A stretch of 63,989 bases of DNA, counting the filler. It is 7 parts of 7 records of this genome, joined end to end, with 100 filler letters (N's around TTAATTAATTAA, not from the genome) between each part and the next. Parts side by side here need not be neighbours in the genome. Positions count along the whole stretch, not along the records: positions 14,297 to 22,765 come from SRR31147125_10821; 6 more parts are not named here. The stretch is one strand, 5' to 3'. Position 1 is the first letter of the stretch, and the number at the start of each line of letters is the position of its first letter. The translations under genes and the position numbers were made by a program. The notes beneath the pieces were generated by a model. The model was not told where the DNA came from. It searched no databases and saw only the letters and a program-made list of their open reading frames with translations. Positions 1 through 63,989 of the stretch are shown here, piece by piece.

Positions 1-180
1 GCGCTTTTACCGCACCTTTTCACCCGTTCCCCGACGATTGACTCGCAATGTCAGGGTGGTTATTTTCTGCTACGTTGCTGTCCCCTTTCAAAGACCTTCC
101 TGTTAAGAAACACGATATCCTGCGTTGCCCGGACTTTCCTTACTGACTGTAAACGTCAGCACGATAAAGCGGCTTGCCGG
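1..180 (-). ncRNA. rnpB: RNase P RNA (class A), 5' portion, truncated by window edge
   Basis: The reverse complement contains the hallmark AGGAAAGTCCGGG (plus strand cccggactttcct, ~128-140) and the downstream GTAGCAGAAAA and GGGTGAAAAGGTGCGGTAAAAGCGC segments typical of bacterial RNase P RNA. Confidence 0.9.
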
Positions 181-182
181 CG

Positions 183-190
183 CAAAAGTA
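183..190 (-). promoter_or_regulatory. Bacteroidota -7 promoter element (TAnnTTTG) for rnpB
   Basis: The minus strand reads TACTTTTG immediately upstream of the rnpB 5' end. Confidence 0.6.
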
Positions 191-208
191 CACATTAAAA
201 CTCAGAGT

Positions 209-781
209 TTAAAGCTCGAAGCATATTTCCCAAACATTGAGCTTTTCTTGCCCAAATATCTTTTTTGATTTTAACATCCGTACATTCATAAATTCCTTCG
301 AAGAATTTAACACATACGAAAGTTGTCCGGTATAATCCATCTCTGAAAACTTAAGCGGCTCTACTATTTTTATGGATTCAACATTAAACAAAACAGCTTC
401 GCTCTGAGGCAATACCGCCACCACATTCGCAGTATCCTCTTTTATTTCGAGTTCTTGCAAAAATGCTTGAAAATCATCTTCAGAAACAAAAGAATTCACC
501 AGCATTTCGCGAGCCTGCCGACGAAATTGGTTACTTAAAGTTGAGTCGGTATATATAACTAAGTATTCAAAAAGTTCGTTCATCATTTGCAAGGCTCTTT
601 CTTCAAAAGCTTCTAACTCTACCTGCTCCAGTTCGTCTTTTACAAACTCATTCTCAACTTCTTCAAATACCGTTAACTGCTTTTCTACCAAAGAAGGAGT
701 GCGTGATCTATTCGAACAATCTTCTGCTGTAAGTAAAAACAGTAGCATTAAAAGTGATAATATTTTTCCAATCGTTTTCAA
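209..781 (-). CDS. Uncharacterised exported protein, probable lipoprotein
   Basis: 190 aa ORF with an N-terminal hydrophobic signal ending LTAEDC. It overlaps the upstream gene stop by 4 bp (translational coupling). Confidence 0.7.
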   Translation of the reverse strand: MKTIGKILSLLMLLFLLTAEDCSNRSRTPSLVEKQLTVFEEVENEFVKDELEQVELEAFEERALQMMNELFEYLVIYTDSTLSNQFRRQAREMLVNSFVSEDDFQAFLQELEIKEDTANVVAVLPQSEAVLFNVESIKIVEPLKFSEMDYTGQLSYVLNSSKEFMNVRMLKSKKIFGQEKLNVWEICFEL

Positions 782-1704
782 TCTATGTTATTGTTTTGTT
801 TAAACCGCAAATGGCTTATGCATTCACCATTATATTTCGTATCCAAAATTTCAATATTGCGTAATCCACGGGTTGGCAGCGTAAGCTTATTTATAAATTC
901 CCACTTATTATAAATCTCCATTCCAACTGTTCCGTCGTAAATATGGAAAATCTTAGCATTATCAGAAAAAATCCGGTTCAAATCTTCACGCCTTTTTAAC
1001 CAGTCTTCTACATTGCTGTTCGAAAAGTAATGAATCATTATGGCGTAATCGTCAATCCGAAGTTTTATATCCTCCGAACGATTAAACGTGTTTAATCTTC
1101 GCACAATAGTATCTTTTCGATAGTATGGAGTTTCAACAATAAATTTCACTTTTCTTTTGTTCGTTTTCATTGAAAAACAGCCATTTCCATTGCACAAATA
1201 ATTACGATGCGACTCCTTTTGCTCGTGCAAAGTAATCTCAATTATTCCGTTTGTAACGGGTTGTTTGGTTATGCTGTCGTAAAAGCAAAAGTTATATTCC
1301 TGCAGATAAAAAGATTTGTAAATGAAGTAAGAAATAGTAAACAAAAGCACAACAAAAATTGGAACGAGGTAAAACGACCAGCCATTTTTCGGTTTTTGAG
1401 TATTCGGGTATTTTGTAGAACAAGAATGTTTGAAGTCTTCCCAGTTACGGCAACCAACATATTCCGAAAGAAAATTTAAAACATCAATTCGTGGAAGTTT
1501 TGCACTCTCCGATTTCATATGCGTATAAAACCATTTCTCGCTTAAGTGTTGTTTAAGCCTAAATTCAAGGTCGCTCTGAAAATCGATTATATTTTGTCCT
1601 TTCCATTCAGCAATTGAGTAAGGAATGCCGGGATAAGTTTCCTGCATTGTTGCAACAATCTTTTCTTTTAAACATTCTAAATATTTCTTATCAGAATTTG
1701 TCAC
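778..1704 (-). CDS. Uncharacterised bitopic membrane protein with N-terminal helical (putative DNA-binding) domain
   Basis: 308 aa: ~95 aa soluble N-terminal domain (EKWFYTH...RIDVLNFLSEYVG..NWEDF), one TM helix (FYLVPIFVVLLFTISYFIY) and a C-terminal extracytoplasmic domain. Confidence 0.75.
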   Translation of the reverse strand: MTNSDKKYLECLKEKIVATMQETYPGIPYSIAEWKGQNIIDFQSDLEFRLKQHLSEKWFYTHMKSESAKLPRIDVLNFLSEYVGCRNWEDFKHSCSTKYPNTQKPKNGWSFYLVPIFVVLLFTISYFIYKSFYLQEYNFCFYDSITKQPVTNGIIEITLHEQKESHRNYLCNGNGCFSMKTNKRKVKFIVETPYYRKDTIVRRLNTFNRSEDIKLRIDDYAIMIHYFSNSNVEDWLKRREDLNRIFSDNAKIFHIYDGTVGMEIYNKWEFINKLTLPTRGLRNIEILDTKYNGECISHLRFKQNNNID

Positions 1705-1742
1705 CGGCTACTTTTCAGTGCTAAGAATAAGGCGATTCAACT

Positions 1743-1780
1743 GTTTTACAATTGTTATACAATGGTTTTACAAACTTTAC
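1743..1780. repeat. 11-bp-period tandem direct repeat, candidate operator
   Basis: GTTTTACAATT / GTTATACAATG / GTTTTACAAAC / TTTAC in the divergent intergenic region. Confidence 0.6.
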
Positions 1781-1829
1781 TGTCTCTTCTCCCCGTAACT
1801 TGAATCTATAATTCTTAAAAATTAGTATT

Positions 1830-2980
1830 ATGAAAAAACCAACATTAACTATTAACGGAATTCATGAGCGGGCTGTTACAAAAAAAGCACCTAAAATGAA
1901 TTGGGTTAAAACAATGCATACCGTTAAAACCATCTTTGTACTATTACTTTCTTTTGGATTATTAACTTGTTTTAGTGCCAACGATAAAAAAGATAAACAA
2001 GTTTTAGAAGCATTTCAACTTCGGTTAAATGGGAAAGTTGACGAAGCCAAGGCACAACTAAAAACAATTTTAGAGAAAGAACCAACCAATGCAATGGCAC
2101 ATTTCGAACTGGCTCGTACTTTAAATTATATCGATTTAAGAGGCAGCGAAGAAGCTGACAAAGCCTTGGTAAAAGCACTTGAACATGATCCGAACAACAT
2201 TGCCTATGCTTATTACAATGCGCGCAACAGTTTTTTAAAAGCATACATTGCTTTACAAACGGGTGGCGACAATGCAAAAAATCTAATAACCAATGCCTGT
2301 AACGAATATTTAAAAGTGCTGGAATTAAAAGCCGATTATCCTATTCCACTAATGTACCTTATTGAAATTTATGGAATGCTACCCGATGAGTTGGGAGGCG
2401 ACAAAACCAAAGCCGAAGAATATGCAAAACAGCTTGAAAAGATGAATAAATTTTACGGGGCCAAAGCACGCCTTGTTATGATGCCAGAAGGAACTGATAT
2501 GATTAAATACTGGCAAGATTATATTGTAACAAACGGTGAAGATTGCAAAGCCTTAAAAGAATTAGGCGTTGCTTATATTTTTACTGACAATATTGAAGGA
2601 GCAAAAGAACAATTCGAAAAGGCTATAAAACTGGACAAATCACAAAACATCCGCCTGCTCGATTTGGCTCGATTCCACCAGATGAAAGTGATGCAAAACC
2701 GCGATGCTGCCAAAGAAGAGTTACCAAAAGCGAAAGTTTACATTGAACAGTATCTGGAATCAACTCCGATGCCCATAGTTCCTATGAAAGCTTATGCAAT
2801 TGGCATGTTGGCAAAAACAGAGATGTTTCAGGGTAACTATAAGCAGGCAAAAAATTAATGGAAGAAGCAAAAGCTGTTGATCCCTATTTCTCAAGAGCAT
2901 TTGGAATTCCATCGCCCTCTATTTTTGAAGAACCGGGTAAAATCAATCATCATTTTATATCATTTTTTAGTCCATATTAG
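1830..2980 (+). CDS. Tetratricopeptide-repeat protein (frameshift near 2850)
   Basis: Helical TPR-like repeats (AHFELARTL, ALKELGVAY...AKEQFEKAIKLD). The frame continues LMEEAKAVDPYFSRAFG... after an A-run, ending at TAG 2980. Confidence 0.7.
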
Positions 2981-3055
2981 ACCAACCGTTTTAGAGCAAG
3001 CAACAAACAGGTAACAGTTACTCAGATATCTCGTAAATATTGAAAATATCAGACT

Positions 3056-5409
3056 ATGCCCATTAACAAATCAGAAAAAAATGAACTCCTCGAAAAATTA
3101 AACGAGCTGCTTAAAAAGCAATCGCTATTTCAACAAGAGATAAATGAATTGCAACTACAAATAACCCAGTTAAAACCAGAGGAAACAACACTAGCTCCTA
3201 AACCAGAAGTTGAAGAAACAAGCAATAAGCAAATTACGACCTCTGAAACAACTCAATCCCCTCCTTTAAAAAACACATTGTTAAAGAACCTTTTGTTCGA
3301 CAGAAAACTGATTGGCAAACAAACTTTTTAAAGAATACCGAAATTGGTTCGGAACTAGAACATTTTATAGGCACCAACCTCATTAATAAAATAGGAATGA
3401 TTGTGGTGATAATTGGAGTTGGAATTGGTGCCAAATACGCCATCGACAACAACCTTATTTCGCCGGCAATGCGAATTGTTCTGGGGTATTTAATTGGCGG
3501 CATTTTAACGTTTTTTGCTCTTCGGTTGAAAAAGAATTATTTCAATTTCAGTGCAGTACTTTTTAGCGGAGCAATGGCAATTCATTATTTTATTACATAC
3601 GCGGCTTATACCTATTACAGCCTTTATCCGCATTCGGTAACGTTTATTTTAATGGTTCTGTTTACTGTACTCACGGTAGCGCTGGCTCTGTATTACAACC
3701 GACAGGTTATTGCACATTTCGGACTGGCCGGCGCCTACATTGTACCATTCCTTCTTGGCGATCCCGACTCAAGTGTACTGGTATTATTTATTTACATGGT
3801 GCTGGTTAATTCGGGCATTCTTTTCATTTCAACTAAAAAGAAATGGAAACCTCTAAATTATGTAGCTTTTATTGCAACATGGGTAATTTTTATTAGCTGG
3901 TTTGCATCGAAAAACTACAACAATCAGGTGAATATTTCACTCACTTTTGCAAGCCTGTTCTTTGTTATTTTCTACCTCGTTTTCTTATCTTATAAACTCA
4001 TTTTAAAAGAAAAATTCAGGCTCGATGATATTTTATTTCTCTTACTAAACTCAATTGTATTCTACACTATCGGGCTCGAATCTATTTCAGGATATTTAAA
4101 CGATACAAGATTAGAAGGCCTGTTTTCTTTTATAAATGTTATCATCCACAGCGCAACGGCTTACCTTATTTACAAATCGGAGAAGGAACACAAAAGTCTG
4201 TTTTTCTGGACCATTGGGTTAATTTTTGCGTTTACAACCATTACAATAGGTGTTCAATTCAATGAATTTCTAACTGTTATTTTTTGGTCGGCCGAAGTAG
4301 CCGTTCTTTTCTGGCTGGGACGGAGTAAAAAAATTATTCTGTTCGACTATTTCTCCATGGCCTTAATTTGCATAATATTTGCAAATACTGTTTTTAACTG
4401 GTTCAATTCAACCTACAATTTCAACTCAGATATTATCCGAGAAATGTACACTCCATTTCTGAGTCTCACGTTTCTTTCGTCGCTAACTGCAATTTGCTCG
4501 TTTTCTTTTATGCTTTATATCCACAAAAAAACAGTCTCAGAAATCACAAAAAACCGTAGTTGGTTAGAAATTTTCAACGTTTGTTTCCCTGCTATTTTTC
4601 TAATTGTGCTGTTTTTCACTTTCTATTCCGAAATTGACCTTTATTGGAATAATCTTCAAATTTTCACGTCATTCGAAACAAACAACGAAGGTAACTGGGC
4701 AAAAGCTTACAAGGATTTGAATAACGATATTTTCATGTTCAAATCTATCTGGCTTACCATTTATTCATTACTATTTGTATCGGTATTAAGTTTTGCAAAT
4801 TTCCGTTGGATTAAAAACGAACTTTTTAATGCCTTTATTTTTGTATTCGGGGGAATACTAATTCTCATTTTTCTTGGTTCAACACTAAGCAACCTTGGTA
4901 TACTTCGCAACAGTTATTTAAGCACCAATCTTGCCGACAATTACGACGTAAGTATTTTTCATCTGCTAATTCGCTACGTGGCCTGCATGTTTCTGGCCTT
5001 GCTGTTTTATTCGCTTCACCGTTTCTCTGTTTCGTTATTTTCTGCTACACCACTAAAAAACGCATTCGAAATAATATTAAGTGTAAGCATTATTTGGATT
5101 TGCAGCAGCGAATTAATCCACTGGTTAAGTTTATCGGGATCAACCGAAGTTTACAAACACAGTCTAAGTATTTTATGGGGAATATTATCGTTTATTCTTA
5201 TTGGCTACGGCATTTGGAAGGAGAAAAAACACTTGCGAATCACCTCAATTGTATTGTTTGGCGGCACAATTATAAAACTGTTTTTCTACGATTTAACCCA
5301 TCTGGAAACCGTACCGAAAACCATCGTATTTATTTCGATTGGTGCACTATTGCTTGTTGTTTCGTTTATGTACAACAAGTATAAAAATTTGATTTTTGGG
5401 AGTGATTAA
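3056..5409 (+). CDS. DUF2339-type polytopic membrane protein (split by frameshift)
   Basis: The N-terminal coiled-coil ORF 3056-3331 joins the 670 aa multi-TM ORF via the typical ELEHFIGTNLINKIG motif. The C-terminus reads IKLFFYDL..LET..KTIVFISIGALLL. Confidence 0.8.
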
Positions 5410-5505
5410 GTTAAAAAAACAGACATTACTCAATCACTATTGAACCTAAAGTTAACGACATATTTTACAGCAGATTGAAATCTGCTCCCCCACACTTTAA
5501 ACTTT

Positions 5506-5527
5506 CACCCTGAGCGAAGTAGAAGCG
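5506..5527. repeat. REP-like intergenic repeat fragment
   Basis: CACCCTGAGCGAAGTAGAAGCG between convergent genes resembles the common GTCACCCTGAGC.AAGTCGAAGG palindromic repeat family. Confidence 0.4.
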
Positions 5528-5532
5528 CTGAA

Positions 5533-6569
5533 CTACTTCCTCAAAATCACCATTGTCGCCCCATATCCATATTCTTTAAAAGAAGCATCCTGTAAATAAT
5601 ATTTTTGAATTTGCGCCTTAGCAGGTTTGCCACTTCTTGTTTTAAAACGCCCTGCCCCACTCCATGAATAAATACAATTCGTTTTATATGATTTTTTATC
5701 GCCAGGTTCATTTCCGATTCTACGGCTTCCATCTGGATTTCCAGCATTTCGCGATTACTTAATCCTTCAGAATTGTCAAGTAATTCAGTAATATGAAGGT
5801 CGATAACAACTTCTTCGGTAGTTCGTTTTTTTCCAATTTGCTTTGGTTTATCCTGAACTTCTTTTGACTTAACAACCTTTTTAAAATCGTCTTGGGTTAG
5901 TTTGTCCAGCTCTGTTTGCAGAGGATTGGGTGTAACTTGCAAAACCAATGCATTATTTTTGAAATAAGACGTTGGCTGAAAAGTAGATTCCTTGTAGAAC
6001 TTTACCGGATTCACTCTGAACTTTTTCACCACCGGCTGATTCCACTCGCTTTCTGTTTCGCGGAAATAAATGATTTGAAAACCAAAGTCGGGCAGATCAC
6101 TTAATTCTTCCTGTACGAGCAAATCGATTTTTTCGCGCGAGTTAGAACGAATTGTTCCCTGTGTTATGGCCTCAACTTTGTTGGTTTTTATGTACGAATA
6201 ATTAAACATTACCGTAAAATTACTGTCGTTAACCAAATACAATTCTATTTCTTTTGCCAGCGGATTTTTCGGGTCTGCCGGAACAAAACAAAAGTAGAAG
6301 TCCGGCGTATTCTTGCCATTAATAATTTCGCCTTGAGGCTCAATAAATTCTGGTTCAGGTACAAATTCAGGTTCTGCAGTTTTTTGCACCGGGGCATTTA
6401 CTGTTACATTCAACTCGGGCGCACTAACGTTAACCAACTGTGCAATAGGATAAGGCACCTCAAAACCATCTTCCCCTTCTACGTTCACGGTATTCTTATT
6501 CACAAAGCCCGTTACAACTCCACCACCAACATCGTTCAGAAATTTTACCTTATCGCCTACTTTTATCAT
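5533..6569 (-). CDS. DUF2027/Smr (MutS2-like) domain protein
   Basis: Starts MIKVGDKVKFLNDVGGG. The Smr motifs VIDLHI and IVFIHGVGQGVLK are present. The C-terminal QDASFKEYGYGATMV is reached after a homopolymer frameshift. Confidence 0.85.
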
Positions 6570-6638
6570 GACTTCTAATTTTTTGCAAAAGTAATCTTTT
6601 ATTCTTCCTTTTAGAATTCTTGATGAATCCTTTGCGAA

Positions 6639-6687
6639 TTTGTGTCTTCGTGGCCGAGAAAGTGACACAAAGACACGAAGCCACAAA
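6639..6687. repeat. Palindromic intergenic repeat (REP-like hairpin)
   Basis: TTTGTGTCTTCGTGGC is followed by inverted GACACAAAGACACGAAGCCACAAA. Confidence 0.45.
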
Positions 6688-6714
6688 AGTTCTCTAAACA
6701 CAGCTAAATTTTGC

Positions 6715-6722
6715 TACTTTTG
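6715..6722 (+). promoter_or_regulatory. Bacteroidota -7 promoter element
   Basis: TACTTTTG upstream of queA. A second copy lies on the minus strand at ~6586-6593, upstream of the Smr gene. Confidence 0.55.
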
Positions 6723-6743
6723 CAGCCACAAAAACAGATTATT

Positions 6744-6975
6744 TTGAGTTCACACAAAGACATAAAAATCAGCGACTTTACTTACGATTTGCCCGATGAA
6801 CGGATTGCAAAGTACCCATTGGGGACGCGCGACAAATCGAAGTTGCTGACCTGGAATGATGGAAAAATTGGCGAAGACACTTTTGAAAACTGCGTTAATT
6901 ACCTGCCCGAAAATGCTCAGCTGGTATTTAATAATACCCGCGTAATTCATGCCCGGTTGTTTTTCAGAAAAGAAA
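6744..6975 (+). CDS. queA: S-adenosylmethionine:tRNA ribosyltransferase-isomerase (partial)
   Basis: ISDFTYDLPDERIAKYPL...RDKSKLL...LVFNNTRVIHARL, truncated at the contig end. Confidence 0.9.
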
Positions 6976-7075
6976 NNNNNNNNNNNNNNNNNNNNNNNNN
7001 NNNNNNNNNNNNNNNNNNNTTAATTAATTAANNNNNNNNNNNNNNNNNNNNNNNNNNNNNNNNNNNNNNNNNNNN
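6976..7075. other. Artificial contig linker
   Basis: N-run, TTAATTAATTAA (stops in all six frames), N-run. Confidence 0.97.
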
Positions 7076-7732
7076 AGCCGCCAATTCCTTGCCGGTACCG
7101 TCTTCGCCTGACAGCATGACGGTACAATCCAAAGGGGCCAGGCGCCCGATGCTTTTGCGCAAATCCTGCATGGCTGGCGTCTCGCCGATAATTTTCAGTT
7201 GATTTAAATGTTCGGGACGCGCAGTGACTTTGGCGGCGCTTGATTGCCCAGAATCGACATCCTTGAAGTGGCGCGGTGAATGGATTTCGATGGCATTGGC
7301 CGCCGCAGTGGCCGATGGATTTCCATCACTGTCTGTTGATTGGGCCGGGCGGATGACCACAACGTTGCCATCGGTATTCAGCTTTTTAATGAAACTCCAG
7401 AAATCCCCCATTTCATCTTTTTCAAAATAAAGGGTGTTGAGCGACTCGGTGGCCTGTTTGATTTTATCATTCCCATGGCCGGTGAGCAGCATGGTTTTCA
7501 ACCCGGGTTTGATTTCCTTGAGTTTGGTAATCGTCACCAGCCCATTCATGTCGGGCATCTGAAGATCGACAATGGCCATATCGATCGCATTTTGCGAGGC
7601 TATATCAATGGCCGCCATTCCACTGGTTGCCGTGACTGGTTCGAAACCGAGCACTTTCATGCGCCGGGCGATCGATTGGAGCAGTTTTTCTTCATCATCC
7701 ACCAGGAGGATGCGTTTAATCTGTTTGGTCAT
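7076..7732 (-). CDS. Sigma-54-dependent response regulator (REC + AAA+, partial)
   Basis: REC domain (ILLVDDE, DLQMP, LLTGHG), then IIGETPAM and Walker A GEDGTGKE. Truncated. Confidence 0.85.
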
Positions 7733-8012
7733 GGTCTCTCTCTTCCCGTCAGAGGGCAACGGTATGGCTTCCGTGAAACATGTAGGAATTATTTTGACCA
7801 AGAATCCAGTCACGGGCCTGTGGCCAATATCGGGCCGTCTTCGTTGGTACTTTGTTTATAACTACACTGTTTTAAAGGAAATTAATATAGATAAAAAGCA
7901 ATTGTTTCATTTTTAAAAATATAAACACAAAATGTTTACAAATAAAACTATTTCGTCTATACGTTTCATATAGAGTATGTAAACAGGCCAGTCAATAAAA
8001 AAAGGTTGCAAA

Positions 8013-8384
8013 ATGAAACATGATAAGATACTGATAATCGATGATGAACAACGCTATGCAGACATGCTGGCCAGGCGATTGACCCTGCGCGGCCTCGATT
8101 GCGATGTCTGCTACGATGGTCAATCTGCCATCGACCTGCATGCCGATAAAGCGTTTGCCTTGATTATTTTGGATCTGAGATTACCTGATCTGTACGGTAC
8201 GGAGGTCTTGACACGGATCAAACAATGCCGATCGGAGAGCCCTGTCATTATCTTAACCGGCCACGGAACAGATCACGATCGGGAAGTATGCATGCAAATC
8301 GGCGCCCAGGCATTCATCAACAAACCCGTAGACATCGATCGCTTGATGGCCATCATCGCCCAACTCAAAGAGAACTCGGCATGA
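8013..8384 (+). CDS. Single-domain response regulator
   Basis: ILIIDDE, DLRLP, ILTGHG and KP receiver motifs. Confidence 0.9.
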   Translation: MKHDKILIIDDEQRYADMLARRLTLRGLDCDVCYDGQSAIDLHADKAFALIILDLRLPDLYGTEVLTRIKQCRSESPVIILTGHGTDHDREVCMQIGAQAFINKPVDIDRLMAIIAQLKENSA

Positions 8385-10141
8385 CGACTTCGTTAAGCAA
8401 ATTTCTGGGCGCCATGTGGCCCCAGTTCCATGAAAGCCAGGATGATCATTTAAGCATCTACCACACCTTTCAGAATTACCGGCAGATCTGGGTGATGGTG
8501 ATTATTACCCTGATCGTCACCGCGCTGCTGCCGCTGGTAGTCATGACCCTCATCTACTACCAGCTGATTGAACACTCCATTGACACCGAATCCCTTTTGC
8601 GCGCCGAGCGGGTGGCTTCCAACGCGCGCCGGGCCGTGACCTATTTTATGGAGGAACGGTTGGCTGCATTGACTTTTACAGTCAACGAAATGGGGTACGG
8701 GCGCTTGACCGATCCAGAGCATCTTAAGGACGTGCTGCAAAATCTGAAGTTGGGCTTTGGCGGGCTGACCGATTTGAGCGTGATTGCCGATACGGGCACT
8801 CAGGTGACCTACGCCGGTCCCTTTAATCTTGAAGGCAAGGATTACAGCAATCAGCCCTGGTTCTGGGACTGTGTTGAGCACGGCGCTTGCGTTAGTGAGA
8901 TTTTCTCCGGCCATCGCGATGTCCCGCACATAGTCGTGGCCGTCAAGTCCATGCGTTCCGACGGTCATTTATTTGTCCTGCGGGCAACGCTCGAAACCGA
9001 ACGTCTGATTCAGACCCTCGAGTCATATAAAACCGGGGAACATGCGGATATTTTTTTAGTCAACCACGACGGGGTGCTGCAGACGCCTTCAAATTTTTAT
9101 CAAGGCTCAGCCAATCATATGACCATCACGGTGCCGGAATTCGATCTGCGAACCCAAAGCCACGTTTCCACCGATTTGCATGGCCAGCAAATCGTGGTCG
9201 GCTATGCCTATATCACCACAAAGATCGTTCCTACGTCGTTCATTTTGATGGTCGTCAAACACAAAGAGAGCATGATGAAGGTCTGGCTGGATCTTCGCCG
9301 GCAGATTAACTGGTTTCTGTTTGCCAGCGGATTGGTGCTTACCGTGGTGATTACACTGACTTCATCGTTCATGGTCAATAAGATTTTCCATGCCGACCGG
9401 GAAAAAGCCAAAACCATGGTCATGGCCGAGCAGAACTGTCAATTGGCGTCCATTGGGCAGTTGGCAGCCGGGGTGGCTCACGAAATCAATAATCCCCTGG
9501 CCTTGATCAACGAAACCGCCGGTTACGTCAAGGATCTGTTCAGCATCAAAGACGAGTACAAGGATGATCCGGAACTGGTGGAGCATATCGACTCAATTAT
9601 CGAAGCCGTTGAACGCTGCGGGACCATCACGCGTCAGCTGTTGGGATTTGCCCGCCGTTTTGATGTTCAAACGCAGACCATCAGTCTGCAAAACATGGTC
9701 TCCGATGTAATCAATTTTCACAAAAAAGAGGCTGAATACCGCGATATTTCCATTCATGTCGACATTCCAGATACTATTCCGCTGATCGAAACCGATCGCG
9801 GAAAACTCCAGCAGATCATTCTTAATCTGGTGAACAACGCCTTTCAGGCCATTGACAACGGATGTTTTCTGGACATTCGGGCCCGGATGGATGGCGACAA
9901 CCGTGTGCGGCTATTCATCGAAGACAATGGCTGTGGCATTTCCGAAACGCATTTAAACAAGATCTTTGAACCGTTTTTCACCACGAAAAAGGAGGGGCTG
10001 GGCACTGGGCTGGGCCTGTCCATCACCTACGGCTTGGTCCAAAAGCTTCACGGAGAGATCACGGTTGATAGTGAAACCGGTCAAGGGACGACATTCGTGA
10101 TCACCTTGCCCATCAACGCTGAAAAGGAAATCCAGGCATGA
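8381..10141 (+). CDS. Sensor histidine kinase (Cache-type periplasmic domain, NtrB-like)
   Basis: Two TM helices, H-box AHEINNPL, N-box NLVNNA, DNGCGI, FEPFFTTK and GTGLGL. The start ATG at 8381 overlaps the upstream stop. Confidence 0.92.
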   Translation: MTTSLSKFLGAMWPQFHESQDDHLSIYHTFQNYRQIWVMVIITLIVTALLPLVVMTLIYYQLIEHSIDTESLLRAERVASNARRAVTYFMEERLAALTFTVNEMGYGRLTDPEHLKDVLQNLKLGFGGLTDLSVIADTGTQVTYAGPFNLEGKDYSNQPWFWDCVEHGACVSEIFSGHRDVPHIVVAVKSMRSDGHLFVLRATLETERLIQTLESYKTGEHADIFLVNHDGVLQTPSNFYQGSANHMTITVPEFDLRTQSHVSTDLHGQQIVVGYAYITTKIVPTSFILMVVKHKESMMKVWLDLRRQINWFLFASGLVLTVVITLTSSFMVNKIFHADREKAKTMVMAEQNCQLASIGQLAAGVAHEINNPLALINETAGYVKDLFSIKDEYKDDPELVEHIDSIIEAVERCGTITRQLLGFARRFDVQTQTISLQNMVSDVINFHKKEAEYRDISIHVDIPDTIPLIETDRGKLQQIILNLVNNAFQAIDNGCFLDIRARMDGDNRVRLFIEDNGCGISETHLNKIFEPFFTTKKEGLGTGLGLSITYGLVQKLHGEITVDSETGQGTTFVITLPINAEKEIQA

Positions 10142-10496
10142 AGGTCTTACTGGTCGATGATGAACAAAAATTCGTCCTGATGTTAGCCAAGCGGCTCGAG
10201 CTGCGGGGCATGAACGCGCAGGTCTTCTTCTCAGGCGAGAGTGCCCTGAACGCAGTCGAGGCGGGAGACCGCTTCGATGTGGCCGTCTTGGATGTAAAAA
10301 TGCCCGGGATCGGGGGGTTGAACTTAAGCGCCGGTTGAGTGCGCTCGAACCCGGCATGAAGTTTGTTTTTCTGACGGGGCATGGATCCGGTACGGATTAT
10401 GAAACGGGCAGCATAGAAGCGGGGGATTGCCTGCCTAAACCACTGAGAATCGAGCAGTTGATTGAAACGTTGAATCGCCTGGCTCCGGACGCCTAA
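10138..10496 (+). CDS. Single-domain response regulator (frameshift ~10325)
   Basis: VLLVDDE and DVKMPG, continuing in another frame as MKFVFLTGHG...LPKPL to TAA 10496. Confidence 0.8.
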
Positions 10497-10582
10497 TGGG
10501 AACCCGCCTTGAACGTCATCAACCTGGTGGATGCCCGTTAAGGATATCGATGAGAACAATGCATAGATGCTGAGGAAAACAG

Positions 10583-11260
10583 ATGAATGAAACCAACGAT
10601 CGATTTGGATATGACGACCTGGCATTTTTCGGACGGGTCAATGCCTCCATTTCCCATGAACTGAAAAACGTAATGGCCATTATTTCCGAGACTGCCGGGC
10701 TGCTCAGTGACCTTTCCGATATGGCGTCCTCGGGGGCACCGGTTGCGCCGGACATGCTCAAAGACTGCACCAAGAGTATCGCGGAGGAAATACAGCGGGG
10801 GTTTTCAGTCATTCGTCAGATGAACCGCTTTTCTCATAGTATCGACAACCCCGTGGAACCGGTCGACCTCATGGACGCACTGGACCTGGCGATCAATCTT
10901 TCCGGTTATCTCAGTTTTGCGGGCACAGCCGACGTTCGCCCGTGGGATGGGCCACCAGCGGTGGTGCAAAGCTGTCCCTTCCTGCTGCAGGCCATCGTTT
11001 ATCAGACGCTGGCATACACCTTTAAAAATATCGGTGGCGGCGCAGATGTCACGATTTCTGTCTCATGCGGCAGTGAGGATGAGCAGTGGCGGATTACTTT
11101 TTCGGGATTCAGTATCAATGGGTTTCAATCGTTCCCCGATACCTCGATGAAGAGCATGGCGGCATCGATTGGGGTGGATATCCGGCGTGACCCGACGGTT
11201 GACTGGCTGGAACTCGTTGTACCCCCGACAATCGATCATGGATCACTGCCCGATGCCTGA
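10583..11260 (+). CDS. Cytoplasmic histidine-kinase-like protein (HisKA with degenerate ATPase domain)
   Basis: H-box ASISHELKNVMAII is present, but there are no recognisable N, G1 or G2 boxes. Confidence 0.7.
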   Translation: MNETNDRFGYDDLAFFGRVNASISHELKNVMAIISETAGLLSDLSDMASSGAPVAPDMLKDCTKSIAEEIQRGFSVIRQMNRFSHSIDNPVEPVDLMDALDLAINLSGYLSFAGTADVRPWDGPPAVVQSCPFLLQAIVYQTLAYTFKNIGGGADVTISVSCGSEDEQWRITFSGFSINGFQSFPDTSMKSMAASIGVDIRRDPTVDWLELVVPPTIDHGSLPDA

Positions 11261-11352
11261 TGGCCGGGCCGGGCACAGACCCAGCGTTATTCTGGTATTC
11301 GCGGTTTAGCGATTTTCAAATGATGATTAACCCACGGGTTGTGGAGGGGATC

Positions 11353-11847
11353 ATGGAAACGGACAACACCATCAAAATTCTGTTGGTCGATGATGAAGAA
11401 AAATTCTTGCAGGCGGTTTCCGAGCGGCTGTCCATCAAGGGCTTTGACGTGCAGACAGCAGCGAGTGGTGATGCCGCCATCGCTGCGGCTGAAAAAGGCG
11501 GCTACGACGTGGCCGTGGTCGATTTGCAGATGCCGGGCACCGATGGCACCCAAGTGTTGAAAATTCTCAAGAAGAACCATCAATTCATCGAAATTATCAT
11601 GCTCACCGGACACGCCACAGTGGATTCAGCGGTCGAGTGCACCCGGCTGGGCGCCTTCAAGTACCTTGAAAAGCCCTATGAATTCGAAAAACTGGTAGTG
11701 GCGCTCAAAGAGGCATATCAGACCCGTATAGAAAAGAAGTTTGAAAGCAATGGCAAACGCATGGCGGCCATTCAGGAGTTGTCCACGCATCAGTCACCGC
11801 TCGGGCTTTTGCGGGCAATGGCCCAGCTGGATGACGGCCGGAAATAA
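11353..11847 (+). CDS. Response regulator with C-terminal extension
   Basis: ILLVDDE, DLQMPG, MLTGHA and YLEKP motifs. RBS GGAGG precedes ATG 11353. Confidence 0.88.
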   Translation: METDNTIKILLVDDEEKFLQAVSERLSIKGFDVQTAASGDAAIAAAEKGGYDVAVVDLQMPGTDGTQVLKILKKNHQFIEIIMLTGHATVDSAVECTRLGAFKYLEKPYEFEKLVVALKEAYQTRIEKKFESNGKRMAAIQELSTHQSPLGLLRAMAQLDDGRK

Positions 11848-11935
11848 ATCGGCACCAGCGGGCGATATTATCGCCCACAAAAACAGGTTGCCAGGACACG
11901 TTTTGGTAAATCCTTTTCAAGGATAGGAGTAGCAC

Positions 11936-14068
11936 ATGTTGGTTAAGGTTTTCCCCTTTTTGGCGTGGTTCAAGAACTACGACAAGTCATCGTTGCAGCT
12001 AGACGCGCTTTCCGGCCTGACCGTGGCCCTCGTCCTGATTCCGCAATCCATGGCGTACGCCCAGCTTGCGGGACTACCGGCCTATTATGGGTTGTATGCT
12101 TCATTTCTGCCACCGATGGTGGCTGCTTTGTTCGGATCCAGCCGTCAGTTGGCCACCGGACCCGTCGCCATCGTGTCGCTCATGACATCGGCTTCCCTTG
12201 CACCGTTGGCCACCATTGGCAGCCCGGGATACATTGCCTACGCCATTTTATTAGCCCTGATGGTCGGTATCTTTCAGCTATCCTTGGGCGTCCTACGATT
12301 GGGGCTGGTGGTGAATTTCTTGTCTCACCCCGTGGTCAACGGTTTTACCAACGCTGCCGCCCTGATTATCGCCTCTTCTCAGCTTTCCAAGATGTTCGGT
12401 GTTTATGTCGACAATGCGCCGCACCATTACGAAACCATAATCAATGTGGTGAAGGCGGCGATCCATTACACCCACTGGCCAACCTTGTTGATCGGCGCAT
12501 TTGCCTTTGGCATCATGTATGGCCTCAAATGGCTGTCACCGCGAATTCCCAATGTTCTTGTGGCCGTTATTATCACCACGGCCATCTCCTGGGCCACCGG
12601 CTTTCAACATGATCGATTTGTCAGTATCGACACTATCGAATCTGTTGAGGCCCGCCACTTGATCGCGGCCTTCAACAAGGCCTTCACGGCAATCTCCCCC
12701 CTTGCCGAAGAGCGAACCCAAATCGGTGAAGCATCCAACAAAGCCAAACATGACCACGATGAAGTCGGCGTTCTGGATGCCGAGCATATGCTTGATGTGA
12801 CCAACCTGAACATTACGCATATGAAGGATGATGTCCACCTGTACCGCGAAAAGCTGCGCGACATCCTTTTTGCCGGTGTTGTTCAAGACGACAATTCTAT
12901 TAAATTTTTCCCCAGGGACAAGGTTCCTGCCAGCCTTGAGAGCGACGGACGCACGTGGCGCGTCAAAGTCGGCAACGAGGCGCTGGATACGGCCAAGCTC
13001 AAAATGATGGGCGGCGGTGCGGTGGTCGGTACCATCCCCGGAGGGTTGCCATCCTTGAGTATCCCGAAGATCGATATCGGCGTCATGCTGCATTTGCTGC
13101 CGTATGCGGCGATCATCTCTTTATTGGGGTTTATGGAAGCGATAGCCATTGCCAAGGCCATGGCGGGTAAAACCGGGCAGCGACTGGATCCCAATCAGGA
13201 GTTGATCGGTCAGGGGCTCGGCAATATTCTCGGCTCCATCGGCAAGAGCTATCCCACATCGGGCTCGTTTTCCCGTTCGGCGGTTAACCTGCAAGCACGG
13301 GCCGTCTCCGGGTTGTCGAGTGTCTTTACCAGCATGGCGGTGATTATCGTGCTTTTATTCTTCACGCCGTTGCTTTTCCATTTGCCCCAGGCGGTGCTGG
13401 CTGCCGTCATCATGATGGCTGTTATCGGTTTGCTCAATGTTTCCGGTTTCATTCATGCCTGGAAGGTCAAATGGTATGACGGCGCGATCTCCATTATCTC
13501 GTTTGTCAGCACCTTGGTATTCGCCCCGCATCTGGACAAGGGGATCATGATCGGTGTGGCGCTCTCTCTGGGAGTCTTTCTTTACAAGAGCATGCGCCCC
13601 AGGGTGGTTTTTCTGTCCCGGTCGGAGGATGAGGAATTGCGCTGCGTGACCACCCATAGTCTCGAGGAGTGCCCTTACGTGTCCCTGGTTCGGTTTGAGG
13701 GCCCCCTGTTTTTTGCCAATGCCAGTTATCTGGAAGATACGATCACTGAAATGACCCAAACCAAGAACGGACTCAACCATATCCTTGTCGCTGCTCACGG
13801 CATCAACGATATAGATTCATCCGGTGAGGAAGCGTTGTCGTTAATTGTGGATCGGGTCCGTAGCAATGGAATCGACATCTCCATGTGCGGGGTTAACGAG
13901 GCGGTAATGGAAGTCTTCAGCCGGACGCACTTTTTGGCGAAAATCGGTGAGGATCATATTTATCCGACCCTGGAAAAAGGGATCGTCGCCGTCCATCAGG
14001 TGGCTCACGAGGATAATCCGGAAGCGAACTGCCCGTTGTTGAACGCTTGTCAGCTTGTTGAAAATTAA
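11936..14068 (+). CDS. SulP family anion transporter with STAS domain
   Basis: PQSMAYAQLAG, GSSRQLATGP, NQELIGQG and GSFSRSA motifs, plus STAS (GPLFFANA, DIDSSG). Confidence 0.95.
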   Translation: MLVKVFPFLAWFKNYDKSSLQLDALSGLTVALVLIPQSMAYAQLAGLPAYYGLYASFLPPMVAALFGSSRQLATGPVAIVSLMTSASLAPLATIGSPGYIAYAILLALMVGIFQLSLGVLRLGLVVNFLSHPVVNGFTNAAALIIASSQLSKMFGVYVDNAPHHYETIINVVKAAIHYTHWPTLLIGAFAFGIMYGLKWLSPRIPNVLVAVIITTAISWATGFQHDRFVSIDTIESVEARHLIAAFNKAFTAISPLAEERTQIGEASNKAKHDHDEVGVLDAEHMLDVTNLNITHMKDDVHLYREKLRDILFAGVVQDDNSIKFFPRDKVPASLESDGRTWRVKVGNEALDTAKLKMMGGGAVVGTIPGGLPSLSIPKIDIGVMLHLLPYAAIISLLGFMEAIAIAKAMAGKTGQRLDPNQELIGQGLGNILGSIGKSYPTSGSFSRSAVNLQARAVSGLSSVFTSMAVIIVLLFFTPLLFHLPQAVLAAVIMMAVIGLLNVSGFIHAWKVKWYDGAISIISFVSTLVFAPHLDKGIMIGVALSLGVFLYKSMRPRVVFLSRSEDEELRCVTTHSLEECPYVSLVRFEGPLFFANASYLEDTITEMTQTKNGLNHILVAAHGINDIDSSGEEALSLIVDRVRSNGIDISMCGVNEAVMEVFSRTHFLAKIGEDHIYPTLEKGIVAVHQVAHEDNPEANCPLLNACQLVEN

Positions 14069-14083
14069 AAGGAGGAGTTATCC

Positions 14084-14196
14084 ATGCCAGTTATTACCTT
14101 GTTCAGTGGCAGTTACTGCAACGAGACACAGATCGTCCAGGAAATCGCTTCGCGCACCGGTTACCGGCAGATGACCGATCAGGGCATCGTTGCCGA
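14084..14196 (+). CDS. Probable cytidylate-kinase-like/response-regulator protein (N-terminal fragment)
   Basis: RBS AGGAGG, then MPVITLFSGSYCNETQIVQEIASRTGY. Truncated. Confidence 0.5.
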
Positions 14197-14296
14197 NNNN
14201 NNNNNNNNNNNNNNNNNNNNNNNNNNNNNNNNNNNNNNNNTTAATTAATTAANNNNNNNNNNNNNNNNNNNNNNNNNNNNNNNNNNNNNNNNNNNN
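14197..14296. other. Artificial contig linker
   Basis: N-run/TTAATTAATTAA/N-run. Confidence 0.97.
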
Positions 14297-14717
14297 AAAA
14301 AGATTCACCTCCAAATCAACAATCATTATCGATACGCCTATTGCCAAAGTATGGAATGCTCTTGTCAATCCTAAAATAGCAAAGAAATATTTCATGGGTG
14401 CAGAAGTTATCACGGATTGGAAAGTGGGAAGCCCTATTTTATTCAGGGGTGAATTTAATGACAATAAGTATGAAGAAAAAGGAATACTCTTAAAGGTAGA
14501 GCCAAACGTCCAACTTCAATATTCTCATTGGAGTCATTTTGATGGATTACCAGATGCGCCAGAGAATTATCGCACTTGGACTTTTAGTTTATCTAAAAAA
14601 GATAATGGGATTCTTCTTTCTGTTTCTGAAGATAATATTCCGACTGAAAAACAACGAAACCGCTCTGATGAATTTTGGACAGAGGTTCTCGCAGCTATTA
14701 AAAAAATTTTAGATTAA
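14297..14717 (+). CDS. SRPBCC/AHSA1-like protein (5' truncated)
   Basis: STIIIDTPIAKVWNALVNP..AKKYFMGAEVITDWKVGSPI...LQYSHWS. Confidence 0.85.
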
Positions 14718-14729
14718 AAGGAGAGAACA

Positions 14730-15323
14730 ATGTATAAATTACCTCAAGGAATACGAATTCCACGTGATGAAGAGTATCCAAATGATTGTAATGTTGAAGC
14801 TATCAATAGCAATAGACTTAATGCGAATATTGAAGAAGGATTCACTCTACAGTTTGTGGCAGATCAGAATTTCTCTTATTATGCAGAGATAAATGCTGAT
14901 GAAGATAAGCTTTGGGAAATGTTCTGTACAATGGTAGATGGATTAGTAGAAGAACCAGCTTATTTGATACTAGGATTCAAAGATGAAGACCCTTGGTTGA
15001 GTAATTTTGTAGGTAAGAAAAAGCTAATTGATGTAATTGAGAGATATCATTTTGAGTTCACTAATGACGGTTACTTGGAAGTGGGTATTGCATCTAATAC
15101 CGAAGGTAAGTTATGCGAGGTATACTTAGCAAGCTATAAGTATTTTAAAATATGGGGGGCTGATGTGGATAGTTTTAAATCGATTATGAATCGGTTCGGA
15201 ATCTCAGAAGACAATACACTTGGCTTTATCGATGAATTTCCAGTAGTTTCCGAAGCGCTTGATAGAGCGAGATATAAGCATGCCACTGAAATAATTGATG
15301 AAATAAAGCTGGAATTCGTCTAA
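14730..15323 (+). CDS. Hypothetical protein
   Basis: 197 aa ORF with RBS AGGAG. No family recognised. Confidence 0.7.
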   Translation: MYKLPQGIRIPRDEEYPNDCNVEAINSNRLNANIEEGFTLQFVADQNFSYYAEINADEDKLWEMFCTMVDGLVEEPAYLILGFKDEDPWLSNFVGKKKLIDVIERYHFEFTNDGYLEVGIASNTEGKLCEVYLASYKYFKIWGADVDSFKSIMNRFGISEDNTLGFIDEFPVVSEALDRARYKHATEIIDEIKLEFV

Positions 15324-15340
15324 TGAGGTCGGCAAGAACG

Positions 15341-15408
15341 TCACATAACACTGAACTTACAACATGGACAATAATTCGGAACTATGTTCACGGCACGTTA
15401 GATGAAAT
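15341..15408 (+). repeat. attC-like site
   Basis: TCACATAAC at 15341, internal TGAAC/GTTCA and AACATGG/CTATGTT inverted arms, and GTTAGATGAAAT at 15397. Confidence 0.65.
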
Positions 15409-15467
15409 AGTAAACCTAGTATAGGATATCAAAGTTGGAATAATAACGGCAAAGGAGATAGAAGAAT

Positions 15468-16019
15468 ATGATTAAAGGACATAATGTTTATCTAAGACAA
15501 CCAATAATTGAAGATGCGAATTTATGGTATCAATGGCTTAATGATTATGATATAGTTCTGCCTTTAGGTGATGAAGTTTATGGGAAAATAACCATACAAA
15601 GTATAGAAAAACAAATACAAGAGTATTCTAGTGGTGATTACTATATGTTTACTATTTTAACTAACGATGATAAAGCAATTGGAAGATGTATTCTATTTGG
15701 AATTGATCGAGTAAGCGGTAGAGGTATGGTTGGAATTTTTTTAGGAGATAAAAGTGAATGGGGAAAAGGATATGCTAAAGAATCTTTGGAATTATTAATT
15801 GAATATAGTTTTAGAATTCAAAATTTACATAGTATTATGTTAGGAGTATTTGAATTTAATCATAGAGCTAGAGAACTTTATGAGAAGATTGGCTTTAAAG
15901 AGATAGGAAAAAGGCGTGATGCAAGAAAAATTAATGGAAAGTATGTTGATGTTATTCTAATGGACTTACTAGAGGATGAATATAAGAATAAATACTTAGA
16001 TTTTAACTATTTATCGTAA
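15468..16019 (+). CDS. GNAT N-acetyltransferase (RimJ/RimL type)
   Basis: WGKGYAKE motif A and N.RARELYEKIGF. Confidence 0.9.
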   Translation: MIKGHNVYLRQPIIEDANLWYQWLNDYDIVLPLGDEVYGKITIQSIEKQIQEYSSGDYYMFTILTNDDKAIGRCILFGIDRVSGRGMVGIFLGDKSEWGKGYAKESLELLIEYSFRIQNLHSIMLGVFEFNHRARELYEKIGFKEIGKRRDARKINGKYVDVILMDLLEDEYKNKYLDFNYLS

Positions 16020-16050
16020 TTAATTGGAGAGCTTATGGTTTTCTAAGAGT

Positions 16051-16102
16051 GTTGCCAACATCATACAATCCAAGACATCGTCAATTCGCGGAACGTTATC
16101 TT
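16051..16102 (+). repeat. attC-like site
   Basis: GTTGCCAAC...ACATCGTCAATTCGCGGAAC-GTTATCTT. Confidence 0.55.
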
Positions 16103-16141
16103 ATATTCAAATTCAAGCTTAAAGGTGGAGATCAATAAAAC

Positions 16142-16915
16142 ATGTTTAAAAACTTAAAAATAATTTTTTTACTGATTTTTATTATCAATTCATTTGGATG
16201 TGAAAAGGGAAATTCAAAACATATTAATTTAGAAACACATTTTAAAAACCTAAATGGATGCTTCATACTATTTAATGAAAATGAGAAAAAATATTTAGTT
16301 TATAATGAAAAAAGAATTGATAAACGTTTTAATCCTTGTTCAACATTTAAAATACCTCTTTCTTTAATTGGATTAGAAACGGATGTTTTGGAGGGTGAAA
16401 ATCATGTTTATAAATGGAATCATGTAAATTACCCTTATGAATCTTGGAATCAAAATCATACTTTGAATACAGCTATTAAAAATTCTGTAGAGTGGTATTA
16501 TCAAAAAATGGCAAGTAATATTGAAAAAAAGAATATGAAAACTTATGTGGAAAAAATTAATTATGGTAATAACGATGTTTCGGGAGAAATCTTTAAATTC
16601 TGGCATACTAGTTTAAAAATTAGTGCAAGAGAAGAAGTTGAATTTTTAAAAAAACTGTATAACGATAAATTACCATTTTCTAAAACAAATATAAATATTG
16701 TTAAAAAAATTATTATTCTTGAGAAAACTGATAAATATCAATTATCTGGAAAAACTGGAACAAGCGGTTATGGATTAGGATGGTTTGTGGGTGTTATAGA
16801 GACTGATAATAATAAATATTTCTTTGCTCTAAATATTGATGGTAAAAAAGAAGTAACAGGAAATAATGCAAAAGAAATTACAAAAAACATATTAACAGAG
16901 TTAAATTTAATGTAA
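16142..16915 (+). CDS. Class D (OXA-like) beta-lactamase / penicillin-binding lipoprotein
   Basis: PCSTFK, NSVEWYY, YGN, FW..SLKISA and KTG motifs, with a lipobox-like SFG-C. Confidence 0.85.
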   Translation: MFKNLKIIFLLIFIINSFGCEKGNSKHINLETHFKNLNGCFILFNENEKKYLVYNEKRIDKRFNPCSTFKIPLSLIGLETDVLEGENHVYKWNHVNYPYESWNQNHTLNTAIKNSVEWYYQKMASNIEKKNMKTYVEKINYGNNDVSGEIFKFWHTSLKISAREEVEFLKKLYNDKLPFSKTNINIVKKIIILEKTDKYQLSGKTGTSGYGLGWFVGVIETDNNKYFFALNIDGKKEVTGNNAKEITKNILTELNLM

Positions 16916-16920
16916 AACAG

Positions 16921-16964
16921 AAGATAACATGATGACAAGAAACTTGAAAACCGCACGGTATCTA
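16921..16964 (+). repeat. Degenerate attC-like site
   Basis: AAGATAAC, the exact complement of GTTATCTT at 16095, followed by CCGCAC-GGTATCT. Confidence 0.5.
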
Positions 16965-17008
16965 TGTCATTAATCAACATCAATATGTCAGAATTCATTT
17001 TATAAGGG

Positions 17009-17668
17009 GTGAAAAATAATTAGAATACTTATTTTATTTATCATTATTTTAGCTTTTAATATTCAAGCTTTTGGAAATGAGGAGAATCTATTGGAGAAAA
17101 AATTTTGGAATTGGTTTAAAAAAATGAAAATAAGATTTTTAATTTTGAAAAAGACAAGGAGAATATTTTTGATGAAATTAGTTTTGAGTTAAGTAAAATT
17201 GATGAAAACTTAACTTTTGAGTTTAGTTATATTAAAAACAATAAAAGAGAATTTGTAATAAGTGCTGGAGGAATTATAAGCTCTTTTCCTTATGTAGAAA
17301 AATTATATAATAATGCACCTAAAATGAAGAGATGGAAAATAATTAAGTTTAGACCTAGAAGAAAAGATCTTAATACTATCGATTTTGCTGATAGGATAAT
17401 TAAACCCGATGATGTTAACTATTTATTATTTTTTGACGAGTATAATAATAAAATTGGAGTTAGGCTATTTTTTGATGGTTTTAGCGTAGAAGAACGAGAT
17501 ATCTATGCTCAATTTGGGTATTTATTTTTGGATGAAATAGTCGGCGAATATGATGTTGAAACTAAAATAGGGTGTATTTATTTTGAATCAACAACTTCAA
17601 AATTTTATAAACATTCTAAACCAATTCATAAAATGAGAAAAGAATTTGATAATTACTTTAACAATTAG
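17009..17668 (+). CDS. Hypothetical exported protein (FWNWF family), frameshifted in A-runs
   Basis: Reconstructed as a signal peptide, then KFWNWFKKNENKIFNFE...LTFEFS...REFVISAGGI..FPYVEKL, joining ORF 17324-17668. Confidence 0.6.
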
Positions 17669-17849
17669 TATAATGTAGGTCAAATAAAATAAAGCCTATA
17701 ACAAACAACAGATTTTATAAAAAAACTGCATTTGTCTGTAAATCCGATTGATGAAGATGAAATTACCGAAGATGTTGCTGAGCTTTCAAATAGAACTTAT
17801 TGGATTAGGAAGCCTGATGAAAGGGAATCTAAGATTGATTTAGATAAGA

Positions 17850-18075
17850 TGATTATGCATTAAGAATTATTGATTTACTAAGTATTAATGGGGTTGGAGT
17901 AAAGTATGCAAAGATGCTATATGACATAGGAATAAAATGTATTAATGATTATAATGAAACATGTTCTGAAGATATACTAAATGGAATAAGTCAACTGAAT
18001 AAAAATCATAATATATCAAGAGCAACCTTAGGTATAACAGACATAGATTATTGTAGAAGATTTACGAGAAATTAG
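17850..18075 (+). pseudogene. DUF4332/helix-hairpin-helix-like gene remnant
   Basis: Start-less frame RIIDLLSINGVGVKYAKMLYDIGI...LGITDIDYCRRF. Confidence 0.45.
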
Positions 18076-18190
18076 ATTGCGATATTAGTTAATAAAACAT
18101 TAACTAGAAAAAAAGAAGATTCAGGTATTATGATAGGGGGGCGTTGGAATTTGTATAAATGTTTAGACTGGTGAGAAATGTGCATGGCGC

Positions 18191-18224
18191 CTCGGGAGTC
18201 ATAGGAACATTAGGTGAAAGTTTT
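18191..18224 (+). repeat. attC-like right arm
   Basis: CTCGGGAGTCATAGGAAC-ATTAGGTGAAAGTTTT, complementary to 18803-18818. Confidence 0.55.
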
Positions 18225-18241
18225 GTTTAGGAGAGATACTA

Positions 18242-18817
18242 ATGAGAAAATGGGCGGAAATTGAGTATTTATTAGAAGGCAATACAACTCAGAAGAAGGC
18301 ATACAAAGCCATAAAGGAATTAAAAATTCTTGAAATTTTAAATGAATATAATCCTATTTTGGTAGGAACAATACCGATAGAAATTGATATATTAGGAAGT
18401 GATTTAGATATTATCTGCGAAGTATATGATTTTAAAAGCTTTAAACCATTTGTATCAGAGAACTTTGGTATGTGCAAGAATTATATTTTTAAAGAAAAAC
18501 GTGAAAATGGAAAAAATATTGCTGTATTTAATTTTATTTTTATGGAATTTGAATTTGAGATATATGCTAAATCAGCTCCTACAATAACATTTAATGGATA
18601 TCAGCATATGCTGATAGAAGATAGAATTCTTGGCTTATTAGGAGATGGGTTTCGTTATGAACTTATAAAATTGAAAAAGAGTGGCTTAAAGACAGAGCCG
18701 TCATTTGCAAAATTATTGGGATTGGAAGGTGATTCTTACAAGGAATTGTTAAAGTTAATAGATTATTCTGATCAAGAAATTATTAATTTGTATCAGAACA
18801 TAAAAACTTTCACATAA
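18242..18817 (+). CDS. DUF4269 domain protein
   Basis: YL..GN..QKKAY, PILVGTIPIEIDI.GSDLDIIC, HMLIE.R and GLKTEP.FA.LLGL.GD motifs. Confidence 0.85.
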   Translation: MRKWAEIEYLLEGNTTQKKAYKAIKELKILEILNEYNPILVGTIPIEIDILGSDLDIICEVYDFKSFKPFVSENFGMCKNYIFKEKRENGKNIAVFNFIFMEFEFEIYAKSAPTITFNGYQHMLIEDRILGLLGDGFRYELIKLKKSGLKTEPSFAKLLGLEGDSYKELLKLIDYSDQEIINLYQNIKTFT

Positions 18818-18833
18818 CACTCCAGTTAGCTAT
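18803..18833 (+). repeat. Collapsed attC-like site
   Basis: AAAACTTTCACATAAC (contains the stop codon), 6 nt, then GTTAGCT. Confidence 0.5.
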
Positions 18834-18887
18834 AATAATTACTCGGTTTCAATAATTAGTAAATATAAATTGAAAGGATGTTTTATA

Positions 18888-19553
18888 ATGAATGTAATAT
18901 TTGATGCAGGCGGTGTCCTGTTTTACATAGCAGAATTTAGAAATGATATTTTTAGAAGAGTGTTGACTTCTATTGGATATTCGAATGAACTCATCGAAGA
19001 AGGATTAAAAGGAGTAAAGCAGTTTGATGAAGATTATTTTTCATCAAATCAGCTAGTATCTTGGGATGATGAGAAGAAATGGCTTCAAGCTAGGGCAAAT
19101 TGTATTGCCAAAATTATTGATAGTAGCAACCAAGTTTTAGCTGATAAGTTGTTTATGTTAGCTTTCGATTCATTTCAATATAAGCTTTATGATGAGACAA
19201 GAGAAACTTTGGATAGAATGAAGACAAATCACAACTTATATATACTATCGAATGCGACAGCTAGTTTAGATTGGGCATTTGATTATCTAGATTTAAGACG
19301 GTATTTCGAAAGCATTGTAATTTCTTCCTATGTTGAAGTTAATAAACCTGATAAGAGAATATACGAATATACACTTGAACTCATTGGAGATAATGTGGAG
19401 AACTGTGTATTTGTTGATGACCGAATTGAGAATGTTGAGGCTGGTTTAAATTGTGGCATAAAATCTTTTCATCTCGATAGGAAGTCTGGAATGTCATTAA
19501 GGGACTTTGAGGATTATGTAAGTTCTTTGGCAAATCAATTGGAGTATAAATAA
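18888..19553 (+). CDS. HAD family hydrolase
   Basis: IFDAGGVL, LSN, KPD and FVDD motifs. Confidence 0.9.
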   Translation: MNVIFDAGGVLFYIAEFRNDIFRRVLTSIGYSNELIEEGLKGVKQFDEDYFSSNQLVSWDDEKKWLQARANCIAKIIDSSNQVLADKLFMLAFDSFQYKLYDETRETLDRMKTNHNLYILSNATASLDWAFDYLDLRRYFESIVISSYVEVNKPDKRIYEYTLELIGDNVENCVFVDDRIENVEAGLNCGIKSFHLDRKSGMSLRDFEDYVSSLANQLEYK

Positions 19554-19558
19554 GGCAC

Positions 19559-19587
19559 TAGCGCGAATCACGGGAACGCCATAGGTT
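19559..19587 (+). repeat. Degenerate attC-like right arm
   Basis: TAGCGCGAATCACGGGAAC-GCCATAGG resembles the motifs at 16075, 18191 and 22123. Confidence 0.45.
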
Positions 19588-19640
19588 AATGAATAAATTT
19601 GATATAGTTGGAAATCAACATACTGTAGAAAGGTAGGCAA

Positions 19641-20126
19641 ATGAATTATACAATACGAAAGTTAAAACCAAGTGAATCAAAAAAATATCGCGAAATACGA
19701 CTAGAAGCATTAAGAGAATATCCTGAATATTTTGGCTCGAATTATAACAAGCAAGCCAAAATGGAGAAATTGTATTTTGAAAGAATTGTCGAAGATAATT
19801 CTCCCAGAGGAATAATGGTAGGAGCTTTTACAAATGATGAACTCATAGGAATTTGTGGCGTGACTTTTGAAACCAAACTAATTCCAGAAGCTGGTGAGCT
19901 CATACAGATGTATGTGAAGAGAAACCATCAAGGAAATAAAATTGCCCAAAAGCTAGTAAAGAAAATCTTTGAAGAGGTAAAACAACGAAAAAATATAAGA
20001 ATCTTAGTGTTAGGAGTTAAGACAAGTAATGTTTCTGCTATAAAAACATATTATAACTGTGGATTTAAACTTAATAGGGAAATCGAGTATGAAGAAGGAA
20101 CACAATTCATGACCTTGTTAATATAG
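19641..20126 (+). CDS. GNAT N-acetyltransferase
   Basis: YREIRLEAL..YP..F, MYV...HQG.KIA and N..AIKTY..CGF motifs. Confidence 0.88.
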   Translation: MNYTIRKLKPSESKKYREIRLEALREYPEYFGSNYNKQAKMEKLYFERIVEDNSPRGIMVGAFTNDELIGICGVTFETKLIPEAGELIQMYVKRNHQGNKIAQKLVKKIFEEVKQRKNIRILVLGVKTSNVSAIKTYYNCGFKLNREIEYEEGTQFMTLLI

Positions 20127-20174
20127 GAGTTTGATAATTTTTATAAATCCCTAATTTTTTAAAATAAATAATAT

Positions 20175-20205
20175 ACTTAACAACATATTACCTTAGTTAT
20201 GTGCC
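20175..20205 (+). repeat. Collapsed attC-like site
   Basis: ACTTAAC (RYYYAAC), 14 nt, then GTTATGTGCC. Confidence 0.35.
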
Positions 20206-20561
20206 ACGAATATTTCATTTATGTCTTGTTTTAAAACTTTTTGTTTAAGGATATCAAATCATTTAAAAAAGATTAATTTACTATTGTTAGTATCCGTGCT
20301 ACTATACAGAGTAGTACATATTCAAGTTAACTTTTTTTCCATTCAAACTTTTCAAATCTTATAACTATTTAATTTTATTATATCAGAGTAAAGTCAGGCC
20401 TATTTGTATATCTTAGTTCGATTTTATTGATTTAGTATATTGATTTTATTTGCTTTTACAAGTAAAAATTAAAATCAATTAAAACTATATACATTAATAA
20501 TTTTTTAGTGTATTTGTTAAAAAAATATCTTTAAAAAATAAATAAATCAAAGGAAATTAAA

Positions 20562-21524
20562 ATGAAAATTGAAATTGTGACAACTAAGAACGAGAAACTT
20601 AAAGAAACAGGTTTTGGTACAATAAAAGCATGCCAAGAAATTTTGAAATCATTACAAAAAAATTCTATAAAAAATATTGTCAATATAAGTGTTTGTAACG
20701 ACGAAGCTTCTTTAAATAGCATCGTAAATAGAAAACCTGATTTAGTTATATTAGCAGTTAAATATATTTTAATCGATGGTGAAGAGATTTGGTTAACTGA
20801 TTTCTTTTCAAAAAAAGAAATCAGATACACTGGATCTGAAAGAAATGTATTAGAGTTTGATTCTGATAAAATAGCAGCTAAAAATTTAATGAAGGATAAT
20901 GGTATTAAAACTGCTGATTTCTTTATTGCAAGTCCGACAGAATATTTAGATGATGAAGATTTTACTATAAATTATCCTCTTTTCTTAAAACCAGTAAGTG
21001 CAGCAAATGGAAATGGTGTTGATGAATTTTCTTTTGTTGAAGATTTTCCATCATTCAAAAATAAAGTTAACGAACTATATAACGCATACAATTCCCCGGC
21101 GTTAGTTGAAGCATATCTTGGTGGGCGAGAATTTACTGTGTCTATTATAGAAAAAACTAATCGTGATTTAATTGTATCACCTATAGAAATCATTCCTCCA
21201 CAATGTGAAAACGGAATAAAAATACTGGGAGGAAAAGTAAAAAAAGAAAATAGTGAAGAACTAAAAGAAATTACTGATTTAATTATAAAAAATAACGTTA
21301 AAAAAATTGCAAGAGATGCTTTTTGCGCTTTAGGAGTTAAAGGATTTGGACGAATTGATATAAAAATGGATGATGATGGGAATTATCATTTTATTGAAGC
21401 AAATTTAGTTCCAGGTATGACAAAAGGTTCTAGTTATTTCCCAAAAGCATGTGAAATAGCAAGTCAAATCAATTATGACGAATTAGTTAGTTTAATCTTT
21501 GAGGAATTTCCTAATAGAAATTAA
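20562..21524 (+). CDS. D-Ala-D-Ala ligase-like ATP-grasp protein
   Basis: DK..AK, PLFLKP, GREFTV, GFGRIDI and FIEANLVPG motifs. Confidence 0.8.
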   Translation: MKIEIVTTKNEKLKETGFGTIKACQEILKSLQKNSIKNIVNISVCNDEASLNSIVNRKPDLVILAVKYILIDGEEIWLTDFFSKKEIRYTGSERNVLEFDSDKIAAKNLMKDNGIKTADFFIASPTEYLDDEDFTINYPLFLKPVSAANGNGVDEFSFVEDFPSFKNKVNELYNAYNSPALVEAYLGGREFTVSIIEKTNRDLIVSPIEIIPPQCENGIKILGGKVKKENSEELKEITDLIIKNNVKKIARDAFCALGVKGFGRIDIKMDDDGNYHFIEANLVPGMTKGSSYFPKACEIASQINYDELVSLIFEEFPNRN

Positions 21525-21558
21525 GTGAAATCTTTAAACATATATTAGTAAACTTTTA

Positions 21559-21600
21559 ACCTCTTTAAAATGGAATTTATTTCCATTTTGAAGAGGGGTT
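21559..21600 (+). terminator. Intrinsic terminator-like hairpin
   Basis: CCTCTTTAAAATGGAA / TTCCATTTTGAAGAGG inverted repeat after the Ddl-like gene. Confidence 0.6.
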
Positions 21601-21722
21601 ATTTGTAGAGTCATGCTATTATTCAAGAGAGGATTTCGAAATAAGGTTTGAGTCTATCTCAAAACTGTTTTGGAATGCAATAAAATCATAGAACTGTGAT
21701 AACAATGAATTGGAGGTAAGAA

Positions 21723-22070
21723 ATGAGTAAAGTAAAACCATTAATAGATTTTGATCTATTGAGCAAAGTAGATATACGTGTTGGAGAAATATTAAAAGTA
21801 GAAGACATAAAGAAGTCAGATAAAATGTTTAAAATGCCAGTGGACTTTGGAACGTTTGAAAGATGTATTCTGGTAGGAATGAAAAAGGAAAAAGAACATC
21901 CGGCTGAAGTTGTTGGAAAACAAGCTCTATTTGTTGTAAATCTCGCTCCTAAAACTATGTTTGGCGAAGTTTCCGAAGGGATGTTGTTTGATATCGGTTA
22001 CGAAGATGGAATAACTCCTGTGTTAACTCTCCCAAAAAAACCAGTTCCAAATGGTACAAGGGTAGGGTAA
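21723..22070 (+). CDS. tRNA-binding OB-fold protein (CsaA/Trbp111-like)
   Basis: KVDIRVGEI, VDFG, VGKQALFVVNLAPK.MFG..SEGMLFD and VPNGTR motifs. Confidence 0.88.
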   Translation: MSKVKPLIDFDLLSKVDIRVGEILKVEDIKKSDKMFKMPVDFGTFERCILVGMKKEKEHPAEVVGKQALFVVNLAPKTMFGEVSEGMLFDIGYEDGITPVLTLPKKPVPNGTRVG

Positions 22071-22120
22071 ATTATCTCGGAACATTTATTATAGATAGTA
22101 AATAAAATCTCAAAGTGGGA

Positions 22121-22151
22121 ACCAGCGTGAGTCACCGCAACGTTGTCTAAT
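22121..22151 (+). repeat. attC-like right arm
   Basis: ACCAGCGTGAGTCACCGCAAC-GTTGTCTAAT. Confidence 0.5.
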
Positions 22152-22237
22152 CCAAGTCACAACTTCAAACCTCCTCTCAATAATTTATATAGTATAATTC
22201 TATATATAGTTTAAAGAGTTAGATTTGAGGAAATAAT

Positions 22238-22765
22238 ATGAAATATATCTTTATATTCGTAGCTCTATTTATACAAGCTACTGCTACACAAGTGCTTGCA
22301 AACAATTCCAATGATAAAAAAATTACTATATGAATTTAATGAAATTAAAGAGATTAACTCGTGGCTAATTGTAAACGATGGTGTAATGGGTGGACTGTCA
22401 CAAAGTATGATGTTTTTAACAAATCAAAATACAGCTATTTTTAATGGTAGCATCTCTCTAAAAAATAACGGTGGCTTTTCTTCTGTTAGAACTGCTTCAA
22501 ACACTTATAATCTTGAGGGAGTTGATGGACTCTTAAGCCGAGTAAAAGGTGATGGGAAAGCATATCAATTTCGACTAAGAAATAGTAATCGTTTCGATGG
22601 GGTTTCATATAGATACGAGTTTACCACAGAAGCAAAAACTGGATAACTGTGAAACTTCCATTTACTCAATTTGTCGCAGTATATCGTGGTTTCATTCTTA
22701 GAAATCAACAGGCAATAATCGCCGAAGAAATCAAACAACTGGGGATTCTCTTTACAAATAAAAAA
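22238..22765 (+). CDS. CIA30/NDUFAF1-like protein (frameshifted, 3' truncated)
   Basis: W.IVNDGVMGGLS, SLKNNGGFSSVR and VKGDGK.YQFRL motifs, preceded by a signal-like N-terminus. Confidence 0.8.
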
Positions 22766-22865
22766 NNNNNNNNNNNNNNNNNNNNNNNNNNNNNNNNNNN
22801 NNNNNNNNNTTAATTAATTAANNNNNNNNNNNNNNNNNNNNNNNNNNNNNNNNNNNNNNNNNNNN
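22766..22865. other. Artificial contig linker
   Basis: N-run/TTAATTAATTAA/N-run. Confidence 0.97.
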
Positions 22866-23762
22866 AAAAAAGTAAGCAGTCTCGGTTCGGGTTTTATTCT
22901 GTCAAAAAAGGGTTATATTCTGACAAACGAACATGTTGTAGAAAACGCGTCAGAAATAATTGTCACCCGAATGGGCGGTAAACAATATGTTGCCAGGCTA
23001 ATGGGCACGGATGAAACCAGCGATGTCGCCTTGTTGAAAATTGAAGGTGAAGATTTTCCATTTGTTGAGTTGGGTGATTCGGATGATGTGATTATCGGTG
23101 AATGGGCCATTGCAATTGGTAATCCGTTTGGACTCTTTGATATCACTTCCAAACCAACCGTGACTGTGGGTGTCATTAGTGCAAAAGATCAGGACTTTGG
23201 TCGCCAGGGTAATAACCGGGTTTTCGAGGATATGTTACAAACGGATGCGGCAATCAACAGCGGCAATAGCGGAGGACCGCTGATAAATAGTCATGGCCAA
23301 GTCATCGGCATTAACACCTGGATTATTTCCGGAAGTGACACCCGGTCTGCGAATATAGGGCTTGGATTTGCCATACCTGTTAACCGTGTAAAACGAGTAC
23401 TTCAGGATCTCATGAATTATGGAGAGGTCGACAGAAGTTTCTGGACCGGTATTCATTATGACGTGGTAACACCCAATATTGCCTATTATTTGGGACTAAA
23501 ATCATCACATGGTGTTATTATTTCAGATATAGATCGCAATAGCCCTGCTCATAAAGCGGGTTTACAAGTTGGTGATATTATTGTTGCTATAAATGATCGT
23601 GATGTTGAAACATTTAACAATGTGAAAGAAATTATAGATAATTTGGATTTAAAACCAGGTGATACGCTTGTGTTTCACATTTATCGATCAAAAAGTTTTT
23701 TAAAAGTAAAAGTAAAATTGGCACATCACCCTGAAAAATACAATGGGAATTTTTTAAAATGA
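22866..23762 (+). CDS. HtrA/DegP family serine protease with PDZ domain (5' truncated)
   Basis: SLGSGFI, LTNEHVV, QTDAAINSGNSGGPL and a PDZ domain. Confidence 0.92.
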   Translation, partial: KKVSSLGSGFILSKKGYILTNEHVVENASEIIVTRMGGKQYVARLMGTDETSDVALLKIEGEDFPFVELGDSDDVIIGEWAIAIGNPFGLFDITSKPTVTVGVISAKDQDFGRQGNNRVFEDMLQTDAAINSGNSGGPLINSHGQVIGINTWIISGSDTRSANIGLGFAIPVNRVKRVLQDLMNYGEVDRSFWTGIHYDVVTPNIAYYLGLKSSHGVIISDIDRNSPAHKAGLQVGDIIVAINDRDVETFNNVKEIIDNLDLKPGDTLVFHIYRSKSFLKVKVKLAHHPEKYNGNFLK

Positions 23763-25054
23763 TTCCAAGATACACAAGACCTGAAATGGGATCCATCTGG
23801 ACAGATGAACACAAATTCAAAACATGGCTAGATGTGGAAATTGCGGCTTGTGAAGCGCAAGCTGAACTGGGACGTATTCCGGCAAAAGCCGTAGAGACCA
23901 TTAAAGCTAAAGCTAATTTTAATATTGACCGAATCCTTGAAATCGAAGAAGAAGTCAAACACGATGTTATTGCCTTTCTGACAAATGTGGGTGAGTATGT
24001 CGGTCCAGACTCCAGGCATATTCATTTGGGTATGACATCCTCTGATTTATTGGATACGGCTTTAGCGGTCCAAATGAAAGAGGCGGGTGAAATTCTGCTC
24101 AAAGATGTATCGAACCTGTTAAACGTATTAAAAAATCAATCCCTTAAATACAAGGACACGATTTGTATTGGCCGAAGTCATGGCATTCATGCTGAACCCA
24201 CATCCTTTGGACTTAAATTTGCGCTCTGGTATGATGAAATGCATCGCAATCAGGAACGTTTACAAAAAGCGATTAGTGCTGTTTCTGTGGGACAAATATC
24301 CGGTGCTATTGGTACATATGCTTTTGTCGACCCAAAAGTGGAACAATTGACGTGTAAGAACCTCGGGCTAAAAGCTGCAAAAATCTCCACTCAGGTCATT
24401 CAACGGGATGTACATGCAGAATTGATGACAACAATGGCTCTTATTGGATGCACGATCGAAAAGATTGCTATCGAGATCCGCCATTTACAAAGAACCGAAG
24501 TTTTGGAAGCAGAAGAACCTTTTGGAAAAGGTCAAAAAGGGTCCTCAGCCATGCCTCACAAACGAAATCCGATTGCCAGTGAAAACGTCACAGGTTTAGC
24601 GCGCTTGCTAAAAACCAATGCTCTGGCAGCTATGGACAATATAGCTCTCTGGCATGAGCGAGACATCAGTCATTCATCAGTCGAAAGAATTGCTCTACCT
24701 GACAGTTTTATCATCACAGATTTTATTCTGGCACGAATGACCCGCGTTTTAGAAAACCTTGTTGTCTATCCGGACAATATGTTGAAAAATTTACACCTGA
24801 CAAACGGCCTCATTTTCTCGCAGCCAGTCTTGCTGGCCCTGACTGAAAAAGGATTAGCCAGGGAAGAAGCATACAAGATTGTTCAGGATGAGGCAATGTC
24901 CTGTTACCAAAATAACAAAAATTTTAAAACAGCCATCTCTTCAAATCCCAAAGTAAAACAACTACTTTCTGCAGACGAGATAGATGCCTGTTTTAATGAA
25001 GCAAGCGGTCTGTCAAACGTAAATTACATATTCAAGCAAGTTGGGATTATTTAA
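23759..25054 (+). CDS. purB: Adenylosuccinate lyase
   Basis: MIPRY, HDVIAF, GRSHGIHAEP and GSSAMPHKRNP motifs. Confidence 0.97.
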   Translation: MIPRYTRPEMGSIWTDEHKFKTWLDVEIAACEAQAELGRIPAKAVETIKAKANFNIDRILEIEEEVKHDVIAFLTNVGEYVGPDSRHIHLGMTSSDLLDTALAVQMKEAGEILLKDVSNLLNVLKNQSLKYKDTICIGRSHGIHAEPTSFGLKFALWYDEMHRNQERLQKAISAVSVGQISGAIGTYAFVDPKVEQLTCKNLGLKAAKISTQVIQRDVHAELMTTMALIGCTIEKIAIEIRHLQRTEVLEAEEPFGKGQKGSSAMPHKRNPIASENVTGLARLLKTNALAAMDNIALWHERDISHSSVERIALPDSFIITDFILARMTRVLENLVVYPDNMLKNLHLTNGLIFSQPVLLALTEKGLAREEAYKIVQDEAMSCYQNNKNFKTAISSNPKVKQLLSADEIDACFNEASGLSNVNYIFKQVGII

Positions 25055-25096
25055 ACCAATAATTAGAGTTCATTTTACTTTTCCATAGAAAGGAGA

Positions 25097-25809
25097 ATGA
25101 GTTTGAAAAAAGTAAAAATATTCGAGGGCGAATCAAAAAAATTTATGAATCCGAAAATGATAGCGAACTCATTCAGGAGTTTAAAGACGAAGCGCCTACA
25201 ATAGATGGCAGTAAAGGCGGTAAAATAAAGCATAAAGGTGTTATAAATAACCAAATTTCTTCTCATTTGTTCAAGTTTTTATCCAGTTATAACATTCCGA
25301 CTTATTTTGTCCAACAAGCACAGAATCGGGAAATGGTTATTAAAAAGTTGGACATGATTCCCATCAAAGTCGTTATTCATAACGTTGCCGCCGGTGATAT
25401 GGTAACAAAATATGGCGTCAAAGAAGGTAAGGAACTCGAGTGCCCGATCATCGAATACTATTTAAAAGATGTTGAACGTCAGGATCCAATGATTAACGAA
25501 GATCACATCGTCTCCTTTGGCCATGCAACTTCTGAAGAATTGAGGGAGATACACAGATTATCTTCAAAGATAAACGCCATATTAAAAGATTTTTTCAGAC
25601 GACGTTATTTAAATCTGGTAAATTTTAAAATCGAATTCGGTCGTTCAGCAGGTAAAGTTTTTCTTGCAGATGAGATTTGCCCGGATACATGCCGGTTCAT
25701 TGATTTAAAATCAAATGACAACCTGGATTTAAAACTAATTAATCAGGATTTGGAAAAAGCGGAAGCTATTTACACAGAAATAAAAGACAGAATACTGGTT
25801 GGAAAGTAG
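25097..25809 (+). CDS. purC: SAICAR synthetase (frameshift in A-run ~25140)
   Basis: FEGESKK, QEFKD, KGVINNQIS, MIPIKVV, FKIEFG and LADEICPDTCRF motifs. Confidence 0.88.
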
Positions 25810-25874
25810 CACGCTTGTTCGTTGAATCGCAGTCCAATGCTGATTTTTCTAACACTAAACGAAGGATATACAAT

Positions 25875-26522
25875 TTGAGTAAAGAAGGTTTTGGGACAAT
25901 ATTTGGCCTAGCTGTTTTCGCCGCATTTTTAGGTTTTCTCAGCTCTCGCTTTGATTCTACAGCATTGATTGTCCTGTTCATAGTAAATATTATTCTGATT
26001 GGATTTTGTATATACTTTTTCAGAGATCCAAAAAGAATTCCTCCTGACGATCCATTGGCCATCATTTCACCAGCTGATGGCAAAGTTGTTGAAATTACGA
26101 AGGTAATTGAACACGAATATATCGAAGGAGAGGCAACACGTATTTCCATATTTTTATCTGTTTTTAACGTCCACGTTAACTATGTCCCTTTTGCCGGCAT
26201 TGTTGACTATGTTAGATATAACAGAGGAACCTTTCATCCGGCATTTAGAGACAAGGCCTCCGATTTAAACGAACATACTTTTATTGGTATTAATACAGAT
26301 TTCGGAAAACTCGTATTTAAACAAATTGCCGGCGTTCTCGCTCGTCGTATTATCTGCACTCTTCGCCAGGACAACACCGTTAAAACAGCTCAAAAATGTG
26401 GTATTATTAAATTCGGCTCTCGTGTTGATGTGTTTCTGCCAGATTGGGCAACATTATCAGTTAACGTCGGAGATAAATTATGCGCCGGAAAAAGTGTGAT
26501 CGGAAAAGTAAATGAAAAATAA
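25875..26522 (+). CDS. psd: Phosphatidylserine decarboxylase
   Basis: FFRDP, SPADG, IFLSVFNVHVN and IKFGSRVD (self-cleavage GS). Confidence 0.93.
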   Translation: MSKEGFGTIFGLAVFAAFLGFLSSRFDSTALIVLFIVNIILIGFCIYFFRDPKRIPPDDPLAIISPADGKVVEITKVIEHEYIEGEATRISIFLSVFNVHVNYVPFAGIVDYVRYNRGTFHPAFRDKASDLNEHTFIGINTDFGKLVFKQIAGVLARRIICTLRQDNTVKTAQKCGIIKFGSRVDVFLPDWATLSVNVGDKLCAGKSVIGKVNEK

Positions 26523-27276
26523 ACAAATGATTAACATCCCAACATTATTTACCTCTTTAAATCTTTTTTGTGGTTTTTTGTCCGTTGTTTTGGCCGCATC
26601 AGGCAATTATTTAAATGCAGCCTGGCTTATCTTTATAGCAGGCATCTTTGATGCTCTTGATGGTCGCATTGCTCGTGCTTTTGGTAGAAGTAGTGAGTTT
26701 GGCCTTCAAATGGATTCGCTCAGCGATGTCGTCTCTTCAGGTCTTGCGCCTGCGTTGCTGGCTTATGAATTCCATTTAAAAAACCTGGGCCATATTGGTA
26801 TCATTCTAGCATTCAGCCCGCTTCTTTTTGGTGCTCTGCGTTTGGCACGTTTTAATGTATATACAGCAAAGACAGGTAAAAAACCGGATTTTATTGGCCT
26901 CCCTGCTCCTATGGCTGCCGTATGTGTCAGTAGTTTGATCATATTCTACGACTCAACACAATGGAACATTTTACTGAGATTCTTGATTGTCCTTGTACCA
27001 CTGGTGAGTCTTTTGATGATCAGTACAATGCGATATGAAGGTTATCCCCGTTTTTCCTTAAAAGAACGAGGTGCCAACAGATTTAAGCTTTTTTTGTTTT
27101 TTGTCACTGTCACAACTTTTGCGATAATCCCACAATATTTTCTCTTCCCCTTTATGATGGTTTATCTCCTATACGGACCGGTTGTAGCATTGAAAGCCAT
27201 TGCTAGAAATGAAGAAACAGATATCGCTATTATTGCAGAAGAGGATAAAGATTATCATACCGAAACCGAAGAGTAA
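26512..27276 (+). CDS. pssA: CDP-diacylglycerol--serine O-phosphatidyltransferase
   Basis: DALDGRIAR...FG.QMDSLSD, RLARFN and FIGLP motifs. Confidence 0.93.
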   Translation: MKNKQMINIPTLFTSLNLFCGFLSVVLAASGNYLNAAWLIFIAGIFDALDGRIARAFGRSSEFGLQMDSLSDVVSSGLAPALLAYEFHLKNLGHIGIILAFSPLLFGALRLARFNVYTAKTGKKPDFIGLPAPMAAVCVSSLIIFYDSTQWNILLRFLIVLVPLVSLLMISTMRYEGYPRFSLKERGANRFKLFLFFVTVTTFAIIPQYFLFPFMMVYLLYGPVVALKAIARNEETDIAIIAEEDKDYHTETEE

Positions 27277-27315
27277 ATGATCATCATGCAATTGCACTAA
27301 AAAGGAACGAACTCT

Positions 27316-27582
27316 ATGCGTCGTAATTTGTCAATTGGCTGGGTAATTTTAGCCATTTTTTTGGGAGCTATCATAGGTTCTGTTTTCGGTGAGCTTATCG
27401 GTTTGATTCTGCCCGACGGTGTTGTGAAAGAATTCTTCCTGCGCTCCGCCTCTTTTGGATTTAGCCCGATAAGCATAAATCTCGCAATTGTGGTTTTTTC
27501 GATTGGTATTTCATTAAATCTCAATGTGATAGGCGTCATTGGCATTATCCTGGCAGCTTATATTTTACGTTGGTACACATAA
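27316..27582 (+). CDS. Small membrane protein (DUF4321-like)
   Basis: 88 aa hydrophobic ORF with GAIIGS..GELIG. Confidence 0.65.
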   Translation: MRRNLSIGWVILAIFLGAIIGSVFGELIGLILPDGVVKEFFLRSASFGFSPISINLAIVVFSIGISLNLNVIGVIGIILAAYILRWYT

Positions 27583-27834
27583 TATTAGTGGTCAAAAAAT
27601 GAATATAAGCATTGTAGTAGAATGATATTATTCTTGCTATTAAAATAAAACTGCTTATATTTATTTTGATAAATGTATTTTATTTTGTAAATTACGTGTT
27701 GGAAAATAACTCAACAGCTAAAAGTTAGCTCATTCGGCTTTTTGTATAAAAATTTACGTTAAATTTCATATTTCATACGTTGCCAGAATGAGCATTTGTA
27801 AAAAATGTATTAAATCTAAAGGAGGTGTATCAGA

Positions 27835-28008
27835 ATGTTTCCAGCAATTGGTATGCCCGAGCTTTTAATTATTATGGTAGTCGTTCTTTTATTGTTCGGC
27901 TCCAAACGCTTACCGGATCTGGCTCGCGGTCTTGGAAAAAGTATGCGTGAATTCAAGAAAGCTGCGGATGATGTCAAAAAAGAATTCGACGTTTCAGATG
28001 ACATATAA
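27835..28008 (+). CDS. tatA: Twin-arginine translocase TatA/TatE subunit (missed by ORF track)
   Basis: RBS GGAGG, then [42 protein letters not shown]. Confidence 0.9.
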
Positions 28009-28051
28009 TTTTTAATTTCATTCTCGACTTATTTCAATTTTGGAGGCTAAA

Positions 28052-28240
28052 ATGGGAATACCTAGTGGACCAGAACTTATTATTATTATTTTTATAATAT
28101 TATTACTTTTTGGCGCAAAGAAACTACCGGAACTGGCACAGGGCTTAGGTAAAGGTATTAAAGAGTTTAAAAAAGCAACAAAAGATGAAGACGTATCCTC
28201 AAAGAAAACGGATCAACCTTCAACCGATAAAGAAGATTAA
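28052..28240 (+). CDS. tatA: Twin-arginine translocase TatA/TatE subunit
   Basis: [36 protein letters not shown]. Confidence 0.92.
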
Positions 28241-28305
28241 TGTATTGAGTCACTAACCTCATCCTTCAACTTGAGGAGATACTCGTTAACACAAAGGATA
28301 ACCGA

Positions 28306-29730
28306 TTGGATATTACTACTCTTGATTTTTCACAGGTTAAAGATAAAATTCATTCTCAAGAAATAACCTGTGTAGAAATCACCCAGAAGTATTTGGAGGA
28401 AATTAAAGATCACCAAAATCTAAACGCATTTATTTCCATATTTTCTGAAAAAGCAATTGCGAACGCGCATAAAGTAGATCAAAAAATACAGGAAGGAAAA
28501 TTCGGCAAACTGGCAGGTATGGTTCTTGGTATAAAAGACCTGCTCGCCTTAAAAGGTGAAAAAGCCACGTGTGGTTCACATATTCTTTCCAATTTCGTAT
28601 CCCCATATGATGCAACCGTCATCCAAAAGCTTCTCTCTGAGGATGCCATTCTTATTGGAAAAACAAATATGGATGAATTTGCAATGGGTTCATCCAATGA
28701 GAACTCTGCCTTTGGTGCCGTACGTAATCCGCGTTCTCTTGACACTGTGCCCGGCGGGTCTTCCGGTGGGTCTGCTTCTGCGGTCGCGGGTAATCTCTGT
28801 ATGGCTGCACTTGGAACAGATACCGGTGGGTCCATTCGTCAACCGGCATCATTTTGTGGCGTTGTTGGGCTCAAACCAACATATGGACGTGTTTCCAGAT
28901 TTGGTCTGGTTGCATTTGCATCTTCTTTGGACCAGATCGGTCCAATCACCAAATCGGTCCCTGATACAGCCCTTTTATTGGAGGTTTTATCCGGCGCAGA
29001 TAAACGAGATTCAACCTGCGCTCAGGTTCGTGTTTCACCATTTCTCCAGGACATCGGCCATGATGTAAAAGGACTTAAAATTGGATTACCAAAGGAATAT
29101 TTTCCAGAGGGCCTGGATCCTGAGGTCGCACGTTCAATCAGAAAAACGATAGACTTTTTACAAGACTCTGGTGCCGAGATAATCGATGTTTCTCTTCCAC
29201 ATACCGAATACGCTATAGCCACCTATTACATCATTGCCACGGCTGAGGCATCTTCTAACCTGGCTCGTTATGATGGCGCCCGTTATGGTGTGCGTGATGT
29301 TTCAGCATCCGACCTTGAATCAATGTATGTAAATAGCCGGACTCAGGGATTTGGAGCTGAGGTAAAACGACGAATAATGCTTGGTACCTATGTTCTTTCA
29401 TCTGGTTACTATGATGCTTACTATCGTAAAGCTCAAAAAGTACGTACATTGATTAAAAGAGATTTTGAAAATGTTTTTAACAAAGTAGACTGTTTAATCA
29501 CACCCACGGCACCAACAACCGCCTTTAAACTTGGCGAAAAGGTGGATGATCCGCTTACCATGTACCTCTCTGATATTTTTACCGTTTCAATTAACCTGGC
29601 CGGTTTACCCGCTCTATCATTACCTTGTGGCACGGATACGAAAGGGCTCCCCATTGGCTTGCAAGTGATTGGCAAAGCATTTAATGAGAGTGTCATCATT
29701 AAAGTGGCTGATTTTATCGAAAGGAATTAA
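28306..29730 (+). CDS. gatA: Asp/Glu-tRNA amidotransferase subunit A
   Basis: GKTNMDEFAMGSS, PGGSSGGS, DTGGSIRQPA and EASSNLARYDG motifs. Confidence 0.97.
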   Translation: MDITTLDFSQVKDKIHSQEITCVEITQKYLEEIKDHQNLNAFISIFSEKAIANAHKVDQKIQEGKFGKLAGMVLGIKDLLALKGEKATCGSHILSNFVSPYDATVIQKLLSEDAILIGKTNMDEFAMGSSNENSAFGAVRNPRSLDTVPGGSSGGSASAVAGNLCMAALGTDTGGSIRQPASFCGVVGLKPTYGRVSRFGLVAFASSLDQIGPITKSVPDTALLLEVLSGADKRDSTCAQVRVSPFLQDIGHDVKGLKIGLPKEYFPEGLDPEVARSIRKTIDFLQDSGAEIIDVSLPHTEYAIATYYIIATAEASSNLARYDGARYGVRDVSASDLESMYVNSRTQGFGAEVKRRIMLGTYVLSSGYYDAYYRKAQKVRTLIKRDFENVFNKVDCLITPTAPTTAFKLGEKVDDPLTMYLSDIFTVSINLAGLPALSLPCGTDTKGLPIGLQVIGKAFNESVIIKVADFIERN

Positions 29731-29762
29731 AGCGTTTAAATATTTATTTTTTGGGAATCGCA

Positions 29763-31217
29763 ATGAATTACGAACCTGTCATTGGTCTGGAAGTACATAT
29801 ACAATTACTAACGGAATCGAAAATATTTTGTTCTTGCAGCACAAAGTTTGGGGCAAAACAAAATAGTCAGGTATGTCCGGTGTGTCTCGGATTACCTGGA
29901 GTTTTGCCTGTTTTAAATAAAAAAGTCGTGGATTTTGCGATAAAACTGGCACTTGCAACAAACTGTAAAATCAATAAACACTCTATTTTTGCAAGAAAAA
30001 ACTATTTTTATCCTGATTTACCCAAAGGGTATCAAATATCTCAATTCGAGGAACCATTTTGTGAACATGGAATCCTTGAAATTTTAGATGGAGATGGATC
30101 GCAGAGAAACATCCGAATTCTTCGAATTCATATGGAAGAGGATGCGGGCAAATCGATGCATTCCGAATCCTATGTTTCTAAAAATGAAACTCTGGTTGAT
30201 GTGAACCGATGCGGCGTGCCATTGCTGGAGATGGTAAGCCAACCTGACCTCCACTCTCCTAAAGAAGCTTACAACTATCTGTATCTGATCCGTCAAATTG
30301 TAAGATACCTTGGTATCTGTGATGGAAATATGGAAGAAGGCAGCCTTCGGTGCGATGCCAACATCTCAATGCGCCCTGTGGGTTCGGAAAAGCTGGGAGT
30401 TAAAACAGAAGTTAAAAACATGAACTCAATTCACAATGTTGAAAAAGCGCTCGAGTTTGAAATTGCCCGTCAAACTAAAGTATTGCAAGCCGGCGGCCAC
30501 ATCACTCAACAAACTCTTTTATGGGATGCCGACCGCAATGTAGCGGAACCCATGCGCAGTAAAGAAGAATCTCATGATTACCGCTACTTCCCAGAGCCAG
30601 ACCTCGTACCTATTGAAGTAGACCAAAAGTGGATTCAAGAAATCTCTGAAACATTGCCGGAACTACCTCAAATAAAAAAACAACGATTTATGGAGGAATA
30701 CAATATTCCCTCTTACGATGCCGATATGCTGACAGAAGACCTTGCAACAGCAGACTATTTTGAAAAGGTCGCCCAAAATGTAAAAGATAAAAAAACAGTT
30801 AGCAACTGGGTTATGGGCGAGGTAAGGAGAGCACTTAATAAAGAACAATGTGAAATCTCTCAACTGAAAGTAACACCTCAATATCTCTCAGATATCATCA
30901 ACATGATCGAGGATAAAACGATAAGTGGCAAACTCGCCAAAGTTGTTTTTCAGGAAACACTTAACACAGGCAATACACCAAAACAAATCGTAAAAAATAA
31001 AGGTTTGGAGCAAATCACAGACACCAGCTCGATTGAAAAAGCAGTCGAGGAGGTACTCCAAAACAATCCAAAGGAGCGTCAAGAATATCTTGATGGTAAA
31101 GAAAGATTACTTGGATTTTTTATTGGTCAGATTATGCGGGCTACTTCAGGAAAAGCAAATCCCAAAGCAGTCAATGATATATTACGGGACAAACTCTCCC
31201 AATTAAAGAAAAATTAA
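29763..31217 (+). CDS. gatB: Asp/Glu-tRNA amidotransferase subunit B
   Basis: VIGLEVH, RKNYFYPDLPKGYQISQ, HMEEDAGK and YRYFPEPDL motifs. Confidence 0.97.
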   Translation: MNYEPVIGLEVHIQLLTESKIFCSCSTKFGAKQNSQVCPVCLGLPGVLPVLNKKVVDFAIKLALATNCKINKHSIFARKNYFYPDLPKGYQISQFEEPFCEHGILEILDGDGSQRNIRILRIHMEEDAGKSMHSESYVSKNETLVDVNRCGVPLLEMVSQPDLHSPKEAYNYLYLIRQIVRYLGICDGNMEEGSLRCDANISMRPVGSEKLGVKTEVKNMNSIHNVEKALEFEIARQTKVLQAGGHITQQTLLWDADRNVAEPMRSKEESHDYRYFPEPDLVPIEVDQKWIQEISETLPELPQIKKQRFMEEYNIPSYDADMLTEDLATADYFEKVAQNVKDKKTVSNWVMGEVRRALNKEQCEISQLKVTPQYLSDIINMIEDKTISGKLAKVVFQETLNTGNTPKQIVKNKGLEQITDTSSIEKAVEEVLQNNPKERQEYLDGKERLLGFFIGQIMRATSGKANPKAVNDILRDKLSQLKKN

Positions 31218-31348
31218 TAAACATTTCATTCTGTTCAGCTGATTCTGAATAACGGACAGAAGGGTGTCCTTAAACGAGTGAATTTTATTTAGCTTTAAAA
31301 AACGAACATTAAAAGAAATACTTTACGAAGCGTAGCTAGTGAACCACA

Positions 31349-31378
31349 GCCCGATTTTTTATGTCGGGTTATTTTTAT
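31349..31378 (+). terminator. Intrinsic terminator
   Basis: GCCCGAT...GTCGGGT hairpin followed by a T-rich tail. Confidence 0.55.
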
Positions 31379-31437
31379 TAAAAAATGGGAATGTTGCTTA
31401 CACAGTAAAAAAGCTTTAAAACAACCAGAATAAATCG

Positions 31438-31466
31438 TTGACACTGTTAAATAAATTTTATAGATT
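31438..31466 (+). promoter_or_regulatory. Sigma-70 promoter for efp-acc operon
   Basis: TTGACA, 17 bp, TAGATT. Confidence 0.7.
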
Positions 31467-31531
31467 TGCGCACATTAAATAAACAATGTCAATTAAATGT
31501 AATATGTTTCATTAAATAAGGTAAGTTAAGA

Positions 31532-32092
31532 ATGGCTTCAACATCAGATTTCAGAACTGGCATGATCCTGGTTATTGATAAAGACTTGTGGTCTATAGTC
31601 GAATTTCAACATGTAAAAATGGGGCGAGGCGCCGCATTTGTCCGATCCAAATTAAAAAACATCCAATCAGGTAAAGTTGTAGAAAAAACATTTAGAGGTG
31701 GAGAAAAAGTCGAACAAGCTCGTGTCGAACGACGAACCATGCAGTATCTCTATAAGGAAGGTGATCAGCTGGTCGTCATGGATAATGAAACGTACGATCA
31801 AATATCTATCGATGGTAGCTTGTTAGCCAATGGTATTGATTTTCTAAAAGAAGGCGAGACCCTGAGTTTGCTTATGCACGGTTACAATCCTGTTGGCGCG
31901 GAAATGCCAAACTTTGTTAATCTCACCATTACATCAACTGAGCCTGGTTTAAAGGGTGATACCGTCTCCGGTGCAACAAAAAAAGCTGTGTTGGAAACGG
32001 GAGGAGCTGTCCAGGTACCGCTTTTTATTGAACAGGGCGAAAAGATCAAAGTCGATACAAGAAGTGGAGAATACATCGAACGTGTTAAATAA
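31532..32092 (+). CDS. efp: Elongation factor P
   Basis: HVKMGRGAAFVR, TEPGLKGDT and VPLFI..GEKIKVDTR motifs. Confidence 0.96.
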   Translation: MASTSDFRTGMILVIDKDLWSIVEFQHVKMGRGAAFVRSKLKNIQSGKVVEKTFRGGEKVEQARVERRTMQYLYKEGDQLVVMDNETYDQISIDGSLLANGIDFLKEGETLSLLMHGYNPVGAEMPNFVNLTITSTEPGLKGDTVSGATKKAVLETGGAVQVPLFIEQGEKIKVDTRSGEYIERVK

Positions 32093-32127
32093 TTCGTTAG
32101 CTCACAACACTCTTTAAAGGAGATATT

Positions 32128-32610
32128 ATGCGAGCAAAACACATCCAAGAGCTCGTCAAGATTGTTGAAGATAGCAACATAAATGAACTGGAAATCACCA
32201 AATGGTGGGGTCGCAAAGTCCGTATCAGCAAAACAGGTTCTTCTCATGCACAGGTTATTAGTCCACAGGTATACGCTCATGCTGAACCTAAAACGGAATC
32301 CGTAAGCGCCGCACCCGTACAAGAAAATATCGAGGCAAAAGCCGCCTCATCCGGTACGGATTCTTCAAATCTTATCGAAATAAAATCCCCTATGGTCGGC
32401 ACCTTTTATCGTGCTCCAGCTCCGGACGCAGATCCTTATATAAAACAAGAAGATACGATCTCGCCGGGATCTGTTTTATGCATTATCGAAGCAATGAAAT
32501 TAATGAATGAGATCGAAGCCGAAATTAGTGGTCGGATCGCTAAAATTTTAGTGGAAAACGCTCAGCCTGTTGAATTCAATCAACCTTTGTTTCTTGTTGA
32601 ACCATCTTGA
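32128..32610 (+). CDS. accB: Biotin carboxyl carrier protein
   Basis: SPMVGTFY and EAMKLMNEI motifs. Confidence 0.96.
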   Translation: MRAKHIQELVKIVEDSNINELEITKWWGRKVRISKTGSSHAQVISPQVYAHAEPKTESVSAAPVQENIEAKAASSGTDSSNLIEIKSPMVGTFYRAPAPDADPYIKQEDTISPGSVLCIIEAMKLMNEIEAEISGRIAKILVENAQPVEFNQPLFLVEPS

Positions 32611-32734
32611 TAGCGGAGCCCATAATCAAACGGATACTCTCGCTTCCTTCGAGTTGTAGGATTGAAAACGTGTTGCTTTCATTTTTATAATTCTTTGAAT
32701 GACATGTTCTTTTCATTTTAATTAAGGGTCAAAT

Positions 32735-34090
32735 TTGTTTCAAAAATTATTAATTGCTAACCGTGGTGAAATTGCGCTTCGAATAATTCGTGCTTGCAAA
32801 GAGCTTGGCATCTCAACTGTGGCCGTTTACAGTCTTCCTGATGCTGATAGTCTTCATGTACGATTCGCCGATGAAGCCGTTTGTATCGGCCCGGGGCCAA
32901 GTCATGAAAGTTACCTTAGCGTACCTAATCTGATCAGCGCCGCTGAAATCACGAATGCAGATGCCCTCCATCCTGGCTATGGTTTTTTAGCAGAAAGCGC
33001 TCATTTTGCCGAAATTTGCGAATCATGCAATATTCATTTTATCGGCCCTTCTCCTAAAATTATAACAAAGATGGGAGACAAAGCGTTTGCCAAAGATTCC
33101 ATGCGAAAAGCAGGAGTTCCGGTCATTCCAGGTACTGATGGCCTGATTGATGATATCGAGCAGGCATATGTGATAGCTGATAAAATTGGATATCCGGTCA
33201 TTGTCAAAGCGTCGGCAGGTGGCGGTGGACGCGGTATGAGAGTTGTTCGTGAAAAAGCTGAACTGGAAAATGCAGTCAGAACAGCCATGGCTGAAGCACA
33301 ATCCGCTTTTAATAATCCGGCTGTGTACATGGAACATTATTTTGAGAATCCACGTCACATTGAAATCCAAATAATTGGCGATAATTTTGGAAATGTGGCA
33401 GCCCTTGGCGAACGCGAATGTTCTATTCAGCGAAAGCACCAAAAATTACTGGAAGAATCACCATCTCCGGCTGTAGATCTAAAAACGCGTAAAGCCATGA
33501 GTGATGCTGCCATCAAAGGAGCAAAACAGGTTGGCTATAATAGTGCTGGAACAATAGAATTTTTACTTGATCATGATGGCCGTTTTTATTTTATGGAAAT
33601 GAATACACGAATCCAGGTTGAACACCCGGTAACTGAAATGGTTATCGGAGCCGATCTGATCAAAGAACAAATTTTGGTAGCCGCCGGAGAAAAATTATCC
33701 GCCAACTACCAGAGTTACAAGCTCCGTGGGCACGCCATCGAATGTCGTATTAATGCGGAAGATCCTGAGCATGGTTTTCGGCCATGCCCTGGTAAAATAA
33801 CCAGTTTTCATGAACCTGGTGGGCCGGGAGTCCGCGTGGACACACACGCTTACGCTCAATATGTTATCCCTCCCTACTATGATTCACTTATCGCAAAAGT
33901 GATTACACACGGCAAAAATCGTGAGGAAGCTATCAAAAGAATGGAACGTGCTCTTGAGGAATTTATAATCGAGGGCATTAGTACAACAATCTCTTTACAG
34001 AAGAAAATTTTAAAAAACGAAACTTTTCGGAATGGAAATTTTGATACAAAATTTTTAGAAGATTTTGACTTTAATAATATTGGAGGCTAA
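32735..34090 (+). CDS. accC: Biotin carboxylase
   Basis: [26 protein letters not shown] and [10 protein letters not shown] motifs. Confidence 0.96.
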
Positions 34091-34470
34091 TGATGAACGT
34101 CCCTCAAGATTTACGTTACACGGAAGAACATGAATGGATTAAAATCACTGATGATGTTGTCACAATTGGTATTACAGATTACGCGCAGGGTGAATTAGGC
34201 GATGTCGTCTTTGTCGAACTTCCAGAAGTAGGAACAGAACTTCAGCAAATGCAGGTATTCGGCACAATTGAAGCTGTCAAGGCGGTATCAGATCTGTTCG
34301 CTCCGGTCTCCGGCCAGGTCCTTGAAGTAAACTCAAATCTTACTGATGAGCCTGAATCCGTCAACAAAGATCCATATGGCAGCGGCTGGATGATAAAAAT
34401 CAAAGCGAGTGCACCGGAAGAAATTGAAAATTTGATGGATAGCGACTCTTATTCAGACAAAATCAAATAG
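34090..34470 (+). CDS. gcvH: Glycine cleavage H protein
   Basis: HEW, GITDYAQ..LGDVVFVELP and lipoyl-site EAVKAVSD. Confidence 0.96.
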   Translation: MMNVPQDLRYTEEHEWIKITDDVVTIGITDYAQGELGDVVFVELPEVGTELQQMQVFGTIEAVKAVSDLFAPVSGQVLEVNSNLTDEPESVNKDPYGSGWMIKIKASAPEEIENLMDSDSYSDKIK

Positions 34471-34500
34471 TTTTTTATCTCTTTCTTACGGAGTTTCTTT

Positions 34501-35841
34501 ATGCCATTTATCCCAAACACCAATTCTGACCAGGATGAAATGCTCCGAAAAATCGGGGTAAATAACTTTGAGGATCTTTTAAGCAATATTCCATCTGAGC
34601 TCCTTTTCAAAGGCGATTTGAAATTACCAAAGCCAATGTCAGAATTTGAGGTGACAGAGTACCTACGCCAGTTATCCCTGGATAATGAAAACTGCCTTGA
34701 TAATATCTGCTTTCTTGGCGCTGGCGCCTATGATCATTTTGTTCCTTCTGTTGTCAAACATATTTTATCACGTTCTGAATTTTATACGGCCTACACGCCG
34801 TATCAGGCTGAAGTCAGTCAGGGGACTCTTCAGGCAATCTATGAGTATCAGACAATGATCTGTGAATTAACAGGCATGGACGCAGCCAATGCTTCCATGT
34901 ACGATGCCGGATCAGCACTTGCCGAGGCTGCCCTGCTGGCATGTCATCATACCAGACGGACCACCATAGCTGTTTCCGCTACATTAAATCCTAAATATAT
35001 TCGTACGATACAGACCTATTGCCGGGGACAAGCAATAACAATCAAACAGATCCCAGCCAATAATGGTATCACAAGCGTGGAAAGCCTGTCTGAGATCCTT
35101 GATGATGATACAGCAGCCGTGTTTATTCAACACCCCAACTATTTTGGCTGCCTCGAACCTGTTGAAGAACTTTCCAGAATTTCTCATGAAATGGGAGCTC
35201 TTTTAGTCACTTCAAACGATCCGATATCTTTGGCTTTACTTCAGCCACCTGGTTCTTATGGTACAGATATTGCGACTGGAGAAGGACAGAGCTTGGGTAA
35301 TCAATTGAACTTTGGCGGGCCTTATTTGGGATTGTTTGCAACCAATAAAAGCCTTTTACGTAAATTACCCGGCCGCATAGTAGGACAGACTGTAGACACC
35401 AATGGTAAGCAAGGTTTTGTCTTGACGTTGCAAACCCGTGAACAGCACATACGCCGGGAAAAAGCCACCTCAAATATTTGTTCTAACGAGGCTTTAAATG
35501 CCCTTGCCGCTGCAGTCTATTTGGCTCTTCTGGGTAAGCAGGGTTTTAAAAAAGTAGCAGACTTGTGTCTGCAAAAAAGTCACTATTTAGCGGATAAAAT
35601 AAATAGTCTGGAAGGTTATAGATTAAAATTTAATCAGCCCTTTTTTAAAGAATTTGTTGTCGAGTGTGATGTCCCGGCAAAAAAAGTAATTGATGCACTT
35701 TTGCCACACAACATCTTTGCCGGTGTTGACTTGTCATCCACTCATCCGGATTTGGAAAATTGTTTTTTATGCGCGGTAACAGAAAAACGCACAAAACAGC
35801 AATTAGACTATTTTGTTGACAAATTACGGGAACTAAATTAA
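34501..35841 (+). CDS. gcvPA: Glycine dehydrogenase subunit 1
   Basis: FLGAGAY, TAYTPYQAEVSQGTLQ and TREQHIRREKATSNIC motifs. Confidence 0.95.
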   Translation: MPFIPNTNSDQDEMLRKIGVNNFEDLLSNIPSELLFKGDLKLPKPMSEFEVTEYLRQLSLDNENCLDNICFLGAGAYDHFVPSVVKHILSRSEFYTAYTPYQAEVSQGTLQAIYEYQTMICELTGMDAANASMYDAGSALAEAALLACHHTRRTTIAVSATLNPKYIRTIQTYCRGQAITIKQIPANNGITSVESLSEILDDDTAAVFIQHPNYFGCLEPVEELSRISHEMGALLVTSNDPISLALLQPPGSYGTDIATGEGQSLGNQLNFGGPYLGLFATNKSLLRKLPGRIVGQTVDTNGKQGFVLTLQTREQHIRREKATSNICSNEALNALAAAVYLALLGKQGFKKVADLCLQKSHYLADKINSLEGYRLKFNQPFFKEFVVECDVPAKKVIDALLPHNIFAGVDLSSTHPDLENCFLCAVTEKRTKQQLDYFVDKLRELN

Positions 35842-36118
35842 CTGTTTTTCCGTTAAAATGAAAGTTGCTATAGAGGCGAAGAGTTAAATTCAAAAAGAGC
35901 TTGATTGTTTTTAGACAAATTTGTACTTTTTATTTTAGGATAATATTGAAAGTTAAAGGAGAATGCCTATACAAGTTGTTTTAAGGTTTCGATTGAACTA
36001 ATTTTAATTTATTGGAATTTATAAAATTGGGAAAACGATTAGTATTTCATAAGACATAACTAATTGTTTTAAAGATCACCTTTTAGCAAGCTTGTAACAG
36101 GCTAACCGTATATTTTAG

Positions 36119-36182
36119 ACCGAATGTCTACGGCAAAAGTCCTCTTACAGGTGAGGTAGCTCTGAGCATTCGGCTTTTTTTT
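36119..36182 (+). promoter_or_regulatory. Structured leader with terminator-like stem upstream of PorV gene
   Basis: CCGAATGTC ... GAGCATTCGG encloses a CCTC/GAGG hairpin and is followed by T8. Confidence 0.4.
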
Positions 36183-36246
36183 GACGAACGGAGTTACCAC
36201 TCGACATTAGAAAACAACGTAATTCCGTATTTTTAGGAGGTAAGTA

Positions 36247-37350
36247 ATGAGAAAACTGTTCCTTGCACTAGTAATCACATCCATGTTAATATTTACAGTA
36301 TCTGAATCTTATGCTGTGAGTGAATCTGCGGCTCTGTTTTTGCTAATTGCACCGAACGCCCGCGCCGCTGGTATGGGTGAAGCTTTTGTAGCTGTGGCAG
36401 ATGATGCATCCGCCGTTTTTTGGAATCCAGCTGGTCTGGCATTTCAAAAAGGTCGGGAAATCACTCTGACACACGCAAACTGGTTACCAGATTTTGCTGA
36501 TGACTTGTTTTATGACTTTGGAACCTACATCCAATCTATCGAAGGAATTGGTACAGTTGGTTTAAATGTCACATATTTAAATATGGGTAAACAATTTTAT
36601 ACCGGCGAAGACAGCCCTGAAGTCCTGGGTGAATTTTCGAGCTATGAATTTTCCGTTTCCGGAACATATGGAACTCTCCTGAGTGAGAATTGGGGAATCG
36701 GCGTTGGCCTGCGTTATATTCGATCAAACCTGGCTGGTTCCAATATTCAGGTTGGGGCACAACAAGGCGATGGAAAAGCAAACGCATTCTCCTTTGATTT
36801 GTCCACATTATACAAAGTCCCGTTTATACCAAAACTCAGTCTGGGACTTAATCTCTCCAACATGGGCCCTAAAATTACTTACGTAGATGCAGCTCAGGCA
36901 GATCCTTTACCAACAAACCTTAAAGTCGGATTTGCTTATAAACTCGTTGACTCAAAGTATAACAGGCTGACTCTTGTTGGTGACCTGAACAAATTAATGG
37001 TAAAAAGAAATGCTGATGGCACATCAGATGATTTTTACAAAGCACTCTTTACTTCACCGTGGACCATCAAAGAAACAGAAACTCTCAATACAGGTGGAGA
37101 AGATGAAGAGGTTGTAAAAGAAAATACGATATTTAATGGTATTTTGAGCGGTGGCTTTGAGTATTGGTACAGTGATTTAATTGCTTTGCGTGCCGGTTAC
37201 TATTGGGACGAGCCTGGTAAAGTTAAATTTGTATCATTTGGTGCTGGCATCCAATATCATGTCTATCGCTTTGATTTTGCGTATGTCAACGCTGACGAGG
37301 GACATCCATTAGCAGGAACAATGCGCTTCTCGTTGACCCTGGGTATATAA
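36247..37350 (+). CDS. PorV/PorQ family outer-membrane beta-barrel (T9SS-type)
   Basis: FLLIAPNARAAGMGEA, FWNPAGL, NMGPKITY..DPLPTNL, EYWY..ALRAGY, and a C-terminal RFSL. Confidence 0.85.
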   Translation: MRKLFLALVITSMLIFTVSESYAVSESAALFLLIAPNARAAGMGEAFVAVADDASAVFWNPAGLAFQKGREITLTHANWLPDFADDLFYDFGTYIQSIEGIGTVGLNVTYLNMGKQFYTGEDSPEVLGEFSSYEFSVSGTYGTLLSENWGIGVGLRYIRSNLAGSNIQVGAQQGDGKANAFSFDLSTLYKVPFIPKLSLGLNLSNMGPKITYVDAAQADPLPTNLKVGFAYKLVDSKYNRLTLVGDLNKLMVKRNADGTSDDFYKALFTSPWTIKETETLNTGGEDEEVVKENTIFNGILSGGFEYWYSDLIALRAGYYWDEPGKVKFVSFGAGIQYHVYRFDFAYVNADEGHPLAGTMRFSLTLGI

Positions 37351-37371
37351 CACATTTGTCTTATCCCCTTT

Positions 37372-37422
37372 AAAAGGCAAGGGTTATAACTGAAATAACA
37401 GTTGTATCCTTTGCCTTTTTTT
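37372..37422 (+). terminator. Long terminator hairpin
   Basis: AAAAGGCAAGGGTTATAACTG / CAGTTGTATCCTTTGCCTTTTTTT. Confidence 0.7.
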
Positions 37423-37478
37423 GCTATAATAGTTCTATTTTAAATAAAAGGAAAAGTGCTTAATAACTGGATCTACTG

Positions 37479-40400
37479 ATGAAAAAATATCTGTACGTGC
37501 TTTCTGGTTTTGTTTTAATGCTGTCCTTTCCTGCTTTCGCCAAAACCTCTTCACTCACAAAATCACCAATTTATCCTAAAAAGACCTTTACCCACGTTAC
37601 AACGGTCGATCCTTTGAATGTCAGGGCAAATTACTTTAACCCAACCTTAGCTGCAACAAAGAGTGAAACTGACACAATTCGTGTGCTGGCTCTTAGGGTA
37701 GAATTTGAATCAGATAACCTGGCAACCACGACTGGTGATGGACGTTTTAACAAAAGTGAGACAAGTGACTTTTTAATTGACAGACCGCCACACAACAAAA
37801 GCTACTTTGAAAATCAACTGTTGGCTTTAAAAAATTATTTTAAGCGTATTTCCAAAGGTCAGCTTATTCTTGATTCATCTGTTTTTCCGCTGGGAGAAAA
37901 TGATGCCTACCAGCTGCCTCAAAATATCGTTTATTACAGTGGGCAGGGCGATGAAGAACTGCAAAAGAAGGGATGGGCTGAATTACTCAGGGATGCAATT
38001 AATGCTGCAATGAATGATGAAGATCCTGGTTTTTCGCAATACGATGTACTTGTTGTCTTTCATGCCGGCGTCGGCTCGGACTTTGCCTTTGATTTCGATC
38101 CCACTCCATTCGATATACAATCCGCGTTTATTGATTTTGAAACACTACGGGAAACATTAGCTGAAAATGATGCTTCTTATCCAGGCATACCTGCGGGACC
38201 GGATTTTTATATCAAAGAAGGTATCATTCTACCTGAAACCCAGAATCAGGAAGATCAAGACCTTGCCATGCTGGGCACAATGACATTACTCATGGGCAGC
38301 CAACTGGGAATGCCGAATCTATATGATACCGAATCAGGAAACGCGGGAATCGGCCGTTGGGGTTTAATGGATCAGGGATCCTTTAATTTTCAAGGTCTCA
38401 TTTCAGCGGAGCCGGATGCCTGGACCAAGGTATTTATGGGTTGGGAAGATCCTGTTCTGGTGACCTCTGGTGAAAATCTTGCTATAGGCATCAATCAAAG
38501 CATGTCACCCCATATCTACAAAATCCCAATTAGTTCACATGAATATTTTCTGATAGAAAATCGTCAAACTGACTGGAATGGAGATGGCATCACCATTGGC
38601 CGTGATGAGAATGGCAAACGAGCTGAATTTGATTCTACAGGTACCATAGCCGTGGAGGAAGGAATCGGTGTTATCACCTCCATTGACGAATATGACTTTG
38701 GTATACCTGGCTCGGGAATATTAATATGGCATATCGATGAGCAGGTTATCGCGGATAATCTGCAAACCAATACGATAAATAACAATCGTGATCACAGAGG
38801 TGTCGATCTCGTTGAATGCGATGGCGCCCAGGATTTGGGATATAGTTACAATTTATTCTCTGCCGGCTTTGGCACAGAATCAGGTGATTATTTTGATCCT
38901 TATTGGCGCGGTAATGAGTCACACAAAATTGTTAACGATACAGACGTTGTTGAACTATCACCTTTTTCGATCCCGAATAGCAACGCACATAATGGCGCAA
39001 TAACACATATCCGGTTTTATAACTTTAGCGGCCGGGATTCTGTTATGACTTTTTCTGTCGCGTCTGATTTGGCACAGGATGGATTTCCTCAATATGCCGG
39101 CACAGGATTCAGCTCCGGGGCACTGTTGAGTATAAATCAAAACGAAACAAACGGATCCGCCATCTTTGCAGCTTCTAAAAACGGTCGCATTCTGGCCTGG
39201 AAGGGTGATGGCTCACGTCTGATAGAGAATAATGAAAAAGTGACTATTCAGGATGCAACTGGAAAAGACATAACGTACGATCTGGCACTTTTTGCAACAA
39301 CAACAGATTCCATCTATTTACCCCTTACGAGTGAAGACATTAACAGTGACGGAAGCATTGATCTGATCGCATTGGATAATGGCGGAACGCTCTATATTTG
39401 GACAACCAAAGACGCAGATGCAGACGGACGAGCCGACCTGGTGCAGGAATTAGATCTTGGCGCAAGACCAACGGCCGGTCCCATGATCCTTTCTCCTGAT
39501 TATACATCTCTGCAATCCTCGAGCATCATCGTTGGCCTGGAGAATGGATCTGTGCAGGTTTATCGCTGGAACACAAACAAGTTGGAACTATTTACGAACA
39601 TTGAAACCAACGCCGGAGTCATAACAGGGCTTGCCGGGATACCGCAGGACTATGCAGACTTGGTAGCAACTACAAATAATAATATTTTTGCTATTGCCGC
39701 TGCCGGTACAATATTGTGGCAAACCGGTATTTCGCCTGCAGGATTGACAACTCAGCCTCTAGTTGCACATATTGATAACTATCAGGGTCCTCACATTGTA
39801 GTGATTTCAAATGGTGGCGATATTCTGACTTTTTCTGATGATGGACATCTGCTTGAGAACTATCATGTTACGGCACCATTTGAATCTCTAAGCGCACCCG
39901 GTTGGGGCGACATCGATACGGATGGTTTACCGGAAATATTGCTTTCTTTAGGCAATAGTTTTAGTGCATTTGAGCTTACAGGTGTGCCCACATCAAATTT
40001 TCCTGTGCCGTTTGCCCTGCCGGAAGACCTAAATCCATCCCAGACAGGTGCTCCGCTTCTTTTTAAAAGTGATGAAATGACAAATCCAACGGTCTTTGTA
40101 CCCACTCCTGATGGTTTGATCAGATCATATAATCTAAACGCTGTTTCTTTAAGCGGTTTTCCATTAACAACAAGCAAACAGATTACAACAACTCCTATCC
40201 TAAGTAACATAGACGCAGACAACCATGTGGAACTAACTGTGCTCTCTGAGGATGGATTTCTGTATGCCTGGGATTTACCCTATTCCTCTGATAATATAAA
40301 CGACTATTGGACCCATTGGGGTGGCCGGATCACCAGAACATTTGATTATAGCGGTAGTGTTGCACAGGTAACAAGTACTGGCACACTTTTACCAACAAGC

Positions 40401-40670
40401 AAAGTATTTTGCTATCCTAATCCGACAAATGGCAATAATACGAATATTCGATACACATTGACAAGTTTGGCTGATCGCGTAACCATACGTATTTATGATC
40501 TTGCCGGTGAATTTGTCGAAGAATTACAACATGCCGGCATGGATGCGGGCGATCATGAAACAGTGTGGGACATTTCTGCTATCGAAAGCGGTGTTTATAT
40601 CGCAAGAGTAGAAGCTGATAATGGTTCAGATAGTAACGTTGAATTTATAAAGATTGCAGTGGTTAAATGA
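37479..40670 (+). CDS. Secreted M6 (immune inhibitor A)-like protein with FG-GAP-like repeats and T9SS-type C-terminal domain
   Basis: Signal peptide; VFHAG, LGMPNLYD, WGLMDQGS, EYFLIENR and GILIWHID motifs; DINSDG/DIDTDG repeats; C-terminal YPNP...IYDLAG...SGVYIARV. Confidence 0.8.
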   Translation: MKKYLYVLSGFVLMLSFPAFAKTSSLTKSPIYPKKTFTHVTTVDPLNVRANYFNPTLAATKSETDTIRVLALRVEFESDNLATTTGDGRFNKSETSDFLIDRPPHNKSYFENQLLALKNYFKRISKGQLILDSSVFPLGENDAYQLPQNIVYYSGQGDEELQKKGWAELLRDAINAAMNDEDPGFSQYDVLVVFHAGVGSDFAFDFDPTPFDIQSAFIDFETLRETLAENDASYPGIPAGPDFYIKEGIILPETQNQEDQDLAMLGTMTLLMGSQLGMPNLYDTESGNAGIGRWGLMDQGSFNFQGLISAEPDAWTKVFMGWEDPVLVTSGENLAIGINQSMSPHIYKIPISSHEYFLIENRQTDWNGDGITIGRDENGKRAEFDSTGTIAVEEGIGVITSIDEYDFGIPGSGILIWHIDEQVIADNLQTNTINNNRDHRGVDLVECDGAQDLGYSYNLFSAGFGTESGDYFDPYWRGNESHKIVNDTDVVELSPFSIPNSNAHNGAITHIRFYNFSGRDSVMTFSVASDLAQDGFPQYAGTGFSSGALLSINQNETNGSAIFAASKNGRILAWKGDGSRLIENNEKVTIQDATGKDITYDLALFATTTDSIYLPLTSEDINSDGSIDLIALDNGGTLYIWTTKDADADGRADLVQELDLGARPTAGPMILSPDYTSLQSSSIIVGLENGSVQVYRWNTNKLELFTNIETNAGVITGLAGIPQDYADLVATTNNNIFAIAAAGTILWQTGISPAGLTTQPLVAHIDNYQGPHIVVISNGGDILTFSDDGHLLENYHVTAPFESLSAPGWGDIDTDGLPEILLSLGNSFSAFELTGVPTSNFPVPFALPEDLNPSQTGAPLLFKSDEMTNPTVFVPTPDGLIRSYNLNAVSLSGFPLTTSKQITTTPILSNIDADNHVELTVLSEDGFLYAWDLPYSSDNINDYWTHWGGRITRTFDYSGSVAQVTSTGTLLPTSKVFCYPNPTNGNNTNIRYTLTSLADRVTIRIYDLAGEFVEELQHAGMDAGDHETVWDISAIESGVYIARVEADNGSDSNVEFIKIAVVK

Positions 40671-40716
40671 GGAATCAATGAAAACATTCACGTTAAGATT
40701 AAATTTTATATTTTTT

Positions 40717-40816
40717 NNNNNNNNNNNNNNNNNNNNNNNNNNNNNNNNNNNNNNNNNNNNTTAATTAATTAANNNNNNNNNNNNNNNNNNNNNNNNNNNN
40801 NNNNNNNNNNNNNNNN
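40717..40816. other. Artificial contig linker
   Basis: N-run/TTAATTAATTAA/N-run. Confidence 0.97.
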
Positions 40817-40984
40817 GATATGGAGCCATCCGAGCAGACGCTGGAAGAGGACGAGATATTGGAGGTTCACCCCCTGCCCATTGCTCAGGTAGTGGATATG
40901 ATCAAAGAGGGGCAGATTCAGGATGCCAAAACCATCTCAGCAATATTTCTGACGCTATCAAAACGGTTTGAGATGTCGTTTTAG
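40817..40984 (+). CDS. NUDIX hydrolase C-terminus (ADP-ribose pyrophosphatase-like, partial)
   Basis: QTLEEDEILEV...MIKEGQIQDAKT. Confidence 0.7.
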   Translation, partial: DMEPSEQTLEEDEILEVHPLPIAQVVDMIKEGQIQDAKTISAIFLTLSKRFEMSF

Positions 40985-41934
40985 ACGGCAGTTAGGCCAG
41001 CATAGATATCTCTGATCTCGGTCTGATCGAAATCGTAGCAGGTATTGCAGTTGTGGCATCTGATCTGCACAGGAAACGGACCGTTCTCTGCAAGGTCCTG
41101 TACATCATTGAATTCGAGCATGGCGATCATATTGCGGATCTGCTCTCTTTTGCAGTGGCACAGGAACTCAATGCCTCGTGAATCGAGTATTCTCGGCGCC
41201 ATCATTTTAAAATTACGTCCGAGCCACGCTTCGGGAAAAGCCTCTTCATGAACCTCATGCCCTATGGACGGCAACGCCTTTACCGCCTCTTCAATCTTCA
41301 GCAACACATCATCATCGGCACCGGGCAGTGCTTGAAGAAATAGCCCTCCGGCACCGGTCACCTCTCCATCTTTGTCAAACGCAATGCTCAGCGAAAAGGA
41401 TGTCGCTATCTGTTCTGAGGTGAGATGGTATAATGCCAGATCTTTGGCCAGAGTACCGTACTCCATCATCACCTTGCCGGTAAAAGGGTGTTTTGCATCT
41501 TCAAGGTATTTGGTCACCGATAAAAAACCAGCTCCGAAAAAAGGCGACAGGTTAAAATCCTCCAACGGCTTCTCGATGGGAATGGGAACCTGTTTCAAAT
41601 AGCCGCGCACCTCGCCAAACGCATTGGATTCCACGCTGAGCCCCTTGATGGGCCCTGAGCACTCCACCCCAATAGCGATGCGATCGTTGCCTTTCAGATT
41701 GGCACTCATCAGCGCAGCCGCCAGGTAGGCGTGGCCCAGCGCGAGCGTCTCCAGGATGCCCAACTCGTGATTCCAGCGCATCTCATTGACCATTCGGGTG
41801 CCGTTGACAATGACGCCCCGGATCTGGTCGTCGGCCATCATGAAATTGTGCAGGCGATCTCGGGTGCTTGCCAGCAACTGTTCTTTAAGGGTCTCCCGTA
41901 TAACTTCTTCTTCTCCATATTCTACTTCTCGCAA
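40981..41934 (-). CDS. hslO: Hsp33 redox-regulated chaperone
   Basis: GEVRGY, SEQIAT, AGGLFLQALPGA and the Zn motif CHC...CHNC. Confidence 0.92.
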   Translation of the reverse strand: MREVEYGEEEVIRETLKEQLLASTRDRLHNFMMADDQIRGVIVNGTRMVNEMRWNHELGILETLALGHAYLAAALMSANLKGNDRIAIGVECSGPIKGLSVESNAFGEVRGYLKQVPIPIEKPLEDFNLSPFFGAGFLSVTKYLEDAKHPFTGKVMMEYGTLAKDLALYHLTSEQIATSFSLSIAFDKDGEVTGAGGLFLQALPGADDDVLLKIEEAVKALPSIGHEVHEEAFPEAWLGRNFKMMAPRILDSRGIEFLCHCKREQIRNMIAMLEFNDVQDLAENGPFPVQIRCHNCNTCYDFDQTEIRDIYAGLTAV

Positions 41935-41997
41935 TAGCGTTACAAATCTTCTTCATTAAAGCAGAGCCGCCTCGAAACGGCTCTCATGCGTGACAAG

Positions 41998-43080
41998 TTA
42001 CTTCCCAAACTCAATAGAACCCGGATAGATCACCAGCCGGTCTCCCGGATGTAATGTTTTATCCACTCCGATTCGATTCCAGATCAGCACCGCCGCCAGC
42101 GGCACACCGAACTTTTCTGCGATGGTGGATAACGAATCGCCGTTCTGCACCACGTAGATCCGATGGCTGCGCTCTTTGCTGTAAGCCATGACGAGGGCAT
42201 CGAATCTTTTCTTGAAGCCCGATGCGCCGCCCTGGGGTACCCGCAACTGGTGATGTCCGGCCCTGAGATAGTGCCCCCTGATGTGCGGATTAAGATCTTT
42301 AATCTCTTTAAAATAGGCGTTGGATGCGTCAGCCACCAGGCGAAGCGGGGTCTCCTCAAAACAATCCACCGCCACCGTATCAAACACGACAGGGGCGTAA
42401 AAGTCCCCGGTAGCAAGTTTAAAACCATATGCCTCGGGATCACTGACAATCAGTTTAACGGCGAGCATTCGGAAGATGAAACGCTGGGTTTCCAATGGCA
42501 GATAGAGCTGGTAGTAATCGTTGGTCTTCTGCTCGAGCATCTCCGCTTCCAGCCCCTCTTCGCCCATGTTGTAGGCGGCAAGTGCAAGGGTCCAGGAGGA
42601 AAATTTTTCGTATAAATCTTTCAGATACGCTATGGCCGCCGGCGTCGAAAGGAAAATATCCCGTCGCTGGTCCACGAACTGGTCCACTTTCAGCCCGTAG
42701 TTACGAGCAGTCGTGGGCATCAGTTGCCAGAATCCGATGGCCCCTTTGGATGATCCGGCATGCGGTCTTAGAGCGCTCTCAATGATGGCAAGATACTTGA
42801 TGTCATCCGGCAGACCCTCATGTACAAGCGTTTGAGAGATGAACGGCAGGTAGCGGGTAGTGCGCTTTAGCCAGAGCAATACCTGCGGGCGGTCAAAGAG
42901 CGTCAGCAACATCTCCTTTTCAAAGCGCTCTCGCACCTGGACCTGATCGAACGGTACGCTTTCACCGCACAAGGACAAGCTCTCGGGAGGACGGGCAGAG
43001 GCAGCTGTCACCGTTGCCTGCGCATGCAACGGCGCAAGTATCAGCATAAAACAAAGGGTGAGCATGTATTGCATCCTCAT
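41998..43080 (-). CDS. Lytic transglycosylase (SLT) with LysM domain, MltD-like
   Basis: LAIIESAL, GFWQLM..TA, AAYNMG, LPLETQ and a C-terminal LysM (YVVQNGDSLSTIA). Confidence 0.9.
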   Translation of the reverse strand: MRMQYMLTLCFMLILAPLHAQATVTAASARPPESLSLCGESVPFDQVQVRERFEKEMLLTLFDRPQVLLWLKRTTRYLPFISQTLVHEGLPDDIKYLAIIESALRPHAGSSKGAIGFWQLMPTTARNYGLKVDQFVDQRRDIFLSTPAAIAYLKDLYEKFSSWTLALAAYNMGEEGLEAEMLEQKTNDYYQLYLPLETQRFIFRMLAVKLIVSDPEAYGFKLATGDFYAPVVFDTVAVDCFEETPLRLVADASNAYFKEIKDLNPHIRGHYLRAGHHQLRVPQGGASGFKKRFDALVMAYSKERSHRIYVVQNGDSLSTIAEKFGVPLAAVLIWNRIGVDKTLHPGDRLVIYPGSIEFGK

Positions 43081-43105
43081 CTTCACTTGGCCTCCCGTCT
43101 CCTCT

Positions 43106-43547
43106 TCATGAAATTGAAGACAAACCATCAGTTGAAGCAGTAAGTTTGCTTTTGGTTGTCAAATATCGACCGGCCTCCTCCAGACAGCGCCGGGCCTGAC
43201 CGCTTGTGGGCAGGTTCTCCAGCCGCATGGCAGCTTCCGATGCTTGTTGGGCCGACTCTTTGCGCGTGATAAGGACCAGTCGGTACCAATAGGGCAAATC
43301 GTGGTTGTGCAGATCGATCAGTCTCATCATCTGACGGCGCAGCTCCTTCAAGCGCTTCTTTCCCATGGATGCCTTGGGCGATGCATTCTTCGGCCGGAAG
43401 CAGTCCGAGCAGGTGCCCCAACTGCTTAAGCAACGTTTGTTTGATTCGTCGGTAGCGGACGATGGGAAGGACCCAGAAACGAATGATGATGTAGCCGCAG
43501 GCACCTGCTACGAAGCTGAACAGGGCCGCCCAGTAGATGGGATCCAT
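43106..43547 (-). CDS. Hypothetical membrane-anchored protein (frameshift joins two ORFs)
   Basis: The N-terminal TM of ORF 43128-43547 and the helical C-terminus of ORF 43106-43504 appear to form one gene. Confidence 0.5.
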
Positions 43548-43607
43548 TAATGACTCCTTCTCCCTATCTGCAGTCGCCCACCGGAAATGGCCGTTCCTGT
43601 AGAAAAA

Positions 43608-44581
43608 TCAATCTTCATTCCGGCACCATTGGGCATCTTTTGCAAAAAATTGTTCAACCAGATCGCGATAGTGATCCGCCTTTTGGGTTTTGCGGATCTT
43701 TTTTAGGATATGGGCGCCGTTTTCAAAAGATTGAGAAAAATATCCCCAGTAGCCTTTCATCGCATCGACAAGATGGGCCGGCCCCTGCCGAATTTCCGCA
43801 AAACGTTCAAACAGGGTGTCGTGAAATCTCTTGAAGTGAGCCACCCTGTCAAAATCGTCCGGCATATCCCCTTTAATTTCTACAGGCAAAAAGGGATTTG
43901 CAATCAGCCCTCTGCCGATCATCCATGTTTCGATGGTCGGAAATCGTCTTCTCAACGCCTCAAACATCTGTCGGCTTGTGATATCTCCGTTGTAGACGAC
44001 CGGGCAGCGACTCAACCCCAGGCACTTCTCAAAGCTGTCCAGATCGACATCGCCGGTATACATCTGCTCTCCTGTGCGTGGATGCAGGATCAGTTCTTTG
44101 ACCGGGTAGCAGTTGAACACCGGCAGCAGGGCAAAAATCTCTTCAGGCTCATTTCTACCCAATCGCAGCTTGATGCTGATACGGTTAGGTGCTTGTGTGC
44201 ACACCGATTCCAAAAAAGCGTCGATGAGGTCAGGATGCGGCAGCAGGCCTGAGCCTCGCTGCTTCTTGGCCACCCGCGGAAAGGGGCACCCCAGATTCCA
44301 GTTGACCGTTTCGTATCCAAGATCGTATAGCGCCTTGGCCAGAGTTATGAAGTTGTCGCTGCGCTTGCAGAGAATCTGCGGGACCACAGGGATGTGCAAG
44401 TTGTTTTCCGGCAACACATCCTTTAGTTGGCTCGGCTTGATGCGAGATCCCTGGACGGTTGTTAAAAAAGGGGTGACAGCCCAATCGATACCACTGAAAT
44501 ACGCGCCGTATGTGTTTCGAAAACGGCCGCGGTCAACCCTCTCAAAGGCGCCATGCAGAGTTGAAATTGAACCACATCCAT
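43608..44581 (-). CDS. tRNA-dihydrouridine synthase family protein (frameshift near 5' end)
   Basis: MAPLRGLT, NLGCP, GSGLL, ILHPR, YNGDI and MIGRG motifs. Confidence 0.9.
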
Positions 44582-44590
44582 CGCTATTGG

Positions 44591-45034
44591 CTAGCTGAAC
44601 TGCGCTTGCAACGCCGCAGCCCGTTTTTTGGCGGCGTTGATGCGGTCATTCAGCAACGTCTTGATTTTAAACCAATTCAACTCAGATCTGGAGATAAACC
44701 CACACAGCGGTGCATCCTTCTCCAAGGCCTGGCCCATGCGCTGAAGCGTGGTCGCTTCCAAACGGCCGGCATGGGCGTAAAGGGCTAAATTGTTGCCGGT
44801 TCCTGCCACCAGTTCCGGAGAGAGTGCAACGGTCAATTTGGTGGTGCCGGCGCCGCCCACCTCTTTGGTAAGAACACGCCCCACTTCGTTGCCGTTAAAA
44901 TAGATAGCGTCTTCATAAATATTGACCATGCCATCGAACAACACCGCATATCCTTCCTGCTTGCCTTGGGGGGCACATCCAGCGGCAAATGCCACAATCA
45001 AGAGGGCCACGAAGAGCCCGACCCGCAAACGCAT
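44591..45034 (-). CDS. Lipoprotein, MlaD-like
   Basis: Lipobox AAG-C, followed by YAVLFD...IYFNGNEVGRV. Confidence 0.55.
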   Translation of the reverse strand: MRLRVGLFVALLIVAFAAGCAPQGKQEGYAVLFDGMVNIYEDAIYFNGNEVGRVLTKEVGGAGTTKLTVALSPELVAGTGNNLALYAHAGRLEATTLQRMGQALEKDAPLCGFISRSELNWFKIKTLLNDRINAAKKRAAALQAQFS

Positions 45035-45303
45035 AACGCCTCCTTTTAACGCATCCTCTCCAACCAGCTGAACCGTTGGACCAAACGCCCTGCTCTTATA
45101 TCTGCGCAACCTTCCAATGCAGGGCTAATACACCTTCGAAGCTGGTCCAAATACCATATGAGGCGCTAACCTGGCAAGTAAAAGACTGAGGGCCTGCGGA
45201 ACCTTGTGGTTCCCTTGGGAGGTATCGGGATACACCGTCCCCTCTCATTTTCCATTCCTGAACAGGGCATCGGTGCGTTTAAGGGCGCAACTCACACTCT
45301 TTT

Positions 45304-46530
45304 TTAAAGGACCATACAATCGGTGACCAGTTCCCATAAATATTTGACGGTCAAATCCGGCATGCCGTGGACCTCTTTAATGCTGTTGAGCTGACCGTGG
45401 CAGCTATGGCAAGGGACCACCACCATGTTCGCGCCGGTGGCACGGATCTGTTCTATTTTGCGTTGCCCGTATTGGATACGCTCATCGTTGTAGCCGGTGG
45501 TCAGAGCGCCGCCTTCCCCGCCGCAGCAGATCTGCTGCTCCCGATTGGGATATAGATCGACCCAATTGGTGAGGCACTGATCCATTATCCAGCGCGGTTC
45601 TTCAAAAATTCCATGTCCAAAAAGCTTCTGGGCACGCCGCCCGTAGTTGCAGGGGTCGTGATAGGTGGCCGGCCCGGAGATGCGCTCCCGGTCCAGTTTT
45701 ATGCGTCCGTTTTTTATGTAACGCATCAGCAGGTCGAAAACCGTTACGGTTTCAAACTCATCAAGCGCTTCGGGATACCATCTCTGCAGGGCCCAACGGG
45801 TCGCCAGATAGGCGTGCCCTCATTCAGGCCACAGCAGTGTCTGCGCCCTTAAGCGGCGCATGTTCTCAACGATCCTCCCGGCCATCACCTTCATGGCATC
45901 GTCGTCGCCGGTGAAATATCCCCAACTGGTGCCCTCCCAGTTATCTGAAGCGACGGTCCAATCCTCTTTGGCCGCATGGAAAATCTTCCACCAGGGCTTC
46001 AAATCCTCGGTGTGGGTGTTGACCAGTTTATTGTGAATCGTGGTTAGAATGCCGGCACCCTCCTTGTCGATGGGCACGTGGAACCCTTCAAAACCGGGCT
46101 CTTCTGCAATCTCTTCACCGACATCTTCCAATATGAAGACAAAGTCATCTTTTGGCAGGGCCAGATTGTTCCCGGTGCGTAATGCATTGGCCAATCCGTC
46201 CTGTAGTATACCGGGGATCTTTTCCCGATCGACCAAGGATCGGATCCGTCGGGTCATGTCAGCGATATCGATCGACATGGGACAAAGCTGCTCGCACTTT
46301 CCGCACATGGTGCACACCCACGGCCAGCGACTCCGGGCGACTTCCTCCGCCAAACCGATGGAGACCATTCGAACCAGCTTGCGCGGATCGAAGTCGTCGG
46401 TACCGGCTACCGGGCAGGCACCCGAACAGATGGCACAGGTGAGGCATATGTCCTGGGAAAAGGGCCAGGATCGAAAAAGTTCGCGCTGCTGTGGATCGAT
46501 GCCTCTGCTTTCGGCGGTCTGCTTCTCCAT
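45304..46530 (-). CDS. HdrD/GlpC-like Fe-S oxidoreductase with in-frame UGA (probable selenocysteine)
   Basis: Two CxxCxxCxxxCP motifs, then LLWPE-TGA-GHAYLATRW, continuing in frame into the CCG domain (YHDPC, CCGG, PCHSC). Confidence 0.85.
45781..45819 (-). promoter_or_regulatory. Candidate bacterial SECIS element
   Basis: After the UGA: UCUG-GCGA-CCC-GUU-GGG-CCCUG-CAGA, with the apical loop starting with G ~22 nt downstream. Confidence 0.55.
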
Positions 46531-46586
46531 GTGGGTTTCTCCCTGCTCCGTTTTATGTCGCGGTCGATTGGGCCTCAGCCCCGCCC

Positions 46587-47818
46587 TTATCCAGGAAGAG
46601 CTTGGCCCAAGTCTTTTATCTTCTTTGAGAACGCATCGGTTTGCTGCATAAATGCATGCGTCATGTTGGACGCAAGGGTTGAGTAGAGAATGCGCTTATC
46701 TGAAATGCCTGCGAAGGAGAGCGATCGTGCGGCCTCCAAAACCCGCTTGTGGGCGAATTGTGTGCCACTTTCGGAGTGACAGTTCCCTTCGTGGCATGTA
46801 AGGACCATCACGCCGTCTGCGCCGGCATCGAAGCTGCGGAGCAAATCGCTGACCGAGAGCGTACTACCGCAAAATCCTTCGACAAAAACCATTCCCGGGG
46901 GCAAACGGTATCCCATGCATAGAGCCATCCTGCGAGCCTGGGATGCTGAGCGGCGGCAGCAGAATGCGATGATTTTAGTCATATTCCCATTTGTTTGCTC
47001 CGATCCAATCCCTTGCTCAAACAGGTCAGTCAGCGTCCGGCTGAATTGTCCGTCATCAATGTGAATGGCCCGGTTCGGGCAACCCGCCCGGCAAAGCCCG
47101 CAGGACTGGCAAGCAGCGGGATGGATATCCATTCTTGGCGACATATCGATGGCGCCATATGGGCAAAGGCGGTAGCATGTTAAACAGCGGGCGCAGGCGG
47201 ATTGGTCTATTTTGACTTCAGGCTCGACTTCAGGTTCAACCTTACCCGTTAGTTCCGGATCTGAACCTGAGGATGGGGCTGATGCGACGTTGATATTCAG
47301 AGCTGACAAGAAGTCAATCACTTTCAAAGAGACCAATTTGGCCTCGGACGCCATCTCTGCGGAGGATATGAAATCCCTTCCGGCACCTGCCACGAAAATC
47401 CCCCGCCTGTTGGTCTCATTACTGAGTCGGCGAACATTGTCCTGTTGCAGAAATCCGGTCGGGTCCGACTGGAGTCGCAACGCTTTGCCGACTTCGTTTA
47501 AAAAAGGGTCGACACTGAGGGATTCGTCGACAATTACACCATCGGCTGTCATGTGAAACTTACTGCGGGTCACCTCGTCATAGTAGTCCATCCTGACCCT
47601 GCCATCGGAGAGCGTCTTTAAAGACGGGAATCTCCCGCTTGCCCTCAAAAAGAGGGTCCCCGACGCCTTGGCCTCCTGAAACACCTGTTCCATGCCGCTG
47701 GTCGAGACCTTTAAATTTCCGGTAACAAAATGCGTTTGTATCGTTGCGATTTGTTGTAACTTCAAGCATAGCTTGAGCATCCGGGCAGCAACTAACGGAT
47801 GCGCATCCTGTTGCCATC
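46587..47818 (-). CDS. HdrA-like/ferredoxin/MvhD fusion (5' truncated)
   Basis: ETNRRGIFVAG, CARCLTCYRLCP, CQSCGLCRAGCP, IIAFCC and GADGVMVLTCHEGNCH motifs. Confidence 0.85.
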
Positions 47819-47918
47819 NNNNNNNNNNNNNNNNNNNNNNNNNNNNNNNNNNNNNNNNNNNNTTAATTAATTAANNNNNNNNNNNNNNNNNNNNNNNNNN
47901 NNNNNNNNNNNNNNNNNN
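47819..47918. other. Artificial contig linker
   Basis: N-run/TTAATTAATTAA/N-run. Confidence 0.97.
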
Positions 47919-47971
47919 AGAGCGGTTGGTTCGCAATCAACAGGTCGTCGGTTCGACCCCGATCAGCTCCA
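47919..47971 (+). tRNA. tRNA-Ala(CGC), 5' truncated
   Basis: Anticodon arm GTTGG-TTCGCAA-TCAAC, T arm GTCGG-TTCGACC-CCGAT, and a 3' acceptor CAGCTCCA. Confidence 0.85.
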
Positions 47972-48109
47972 CAAAACTGTGGATCTGCGGCGATTAGGTA
48001 TCGCTGCAGATCTTACAGTTTTGTGTGCTGAGTTTCCAAAGGAAACTTAGTGCACAATCAATCAATATAGGCTCAATGATCAGCAAGGCTGATCGTATGA
48101 GCCTTTTTT
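47971..48109. repeat. Three consecutive hairpins downstream of tRNA, last one terminator-like
   Basis: ACAAAACTGT.GATCTGCGGCGAT/ATCGCTGCAGATC..ACAGTTTTGT; TGAGTTTCC/GGAAACTTA; AGGCTCA..GATCAGC/GCTGATC..TGAGCCT followed by a T-run. Confidence 0.6.
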
Positions 48110-48122
48110 ATTAAAAAATAAA

Positions 48123-49172
48123 TTACTTGGTCTTAAATTTCCACAAAACAGGCTCGAGGTTTTCACCTAAACTAGATTTGAGTAGGCAGTCATGTTTATT
48201 ACTACCTAAGCCTACTTGGTAACCTCTATTTGCTTCAAGTCTTTTTGGCAAATCAATGACCAGAGTTTTACTGTCTTTCCACTTTGCATTTTTCCAGCAG
48301 ATTTCCTTGCAATCTGCGATAACACATATTTGACTATTCATAGGTATATCGAACTTAACAACAAGCTCTTCGATATTTGGATTGATTTTCGTAGCTCCGT
48401 TTTCTGGAGTAAATGAAATTATATTAGGGGGCTTTAAGTTGGGATTGTCTTTGATCTTCGTGTATTCAGTGTCAATATAGGCAAGCCATTCTTTTTCGAC
48501 TGCAGGTTTGTTCTTTCCTGTTAGTTTTTTCAGACTTTTGTTTAAATTCTTGGTTTCGCCAATATCTTTAAAGAGTGATTTAAGACCAGTTTTGCCATAA
48601 TTATCAATGATGTAGTATATGAATGTGGTTCCTACGTCATATGCGGTAAAGTCCCTTTTTCCAGAGGTTAGCTCTATTGAATCCCATGGACCAAAATACT
48701 CAGACCACTTTTCAACTTGGTTAAATGAGATTCCGCGACCGCTTTTTGTCTTATAGGCGCTTTGAATTGAAGAGAGTCTGTACTCATCTTCTTTTTCAAT
48801 AGCTCTTGCTCCCAAGATAGAGGCCCAGCCTTCATCAATAAACCGAAAGTTCTCTGTATTGCTAATCCCGTCTGTCATCTGGCCCAGCACAACGTGTGAT
48901 CCTTCATGTGCTAAAAGCAAGTCCTTATGCTCTTTAGAGTTTAAACCAAGGAAAACTGTTTTTGATTCTGGGTCGAATCCTGACGATCCGTCATCAATAT
49001 ATTTTACCGTGATTTTATCGGTCATGTTCTCTCCATAGAATTGGTAGAGAAATTGGGCTATATCATCATGTTCTTTTAGTATGTTACCTGACTCATCAAC
49101 GAAATGATGTTTTTGATTTGAACAGGATGAAAATATTATTAGTAAAAGAAATATATATAATGTTTTTTTCAT
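48123..49172 (-). CDS. Lipoprotein gluzincin (peptidase MA-like) with C-terminal Ig-like domain
   Basis: Lipobox FSS-C, LAHEGSH...FIDEGWA, and P.NGA...VKFD.PM. Confidence 0.7.
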   Translation of the reverse strand: MKKTLYIFLLLIIFSSCSNQKHHFVDESGNILKEHDDIAQFLYQFYGENMTDKITVKYIDDGSSGFDPESKTVFLGLNSKEHKDLLLAHEGSHVVLGQMTDGISNTENFRFIDEGWASILGARAIEKEDEYRLSSIQSAYKTKSGRGISFNQVEKWSEYFGPWDSIELTSGKRDFTAYDVGTTFIYYIIDNYGKTGLKSLFKDIGETKNLNKSLKKLTGKNKPAVEKEWLAYIDTEYTKIKDNPNLKPPNIISFTPENGATKINPNIEELVVKFDIPMNSQICVIADCKEICWKNAKWKDSKTLVIDLPKRLEANRGYQVGLGSNKHDCLLKSSLGENLEPVLWKFKTK

Positions 49173-49291
49173 AGATCAGTCGTATCAGAATAGTTGACAT
49201 TGAGCAAGTTCTCAAGGTAGGGATTAATAACATCGCTTAAAATTTGAGTTTTATGCTAGGTGTATAGATAATGGTTGATTTGGGAGCTGTT

Positions 49292-49780
49292 ATGAAAATC
49301 AGGGAAGCAAAAAGAGGAGATGTTTCGAAGATATACAGTTTGATTAAATACTATAACAATAAAGCCCCGTGTATTGTTGGAAAGATTAGCGAGAATCGTA
49401 TTTTAGATTCGTTAGATAAATTTTGGGTCTTGGAAGTTGATAACAGAGTAGTTGGTTGTGCAAGACTTAAGAAATCAGATTTCGTAAGTTATTATGAGAT
49501 TAATTCAATGTGTATAGAAGAAGGTCTTTGTCAAAAGGGGTATGGTTCAAAATTTGTTGAGGAGTTAAAATCAAAAACAGGTGGAGTAGGCATTTTTGTG
49601 GAATCTGTAGAACCTGTTACAGCTTTTTACAAAAAACAAGGTTTCGATATTGTTGCAAGTATTCCAGATATTTTCTACGGCAAGGTCAAAACCGAATTTG
49701 GTGATCTTGTTAAATATATGTCGACAAGATGCTTGAAAATCCCAGACAAGTGCCCTGCATATATAATGCTATGTAAGTAG
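49292..49780 (+). CDS. GNAT N-acetyltransferase
   Basis: MKIREA, VVGCARL, QKGYGS and AFYKKQGF motifs. Confidence 0.85.
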   Translation: MKIREAKRGDVSKIYSLIKYYNNKAPCIVGKISENRILDSLDKFWVLEVDNRVVGCARLKKSDFVSYYEINSMCIEEGLCQKGYGSKFVEELKSKTGGVGIFVESVEPVTAFYKKQGFDIVASIPDIFYGKVKTEFGDLVKYMSTRCLKIPDKCPAYIMLCK

Positions 49781-50023
49781 CTACGCAATAATTCTTAATG
49801 CAAAATATGGAATCAGATTAAATAGAAATATCGCCATTTTGTAGAATGCCATGGCTGCGTAATTAATTGTGTGAAACTTTTCTTCTGATATTTTGAATAG
49901 CTTGTTGTGGATCTTGAATGCAAAATTGCCGGCTAAAACAAAAAATATAAACCAGATGATAAGCAGCCCAAGGTTAATCACTGAACACCATGCAAAAAAA
50001 CTACGGATAATTTCAAGCGTCAT
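49781..50023 (-). CDS. Small membrane protein (DUF6868-like)
   Basis: FFAWCSVINLGLL...H.KLF...Y..MAFYKM.IFLFNL.PY.AL. Confidence 0.7.
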   Translation of the reverse strand: MTLEIIRSFFAWCSVINLGLLIIWFIFFVLAGNFAFKIHNKLFKISEEKFHTINYAAMAFYKMAIFLFNLIPYFALRIIA

Positions 50024-50035
50024 AACGCCTCCTTT

Positions 50036-50574
50036 TTATCGAACGAGTTCCTGTAAATACTTTTTCCCCTCTTCCCATGGTCCGTATCCGGCTTCATCAT
50101 TAATATGCCCTGCATCGCCAATGTTAATAAATCTGCAACCCCATCGGTCTGCCAGGATTTCGGAGTTTTTTGTATTCGTGTAAGGGTCACTGTTGCTAGA
50201 TATTACAATAGCTGGAAAAGGTAATGCTTTATATGTAACTGGCAAAAATGTTTTAGCTAATTTTATAAGTTCTGGTTCTTCAGATGCTTCGAGGTCAGCT
50301 GGTGCAACTAATAATGCTCCTTTGATACTGTTTTTGTTGTTTTTTGCCCATTCAACAGCTGTGTTGCATCCAAGGCTATGTGCTATTAATATCTTTTCAC
50401 CATCAATATTTTTGATAGTTTCATTAAGTGAATTAACCCAGTCAGAACAGATAGGGTTTAGCCAATCTTTTTGGTTAACTCGTACTGTGTTTGGTAGACT
50501 TTTTCCCAATATGTCTGCCAATGTTTTGGACCGGAATTGTCATAACCTGGAATAATGATATGTTTATAATCCAC
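50036..50574 (-). CDS. RBBP9/YdeN alpha/beta hydrolase (5' frameshift)
   Basis: IIPGYDNSGPKHWQ, AHSLGC, LLVAP, SDPY and GHIN motifs. Confidence 0.88.
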
Positions 50575-50713
50575 CGAGAACCTCTTTTTAGAAAGATTAC
50601 TTTTTGTGGTCTATATTTGCAAGCATATTAGAGTTTGGTTTGGGTGTGAAGCAGCTTTACTTAGTTTTCCTTCTGTTATATAGAAATGAATAAGAACTTG
50701 ATGGAGAAATTGA

Positions 50714-51508
50714 GTGAATAAAAAAATCAACATATGGACTGATATGGCTGAGCTTGTTGAGAACCAGCTCAATCTTCAAGTTAAAATGCAGTTCGATTTT
50801 CATCACCAGTTTATGCTGAATAATGGTTTGAGTGAATGCCAAAGCGTTATGGATGTTGGGACTGGTAATGGAGCTTTTCTCTCTGAGTTGTCTAAGGCTC
50901 ATCCAAATATCTCTTTTGTTGGTGTTGATGATAAAGAGCATATGGTTGATAGGGCTTCGAGGTTTGAGAGTGGAAATATCAGTTGTCAGGTTGGGGATGT
51001 TTACGATCCAAAAGCAATTCAAAATATTGATCAGGTAGATGGTTTGCTGATGCGCTATGTTCTTCTTCATATAGATGATGCATCGAGTGTGGTTAGAAAC
51101 CTGTACGAGGTCATAAAGCCTGGTGCAAAGTTGTGGATTATAGATCTAGATTTGGAACATTATGAGTGTAGACCTCAAAATGAAGCTTTTGATTTGATAA
51201 AGGGTCTCCTAAAGAAGTTTTGCGGTGCCCATGGTAAGGACTGCAATATAGGGAGCAAGTTGGTTGGGTTGTTGGAGAATGCAGGCTTTAAGTCAATTGA
51301 ACAAGAGTTTGAACCTCTGGATACTGATCATGTTGATATGAATATGTTGCAGCAATTCATCAGGCAAGAAGTGGTTGCCTATCAGGCAGTTATGCAAAAT
51401 ATTTTATCAGATAAAGAGTTTGATAAAATAATGAACTTTATCGACGATCTCTCAAAATCAAACACATATCTCAACTATGGTGTGACATTGGTTTCAGCGT
51501 TAAAATAG
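50714..51508 (+). CDS. Class I SAM-dependent methyltransferase
   Basis: VMDVGTGNG, RYVLLHI and IKPG motifs. Confidence 0.88.
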   Translation: MNKKINIWTDMAELVENQLNLQVKMQFDFHHQFMLNNGLSECQSVMDVGTGNGAFLSELSKAHPNISFVGVDDKEHMVDRASRFESGNISCQVGDVYDPKAIQNIDQVDGLLMRYVLLHIDDASSVVRNLYEVIKPGAKLWIIDLDLEHYECRPQNEAFDLIKGLLKKFCGAHGKDCNIGSKLVGLLENAGFKSIEQEFEPLDTDHVDMNMLQQFIRQEVVAYQAVMQNILSDKEFDKIMNFIDDLSKSNTYLNYGVTLVSALK

Positions 51509-51558
51509 TAACACTCTGATAAAATTAATGAATTTTAGGGCAACTTGAGCAGTGCTTA

Positions 51559-52629
51559 ATGACGATAATAGAACATATGGTTAAAGGTATATCTACAGAT
51601 TTGCCTAAGTCAGATGTTGCACCCACAAGATATGGGTGCGATGAGCTTGCTAAGGCTGTAATTGGTGATTCGAGGGTGGATCTGGATGGCCATACTGAGC
51701 AAGTGAAAGAGTGTGTGACTAAATATTGGAATCCAGATGATATTGATGGTTTTAGGTTGTTCACTCAAGAATATATCCTGTTTGAGAAGAAGTATTATGA
51801 AGGAGAGTTGAAAGGCCCTGAATCAGCAGAACTTGCTACAGATGATGTTAATGTTTTTTCAACCTATTACTATTTACATGATCAGTTGTCCAATCCGAAA
51901 CCTGGAACTAAATATTTAGCAGAAAAAATACAAGATCTAGATAGTGGTAAGGAGATTAGAGTCTATTTAGATCCTGTTGATGATTTGGGAATAGCTGATG
52001 CTTCAGTGAGTCTGAGAGATGGCGTTGTTCATCTGTATGATACAATGGGAATCGGAAGGGCTTATAAAGGTACTGTTGGTAGAATGGAAGGTTTGACAAG
52101 AAGTTATTACGATCCCTCTACATTTAATCATGAGCTTGGTCATAGGTTGATGTATCTTGTTTATGGGGAAGATTTTCCATTTTATAAAGGCGTGGGTCAC
52201 GATTTACGGGAGGTGGATTTTGCCGAGCAGAGATCTTCTGAGGGTGCTGCCTGGAGTGAAGGCTTCGCTCATGTTGCGGGAGCCCTCGATGGCGTGTCAC
52301 ATCATGCTTCTCAGAGCGATTTTTTTGGCAGTGAATGGAGAGAAGCCTCTACCAGCGAAAAACTTTCTAATGAATGGGCTGTATCAGCTGTGTTGTATGA
52401 TTTTATTGAAAGAAAAGGGCCAGATGGCTGCTATTCAGCTGATTTGACAGCTTTTAAAAAAGTAGTTGGTGTTATGCAGGAGACAAGAACGCACCAGTCG
52501 TTTGCAGAATTCATTGTTGATTATTGTAAAAAGTATCCAGATGAGAGAGCAAGATTTGAGAGAGTTCTAAAGCATATAAGTTTTACAGACCAAGATATTG
52601 AAGCAATCTTTAAAACACCACCAAAATAG
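51559..52629 (+). CDS. Uncharacterised Zn-metalloprotease-like protein
   Basis: NHELGH...AWSEGFA; no signal peptide is evident. Confidence 0.6.
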   Translation: MTIIEHMVKGISTDLPKSDVAPTRYGCDELAKAVIGDSRVDLDGHTEQVKECVTKYWNPDDIDGFRLFTQEYILFEKKYYEGELKGPESAELATDDVNVFSTYYYLHDQLSNPKPGTKYLAEKIQDLDSGKEIRVYLDPVDDLGIADASVSLRDGVVHLYDTMGIGRAYKGTVGRMEGLTRSYYDPSTFNHELGHRLMYLVYGEDFPFYKGVGHDLREVDFAEQRSSEGAAWSEGFAHVAGALDGVSHHASQSDFFGSEWREASTSEKLSNEWAVSAVLYDFIERKGPDGCYSADLTAFKKVVGVMQETRTHQSFAEFIVDYCKKYPDERARFERVLKHISFTDQDIEAIFKTPPK

Positions 52630-52669
52630 CCTGTTTGCTCCTTCCAAAAATTTATGCTAAAAAGCAGGG

Positions 52670-53500
52670 ATGATCGTTAAGAAAAAAACTCTTTTTTCTC
52701 TGATCGTTTTTGCGGTTTTGGGTTATATCTTTCTTATGGTTCTCTTGACTCTTCTTCAGTCGAGGTTGATCTACTTTCCTTCAAAGGTTGTTCAGTATAC
52801 TCCAAGCACTATTGGTCTCGATTTTACAAATGTTCAAATTTCAACGGATGATGGAGAAAAACTCACTGGTTGGTATATTCCATCCAGAGATTCAAAAGGC
52901 GTTGTCCTTTTTCTGCACGGAAATGCTGGCAATATTGGCAATCGACTTGATTCAATTCGAATTTTTAATCAACTTGGATTAGATGTCTTCATCTTTGATT
53001 ACCGGGGGTACGGAGATAGTAGTGGTAAGCCGAGCGAAGAGGGGACATGTAAAGATGCTGAAGCTGCGTGGAATTATCTGGTTGATAAAAGGGGAGTCTC
53101 TCGCGAAAAGATTGTATTGTTTGGTCGATCGCTTGGCGGTGCACTTGCTGTAAAACTTGCAGAAGATCATCGCCCCGCAGCGGTAATTGTAGAATCGACG
53201 TTTACTTCAATTCCAGATCTAGTTTCAGATATTTATCCCTTCCTGCCGGCTAGAAGGTTGGTTCGTTTTAAATACAATGCAGTAGAAGCAGTTCGAAATA
53301 TTCACGTTCCCCTTTTAGTGGTTCATAGTAGAGATGATGAAATCATTTCTTTCAAACATGGAGAGAAGATTTTTAAAGAAGCCCCTGAACCAAAAGAGAT
53401 GCTAGAAATAAAAGGCTCACATAACGAAGGATTTATTATAACCGGTAAAGACTATATCTTAGGAATTAATGATTTCTTGAAAAAATATTCGGGATTATAA
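52670..53500 (+). CDS. Alpha/beta hydrolase (ABHD13/BEM46-like)
   Basis: FLHGNAGN, DYRGYG, GRSLGG, DEII and GSHN motifs. Confidence 0.92.
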   Translation: MIVKKKTLFSLIVFAVLGYIFLMVLLTLLQSRLIYFPSKVVQYTPSTIGLDFTNVQISTDDGEKLTGWYIPSRDSKGVVLFLHGNAGNIGNRLDSIRIFNQLGLDVFIFDYRGYGDSSGKPSEEGTCKDAEAAWNYLVDKRGVSREKIVLFGRSLGGALAVKLAEDHRPAAVIVESTFTSIPDLVSDIYPFLPARRLVRFKYNAVEAVRNIHVPLLVVHSRDDEIISFKHGEKIFKEAPEPKEMLEIKGSHNEGFIITGKDYILGINDFLKKYSGL

Positions 53501-53525
53501 AAGATGAGTGACAGAGCCCATTTAC

Positions 53526-53559
53526 TGTCATTGCGAGGAGCGGAGCGACGTGGCAATCC
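53526..53559. repeat. REP-like GTCATTGCGAG...GCAATC repeat
   Basis: TGTCATTGCGAGGAGCGGAGCGACGTGGCAATCC. A second partial copy lies at 58702-58727. Confidence 0.65.
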
Positions 53560-53599
53560 AGTTCCGGGTAAGAGACCTCGGATGTAAGTTCAAGGATAT

Positions 53600-54094
53600 T
53601 TACTTTGTTTTTGCATATAGATAAGCGTCTTCGTATTTATCTTGATTGAGAATTGCCTTAGATAGTTTTCCCTCTCGTTTATATTTATTTTTTATAGCTA
53701 CCTGTTCGCTGGCCTTATTTTTTTGCATCATTATGATTTCGAGTCTTTTAAGTTTGAGTTCGTTGAATGCAATTTTTTCAAGAAGTTTTACGGCTTTTGA
53801 AGTGATGCCTTTTGCCCAATAGGGCTCATCAATAAAATAACCTATTTCACCAGTGTGAGACCTTGTCTGATTTATTCTAATTCCACATGCGCCAATAAGC
53901 TTGTTGCCCAAAACTATTGCGTAGTTGTGTTCAACATTCTTTTTTCTCTTTTCAATATTTTTTCTAAGAAATTCTTTTTCTTCTTCAATCGATTTTGGTT
54001 TTGCCTGGAAGTAGATAAAGTTTGGATTACTCAAGATTTCAAAAAATCTCTTAGCGTCAGACACTCGCTGATAACGAAGCTCTATCTTTTTCAT
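53600..54094 (-). CDS. GNAT N-acetyltransferase (RimJ/RimL type)
   Basis: GEIGY...YWAKGI and N.ASEQVA motifs. Confidence 0.88.
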   Translation of the reverse strand: MKKIELRYQRVSDAKRFFEILSNPNFIYFQAKPKSIEEEKEFLRKNIEKRKKNVEHNYAIVLGNKLIGACGIRINQTRSHTGEIGYFIDEPYWAKGITSKAVKLLEKIAFNELKLKRLEIIMMQKNKASEQVAIKNKYKREGKLSKAILNQDKYEDAYLYAKTK

Positions 54095-54115
54095 ATGCTA
54101 TCAATAGATAAAGGA

Positions 54116-54694
54116 TTAAGGGCCTGTAAAGGTGCCGGTAAATGAAGCAGAATCTATATCGCTTGCATCAATTGCCGTTACTATGGATGAGGGGTCAAGC
54201 GGATTAAAGCCAGAAACTGTCTCGAGGTCGGCAACATTTAGAGCCCACACTTTGAATTCATATGTGTGGTTCTCACCCGTTGGAGGACAAGGTCCGTCAT
54301 AGCCTGTTCCACCATAATCGTTTAATGCATTTGTTGCTCCAGCTGGAGCTGCAGCTGCGCGATCAAGCGAAGTTACAGTTGTTGGAATGTTGTAGAGTAT
54401 CCAGTGAACAAAGTTACTTGCGCTTGAATCTAGGCACGTAATGACTAAACTCAAGGCGGCATCCGGTACATTGGTCCATGAAAGCTGAGGTGATTCATTA
54501 CTTCCGGTACATCCCGATGCATTGTATATATATGTGGCACCAATAGTGCTGCCCGACGTCACATCGCTACTCGTGAGTGTCATTGTAGTCGCTGGTGTGC
54601 CACCTCCAGAACTACCGCCGCAGCTAATGATTTGACTTGTTAGTGCTCCTGTTAGAAAAAAGGCAAGTAGGTAGATTAAAGCAGTTTTCTTCAT
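54116..54694 (-). CDS. YbhB/YbcL (PEBP family) lipoprotein
   Basis: NESPQLSW, FVHWILYNIP, GYDGPCPP and HTYEF motifs. Confidence 0.9.
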   Translation of the reverse strand: MKKTALIYLLAFFLTGALTSQIISCGGSSGGGTPATTMTLTSSDVTSGSTIGATYIYNASGCTGSNESPQLSWTNVPDAALSLVITCLDSSASNFVHWILYNIPTTVTSLDRAAAAPAGATNALNDYGGTGYDGPCPPTGENHTYEFKVWALNVADLETVSGFNPLDPSSIVTAIDASDIDSASFTGTFTGP

Positions 54695-54849
54695 AATCCC
54701 CCCTGGTTAGAATTTGGAGGCAGTCTATATGAAATCAATCGGTCTTGCAATCTATAGATTGGGGGCCTTCAGTTTTCAAGTTTTGGGACCCGTTAATTAA
54801 ATATTGCCAATCAAATATCTAAAGTGTTAGGTAGTTTGCTTGTCAACAA

Positions 54850-54921
54850 GCCCCCTTAGCTCAATGGATAGAGCGTAGGTCTCCGGAACCTGAGATGGCG
54901 GTTCGATTCTGCCAGGGGGTA
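54850..54921 (+). tRNA. tRNA-Arg(CCG)
   Basis: GCCCCCT acceptor, D arm GCTCAATGGATAGAGC, anticodon loop CTCCGGA and T loop TTCGATT. CCA is not encoded. Confidence 0.93.
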
Positions 54922-54936
54922 CAAAAAGGGGGATTT

Positions 54937-55554
54937 ATGGAAACTTATGAAGCGATCTGTTCGAGAAGAACAATTAGAGAATTCAAAAACAGGCCAGTCC
55001 CATATGAATTGCTTGAAAAATTCGTGAATGCAGGGCGTCTTGCACCACAGGCTGCAAATAGACAACCGCTGGAATTTGTAATTGTAGATGACGAAGAGCT
55101 CTCAAAATTCTTTTCTAATAATACAAAGCTTGCAGGTTATATGGATTGGGAGCCCTCGGTTGAAAAGAGAGCGCCAGCTTATATAGTTGTTCTTGCTAAT
55201 AAAGAGATACAAAAACCAGCGTGGATTCATTATGATGCTGCGCTTGCATCAGAAAACATCTCTCTCGCTGCCTGGGACCAAGGTGTGGGCTCTTGCTTGA
55301 TAGGTGCTTTTAATAAACCTAGAGTAATGGATATTCTCGGTATCCCTGAAAAATATGAAATAACTCTTCTGGTTGCCTTGGGTTATCCTGATCATAAGTC
55401 TGTTGAAGAAAAAATCGAAGGTGATGATATAAAATATTGGAGAGATAAAGATGGGACCTTTCATGTTCCAAAAGACAGATGGGAAAAATCACACACCACA
55501 ATAAATTCTAAAAAACCGTTGTCAACCCCAGGGGTTGGTAAGTGGTTGGTTTAA
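54937..55554 (+). CDS. Nitroreductase family protein
   Basis: RRTIREF, AP.AANRQP, GVGSCLIG and VALGYP motifs. The C-terminus is probably frameshifted (true stop ~55510). Confidence 0.88.
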   Translation: METYEAICSRRTIREFKNRPVPYELLEKFVNAGRLAPQAANRQPLEFVIVDDEELSKFFSNNTKLAGYMDWEPSVEKRAPAYIVVLANKEIQKPAWIHYDAALASENISLAAWDQGVGSCLIGAFNKPRVMDILGIPEKYEITLLVALGYPDHKSVEEKIEGDDIKYWRDKDGTFHVPKDRWEKSHTTINSKKPLSTPGVGKWLV

Positions 55555-55558
55555 TATA

Positions 55559-55594
55559 AAAAAGGCGCGCTCTTTTAAAAGAACGCGCCTTTTG
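55559..55594. terminator. Bidirectional terminator
   Basis: AAAAGGCGCG...CGCGCCTTTT between convergent genes. Confidence 0.7.
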
Positions 55595-55615
55595 ATTTTA
55601 TTTGTCCTTACCCTT

Positions 55616-56899
55616 TCAGGCTGCTTCAGCCTCTGCATTTTTCACTGCGTGTGAGTTGTGCTGAGGGGCTTTAACTGCTGAGATAATTCCAGCGGCAACT
55701 AAACAGCCAACACCACAGATTGTGAAAGCAAGTGGGAAGTTGTTCATGTCACCAAGTTTTCCACCAAGTATTGGACCAACGATTCCGCCAACACCATAAG
55801 CTAAGAAAACCCAACCATAGTTTTGACCAACTGATTTTGTTCCAAATGTATCAGCTGTTATGTATGGGAATAATGCAAAGTTTCCACCAAAGTTAAAACC
55901 AATTAAGGTTGCGCCCAAGAAGAGAAGCCCTGGTGTTCCTGCCATCCATTGGAAGAGGATAACCATGACACCCTGAGTTGCCATCATTAAAGTAAGGGAA
56001 GCTTTACGTCCGAGTTTGTCACTGATAGCGCCCCATGCAATTCTTCCGATACCATTAGCAAGTGAGAAGAAAATGGCCATTGCTGTTCCGGCTGCAGCAC
56101 TTGCTGCTGTTTCACTTAAGCCTGAGGCCATTAGAGCTTGCATTGGAAATAGTTTCATAAGGCCAATACTCATGAGTCCGGCACCAGCACCGATAGCAAA
56201 TGTTAAAAGAATCATATAGTATTGTGGTGTGCGAAGCATTTCATTGCTTTTGAATTCTACTGAACCAGCGAGTACTTTTCCTGCTGTTGCTTCAGGGGCC
56301 TTATAGCCAGCTGGCTGCCAGCCTTCTTTTGGGAAGACCATTGTCATTCCACCTAAGAAAACTGCAACAAAGAAAATAACACCATAAAGTGTGAATGTTC
56401 CGCTTAATCCTAGAACGTCTGGGTTTAAAAGGTGGCCCCAAGAACCGGCAAGCTTGACCCAAAGAGTTGCACCAAAACCAAAACCAGCAACTGCGAGACC
56501 TGTGATGAGTCCTTTTTTGTCAGGATACCAACGCATTCCAACAGCAATAGGAACAACATAAGCAAGACCGATACCGCTTCCACCAACTACTCCAACGAAG
56601 AAGAAGATTGACCAGAAGCTTGTTCCACCAAGAAGACCTGCTAAGATGTAACCAATACCGAGAACCGTTCCGCCTGTTATAGCAAGTTTGCGTGGTCCCC
56701 ATTTTGGCATTAAGCGGCCAGCGATAACCATTACGATTGCGAAGAAGGCAAGGCCTGCTGCAAAGACTGCTTGAGTTTCAGTTTTTGTCCAGCCAACTTC
56801 AACTAATGGTTTTGTGAAGACTGACCAGGCATAGATTGCGCCCAAGGATAGCTGTATGAGGATTGCTCCCACAACTACTAACCAACGATTCTTTTCCAT
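55616..56899 (-). CDS. MFS transporter, oxalate/formate antiporter (OFA) family
   Basis: LGAIYAWSVF, WYPDKKGL.TGLAVAGFG and NGIGRI.WG..SDK.GR motifs. Confidence 0.9.
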   Translation of the reverse strand: MEKNRWLVVVGAILIQLSLGAIYAWSVFTKPLVEVGWTKTETQAVFAAGLAFFAIVMVIAGRLMPKWGPRKLAITGGTVLGIGYILAGLLGGTSFWSIFFFVGVVGGSGIGLAYVVPIAVGMRWYPDKKGLITGLAVAGFGFGATLWVKLAGSWGHLLNPDVLGLSGTFTLYGVIFFVAVFLGGMTMVFPKEGWQPAGYKAPEATAGKVLAGSVEFKSNEMLRTPQYYMILLTFAIGAGAGLMSIGLMKLFPMQALMASGLSETAASAAAGTAMAIFFSLANGIGRIAWGAISDKLGRKASLTLMMATQGVMVILFQWMAGTPGLLFLGATLIGFNFGGNFALFPYITADTFGTKSVGQNYGWVFLAYGVGGIVGPILGGKLGDMNNFPLAFTICGVGCLVAAGIISAVKAPQHNSHAVKNAEAEAA

Positions 56900-57026
56900 T
56901 TTTCCTCCTAAATAGAGATTGTTTTTTTGTAAAAAGTTGGTGCGGGACTATCATGTAAGGTTCCCAAAGTCAAGGAGTCGAAAGTTGTTTCGAAAGCGAA
57001 GTTTTTTGCAAAAAAAAGTAAGATCT

Positions 57027-57638
57027 CTAACTATTATAAGCCTTTGCAAGCTCTGTGTTTACCTTTACAACGCCCGAGTTTAATTTAGCATAGGGATAAT
57101 CTTCTGTTATCTCTGGTAGGTTGTCCGCTTCTGACTGACTGCTTATTATTTTTCCTGCGGGGATATGTCTCTTTTCTGGGATTGTTACTCCAATTGCTTT
57201 TGCACCTGGTTCCAAAACGCAGGCTTTACCGATAACGCTTTTAAAGACAAAACATTGCATTCCAATAAATGAATCGTCTTCGACAATTGATGGCCCATGA
57301 ACTTGTGCTTGATGAGCGAGCGAAACCCTTTTGCCTATATATATAGAATATTTTTTACCATCCCTCTCAATCAAGTTTTTCTCAATTGGTTCGCCATTGT
57401 CATGAAAAGTTTCGAGAGCATGGAGGATGACACCATCTTGAATATTTGAATTATCACCTATGAAAAAAGGAGAACCTTCATCAGCTCGGACAGAAGCAAA
57501 GGGCGCAACAAAGACATTTTCGGACAAAGTGACATCTCCACAAACAAAAGCCTGTTCATGAACATGTGCCGTAGAATCAATTTTTGGCGAAACAGATTCT
57601 TTTAAATGAGTTGCTGATGGATTTTTTGAAATAGCCAT
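57027..57638 (-). CDS. Gamma-class carbonic anhydrase (Cam/CcmM-N type)
   Basis: SVRADEG.PFFIG..SNIQDGVILHALE and SLAHQAQVHGP motifs. Confidence 0.88.
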   Translation of the reverse strand: MAISKNPSATHLKESVSPKIDSTAHVHEQAFVCGDVTLSENVFVAPFASVRADEGSPFFIGDNSNIQDGVILHALETFHDNGEPIEKNLIERDGKKYSIYIGKRVSLAHQAQVHGPSIVEDDSFIGMQCFVFKSVIGKACVLEPGAKAIGVTIPEKRHIPAGKIISSQSEADNLPEITEDYPYAKLNSGVVKVNTELAKAYNS

Positions 57639-57676
57639 AAATAATCTCCTTTTTACATAGTGCAAAACCAATAGTC

Positions 57677-57731
57677 TTCGAGGGAGTGAAGTGAGTCGAG
57701 AAGCGGATTATGGTTCTCGACTATGCTCGAA
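57677..57731. repeat. REP-like palindrome
   Basis: TTCGAG...AGTCGAGAA / TTCTCGACT...CTCGAA. Confidence 0.55.
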
Positions 57732-57808
57732 CAGTATTTTTTATATATTAGGATATTCATCTTTTTTCAATCTGGATATTTTTTTATCTTTTTGTTAGAT
57801 GTTGGTTT

Positions 57809-58644
57809 ATGGGAAAGGTCAAAATTGGTTTAGCTTTGGGGAGTGGTGCAGCGAAGGGTTTTGCTCATATTGGGGTTCTTCAGGCTTTAGAAGAGAACGA
57901 TATTAATATAGACGTTATAGCCGGCAGTAGTATGGGGTCTGTTATTGGGGGTCTTTATAGTGCTGGTCTTACTGTTAAGCAAATAGTTGATTTTGCTGCA
58001 TATTTTGGTAAAAGAAAACTACCTTTTTGGATGGACCCATCTTTTTTTAGGGGAGGGGGCTGCTAAAAGGAAGTAAGATTGAAGATGCATTGAAAGATTT
58101 GACTGGACCTTTGACCTTTAATGAACTCAAAATTCCCTTCTTTGCTGTCGCGACCGATCTTGTTTCTGGAAAAGAGGTTGTAATATCTGAAGGAGATTTT
58201 CATAAAGCTGTTCGTTCAAGTATTTCCATTCCAGGTGTCTTTTCTCCAGTTAGCTCCGAAAAACATTGGCTGGTAGATGGGGCAGTTGTTACTCCAATTC
58301 CAACACAAATTCTTAAGGATGAAGGTTGCTCTATTATAATAGGTGTAGATGTTGGAAAGTTGGGTGAATATGAAGAGGCGATGATAACCTTGGAAGATTC
58401 TCCATCTATATTAGATGTCTTGATGCAGACATTATCGATTTCTCAACAATCTCTCTCTGTTTCATGTATGAAGCTTGCTGATATTAAAATAGAACCCGAT
58501 GTTTCAAAGTATAAATGGACAGATTTTTCACATGTAGATGGTTTGATTGAAAAGGGTTATCAGGCAACAGTGGAACAGATGCCTCATATTAAGAAGTTGT
58601 TCTCAAGAAAAAGTGGAATATTTGGAAGGTTGTTTTCTAAATAG
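57809..58644 (+). CDS. Patatin-like phospholipase (frameshift in G-run ~58055)
   Basis: LGSGAAKGFAHIG, GSSMG, ATDL, SIPGVF and DG motifs. Confidence 0.88.
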
Positions 58645-58727
58645 TATCGTTATGTTTGGTACCCCTGTTTTCTGTTTAGGTTGAAAAAGTATACAAGTTT
58701 TTGTCATTGCGAACCCTTTAGGGTGAA

Positions 58728-58827
58728 NNNNNNNNNNNNNNNNNNNNNNNNNNNNNNNNNNNNNNNNNNNNTTAATTAATTAANNNNNNNNNNNNNNNNN
58801 NNNNNNNNNNNNNNNNNNNNNNNNNNN
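58728..58827. other. Artificial contig linker
   Basis: N-run/TTAATTAATTAA/N-run. Confidence 0.97.
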
Positions 58828-59379
58828 CAGCTCCGTTACTAAACCCGCCCTTTCAAAGGCCCGATGAATCCGACGTTTGGCTTCATTGGCCCTCAAAAGG
58901 AATATATCTTCTCTACATTTCATGAACCGGTTAAATGCCGCCAGAGCCACATGATCGACAATACGATCAAATGTGTCATCTACGATAACATCCGGCAGGG
59001 ATTTAACGATGGATTTCAACTCAAAAACAAAGGAGAGTGCCTGGGATGCGGAAAAGCTTTGCACTGCACGAATTCGGATAACGGCATCCAAGGCCTTTTC
59101 AACGGCATCCTCATCAATCTTGATAGTGGCGCTATGCCGATCGGAGGGATCGGAAACTTTTTTTGATGATGGGATGGGATCCTCCGAACAGAATGTCCGG
59201 ATCAGCGTCAGGGTCTCTTCGAGGCTTTGACGGGTCGCACTACCGACAGGATTATCGAACCGATTACTGGATTTTGCCAAAATGCGAGCCGTTTCTTCGG
59301 GATAGGAATGAATTGTTGTTTCGAACCATCGGCTCAAAATGATTTCTCTATGCTGCTCCAGTGCGTTACTCAATTTCAT
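58828..59379 (-). CDS. RsbRD N-terminal domain protein (3' truncated)
   Basis: WF..TI.SYP, F.NPVG, IRIRAVQSF.ASQA..F.FELK and AF..FM.CRE motifs. Confidence 0.8.
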
Positions 59380-59473
59380 TGGTCTGCGTGAACCTCTTTA
59401 ACCCTCAAATCATGCTGTAAAAAAAATAACTCATACGATCCATTAACTTAAGCGATATAACCATACTGCCGTT

Positions 59474-60940
59474 TTATGTCAAGGATAAAAGCGGCGGTTC
59501 CACCGTGCTGAAGAAGGCCGATAGGACACGAAAAATCATATGGGGATCTTCATTCCCGGTGATTTCCCTGATGGCGTGCATCCCCAACGTTGGGGCACCG
59601 ACATCCACCGTTTTAATGCCCGTGGAAGCGGCAACGATGGGTCCGATGGTGCTCCCGCATGGCATGTCGCTGCGCATAACGAAGGTCTGAAAGGGCACAC
59701 CTGCGCGCCTGCACAGCACCTGAAACAGAGCGGAAGATTCACAATCCGATACATAGCGCATATTGGCATTGAGTTTCAATACCGGTCCGCTATTCAGCAT
59801 CACTGCATGGGTCGGGTCATACCGCTCCCCATGGGACGGATTGACGGCATGGGCATTGTCCAAAGAAATCATGAAGGATTTTGCCGCCGTCCGATATCGG
59901 TTTTCACTGTCCGGGATTATTCTTGAGAGTATCGAATTTAAAAACGCGCCTCCGGCACCGCCAACGGTGTTACTTCCCACCTCTTCGTGGTCGGCGCAAT
60001 AAAGCAATGACATGGCAGCCCCTTTTGACGCCGCAATGCCATGGAGCCCGGCATGGCAGGATAGCAGATTGTCCAATCTCGGTGCTGAAATCATTTCTTG
60101 GTTGAATCCGATATAATGAGGCGAGAGATGCTCAGTAAAAAAGAGATCAAAATCAAACAGATCTTGAATCTCTAAATCGGAATAGGCTTTACCGACCTGG
60201 TCAAGCACTACTTTTTTGAGTAATTTGGATGGCAGGCTCTTTAACTCCGAGAACTCTTCCTTCTTGCCGTTGGTGTTCCCATTTGCATGATAGTCGTTTC
60301 CATGACTTCCATCGGAGTTGGTTAAATAAACCAACGGCGCCATATCCACTTGCACATTCACACTTCTTTTACTGTTTGCTTCTCGGTCCAGATGAATCGG
60401 GAGAGACGGCACAATCCCAACCGGCCGGTTAAAATTAATCAGCAAGGTCCGAATCGTCCCTTTTGCTTTAAAATTTTTGTGTTCATCATTATCACTGTCT
60501 TCCCCCTTCTCTCCATCTTTTTGCCCATCACAATTATTTTTCAGCAGCACTGTCACTCGACCGGCCAAATTCAATCCCCGATCAAACCAACTATTCAGCA
60601 GAGCGCCCCCATACATTTCCACTCCCAGTCGTGTTGTGCTGCCGACTTCAAGTTCCGGAAGGGGTTTTACTTTCAGTGCCGGACTGTCCGTATGCGCTCC
60701 GCAAATCCTGATACCTGTTTCCCATGGTTTGTATTCACCGGTATAAAACGCGATGAGGGCCCCGCTGTTTCGAATCACATAGTACTTTGAAAAACTCTCC
60801 AACTGCCAAGCCTCCCCCTCTTTAAGTTCTACAAATCCCTTTTTGGAGAGAGTGGCCGCCATATTTGAAACCGCATGGTAAGCGGTTGGCGATTTATCAA
60901 GAAATTGAAAAAGCGCTTCGTTATAATTTGTTAAATCCAT
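59474..60940 (-). CDS. M18 family (aspartyl) aminopeptidase
   Basis: SPTAYHAV, GAHTDSP, RLDNL, DHEEVGS, CGSTIGP and MHAIRE motifs. Confidence 0.93.
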   Translation of the reverse strand: MDLTNYNEALFQFLDKSPTAYHAVSNMAATLSKKGFVELKEGEAWQLESFSKYYVIRNSGALIAFYTGEYKPWETGIRICGAHTDSPALKVKPLPELEVGSTTRLGVEMYGGALLNSWFDRGLNLAGRVTVLLKNNCDGQKDGEKGEDSDNDEHKNFKAKGTIRTLLINFNRPVGIVPSLPIHLDREANSKRSVNVQVDMAPLVYLTNSDGSHGNDYHANGNTNGKKEEFSELKSLPSKLLKKVVLDQVGKAYSDLEIQDLFDFDLFFTEHLSPHYIGFNQEMISAPRLDNLLSCHAGLHGIAASKGAAMSLLYCADHEEVGSNTVGGAGGAFLNSILSRIIPDSENRYRTAAKSFMISLDNAHAVNPSHGERYDPTHAVMLNSGPVLKLNANMRYVSDCESSALFQVLCRRAGVPFQTFVMRSDMPCGSTIGPIVAASTGIKTVDVGAPTLGMHAIREITGNEDPHMIFRVLSAFFSTVEPPLLSLT

Positions 60941-61151
60941 AAGAACCAACTTTATCTTTCATTTAAGTTGTTTTGCCCTATTCATGTTTCCTTGCATAAC
61001 ACAAGGAACACGCAATCTCAGCCTCGTCTTCATTTTTCACATATTGACTCTTTCCGCTTTCCCATTTAGTACAAACAGTGAAAGAATACCATGGGAAAAA
61101 TCCACTGTTTTTTACTTAAAACATATAGAGAACGTCGAAGGAGAGATCAGC

Positions 61152-61670
61152 ATGAAAAAAGGATACATTCAAATCTATACCGGAAATGGAAAAGGGAAAA
61201 CAACCGCATCCTTGGGTCTGATTTTGAGACAACTGGGGGCGGATGGAAAGATATTCATGGGACAATTTCTCAAACAAGGCGATTATTCGGAGATCAATAT
61301 GCTGAAACGATTTCCCGATCAAATAACCGTGGAGCAATACGGATTGGGAAAATTTGTGAAAGGCAATCCGTCACCGGACGATGTAGAAGCCGGTAAAAAG
61401 GGGTATGCCCGACTTAAGGAAATCGTGCAAAAAGGAGCGCACGACCTGGTGGTGATGGATGAGGGGAACATCGCGGTTCACTTTAATATTATTTCAGAAA
61501 AAGAACTTCTGGAACTGTTCGACATGAAAGCCGACCATGTAGAGCTGATTGTGACCGGAAGGGGCGCAACACCCGCCATCATCGAACGGGCCGATCTCGT
61601 CACGGAAATGACGGAAATCAAGCATTATTATAAAGCCGGTGTGAAAGCCAGAGTCGGCATTGAAAAATAA
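61152..61670 (+). CDS. cobO: Cob(I)yrinic acid a,c-diamide adenosyltransferase
   Basis: YTGNGKGKTTA, QFLK, DE, TGR, ADLVTEM..IKH and GIE motifs. Confidence 0.92.
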   Translation: MKKGYIQIYTGNGKGKTTASLGLILRQLGADGKIFMGQFLKQGDYSEINMLKRFPDQITVEQYGLGKFVKGNPSPDDVEAGKKGYARLKEIVQKGAHDLVVMDEGNIAVHFNIISEKELLELFDMKADHVELIVTGRGATPAIIERADLVTEMTEIKHYYKAGVKARVGIEK

Positions 61671-61732
61671 CCCATCCCACACTCCCCCTTCCGGACACGA
61701 TTCCGGAAGGGAAACTAGGGCTCAACGATTGC

Positions 61733-61936
61733 TTACACCGTCATCCACCTTGCCTGACGGTTATCGAACTCCTGAACGATTTTTTCATCAAGAGGATTTT
61801 TGGGATCGGCATTCATCAAATCCTCGATTTTCATTCTCAGTCTGTCATCAAATGTATGGGTAATCCGAGTGCCAGGTGCCTGTGCTATGGTTCTTTCGAA
61901 CAGTTCCGGATACAGCACATCTTTAAAGTGCTTCAT
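61733..61936 (-). CDS. Small hypothetical protein
   Basis: A 67-72 aa ORF with plausible composition. No family recognised. Confidence 0.4.
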   Translation of the reverse strand: MKHFKDVLYPELFERTIAQAPGTRITHTFDDRLRMKIEDLMNADPKNPLDEKIVQEFDNRQARWMTV

Positions 61937-62337
61937 GGTGTGAGGCTCCATGAGAAATGCTCCCCCGGCCCGATTTTATCCACCAGATCAAGGGTCAACG
62001 TATCTTCCGAAACAGGAACACCATCCATAAATCGTTTCACCATGCTCAAAATCTCCTGTCCCATCACAACAATAGATGAAAGCTCTTTTATTACAGCATC
62101 TTATGGAGAAATTCCAACAGAAAAATACCAAATTTATATAAATACAATTTATTTTACATAATTCTTTTATTTTACAATGCAGCTATCAAATTTTTTTGAT
62201 CTTTCTCTCTATTTTCTTTACCCATTTCATGCTATGGTGTTAAAATTTTTCGTTTATATCGACCCAATATTTGCCGATTGACGTTGAAAACTTCATTTAT
62301 CAAACCATACCCCACATGCGTTAAGGTTTTTTCAAGA

Positions 62338-63989
62338 ATGACATTGGAACAGAACTCATTAACAGACACGCTCAACTTCGAAGATATCGATCTTTTTGCC
62401 ATCCTGTTTCACATGCATGAAGGCGTTTTGATTACAGACCAGGATGGAACCATCCTGTTTTACAACACCACCCAAGCAAAAATTGACGACTTTGACATCG
62501 ACTATGCCGTGGGTAAAAAGATCACGGATCTATACCAACTCAGCGAAACCGACAGCACCACCATGCAATGTATTCGGAGCGGTCGTCCCATCCGAAATCA
62601 TCTCATTGTCTATCAAACCCGCCTTGGCAAAATTGCCAATACCATCAGCAATGTTTTTCCTCTTTTTAAAGACGACAAAAGCATGGGAGCCATCAGCTTT
62701 ACCAAAGATTATCAAATGCTTGAGGATATCATATCAACGGCACCGCCAACCCGGCCGCCCAATGAGAACCCGACACAGGGGTATGCCAACGGCACCCGGT
62801 TCAAATTCCCGGATATCATCGGCACCAATGCGGTGTTGGATCAGGCCGTCCATTCGGCAAAACTGGCAGCGAATTCACCCTCCCCCATCATGCTATCCGG
62901 AGAAACCGGTACCGGTAAGGAACTGTTTGCCCAGGCCATCCATAACTTTCGAAAAACATCAAGGGATACATTTATCCCCATAAACTGTTCCGCCATTCCG
63001 GAAAATTTACTGGAGGGAATCTTATTTGGAACTTCCAAAGGAGCATTCACCGGATCCGTCGATAAGCCAGGGCTATTTGAACAGGCCAATGGAGGGACCA
63101 TTTTCCTAGATGAGCTGGACTCCATGCCCATGGCGCTCCAAGCCAAGGTGCTTCGTGTGATTCAGGAAAAACGAGTCCGTCGACTGGGCTCCCTCGACGA
63201 GATCGATCTGGAGGTCAAAATTATCAGCACCGTCAACAAAGATCCCCATCAAATCATTAAAACCGGCGCTCTCCGACTGGATCTATTTTATCGGATGGGA
63301 GTGGTCTTTATCCAAATTCCTCCGTTGCGGGAACGTATGGACGATTTAGATGAACTGGTGACCCACTTTATCGAAAAGCTGAACACCACGTTGGAAAAGC
63401 AGGTGAGTGGACTTTCGGCACGGGTCCATGAGCTGTTTCACGGATATTTCTGGCCGGGGAATGTAAGAGAACTCGAGCACGTCATTGAAGGAGCCATGAA
63501 CATGGTGAACACAGGTAAATCCGTAAAGATGAAGCACTTGCCGGCCCATGTTCTCAGTGCATTGCGCTATCCTGCACAAGAGCCGACATCTCATCGCAAC
63601 ATGAAAGACAACGGGAAGTTCACCACCACTGGGCCCCCTTCCGCATCCAATGCCCCGCACGATATCGGCAACAGCTTGCACCGAATCGGAAAAACCGGAA
63701 TGCCTCACCCCCCCGAGTTTGATTCGCCTCACCCGGATCCGGCATATCCGGCATACCCTGCGGTACCGCCATTTCAAAGGATGAAAAGTGTCGTACCGGG
63801 AAAAACGCCGTCGCAATTCAGGCCCATGACCCTTTCCGAAGCGCAGTGCGCCAGTGAGCAGGAGAGCATCTGCCATGCATTGAAATCAACCCACGGAAAT
63901 GCGGCCAAAGCAGCGCGAATGCTTGGCATCTCCCCCCAATCTTTTCATTACAAGTTAAAAAAATATAAGATTGACCGCAAAGACTTTTT
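62338..63989 (+). CDS. PAS-domain sigma-54-dependent Fis-family activator (RocR-like), runs off window end
   Basis: Open frame from ATG 62338, with PAS (HEGVLITDQDGTILFYN), GETGTGKE, GAFTGS, FLDE, WPGNVRELE and a C-terminal HTH (GNAAKAARMLGI). It is absent from the ORF track because there is no stop. Confidence 0.92.
   Translation, partial: MTLEQNSLTDTLNFEDIDLFAILFHMHEGVLITDQDGTILFYNTTQAKIDDFDIDYAVGKKITDLYQLSETDSTTMQCIRSGRPIRNHLIVYQTRLGKIANTISNVFPLFKDDKSMGAISFTKDYQMLEDIISTAPPTRPPNENPTQGYANGTRFKFPDIIGTNAVLDQAVHSAKLAANSPSPIMLSGETGTGKELFAQAIHNFRKTSRDTFIPINCSAIPENLLEGILFGTSKGAFTGSVDKPGLFEQANGGTIFLDELDSMPMALQAKVLRVIQEKRVRRLGSLDEIDLEVKIISTVNKDPHQIIKTGALRLDLFYRMGVVFIQIPPLRERMDDLDELVTHFIEKLNTTLEKQVSGLSARVHELFHGYFWPGNVRELEHVIEGAMNMVNTGKSVKMKHLPAHVLSALRYPAQEPTSHRNMKDNGKFTTTGPPSASNAPHDIGNSLHRIGKTGMPHPPEFDSPHPDPAYPAYPAVPPFQRMKSVVPGKTPSQFRPMTLSEAQCASEQESICHALKSTHGNAAKAARMLGISPQSFHYKLKKYKIDRKDF

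Follow-up and report, generated by a model that had tools for sequence, protein, structure and literature searches.

Gene content of the contig

The window analysed here is a stretch of 63,989 nt made up of seven contigs with N linkers between them, and positions 14297-22765 are exactly one whole metagenome contig of 8,469 bp (GC 0.295), bordered on both sides by artificial N...TTAATTAATTAA...N linkers. The GC and content of the other six contigs suggest that they come from other organisms. The contig carries 12 genes or pseudogenes of unrelated families, all on the + strand and with strong ribosome-binding sites of the AGGAG/GGAGG type upstream of the starts, in agreement with an earlier, sequence-only reading of this DNA that had described about 11 unrelated short + strand genes, most with strong Shine-Dalgarno sites. 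The first and last genes are both truncated by the contig ends. The first, an AHSA1/SRPBCC-domain gene that lacks its 5' end (14298..14717; domain match), is 72% identical at the DNA level, over 320 nt, to an SRPBCC gene of a Chondrinema litorale plasmid, and a 197-aa protein with no family match (14730..15323) starts 12 nt past it. Family matches identified a GNAT acetyltransferase (15468..16019) and a class D beta-lactamase-family lipoprotein with an STFK motif (16142..16915), which, at 239 bits, falls short of the NCBIfam class D cut-off of 250 and whose best homologue is 58% identical. The gene at 17013..17668 has neither a family assignment nor a canonical start and is split over two frames by a frameshift in an A run; it is either a pseudogene or the product of a sequencing error. 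Two short open frames at 17702..18075, with weak domain hints (Adenyl_transf, E=0.009; HHH_5, E=5e-4), are probable gene fragments.

Downstream lie a DUF4269 gene (18242..18817; family match), a HAD-IA hydrolase (18888..19553) of a rare subfamily with 6 cluster representatives at E<=1e-30, and a second GNAT gene (19641..20126), for which 11 homologues were found in all. A 435-nt A+T-rich stretch precedes a Ddl-like ATP-grasp gene (20562..21524) that scores far under the Ddl family cut-offs. It is followed by a terminator-like hairpin on the + strand (21560..21596), a 16-pair stem and then a T run, which is the sole stable gene-strand hairpin in the 8.5 kb. The last two genes encode a tRNA-binding-domain protein of the CsaA / MetG C-terminal type (21723..22070; domain match) and a CIA30-domain protein with a signal peptide (22238..22765), the latter gene having two frame changes at A runs. 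Since the frameshifts sit in A runs, they may be sequencing errors and not decay.

Promoter-like sites were no more frequent than in shuffled sequence, and the GC3 of adjacent genes was heterogeneous (0.14-0.31). Relatives of the cargo point to Clostridia, Bacteroidota, and one spirochaete. Conserved gene order among relatives, which the sequence-only reading had named as evidence against a cassette array, was not seen: 72 of the 75 metagenome loci with a DUF4269 homologue had no further gene in common with the contig.

The box between genes

Six intergenic sites had previously been proposed to share a right-arm motif. Three of these (ends 18208, 19577, and 22141) have in common a G+C-rich box of 19-26 nt that ends in AAC (consensus about GCG.GA[AG]TCA[CT].G[GC]AAC). 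Seed searches and a weight matrix placed the strong copies at 18183..18208 (..GGCGCCTCGGGAGTCATAGGAAC, then ATTAGGT), 19554..19577 (GGCACTAGCGCGAATCACGGGAAC, then GCCATAGG), starting 1 nt past the HAD stop, and 22117..22141 (GGGAACCAGCGTGAGTCACCGCAAC, then GTTGTCT). When the 16-mer at 18193, 19562, or 22126 was used as a seed with a threshold of at least 12/16 matches, each recovered exactly the other two, while shuffled contigs yielded a mean of 0.06-0.17 such matches and reached two in 0, 0, and 2 of 300 shuffles. All three strong boxes are intergenic and on the + strand; neither the - strand nor the rest of the 64-kb window holds a copy. Scanned with a weight matrix built from the strong boxes, the contig position ranking first of all others was 16094 (box 16074..16094, GACATCGTCAATTCGCGGAAC, then GTTATCT), with a borderline score of 10.6 bits that lies under the 95th percentile of shuffles (13.5). 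Sites 15385 and 16951 were not recovered by the matrix, and the sequence of the weak box-like stretch at 15376..15396 (..AATTCGGAAC TATGTTCACGGCAC|GTTAGAT) is not separable from chance. The proposed motif is thus borne out at three sites and borderline at a fourth, and the spacers beyond these hold nothing separable from chance.

Conservation of the box stops sharply at AAC. The heptamers that follow are ATTAGGT, GCCATAG, and GTTGTCT at the strong sites and GTTATCT at the borderline one; GTT was counted directly after the borderline box and after two of the three strong ones, the remaining one having GCC instead. The conserved AAC shares an arm with GTT, directly 5' of it, instead of lying on the opposite arm. 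The boxes lie on the gene strand, 24-75 nt after a stop, and the next start follows at 33 to 97 nt.

The spacers also share short words. Of the 10 spacers, 5 contain ATAACA (1.2 expected) and 5 contain CAACAT (0.35 expected), and none has the reverse complement of either word; the earlier observation of ..TAAC or ..CAAC words after stops thus gains some support. AGATAAC, of which the sole copy in the contig (16922..16928, + strand) lies 7 nt past the beta-lactamase stop, is the exact reverse complement (7/7) of the GTTATCT at 16095-16101 with which the beta-lactamase unit starts. In the GNAT and DUF4269 units, the corresponding complementarity is 5/7 each, judged by eye and on few units. Complementarity between unit start and post-stop sequence is given for 51 of 58 oral integron cassettes in the pertinent passages of PMC4909258.

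It is conceivable that motif and junction logic are merely patterns picked by eye in a small A+T-rich contig, considering that 2 of the 6 listed sites and most left-arm readings fail testing, and that a scan of the genome collection with the box pattern gave scattered single matches, as chance predicts (120 matches; among the 80 listed, one match per rescanned locus). This explanation was already unlikely, and we consider it very improbable, since the three-way similarity of the boxes was not matched by shuffles, their strand and intergenic placement are consistent, and the spacer words are strand-specific.

Possible traces of the box were also found beside homologues on other contigs. P0001, from another assembly and the closest homologue of the DUF4269 protein (80% identical), carries a 23-aa read-through tail (..DFVNCGNAIG..). 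Translated in frame 1, the boxes at 19554 and 16074 give ..ANHGNAIG and DIVNSRNVI, respectively, and the two best contig matches of the back-translated tail are these same two boxes. The residues AIG that follow the junction are identical in the P0001 tail and after the box ending at 19577, which fits a HAD unit that would be present here and absent beside the P0001 homologue. A homologue of the second GNAT, P0246 (57% identical), is extended at its N terminus (..RRDTGTL..); frame 2 of the five box sites resembles this extension, reading HGTL, RGTL, IGTL, TGTP, and TATL. The box thus appears to be encoded beside homologues of two different genes on two other contigs, with alignment scores barely above random (P0001 tail, 40 vs. 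36; frame comparison, 24 and 22 vs. 24 and 22). For mobility of the units, which would show as one unit in several contexts or as units gained and lost at junctions, these extensions are indirect evidence.

Folding of the spacers and comparison with integrons

Integrons are defined by folded attC sites. An attC is an imperfect palindrome whose single strand folds into an R box, an unpaired spacer, an L box, and a variable terminal structure, and its ends carry the conserved triplets AAC (R'') and GTT (R'). When each right arm was paired with its upstream 70 nt, energies at the 7 sites ranged from -4.2 to -8.1 kcal/mol, the background averaging -6.3 (sd 1.6), and the minimum free energies of the 10 whole spacers gave z-scores of +1.5 to -0.95, the terminator spacer excepted. 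By the same procedure, 3 class 1 attC sites scored -20.3 to -23.5 kcal/mol (z -2.3 to -5.2), and 25 Treponema-type attC sites had a median of -17.9 kcal/mol (range -24.0 to -9.7). An attC-like fold is absent from all contig spacers and a complementary left arm is missing at all sites, so that IntI could not recombine these in the way it does attC, by means of a folded single strand, and the array is at most integron-like or decayed. The suggestion of atypical attC-like sites needs revision: by a folding test that the controls passed clearly, the sites are not attC. Nor does the suggested R''/R' logic show up as an inverted-repeat fold, no spacer hairpin exceeding chance. A search of the contig with Rfam models found nothing relevant. 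From the folding tests, we predict that IntegronFinder would return no CALIN call (at least two attC sites by covariance model within 4 kb on one strand).

What the box does resemble is just the right-hand 'simple site' of an attC, in which 7 bp of box are separated from GTTRRRY by a 6-bp spacer with AAC at its end. The tyrosine recombinase targets termed 'simple site' or attI, described in 1997 by Stokes and colleagues, reportedly consist of two 7-bp boxes round a short spacer and are used double-stranded. The contig box may be read in this way, as GA[AG]TCAC, the 6-bp spacer up to AAC, and GTTRRRY, which makes one simple site with no second. The comparison is one of sequence, and the contig differs in having no recombinase and no direct repeats of the attI kind.

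Among known arrays, the contig may be compared with CALINs, integron cassette arrays that lack an integrase. As these are described in the relevant part of Cury et al. (2016; PMC4889954), the two have in common same-strand, mostly promoterless, and functionally unrelated genes with no integrase nearby, a conserved element after the gene whose conservation ends at an AAC|GTT-type junction, and, in one contig unit, a start complementary to the post-stop 7-mer. However, a foldable R-UCS-L palindrome is what defines attC, and the contig sites do not fold; moreover, the contig has 3-4 sites per ~11 genes and no left arm. Treponema-type integrons resemble it in base composition (array GC ~0.30; 0.30-0.31 in loci L219 and L222 of the sampled Spirochaetia) and in cargo, which has acetyltransferases and hydrolases among its types; a cassette of the Ddl type has been reported as well (bioRxiv 10.1101/2020.05.09.085589). 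Treponema chromosomal integron sites are 63-68 bp long, often with the stop codon inside or beside the first box, as given in the pertinent sections of PMC3607928. In contrast to the contig box, with which they have no sequence in common, the Treponema-type sites are near-identical 65-nt palindromes (..CTAACACCCGCTTCAACCTG...CAGGTTAAGCGAATGTTAGA..), and L219 and L222 contained no homologues of the contig's 12 proteins.

The contig could also be a classical array in decay, i.e., a CALIN in which the hairpin attC sites of a chromosomal integron lost their left arms by deletion and A+T-biased mutation after loss of the integrase. Consistent with this are the AAC|GTT junction, the RYYYAAC-like words after stops, and the broken genes. 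In the Treponema-type control arrays, 4 of 25 sites retain the right arm while the left half differs, so half-sites do occur in real integrons, and in T. phagedenis the integrase has been lost and the sites retained, by the account in those sections of PMC3607928. Nevertheless, we consider this origin unlikely. The left arm is missing at all sites while three right arms are well conserved, which random decay would not predict, and arm pairing is at background in 7 of 7 sites. Further, the better-preserved site predicted beside the P0001 homologue would have room for just ~30 nt ahead of the box, and in our reading its back-translation shows no complementarity to the box.

Related arrays and the origin of the contig

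A complete integron comprises an IntI tyrosine recombinase with an extra domain (TIGR02249 / intI_Cterm) and an adjoining attI. The sequence-only reading had proposed a search for an IntI/XerC-type enzyme; no recombinase was found in the contig, and a Pfam scan of 33 ORFs with a length of 180 aa or more, taken from the six remaining contigs, gave no PF00589 match. Since the window consists of seven N-linked contigs, the lack of an integrase in this one tells little. A search for the box revealed no clustered matches in 401 sampled Clostridia genomes, 151 sampled Spirochaetia genomes, 20 spirochaete integrase loci, or the 75 metagenome loci. Relatives of two cassette proteins were not found in viral contigs. 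The GNAT homologue predicted next to P0001, on a 2,182-bp contig, was likewise not found.

These results leave a serious alternative, namely an ordinary cluster of accessory genes in an A+T-rich anaerobe. The box would then be a lineage-specific intergenic motif without a role in recombination, for instance one that a protein binds or that marks mRNA 3' ends or processing, and the integron-like features would be coincidental. The lack of hairpins, of a recombinase, and of any related array agrees with this alternative, as do the small number of boxes (3-4 in all) and a partial dyad within the box, GTGA-G-TCAC at 22128-22136; such dyads are typical of dimeric DNA-binding proteins. The Chondrinema plasmid, too, has a comparable mix of small SRPBCC, HAD, GNAT, and VOC genes, on both strands and with no boxes. 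However, an ordinary cluster does not readily explain why conservation ends sharply at AAC with GTT-type sequence next, the unique AGATAAC/GTTATCT pairing round the beta-lactamase unit, the consistent placement of the boxes behind stops on the gene strand, or their apparent presence beside homologues of two different genes. Heterogeneous GC3 and absent synteny also argue against it, and a distance of 33-97 nt to the next start fits an operator or promoter poorly. We regard an ordinary cluster as quite possible, if on the unlikely side.

The account that we tentatively prefer, as nearly an even call, sees the contig as a partly decayed cassette array that lacks an integrase and, though laid out as in an integron, fails the attC test. 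To this extent the original proposal of an integron-type cassette array is retained: layout, GC3 spread, the AAC box, and lack of synteny agree with it, whereas the absence of an attC fold and of an integrase do not. Promoterless, unrelated genes would follow one another along a single strand, with the box closing at least some of the units, and a site-specific recombinase, probably acting on double-stranded sites, would have joined units through cuts at the AAC|GTT junction or directly beside it. With 3-4 boxes for ~11 genes, units would hold 2-3 genes each. That junctions recombine and units move, and by what kind of enzyme, is conjectural; a short double-stranded 'simple site' box in place of a folded attC would need a recombinase other than classical IntI. 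More doubtful is the stronger proposal of an undescribed gene-capture system of an uncultured A+T-rich anaerobe, in which cassettes, including a divergent class D beta-lactamase-family gene, would be stacked at AAC|GTT by way of such a box. A poorly described system outside the classic hosts, as first suggested, is possible; to our knowledge, integrons are nearly absent from Gram-positive-type lineages. If non-folding sites do combine with integron layout and junction, they would represent either a second gene-stacking mechanism or integron remnants invisible to structure-based finders, and in either case surveys that rely on site structure would arrive at too low a count of cassette-borne genes, one of which, in this contig, is of the beta-lactamase family. 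If the box is a regulatory motif alone, the finding is an ordinary one, and the present data do not choose.

On the preferred reading of a partly decayed array, several junctions would have eroded later, giving rise to the 2-3-gene units and several broken genes. The description of the sites as partly eroded fits one spacer in particular: the short one after the DUF4269 gene (18818..18887, + strand) has the look of what remains, after shortening and A+T enrichment, of the box found behind the 80%-identical homologue P0001.

Make-up of the contig and its genes

The window is composed of seven contigs, and its joints are runs of N around TTAATTAATTAA (6976-7075, 14197-14296, 22766-22865, 40717-40816, 47819-47918, and 58728-58827). 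Since the GC content of the contigs spans 0.295 to 0.53 and their gene content differs, with sigma-54 and heterodisulfide-reductase-type genes on further contigs, the contigs derive from different organisms. Genes at 36247-40670, in the contig at 22866-40716 (GC 0.40), code for PorV and for a protein of 1,063 aa whose C-terminal sorting domain is of the type IX secretion kind, indicating a Bacteroidota/FCB-type organism. Anything that appears to cross a linker is an artefact, and adjacent contigs need not share one organism. The array coincides exactly with a single contig (14297-22765; 8,469 bp; GC 0.295), which is present in one sequencing run, its probable source. Since both its first and last genes are cut by the contig ends, the lack of an integrase in the contig, which had been remarked from the sequence alone, carries little weight.

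Every gene in the contig lies on the + strand, with AGGAG or GGAGG upstream of starts, and GC3 varies between neighboring genes from 0.14 to 0.31. The genes encode, in order, an AHSA1/SRPBCC protein; a 197-aa protein of no family, beginning 12 nt beyond the SRPBCC gene; a GNAT acetyltransferase; a class D beta-lactamase-family lipoprotein with an STFK motif (closest homologue 58% identical; 239 bits, with the NCBIfam class D cut-off at 250); an unknown product whose reading frame shifts within an A run; two short fragments; a DUF4269 protein; a hydrolase of the HAD-IA type, from a rare subfamily; a second GNAT, for which just 11 homologues were found; a Ddl-like ATP-grasp protein; a tRNA-binding-domain protein; and a CIA30-domain protein whose gene contains two frame changes. 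The three frame changes in broken genes (17100-17140, 22320-22335, and 22600-22650) all occur at A runs and could be homopolymer sequencing errors instead of true pseudogenes. The Ddl-like gene is preceded by a very A+T-rich, non-coding leader of 435 nt (20127-20561) and followed by a strong terminator, the sole strong hairpin of the contig; in contrast to its neighbors, this unit looks self-expressed.

Named relatives of the cargo are for the most part Clostridia, and the second GNAT has a single named relative, which belongs to a spirochaete MAG. An exact look-up of nine contig proteins in the protein collection found none present letter for letter, a metagenome scan with the 197-aa protein gave no relatives, and no tail among the HAD relatives checked was informative. 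At the DNA level, the SRPBCC gene (14370-14689) shares 72% identity over 320 nt with a plasmid gene of Chondrinema litorale, a member of the Bacteroidota (locus L223, 6001-6320), and this was the sole match in searches of phage and plasmid DNA. The plasmid homologue sits amid many small GNAT, HAD, VOC, and NTF2-type genes on both strands, without the intergenic box described below.

The intergenic box

The sequence-only reading had listed six sites with a shared right-arm motif. Three of these form a true family, one at 16094 is borderline, and those at 15385 and 16951 were not recovered. When the 16-mer at 19562, 22126, or 18193 was used as a seed, the contig matches at 12 or more of 16 positions were exactly the other two, while shuffled contigs gave a mean of 0.06-0.17 matches per seed and two matches in 0, 0, and 2 of 300 shuffles for the three seeds; pure chance resemblance is very unlikely. 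The copies are ~19-26 nt long, and all are intergenic and on the + strand; no copy was found on the opposite strand of the contig or in the other six contigs of the window. Their similarity ends exactly at AAC (18208, 19577, and 22141), beyond which the next bases vary (ATTAGGT, GCCATAG, and GTTGTCT, respectively). With a weight matrix of the three boxes, the site at 16094, which is followed by GTTATCT, scored highest among all remaining positions (10.6 bits) and is called borderline since this lies below the 95th percentile of shuffles (13.5).

Two shorter words recur in 5 of 10 spacers each, CAACAT (0.35 expected) and ATAACA (1.2 expected), and their reverse complements occur in none of the 10. 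The supposed inverse core after stop codons (GTCACATAAC, TTCACATAAC) looks like the box, read in direct rather than inverted orientation. By analogy with the "simple site" reportedly included when 59-base elements were described in 1997, the box would make up one such site, with a 7-bp element, then a 6-bp spacer whose last bases are AAC, and then GTTRRRY.

Other identities for the box were considered and rejected. ARAGORN found no tRNA in the contig, and the box, read against a T-arm, did not fit. ECF-sigma promoters have a consensus spacing between the -35 (GGAAC) and -10 elements; the -10 spacings at the box sites misfit, and one box is merely 33 nt from a start codon. A search of the contig for known RNA families returned nothing credible.

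Unit ends, homologues, and the search for related arrays

The beta-lactamase unit starts with GTTATCT at 16095, and its exact complement, AGATAAC, has a single copy in the contig, 7 nt past the beta-lactamase stop codon. In oral integron cassettes, according to a passage of PMC4909258, start/end complementarity is exact in 51 of 58. For two other units, the complementarity, read by eye, is partial.

A homologue of the DUF4269 protein (P0001; 80% identity), encoded in another assembly on a contig of 2,182 bp, extends 23 residues beyond the position of our stop codon (..NKTFSYIHSDFVNCGNAIGNSNN). Frame-1 translation gives ..ANHGNAIG for the box at 19554 and DIVNSRNVI for the site at 16074, and these two sites were the best contig matches to a degenerate back-translation of the P0001 tail (score of 40 vs. 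36 for the best random place). The residues AIG after the P0001 junction are the same three that lie past the box at 19577, which here is 3' of the HAD gene, and the spacer 3' of our DUF4269 gene looks like a shortened box remnant. The simplest reading, drawn from the P0001 protein rather than from DNA, is that the relative would carry DUF4269, box, and next unit, and our contig DUF4269, eroded box, HAD, box, and next unit, so that the two would differ by one unit. The GNAT homologues did not include the neighbor predicted on the P0001 contig. P0246, a homologue of the second GNAT (57% identity) encoded on a contig of 2,500 bp, carries an N-terminal extension of 32 aa with RRDTGTL ~52 nt ahead of the true start, and frame 2 of five sites in our contig reads HGTL, RGTL, IGTL, TGTP, and TATL. 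That the extension encodes box-like sequence is suggestive only, given unremarkable alignment scores. As the cassette proposal had anticipated, conservation of gene order is lacking: at 72 of 75 metagenome DUF4269 loci (≤56% identity), none of the contig's other genes is present.

A cassette array built by recombination is the likeliest reading and, on balance, a probable one, in view of how the contig is organized, of the abrupt end of the boxes at AAC with GTT-type sequence beyond it, of the exact complementarity between start and end in one unit, and of the recurrence beside homologues inferred from their proteins. A strong, though less likely, rival is a lineage-specific intergenic motif within an ordinary accessory cluster; in its favor, the boxes number just three or four, no recombinase is known, and no second instance was seen at the DNA level. 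A box pattern scan of the genome collection gave 120 scattered loci in many phyla, each with one match on rescan, as chance predicts. In clade samples, which do not prove absence, none of 401 Clostridia genomes had more than two exact 16-mer box matches, none of 151 Spirochaetia had more than four (scattered) 14-mer matches, and the second GNAT was not found in 401 Spirochaetia. Of the 75 DUF4269 loci, searched with up to one mismatch allowed, 74 gave no match to the box, and L176 gave a single one-mismatch match ~8 kb from its DUF4269 gene. Neither the GNAT nor the DUF4269 alignment had relatives among viral contigs.

The integron integrase family exceeded its curated cut-off in 44 of the 151 sampled Spirochaetia genomes. 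In 20 spirochaete integrase neighborhoods, the top box score was 14.4 bits, vs. ~30 for real copies; unlike the present box, spirochaete integron sites are palindromic and differ in sequence. Arrays beside these integrases are often far more A+T-rich than flanking DNA, with 3-kb GC minima of 0.26-0.35 at many of the 20 loci (L230-L249).

Pairing of the sites compared with attC

Foldability is described as the defining feature of attC in passages of PMC4889954 and PMC4909258. When nine spacers were folded as bottom-strand DNA, their energies were -2.3 to -4.4 kcal/mol (z ~0), the terminator spacer being the sole exception. Pairing of right arms with the 70 nt upstream yielded -4.2 to -8.1 kcal/mol at seven sites, against a background of 1,193 positions with a mean of -6.3 (sd 1.6). 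By the identical procedure, three class 1 attC sites (IMP-63, aac(6')-Ib, and OXA-19 cassettes of plasmid pTROUS1) gave -20.3 to -23.5 kcal/mol, with fold z of -2.3 to -5.2, and for 25 sites from two chromosomal arrays of the Treponema type the median was -17.9 (range -24.0 to -9.7). Since the Treponema-type arrays are equally A+T-rich (GC 0.30-0.31), low GC does not explain the failure to fold. A mirror-orientation partner arm 3' of the box was also rejected, as whole-spacer folds were non-significant on either side and the reverse complement of the box is absent.

These results uphold the three-box family and the strand layout observed earlier and lend partial support to the proposal that the contig works like an integron array; folding, and with it the attC assignment, was not supported. 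Decay of classical attC sites is improbable, considering that every left arm would be gone while three right arms are well kept, and that the better-preserved site inferred after P0001 has neither space for, nor complementarity to, a left arm. For these two reasons, we tentatively prefer a cassette array whose sites never were hairpins, a possible reading that falls short of being probable. The candidate array is small, decayed, and without context, and it adds to the signs of a class of cassette arrays missed by structure-based integron finders.

Among the 25 Treponema-type sites (L219 and L222), four have a conserved right arm (CAGGTTAAGCG..GTTAG) and a very different left half with ..GCCAACTTTGCC..GGCAAAG.., and these four are the weakest-pairing controls. 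Judging from their sequences, they would be a second site type or a hybrid inside working arrays.
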